Assembly: GCA_963693365.1 (NCBI GenBank) | Contig: CAVNZM010000051.1 | Coordinates: 1-26,620, forward strand | DNA length: 26,620 nt | Source of the DNA: Amoebidium appalachense | Taxonomy: Eukaryota > Protista > Ichthyosporea | Reading direction: 5' to 3' | Shown here: piece by piece, positions 1-26,620 of the stretch | How positions within the stretch are numbered: position 1 is the first letter of the stretch | Layout of the letters: the number at the start of each line of letters is the position of its first letter | Position numbers and translations under genes: made by a program | The notes under the pieces: generated by a model | What the model was told of the DNA's origin: nothing | The model's input: only the letters and a program-made list of their open reading frames with translations | Databases searched by the model: none

Positions 1-5
1 CTCAC

Positions 6-13
6 TATAAATA
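6..13 (+). promoter_or_regulatory. Possible TATA box
   Basis: TATAAATA about 310 bp upstream of the ATG at 324. Confidence 0.3.
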
Positions 14-323
14 CGCCGTGACTATACACTCTGTGCATGTTCCGAGTTCGCCGCGCGCAAGTCCACAGATTTCTCTTGCTGACATGTATCATTCGAGCCG
101 GTTCTTTACGCTGGCCACTCGGCCTTGTATTGAACCACCACTCGTATTGCACACGTACGTGCGCGTGTGTGTACATGCGGGTGTATTACTGAGACGTTAG
201 CTAGGGTAGTCAGGAACTGAGATTTAAGGCTAGGGTTTTTTTTTTGGTTTTTTTTTTTCAGTTTGTGTTGTTTTTTTGTGTTACGAAGTAGTGTACCGCC
301 TGTACAGTGTGTTCCCGGCAAAA

Positions 324-1491
324 ATGGCGCGAGGAAGGGGGGGCCAGATCAGAGGCCTTGCCTTCTTCTTTGTGGTTTCGTTCGTGCTGCTGGCGTCAAT
401 CCCCCCAAACGGAAGGCTGTAAGTGACACCATATAATCGTTAATATTTTGTGTGAGTCGTTTTTTTTGTTTGTTTTCTTCGTTTGTTTGTTTGCTTGTTG
501 ATATTTTAACGCGTTGTCAATATCTAAATAACGATCGATACGGTCGTAATCTTTGTATAGTATTATTGGCCATGAATTGGTTAGTTAAAACACTGCACCC
601 AGCCAACAATTTAATAGGTCTAGATATTAGGGCAAAGTCATCATTTTCGGCACATCAAATGACTACATATAATCCCCAACTGCATGCACACACGCAGGTT
701 GTGTCGTCCTCTTTATGACTCTTATGCGCTACCACAATGGTGACAACATATCTTACACTACAACATATCTAACAACATTTCCCCACAGTCTTCTTCCTCT
801 TCAAAAAGGCAGTCAGCCGCCACCACCGCCACCGCCACCACCCCCACCGCCACCCCCACCACCACCCCCTCCACCCCCTCCACCACCCCCACCACCCCCA
901 CCACCACCACCATGCCCGGAACTCCTTTATTGGGCAAATAACGCCGTGGGTTGCCAACCGGTTCCCCCTTGCAACCCTGGTTCGTATTTTTACGTTCAGA
1001 GAATGTCTTGCCAGCCGTGCCCTGCCCTGACATACAATGTGGATGGGAAGAAGTGTCTCCCTTGTGCGGAGGGGTTGGTTCCGAATAAGGACAGAACCAA
1101 CTGCGAGCCCTGCCCCATGGGTACCATTCGGGTAAGCATCCTGCGAACTATATATCATAAGTTATTTTATGTGTCACAGTGTAATTGTATACCCGATTAC
1201 ATGTTCATTATCTGCGAAGTGGTATGTTTGTCAACTATGTGGTCGAATTTTTATTGTATTTACGATTACCATTTTTTTTTTGAGTTTTTTCTTTTGGATG
1301 TTCAAAGAAGGTTTCAGTATCGAATTGGATTTTCATTTATTGCCATTTTAGCGGAATCATAACATGCTTCCGCTTTAAAATTGACTGACTTTTCGTTTAG
1401 TGTGATTTTTTCTTGTAGGATTTCTTGCCAAGCATGGTGCGAAAAATACCATAGCTAGTTTCCAAGGGGTTGTTCCCCCGTAGAAGCGGAC

Positions 1492-1547
<56 letters not shown>

Positions 1548-4500
1548 AAACAAACAAACAAACACACAGACCGGCAACACATGCAACCCGTGCCCCCCAG
1601 GCCAGTGGACCGGCGCCGGGCAGAAGAAATGCGAACCCTGTTCCCCTGGCACATATTCCGACCCCGCCAAGGGAGTCATGTGTGCCCCTTGCCCAATCAA
1701 CCAAGTCACAAATGGTCAAAGATGTGTTAACTGCACAGTAAATCAGCAACCTGACCCTGACACTAAAAAATGCGTTTCCTGTCCGGTGGGAATGAGCACA
1801 CCCGTCGCGGGTGAAATGTGCAAGGATTGCCCGCCTTGGCAGTACGCGGTTTCGGGTGGTGCGTGCACGAATTGCTCTGCGGGGCGGCAGCCGAAGCCTG
1901 GCCAATCAGGATGCGAGCCCTGTCCCCCTGGATCAGTCAATAACATTGCTGGAGGATTCTGTGGCCGATGCCCTCCCATGACTTATGCTGTCAGTGGTAT
2001 GTTGCTTGATACCTCCTCCCTGCCCCCCCCCCCCCCCCCCCCCCCGGGCCCCCTTCCATGATAAAAAACAAAAACAAAAAATAAAAGCAAACCGGTGATT
2101 CATATTTTTTAAATATTGAATGAATGACTAAAAATTAAACAGAAATGAAAGCTTAAATGGCGAAGCAAAATATAGCGTCTGAACATCGATGTAGCCACCT
2201 CAATGTTTTTCGTAGTTTGGAATCTGTACCTCACATCTATCAGCCAGTCTTCAAATCATGTGTCCAATTTACAATAATGATCGAAGCTCCGGAAAAGTGT
2301 TTGAATAGAAAACAAACAAATTTCTATTCAAACACACATCCAAAGACCCCAAAATCACGTGACTCAGACCCAATCCCCACGCAGGAATCCGCTGCGACCA
2401 AAACCCACTAATCCTGTGAGTCCCTAGCGGTAGCCAAACCAAGTGTGTTCCCTGCGAGGCCGGATTCACGTACGACCTAAAGATGAACGGTGATGAGTGT
2501 GTGCCCTGCCCCGTGGGCACATATTCTTTGGGTCAGGTGGGGGCCGGGTGCAGAAATTGCACGGCTGGACAGATGCCAAATAATTTGCAGACGGGATGTA
2601 TCCCGTGCACGGAAGGTAATTGTGTGAGTGTGGGTGTGTGTGGGTGTGGGTGTATTTGTGTGCGTGTGTGCATGATTTTTTGTGCATGTGCATGTACATG
2701 TGTACGTCATTTTTTTTTTTTTTTTTTTTTTTTTTTGCGTGTGTGTGTGTGTGAGTGTGTGTATAGGTGGGTGGGTGGGTGGGCCAGGCACAAACACACA
2801 CAATGTTACATGTACTAACACGGCTCCTCCGCCACCCACCCACCACCAATCCCACCTCCACCCCCCTCTCAAATTTAAAAATAAAATAAAAACACAGGAA
2901 CCTACTCCCCATACGGCAACCTGTGCATGCCGTACCCAAAGAGCACCTACTCAGGAACCTAGCCAAGTGTCTCAACTGCACCACCAACCAGCAGCCAAAT
3001 GCAAAGCAGACAGCGTGCGAGCCATGCATAAAGGGTAAGCAGCGACGCATACACACACACACACACACACACACACATGCACATGCCATATTCACCCCAC
3101 CCAACGCTCGCTACCTTATTACATACATACGCACCTGCTACCCCTATCCCCCTAACCCAAGTACCCACATACACACCCTCTCCCCGTCCCCCTCAACCCC
3201 TCCCCCCACCTCCCCCCCCCCCCCCTGTGAATGTACATTTTCTACTGAGTAGCACATTCCAGGCTGAGCCCCTAACCCCCACTTCTAGCACCTTCTAATT
3301 TGCACATTCTACCACCCCCCCCCCCCTTCATCTCCTCCCCCCTCCCTTCAGGACATGTCACACTCAGTAGCACATTCCAACCACCTCCCTCCCCCTCCTC
3401 CCATAGCAATTCTAACCCCCCCCCCTCCCCCCTCCCTCCCTCCCCCCCCCCCCTCCCCCCACCTCTCAGGATATGTAAGTGCACCGGGACAGATCTGCCA
3501 ACCGGGCAGTAACATCACCCCGGCACCGTGTATGATGACAAAGACAGAAACGGCCAATACACTGTCGGTGAGGGACTTGGCGGTGTTACTGTTCGCCTAG
3601 TCTCTGCAACCGGCGCAACAATCGCCACCACTACCACAAATATCAACGGGTTTTACGAGTTTAACTCTCTTCCTGCCGGAAATTACACCATTGTGGTGGA
3701 TAGTCCGTCTGGAAATTTGGCAATTAATCAGGATCCAGACCCCGAGGCACCATTGTGATTCTTGGCACCTCCGAGACTGTGGTTAGCGTGGATTTCCAGT
3801 ATATCTCCACACAAGGTAAATCCCCTCCCTCCCTCCCTCCCTCCCCGCCCCTCTCCTTCCACTTACCACCCCCCTATCACCCCTCTTACTCACCTTCCCA
3901 ACCCAGCCCCTTTTTTTTAAAAAAGTACAAAAGTACAAAAAAGTACAAACATTGATGATGCTCATTTGTTCCTCCCTCCCCCCTCCCCCCTCCCCCCTTC
4001 CCCCCACCACCCAACACACACATGCACACTGCAGAAAGGTTTCTGCTATCATACCTATCCATTGTTCTCGTAGCTGCTGATACTCTTCCAACCATAACAG
4101 TAGTCACAATATTAGTTATAATAACCATACTAACAGTAACAATATTAGTTACAGTATAGCTAATAATCCCCCTCCCCCTCCCCCCCCCCCCCAAACTCCC
4201 CCATCCCCCCTCCAGCCACCATCCGTGGCACCGTGTACGATGACAGCACCACCCCCAACGGCCGCCCATCCACCGGCGAAGGAATCCGCGGTGTCACCGT
4301 TCAGCTCACAGATGCAAACGGGCGTGTGCTTGCAAATACAGTCACAGACCGATTGGGTCAATTTTCGTTCTTGGTACCCCCCGGAACTTTCATCGTGAAG
4401 GTTGTCCCAAGCACCGTGCCTGCAAGGCTGTCGTTGAGATATGAGACGGATAACACCATCGATGGACAGATTACGGTATGTTCTAACCCCCCCCCCCCCC

Positions 4501-4691
4501 CTCCCTTCCGGCCTGCCCTCCTCTTCTTTCTGCCCCTTCCCCCCCCCCCCCCCCTTTCCCCGTCCCCTCCCCTAAGCCTACCTCTACACACACACAAGCA
4601 CACACCATCCTACGACCTCCCCTCCCCCCAAACCCAAAACACACCCACCCACTACATCGTTTCCTGCTGTGTTGCATTGTTCCCCCCCTTC

Positions 4692-4722
<31 letters not shown>

Positions 4723-7621
4723 ACGAGCATGCACGGACAAAGGGAATGTGCTAGGTAGACTGACCCCAGCGAACACCCACAGGTTACTGTCAAGCGCGGT
4801 GACGTCAAATGGGCCGATTTCGGTTACCTGCCCACCGATGCCCCCACCACCTCATACCAGCCCGAGCCCACCCCAACCCCCACCAACGCCGGCACCATCA
4901 AGGGCATTGTGTTTGACGATCTCAATCGCAACAAGATCGCCGATGGCGGCGAGGGAATTCCCAACGTCACCGTTACGATTTCCGACGCAAGCGGTAATGT
5001 TGTGGCGCGCGTGCGCACCGACGCAAGCGGCGCTTATTCCTTCGTCAACGTGCGTTTCGGCTCGTATGTTATCTCCGTTGATACCCCCACCGGCGGATAC
5101 CGCGCTTTTGTCGAACCTGACGTGGTTTTGGACGGCCGCACACGCACAAGCGTTAGCGTCACCAAGCCCGTTTCCGACAACGTCAACTACAGGTTCATTC
5201 GTAATGCTCCCCCACCAACCCCCACGCCTTCCCCTGTCCCCAACCCTACACCCGCCCCTACTCCTGCCCCGACCCCCGCTCCTACTCCGGCCCCCACACC
5301 TGCCCCTACTCCGGCCCCAACACCCGCTCCTACACCGGCTCCTACCCCTGCCCCTTCACCATACCCCGCCGGCCCCGGATCGATCACCGGAACCGTTTTC
5401 AACGATAAGGATGCCGATTACACGGTGACACCCGGCGAGGGTATTTCCGGCGTTGTTGTGACCCTTTATAACGACGCGACCAATAGGGTGATTGGTACTG
5501 TACGCACCGACGCTGCCGGCGTTTACCTTTTCCAGAAACTTCCAGTTGGTTCTTACCGCGTGGTGGTTTCCCCCCGGCGGGCCTTGTTGCTGAGGTTGAC
5601 CCGGATGATGTGTTGGATAGCAAGACGGTCACGGAGATTACGACCGATTTCCCTGACGTCACTGATCTCGATTTCGGATACATCGCCGGAAACCCCGCGC
5701 CATCTCCGGCCCCCACTCCCGCACCTACTCCTTACCCAACCCCCGCACCCACACCCGCCCCCACACCGGCGCCAACTCCCGCTCCTACACCTTCTCCTAC
5801 CCCTGCCCCCGGCCCGCTGGGATCAATCTCCGGGACCGTATTTGAGGATCAAAACGGCGACGGCAAGCCGAGCATGGATGGTAGCGAGGGTGTCCTGGGT
5901 GTCACTGTCACACTCACCCCCAACCTTCCCGGTGGCCGCATCCCGACGGTTCAAACGACACGCAGCGGCACATATTCCTTCCCCAACCTCCCACCTGGCA
6001 CGTACACCGTCACGGTGGTGGCCACAACGCTACCCGCGGGCCTGACCCAAACCGTTGACCCTGACCCGACCCGTTACAGCACCACCACCGTCACGCTTAC
6101 GTCGGCTCAGCCCCTCATGCACAATGATCGATTTTGGCTACCAACGTCCCCCTGCACCTACCCCACCCCCCGCTCCCACCCCGGCCCCTACTCCCGCGAC
6201 CAAACCCGCCCCTATGGGTCAGGGTAGCATTAGCGGAACCATTTTTGAAGACAAGGACGGAGATGAGCCCACCCCCGCCCCTATGGGTCAGGGGTAGCAT
6301 TAGCGGAACCATTTTTGAAGACAAGGACGGAGATGAGCTCCCAGCGGAGGGTGGATCGGAGGGTATCAAGGGCCTTACGGTGGGTCTTTTCACCCCCATC
6401 AGCGGCGCTACACCAATTAAAACCACCGTCACGGACAACAATGGTTTCTATTCGTTCGACAAGTTGCCCTTTGGCCAATACGGCGTGCAGATACTTCAGA
6501 GTTCGGTCCCCGCCGGCCTGACGCTCACAATCGACCCAGATGAAACGGTCGACGCTCAGACCACCGTCACTCTGACCGCCGCCGATCCGTCGATGGATAT
6601 GCTCGATTTCGGATATGTTCGAAATGGATACCCACCCGCTCCTACACCCGTACCTGTCCCCAACCCTACCCCTGCCCCAACCCCGGCACCTACTCCCGCT
6701 CCTACGCCTGCCCCTACCCCCGGCCCCGACGCCCGCCCCTACCCCGGCGCCTATGGGCAACGGAAAGCTGAGCGGCACTGTGTTTGAAGATAAGGACGGG
6801 GATGAAGCGCCCAGTGACAGCGGCTCGGAGGTTATTCCAAGCGTGACCGTCGGCCTGTTTTCGACCGCCAGCCCCGCCGCCCCTATCCGCACCATCACCA
6901 CCAACGCCAAGGGAGAGTACATGTTCGACAACCTCCCCCTAGGAACAAACTCGGTCCGGGTTCTCTGGCCGAGCGTGCCTACGGGTCTTGCCCTGCTCGC
7001 TGCGCCGATCCCGGTAAAGCCACCGACGGGAAGACATCGGTCACGCCCCACCCACGGACGATAACGAAATTACTATGCTCGATTTCGGTTACATCCGTAA
7101 CGGATACCCACCCGCTCCTACGCCTAGCCCTACCCCCCTGCCCCTACTCCGGCACCCACCCCGGCGCCGACTCCCGCTCCCACCCCGGCCCCGACGCCCG
7201 ACCCCGGAGTCTGTCCCAACAAGTGTAGTGCTTAAAGGGGTATGTTTTCCCGCGACTACAACGGCGACCTTCTCTTTAACCCGGGCGAGGGTCTTAAAGG
7301 AGTCGTGTGGTGAACGTTAAGAACGCCATGGGTAAGACCGTCGCTCCGGCAACGACGGACTCTGACGGTCTTTATTACGATTTGACGCTTCCCCCCGGCA
7401 CATATACTGTTGTTGTTGACCCTCCAACCGTCCCCAAGAAGGTGGTGGCGGTGGTCGATAATGACAGCGTGCCCAATGGGAGCACGACCAGTACCATTAA
7501 GACCCCCACCGATGAAATTGAAGAAAGAGAATTTCGGATCCGACCAGGGGTGGTGTGCCGAGGCACGTTAAAGATTTTATCTTGTTGCTTTCTACATGGG
7601 GACACCCCCACAAGGAGGTGA
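324..7621 (+). CDS. Multi-exon secreted/cell-surface protein: signal peptide, polyproline, Cys-rich GCC2/GCC3 (ephrin-receptor-like) repeats, ~8 SdrD-B-like domains with Pro-Thr/Ala linkers
   Basis: ATG 324 gives [25 protein letters not shown] (signal peptide). Approximate exons are 324-418, 809-1131, 1570-1996, 2385-2615, 2898-3034, 3470-3815, 4216-4475 and 4783-~7600, with GTAAG/GTATG donors, mostly CAG acceptors and ACTAAC branch points. CxPCPxGTY repeats are followed by GTVFxDxxxDG...GEGxxGVTVxL...TDxxGxYxFxxLPxGxYxV...DFGY repeats. There are several +/-1 frameshifts and the 3' end is uncertain. Confidence 0.8.
817..912 (+). repeat. Coding polyproline (CCN)n tract
   Basis: About 32 consecutive Pro codons in exon 2. 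Confidence 0.9.
5205..7205 (+). repeat. Interspersed (PTPA)n linker repeats between SdrD-B-like domains
   Basis: PTPAPTPA arrays near 5210-5370, 5695-5815, 6150-6210, 6630-6750 and 7105-7205. Confidence 0.85.
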
Positions 7622-7951
7622 AAATTTGGAAATTTCAGGCACTCTTTAGTTCGTTACGCTTTACGATGTGGGCACCTCTCCGCAGGGAGGCAAAAATTGG
7701 GGAAATTTTGTTAGATTATAACAATAGTCGTGACAGATTATCAGTAACCATGTTTGTTTGTATAACCTTACATGTGGAGCATCTTTGTATAGCATTTAGT
7801 GCAGCATCATCATCTTTGTATAGCATTTAGTGCAACAACATCAGGGTAAACGTATGTGACTAAACACCGTGTGTGTATGCCGCCGCAGCTTGTCTTTAGC
7901 CTAACCCTGCCAAATCATTAAAATTATATTTAGCTACAACTAAAATGTTTG

Positions 7952-7952
<1 letters not shown>

Positions 7953-7982
<30 letters not shown>

Positions 7983-8399
7983 ACCCACCCACTACCACCA
8001 CCACCACCATCACCTGGTCCACCACGCACACACACACTACCACCACCACCCCAGTCCCCGCCCGCCCACCAACCCGCTCGTGTCCAAATTGAACATGTAC
8101 ACACACCCTATAACCACCGCACAAACCTCTCCTATACTCTGCCCTCCCCCGCCATTGTAGGGGCAAAATGGCCCGGGAGGGCTTTCGTTTTGTGGCAGGG
8201 ACTCTGCATAAAGAGGAGAGGACGTGTGTGTGGGAGGATGACCAGTGGTGGCGGTGGTTCAGCTGAGAGTGGCGAGTCACCAGAAAAAGGTGTGGTGTCG
8301 ATTGCAGGGTCACCGTGGGGATGGGGGCCGCGGGGAAAAGGGGGGGGGGGGGGGGGGGGGGGCTTGGTTCTTATGTCTTGTTTTGTGTGTGTGTGCACG

Positions 8400-8438
<39 letters not shown>

Positions 8439-8780
8439 TGTGTGTGTGTGTGTGTGTGCGCGCGCGTTTGTGCGTGCGTGTACACGTGTGTAACAGCTTT
8501 GCGTTTGTGTGTAAGTGTGTGTGTGTGTTTGTGTGCACAGGTGTGTGCGTGTGTGGTTGTGCGCGTGTCACAGTGTACGTGTGAGTGTGTGTTTGTGTGT
8601 GTGTGTGCGCGCGTGCGTGTTTGTGTGTTTGTGTGTATGGGTGTGTGCGTAAGTGTGAGCGTGTGTGTGTGCGTGTGCGCGCACGCGCGGGCAGGGCCCC
8701 CACGCACGGTGTGTGTCACCGCGCACGTGGTTTGCAAAGGGGAGAGAGGGGAGGGGGGAGGGAGCTGGGGAGAGGGGGGA
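7953..8780. repeat. Low-complexity region: poly-C, (CAC)n, poly-G and degenerate (TG)n microsatellite
   Basis: Directly visible. The ORFs here are microsatellite translations. Confidence 0.9.
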
Positions 8781-9068
8781 AGCAATATACCAGGCTTACA
8801 AAATGAGACCCGTCTACCCGTGCAATCGCCCTTAAAATATCCGTACAATTGTGTCTGCCTCGATCGGGATTGATCACATAGATTATTGATCGCAGCCAAC
8901 CACGATCAAGGCACAGTTGTGCGGGGATGAGCTTTGATTGGATTATGCTGACCACATGCGACTTCAAGTTGATGCAAGCAGCATAAAAGAACGATTAGTT
9001 TCTGGGGGTAGACACCTTAATTCACATCGCAAGCCCCTCTCTACTCTTACACTAAGGGCATAAGTAGA

Positions 9069-9111
9069 GCCCAGTCTAGTTATTTCATCTCGCCCCCTCC
9101 TCCCTTCTTCT
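9069..9111 (+). repeat. Left terminal inverted repeat (43 bp)
   Basis: gcccagtctagttatttcatctcgccccctcctcccttcttct is the exact reverse complement of 12426-12468. Confidence 0.97.
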
Positions 9112-9377
9112 TTACTAAGCTTCCGTCACTATATAAGATCAAAATACAAATCCTAAATACAGAAAATGTCAAATTTCGGAAAATCGTCAATTTTGGAATT
9201 TTAGTGTATCATATTTTGGAATTTATAAAAATCTTAAATTGTAGTTAAACAGATTTATAAGGTAAAATAAGGAGGTTAGTACTATGTTAATAGTATTCTA
9301 GGAGTATAATCAAATGATTCAATATGATAATAAGAGTATAATTGAATAATACTATTCAATAGTAGGAAAGAGAAAAG

Positions 9378-9794
9378 ATGTATAACATAATTCATGTAAT
9401 GGAAAATGTAACAAATATAGCATTAGTAGGTATAGTAGTTTTAATAGTAATGTTTAGCAAGAATGGACAAAGTAGAAGTAATCAGATAAATATAAATACA
9501 ATAGTGACAATAGGAGTAGGTCTAATCGCGTGATTAGAAAGCGATAAATGAGGAAGAGTAATAGGATTAACAGGAGAATATGGACAGTTAATCGTGGAAT
9601 ATGGAATAGTAGCTACATTAATATCGGTAGTTGCTATATTAATGATGGATAGAGAGAAAGAGAAAAAGGGAATGGAACGAGTAGGGTTAATTATTTTAGC
9701 AACTTTAGGAATGATTATCTTAGTTGGTGCTCAAGATTTATTAACTGTTTACTTAGCAATGGAAGCTCAAAGTTTAGCTTTCTATACCTTAATT
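9378..9794 (+). pseudogene. nad2: Mitochondrial NADH dehydrogenase subunit 2, 5' portion only (translation table 4)
   Basis: The frame is open from ATG 9378/9399 if two in-frame TGA codons read Trp. It is hydrophobic and ends in LGMIILVGAQDLLTVYLAMEAQSLAFYTL, matching the Nad2 'DL...YL..E.QSL..Y.L' motif. The downstream EAxxKYF motif was not found. Confidence 0.8.
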
Positions 9795-10400
9795 TGAAAC
9801 AGCTCACAGAGGTAACCTGGATAATCTGTCATTATTCAAACTTGGGTTTAGATTCTTATTCAATTGATGGTTCACTCTTATCGTTGTAATATTATTATTG
9901 TAATTTTATTCTTATTCTTAGCTCTCCGAATTGAGAGCTGTCTTTACTAACTCGTTTAGTAAGAGATGTTACAGGTAATCGAAAGAATACCAGTACTAAG
10001 CACTATAGCTGAAATAGTACGAAACCCCTCTGATAAAACAGGGGAGACATTCATTCACATCTAGAGTAACATATAAAGAGAATAACTGAAAGTTAATAGT
10101 TTCACTTGGTGTAAAAGATACTAACTAGTATGTTTTTTAACTTTATAGAAAGAATATTTAAGAACTTTATAAAAGGAAGATGATAGATATTTCTTATTTA
10201 ACCTAGTCGACTCAGATCACTCAGGTTACAGGGACGCTGATTGCAACGGGGGATCAGTGCTTTATCGGAACTTTGCGTATATAGGAATTATCCATGCCTT
10301 GTTTAACTGATTGAATTTAATTAGTTAATTCTATAAAGGGAGGATCTATTTTTCTATAGTCTTGGTACTATCCTTTCGAAGGTTATTCCTTTTTAGATGA
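9795..10400 (+). other. Structured non-coding region, possibly (part of) an organellar self-splicing intron
   Basis: Begins where nad2 similarity stops. Local hairpins include agctctc/gagagct, ggta..gaaa..tacc and cccct..agggg, plus long-range gtaacctg (~9812) with caggttac (~10222). No canonical group I or II core could be assigned. Confidence 0.35.
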
Positions 10401-10989
10401 GCCACTTAGAGAAAAATCTACGTCCCCCCTCCCTTTGCTTCAGCGATCCGGGACCCATAATTTTCAGGTTTTTCAAGTTTTCTCTACCTAAAACTAATAG
10501 AAATTTGAAAAGATTTTGAAAATGGGTTGGTTGGTGATGACTAGAGCAACTGGATGAAGACAAGTTGAGAAAGCATTTGAGCACCTTTTCTTAGATTGAG
10601 TGGTAAAAGATAAATGGGGGGAAGCATTAGAGTACTTCTTCTTGAATAGGTCATAAGAGGGATTGCGGCAGTAGAGAGATGAAGAATGCTAACAGTAGAT
10701 AGGGAGAAAGAGTGAAAGCAGCAGAGAGATAAAGAATTACAGAAGAGTAGTTTATTGATGAAGAATAACGGAGTAACAGAGGAGTAACAGAGGAGTAATT
10801 TATTGATGAGGAACAAAGGAGGAGTAATGGTTTTATTTGTGGAAATTATTGACATAAATATTTTTCTGGGTAAACACGTAGGATGGGTGTCCGATATCAA
10901 CAGACTTCGTTTCATGTTTTAGCAGTTCGCGTTCGGCTGCCTGCATACGGGCACTTGTTAGAAGAAAAAAAGATAGAAATTCTAGCTTA

Positions 10990-11930
10990 TCACAAATAGA
11001 ATTTCGTAAATTGTATTTTTAGTAAATGGTTGAAAATGCTCACAAAAATTAAAAGGTTTAGCTCGAATACCTAATACCCCAGAAGCTAGCTGACGAGGAA
11101 AGTCTCCTACCATCTAGCACGGATTAACCATTGAAATTCCTCACTAACTAAAGATACCAAGGTAGATATAATTTATAGGAAAGATACTAAATTTCACTGG
11201 AAAATAAGGTGCATGTAACCACTTTTGTAATTCATAAATAACTGAAAATACTCACTATCATGAAATGGTGCACCTCGAATATCTGGCTCCCCCCGGAAGC
11301 TAACTGACGAGGAGAGTCTCCTACCATCTAACACGGGCTAAGTATTGAAATTACTCACTAATGGAGGTAAAGAAAAGGAATAAGCTTGCTATGGAAGACA
11401 CTAAATTTAACTAGAAAATAAGATGCTTGTCACAAATAGAATTTATAAGTTTTATTTTTGTAAATAGCTGTAATTGTTCTCTATGTAGAAAGGGTTTAGC
11501 TAGAATAGCTAACTCCCCCCGGAACAGGTTTAGCCATGAGGGTCTCCTACGATTTAGTTAGAGTTTAGTGTTGAAATTACTCACTAATAAAGTTTAAAAG
11601 CTTTAAGAAATGACTAGGAAAGACACTCATTATTACTTGAAAACAAGGTGCATGTAACCACTTTGGTATTTCGTAAATAGCTGAAAATGCTCACTGTCAT
11701 TTAAAGGTTTAGCTCGAATACCTAGCTCCCCCTCGGAACAATTCTAACCAGGAGAGTATCCTATCATTTAGTTCGAGCTTACTGTTAAAATTCTTCACTA
11801 ATGTAGATTAGAAATCTTAAGAAAATGGCTATGAAAGACACTCATTTTTGCTTAAAAAGAAGGTGCATGTAACCACTTTTGTATTTCGTAAATGGCTGAA
11901 AAATAGTCACTGTCAATTTGAGGTTTACCT
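10990..11930 (+). repeat. Imperfect tandem array, ~4.5 units of ~210-225 bp
   Basis: The anchor gtaaat(g/a)gctgaaaatgctcac recurs near 11022, 11234, 11460, 11673 and 11888. ggtttagctcgaatacct, gtctcctac, ttgaaattactcactaa and aaggtgcatgtaaccactt also recur. Confidence 0.9.
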
Positions 11931-12155
11931 ATAATACCTAGTCCCCCCCGAAATACCTAGCTCCCCCCGAAGGCTCATTTTCAAAATAATACCTAGTCCC
12001 CCCGAAATACCTAGTACCCCCCGAAGAATCGAAGATTTAGCTGAAATTTCATATGATCAATAATACCTAGTGCCCCCCGAAATACCTAGTACCCCCCGAA
12101 AACCAGTTTAGCTATAATACCTAGTGCCCCCCGAAATACCTAGTACCCCCCGAAG
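11931..12155 (+). repeat. Array of ~19-bp aatacctagN(c)nga repeats, arranged as pairs
   Basis: About 8 copies, e.g. aatacctagtgccccccga then aatacctagtaccccccga. Confidence 0.9.
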
Positions 12156-12164
12156 ACCAATTTC

Positions 12165-12412
12165 TAAAATCTCCACCCTATCCATCCTAGTCCAACATGC
12201 TTAGACTAAGGTTGTGAGTGCTAGATGGACCTGTAACCGCTTCATTGAGCTCTTCGCTTGCGCTAGCTACGAGCTCTGGTGAAGCTCTGCCCTACTATCC
12301 CAGAATCTCCAACCTACCTATCTAGTACCCTCCCTATTAAGATTTCTCCCCTCCCTACATCCAAAAATCTCCACCCTACACCTCCTACATCTAAAATCTC
12401 CACTACCTACTT
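12165..12412 (+). repeat. Subterminal aatctcca(c)cctac repeats
   Basis: Copies near 12168, 12304, 12366 and 12394, just inside the right TIR. Confidence 0.7.
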
Positions 12413-12425
12413 ACATGCCTAGAAT

Positions 12426-12468
12426 AGAAGAAGGGAGGAGGGGGCGAGATGAAATAACTAGACTGGGC
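12426..12468 (-). repeat. Right terminal inverted repeat (43 bp)
   Basis: agaagaagggaggagggggcgagatgaaataactagactgggc. Confidence 0.97.

Positions 12469-26620: not shown

Follow-up and report, generated by a model that had tools for sequence, protein, structure and literature searches.

The 3,400-bp element at positions 9069-12468 of the window examined here is best understood, with confidence slightly above even, as a passive nuclear copy (NUMT) of a linear mitochondrial chromosome bearing a truncated nad2 gene, with an older mitochondrial remnant on its left and a virus-like insert on its right. The window is the whole stretch of Amoebidium appalachense DNA that was analysed, 26,620 nucleotides with no N. 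The first-pass annotation, made from the sequence without database searches, had proposed an end-to-end NUMT of an apparently complete mitochondrial minichromosome. Mitochondrial origin, an Amoebidium-type build and a near-flank depth of the unique middle speak for that proposal, but the element is not a complete chromosome: its ends are trimmed, nad2 is truncated and the left junction is absent from the contigs of all three sequencing runs compared for it. Nor does it correspond to a free linear molecule at organellar copy number and complete to its tips, as the middle lies near flank depth in run X1 and the tips are short. The comparison drew on contigs from 5 of 24 sequencing runs (X1, X4, X5, X7 and X16). 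Run X7 was excluded from the junction and depth arguments because of a strong C>T/G>A skew and an uncovered left flank, and a gap in the X16 cover over parts of the middle was likewise kept out of the argument.

Both ends of the element are formed by an exact 43-bp inverted repeat (9069-9111, plus strand, and 12426-12468, minus strand), the only exact inverted repeat of at least 20 bp in the 26.6-kb window that is not of low complexity, and its GC content of 0.358 compares with 0.542 on the left (1-8759) and 0.556 on the right (13117-26620). Inside the left terminal core lie the upstream subterminal sequence with the nad2 leader (9112-9377, plus), a 5' fragment of nad2 (9378-9791, plus) and a non-coding middle (9792-11009). 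The downstream end begins with an array of about five diverged units of approximately 215 bp (11010-11952, plus), marked by five 63-nt cores at 11018-11947 with a spacing of 212-226 bp. Repeat analysis then places 18/19-bp and 54-bp tiers at 11933-12163 (plus), and contig comparison the downstream subterminal sequence at 12164-12425 (plus). The 215-bp array is common to high-depth contigs. The first-pass annotation gives terminal repeat arrays as a feature of Amoebidium mitochondrial chromosomes. No exact direct repeat spans the two junctions of the element, which thus has no target-site duplication, and no transposase was found inside it, the longest code-4 frame being 153 aa. A tRNA scan gave 0 matches, as did Rfam for the element at E up to 5, with models that divergent group I halves can escape. 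The perfect termini, the AT-rich body, the tiered downstream repeats and the lack of a target-site duplication and a transposase had all been described correctly in the first-pass annotation.

Contigs carrying the terminal 31-mer reach a depth of 5000 in X4 and 9000 in X5, compared with 19.4 and 32.8 for the left flank, and the terminal repeat continues inward in several different ways that include both end types. This excess of approximately 260-270-fold, together with the varied continuations, identifies the 43-bp repeat as the shared end of many molecules. A 28-nt core of the repeat matched neither metagenome contigs nor viral contigs (0 stretches each). The two ends of the element diverge directly inside the repeat into distinct, identically oriented inner sequences, and both types follow the repeat in contigs. 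Because the terminal repeat is shared at this level, the inner ends differ and nad2 is written in code 4, a mitochondrial origin and an Amoebidium-type architecture are supported. According to published accounts, the mitochondrial genome of Amoebidium is made up of several hundred linear molecules that bear terminal repeats and differ in sequence inside their 5' and 3' ends (PMC2518934, PMC7027106). Compared by architecture alone, the element resembles the chromosomes of Amoebidium parasiticum (PMC2518934, PMC7027106, PMC7194472) in its inverted terminal repeat, its distinct inner end sequences, the use of UGA for tryptophan, its mostly non-coding content and a repeat common to very many molecules; it differs in being embedded in other DNA, in its trimmed ends, in the cut nad2 and in the near-nuclear depth of its middle.

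Perfect inverted termini and a repeat of high copy number would also be seen in a nuclear TIR transposon or MITE that had captured a fragment of nad2. We regard this origin as barely credible and largely refuted, as there is neither a target-site duplication nor a transposase-sized frame, and contigs end 11-15 bases outside the repeat with no variety of flanks. The outward bases are self-complementary, and the same outer motif occurs in every one of the seven contigs for which a loose end ahead of 9069 was listed (four in X1, two in X4 and one in X5). The first-pass annotation had named a transposon family with target-site duplications as the finding that would overturn its proposal, and no such signs were seen at these termini.

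The homology to nad2 is clear and ends abruptly. Residues 12-143 of a code-4 frame at 9366-9812 match NuoN/nad2 models (best E 1.3e-11), and NuoN/Nad2 chains of the PDB match the same frame at E 1.4e-6 to 7.7e-6; Pfam gave no relevant match for it. Two in-frame TGA codons lie within the NuoN-matching part, a pattern consistent with UGA being read as tryptophan. A tblastn search of the window with a 479-aa NuoN gave one significant match among 14 rows, ending at 9791, and six-frame translation of the window gave no further piece of nad2. The fragment begins with ATG at 9378 and comprises 138 codons (414 bp), after which the frame adds seven unrelated codons before a TAA at 9813-9815. The earlier assignment of a code-4 nad2 therefore stands as to homology and genetic code, but for the first 138 codons of the gene only. 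A search for longer relatives of the fragment returned one weak match among 2892 candidates.

A continuation of the gene was found outside the window. A contig of 1,231 nt from X16, which we guess to be an RNA run, is identical to 9664-9791 and then continues with 1,103 letters that lie outside the window, where the continuation had 0 matches. The 30 letters of it that were displayed translate in frame, by hand, to AGYKRNEQYS, which fits the NuoN stretch after a shared ELQSL/EAQSL motif. A DNA-type contig from X1 (depth 6634) also departs from the window at 9791, with 40 more letters, and another X1 contig (depth 19874) crosses this point as the window does, covering 9704-9867 with 10 other letters and two gaps; no variant crossing the break in the window's way was found in X4. 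From the end of homology at 9791, the in-frame continuation and the deep crossing contig it follows that an intact nad2 exists elsewhere and that truncated-nad2 molecules seem to be present at high depth. Work on the linear mtDNA of Alatina (PMC3268669) and a survey (PMC3673629) describe gene fragments next to termini; a 5' fragment, nad2 included, that spread to another chromosome by subterminal recombination would explain such a truncation. The present fragment measures 414 bp plus leader, with non-coding DNA after it. Truncated-gene chromosomes show how a multi-chromosome genome of this kind proliferates.

The same observations could be taken to describe a working chromosome that holds exon 1 of nad2, with exon 2 located on a different chromosome and joined to it in trans by way of a split intron of group I or II. 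The RNA-type contig departs exactly where homology ends and stays in frame, its continuation is absent from the window, and Amoebidium mtDNA is intron-rich (PMC7027106). Such an arrangement is nevertheless very improbable in our judgement, given the lack of any Rfam match, a middle hardly covered at mitochondrial depth and the DNA-type X1 contig leaving the window at 9791, a sign that nad2 is contiguous at the DNA level.

The nuclear-copy reading draws support from the depth of the unique middle. Its unique pieces (9910-10057 and 10455-10855) have depths of 227-264 in X1, where the flank stands at 114, the nad2 leader (9141-9391) at 3689 and another mitochondrial-type variant at 6517; the X4 values are 21-23 for the middle, 19.4 for the flank and 35.5 for the leader. 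The middle is thus at 1-2.3 times flank depth, compared with 30-57 times for neighbouring mitochondrial pieces in X1, a rough comparison since contig depth does not equal copy number. Run X4 does not discriminate, the mitochondrial-type pieces being at only 1.8 times flank depth there. The ratio of X1 to X4 depth is 5-6 for the flank and the right-hand repeat, 11 (twice the value of the flank) for the middle and 103-184 for mitochondrial-type pieces. The near-flank depth of the middle favours a nuclear copy. Over 9910-10057 the low-depth contigs depart from the window by 3-4 substitutions and three gaps, and at 10195-10293 they skip 97 bp; for this reason they may represent another, sister copy.

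Sequence matches change sharply along the element, from exact matches at high depth to low depth just past 9791, and back near 10860. This pattern, and the presence of a mitochondrial remnant already in the left flank, could indicate a repair event that stitched together two or three mitochondrial chromosomes (the nad2 start, the low-copy middle and the shared repeat end), with terminal repeats from different molecules and a "chromosome" that was never free. We consider such a composite NUMT improbable: the order of the parts is that of one chromosome, and a high-depth X1 contig crosses the break at 9791 in the same way, a variant that X4 lacks.

The case for an insertion is weakest at its junctions. 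In X1, X4 and X5 (two samples) a single contig covers 8940-9067 and then proceeds into the same other letters (43-58 of them), not into the element. This one contig accounts for the whole depth over 9036-9065; hence no compared contig carries the window's left junction, which is absent from all 56, 9 and 11 contigs compared in X1, X4 and X5, respectively, contigs being prone to drop rare variants. The first-pass annotation had proposed sequence across the junctions as a test of its reading, and on the left the contigs of three of three runs went against it; its placement of the element in nuclear-type sequence retains the support of the depth data and lacks that of the left junction. The window differs from contigs of the 8940-9067 type at four places in 368 bp of flank. 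At the end of this flank, 9017-9067 (plus) aligns to the downstream end of the element with a score of 36, a value that 0 of 1000 shuffles reached, and this decayed copy is likely an older mitochondrial remnant (NUMT). A joint of 8762 to 12588 in X1 was considered as an empty-site allele and rejected, one side being 24 letters next to G runs.

The left segment also appears error-rich. An intron-rich host gene (approximately 300-7550, plus) encodes cysteine-rich repeats, SdrD-B domains and Pro-Thr linkers, and is broken by many single-base frameshifts. Its exon at 4780-7550 (2.8 kb) contains at least five frame switches, about nine or more as judged by motif, of which at least four fall at C/G runs. 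By contrast, 13 virus-like frames stay open over 11 kb on the right, a contrast inflated by the choice of frames for their openness. The left side looks like a thin, error-rich long-read consensus, or else a decaying gene, and an error-rich segment raises the chance of a false join. We somewhat doubt that the left junction is real in the form shown by the window; either only the sequenced strain or haplotype has it, or the long-read consensus is wrong at this point.

These observations bring forward the most serious competitor to the nuclear-copy reading, in which a linear mitochondrial chromosome that is rare but free has been placed between host gene and viral block by an artefact, either a chimeric long read or a gap-free contig join. 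Besides the missing junction and the errors on the left, it would account for the meeting of three pieces at, or close to, their natural ends with a few bases lost from each, and for the complete identity (0 differences) of 9141-9391, 9656-9791 and 11713-11846 with high-depth contigs; free ends are also easily ligated in library preparation. We nevertheless consider it rather unlikely. It needs two separate false joins in a window with no N, the middle lies 14-29 times below the neighbouring mitochondrial-type pieces in X1, and from X4 to X1 it rises only 11-fold while those pieces rise 103-184-fold.

On the right, the element passes through a remnant of the outer chromosome tip (12469-12477, minus), 8 of whose 9 bases equal the outer motif of high-depth contigs, into a multi-copy repeat (12477-13116) at approximately 42-48 times flank depth. 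This repeat lacks at least eight bases that precede 12477 in an X4 contig, and is probably the end of the virus-like element. Both partners are therefore trimmed by a few bases, with one base shared (12477) and no duplication. The pieces and loose ends listed (32 of 4957 and 24 of 490, respectively) include none that bridges this junction.

Several features accord with a NUMT: mitochondrial origin, given by the nad2 matches and the exact matches to high-depth contigs; the nuclear-level depth of the unique part in X1, rough as that measure is; and junctions of the end-joining type. Under this reading, a truncated-nad2 chromosome would arise by recombination among chromosomes with shared ends, for which PMC3268669 and PMC3673629 offer analogues. 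The chromosome would then escape to the nucleus and be joined by its free ends at a break during repair, with a few bases lost per tip, beside the virus-like element, whose end is trimmed in a similar way. We infer that one molecule was captured, not pieces, that end joining placed it in the nucleus and that the host was Amoebidium-like. The copy would be non-functional, since nuclear translation would halt at its UGA-Trp codons and it lacks two thirds of the gene, and it would presumably behave as an ordinary NUMT. In Hydra magnipapillata, the nuclear assembly holds NUMTs of linear mtDNA that cover up to 7,684 of the 8,194 bp of one chromosome and up to 7,421 of the 7,686 bp of the other (PMC3716686). 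These are similarly near whole-chromosome copies, but of two gene-rich chromosomes, whereas here one of very many small chromosomes has nearly kept both termini. A literature search that covered few subscription papers found no report of ichthyosporean NUMTs. As a NUMT the element is ordinary, and cautions that nuclear assemblies can come to include small linear mitochondrial chromosomes, whether through biology or through artefact. Real joins would mean that a close relative of animals takes up free-ended organellar chromosomes nearly whole, at the very breaks that also receive viral genomes.

Interest is carried mainly by this mitochondrion-virus junction and by the self-complementary tip. 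The outer motif runs to 15 letters (GAACTAGTTCGAGGG in X1, GATCTAGTTCGAGGG in X4) at contig depths of up to 3828, and its first ten letters are self-complementary at 10 of 10 positions in X1 and 8 of 10 in X4. None of it is present to the left of the element, so the chromosome described at first as apparently complete lacks 15 nt of its left tip and, with 9 bases kept, 6 nt of its right. An 11-nt outer motif occurred six times across the window, with 5.8 expected, and the window's own termini folded no better than shuffles. Such a motif is what a fold-back tip or a hairpin that has been opened would give, though contigs cannot show the end of a molecule and a library artefact is possible. Linear yeast mtDNAs have hairpin ends (t-hairpins), with terminal inverted repeats ending in self-complementary sequence (PMC3105423); the contigs here reach only five bases past the symmetry axis, and only the self-complementary motif was seen. 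No report of hairpin mitochondrial telomeres in Amoebidium was found in the literature search. As a speculation that we think unlikely in full, each of the several hundred mitochondrial chromosomes in this lineage would carry, outside its terminal repeat, a self-complementary tip of 15 nt that folds back and so primes or caps the replication of the end, and a single repair event in the nucleus would have taken up one of these chromosomes almost whole, joined tip to tip to a viral genome's end. The tip may outweigh the NUMT in importance, as a testable handle on end copying in a genome of hundreds of linear chromosomes.

The intron-poor block on the right (13117-26620) contains genes for a primase-helicase (DUF5906), an RGS protein, a polysaccharide lyase 14, an ATP-dependent ligase and a 689-aa virus-like protein. 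Its primase and other virus-like genes beside an intron-rich host gene recall the endogenous viral elements of Amoebidium, which include giant-virus inserts and adintoviruses (PMC11244446), but no family-defining capsid or polymerase marker was identified within the window. Polymorphic foreign insertions are common in Amoebidium (PMC11244446). The primase had no relative in viral contigs and found three proteins among 996 candidates in another search; a 341-aa frame had no Atlas match. The 689-aa frame is nearest to viral clusters, weakly so by the Atlas's own recognition value. Pfam matches were obtained for 5 of 13 frames of the block (primase-helicase, RGS, lyase and ligase) and PHROGs matches for 3 of 8.

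High-depth contigs from three of the coded sequencing runs (X1, X4 and X5) prolong the 43-bp terminal repeat of the mitochondrial-chromosome-like element by 11-15 self-complementary letters, which lie outside window positions 9069 and 12468. The X1 and X4 versions of these outer letters differ by a single letter, and the letters may represent a hairpin or fold-back chromosome tip. Compared by eye, the internal 19-bp unit of the repeats at 11933-12163 is similar to the chromosome tip (12455-12477) in its CTAG, C-run and GAA, a likeness that suggests a common origin of the two.

Within the 5' fragment of nad2 carried by the element, the summed depth of X16, a run guessed to be RNA, at 9400-9660 far exceeds that of the neighbouring nad2 contigs. 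In X1 and X4, a variant letter predominates at window position 9636. On the basis of this depth excess and the variant, several chromosomes seem to carry repeated 5' pieces of nad2.

The left flank contains decayed sequence resembling a mitochondrial end (9017-9067), which extends further in X1, X4 and X5 and is probably an older nuclear copy of mitochondrial DNA at the same site as the element. One X5 contig (record 24, depth 53) matches part of the terminal repeat (9080-9111) preceded by 67 other letters similar to the decayed flank motif, and may represent another embedded or variant end. Farther left, a large surface-type host gene (300-7550) encodes cysteine-rich repeats together with several SdrD-B-like domains, between which lie Pro-Thr/Ala linkers; the gene shows numerous single-base frameshifts and, near 6210-6335, a short duplication.

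To the right of the element, a repeat at 12477-13300 has, in both X1 and X4, a depth ~42-48 times that of the flank, and is possibly the terminal repeat of the virus-like element. The intron-poor virus-like block (13117-26620) encodes a primase-helicase, an RGS domain, polysaccharide lyase 14, an ATP-dependent ligase and several orphans. At 13822-14019 on the minus strand, its DUF5906 primase-helicase gene is divided between two frames by an apparent spliceosomal intron, which would hint at host processing of this viral gene.
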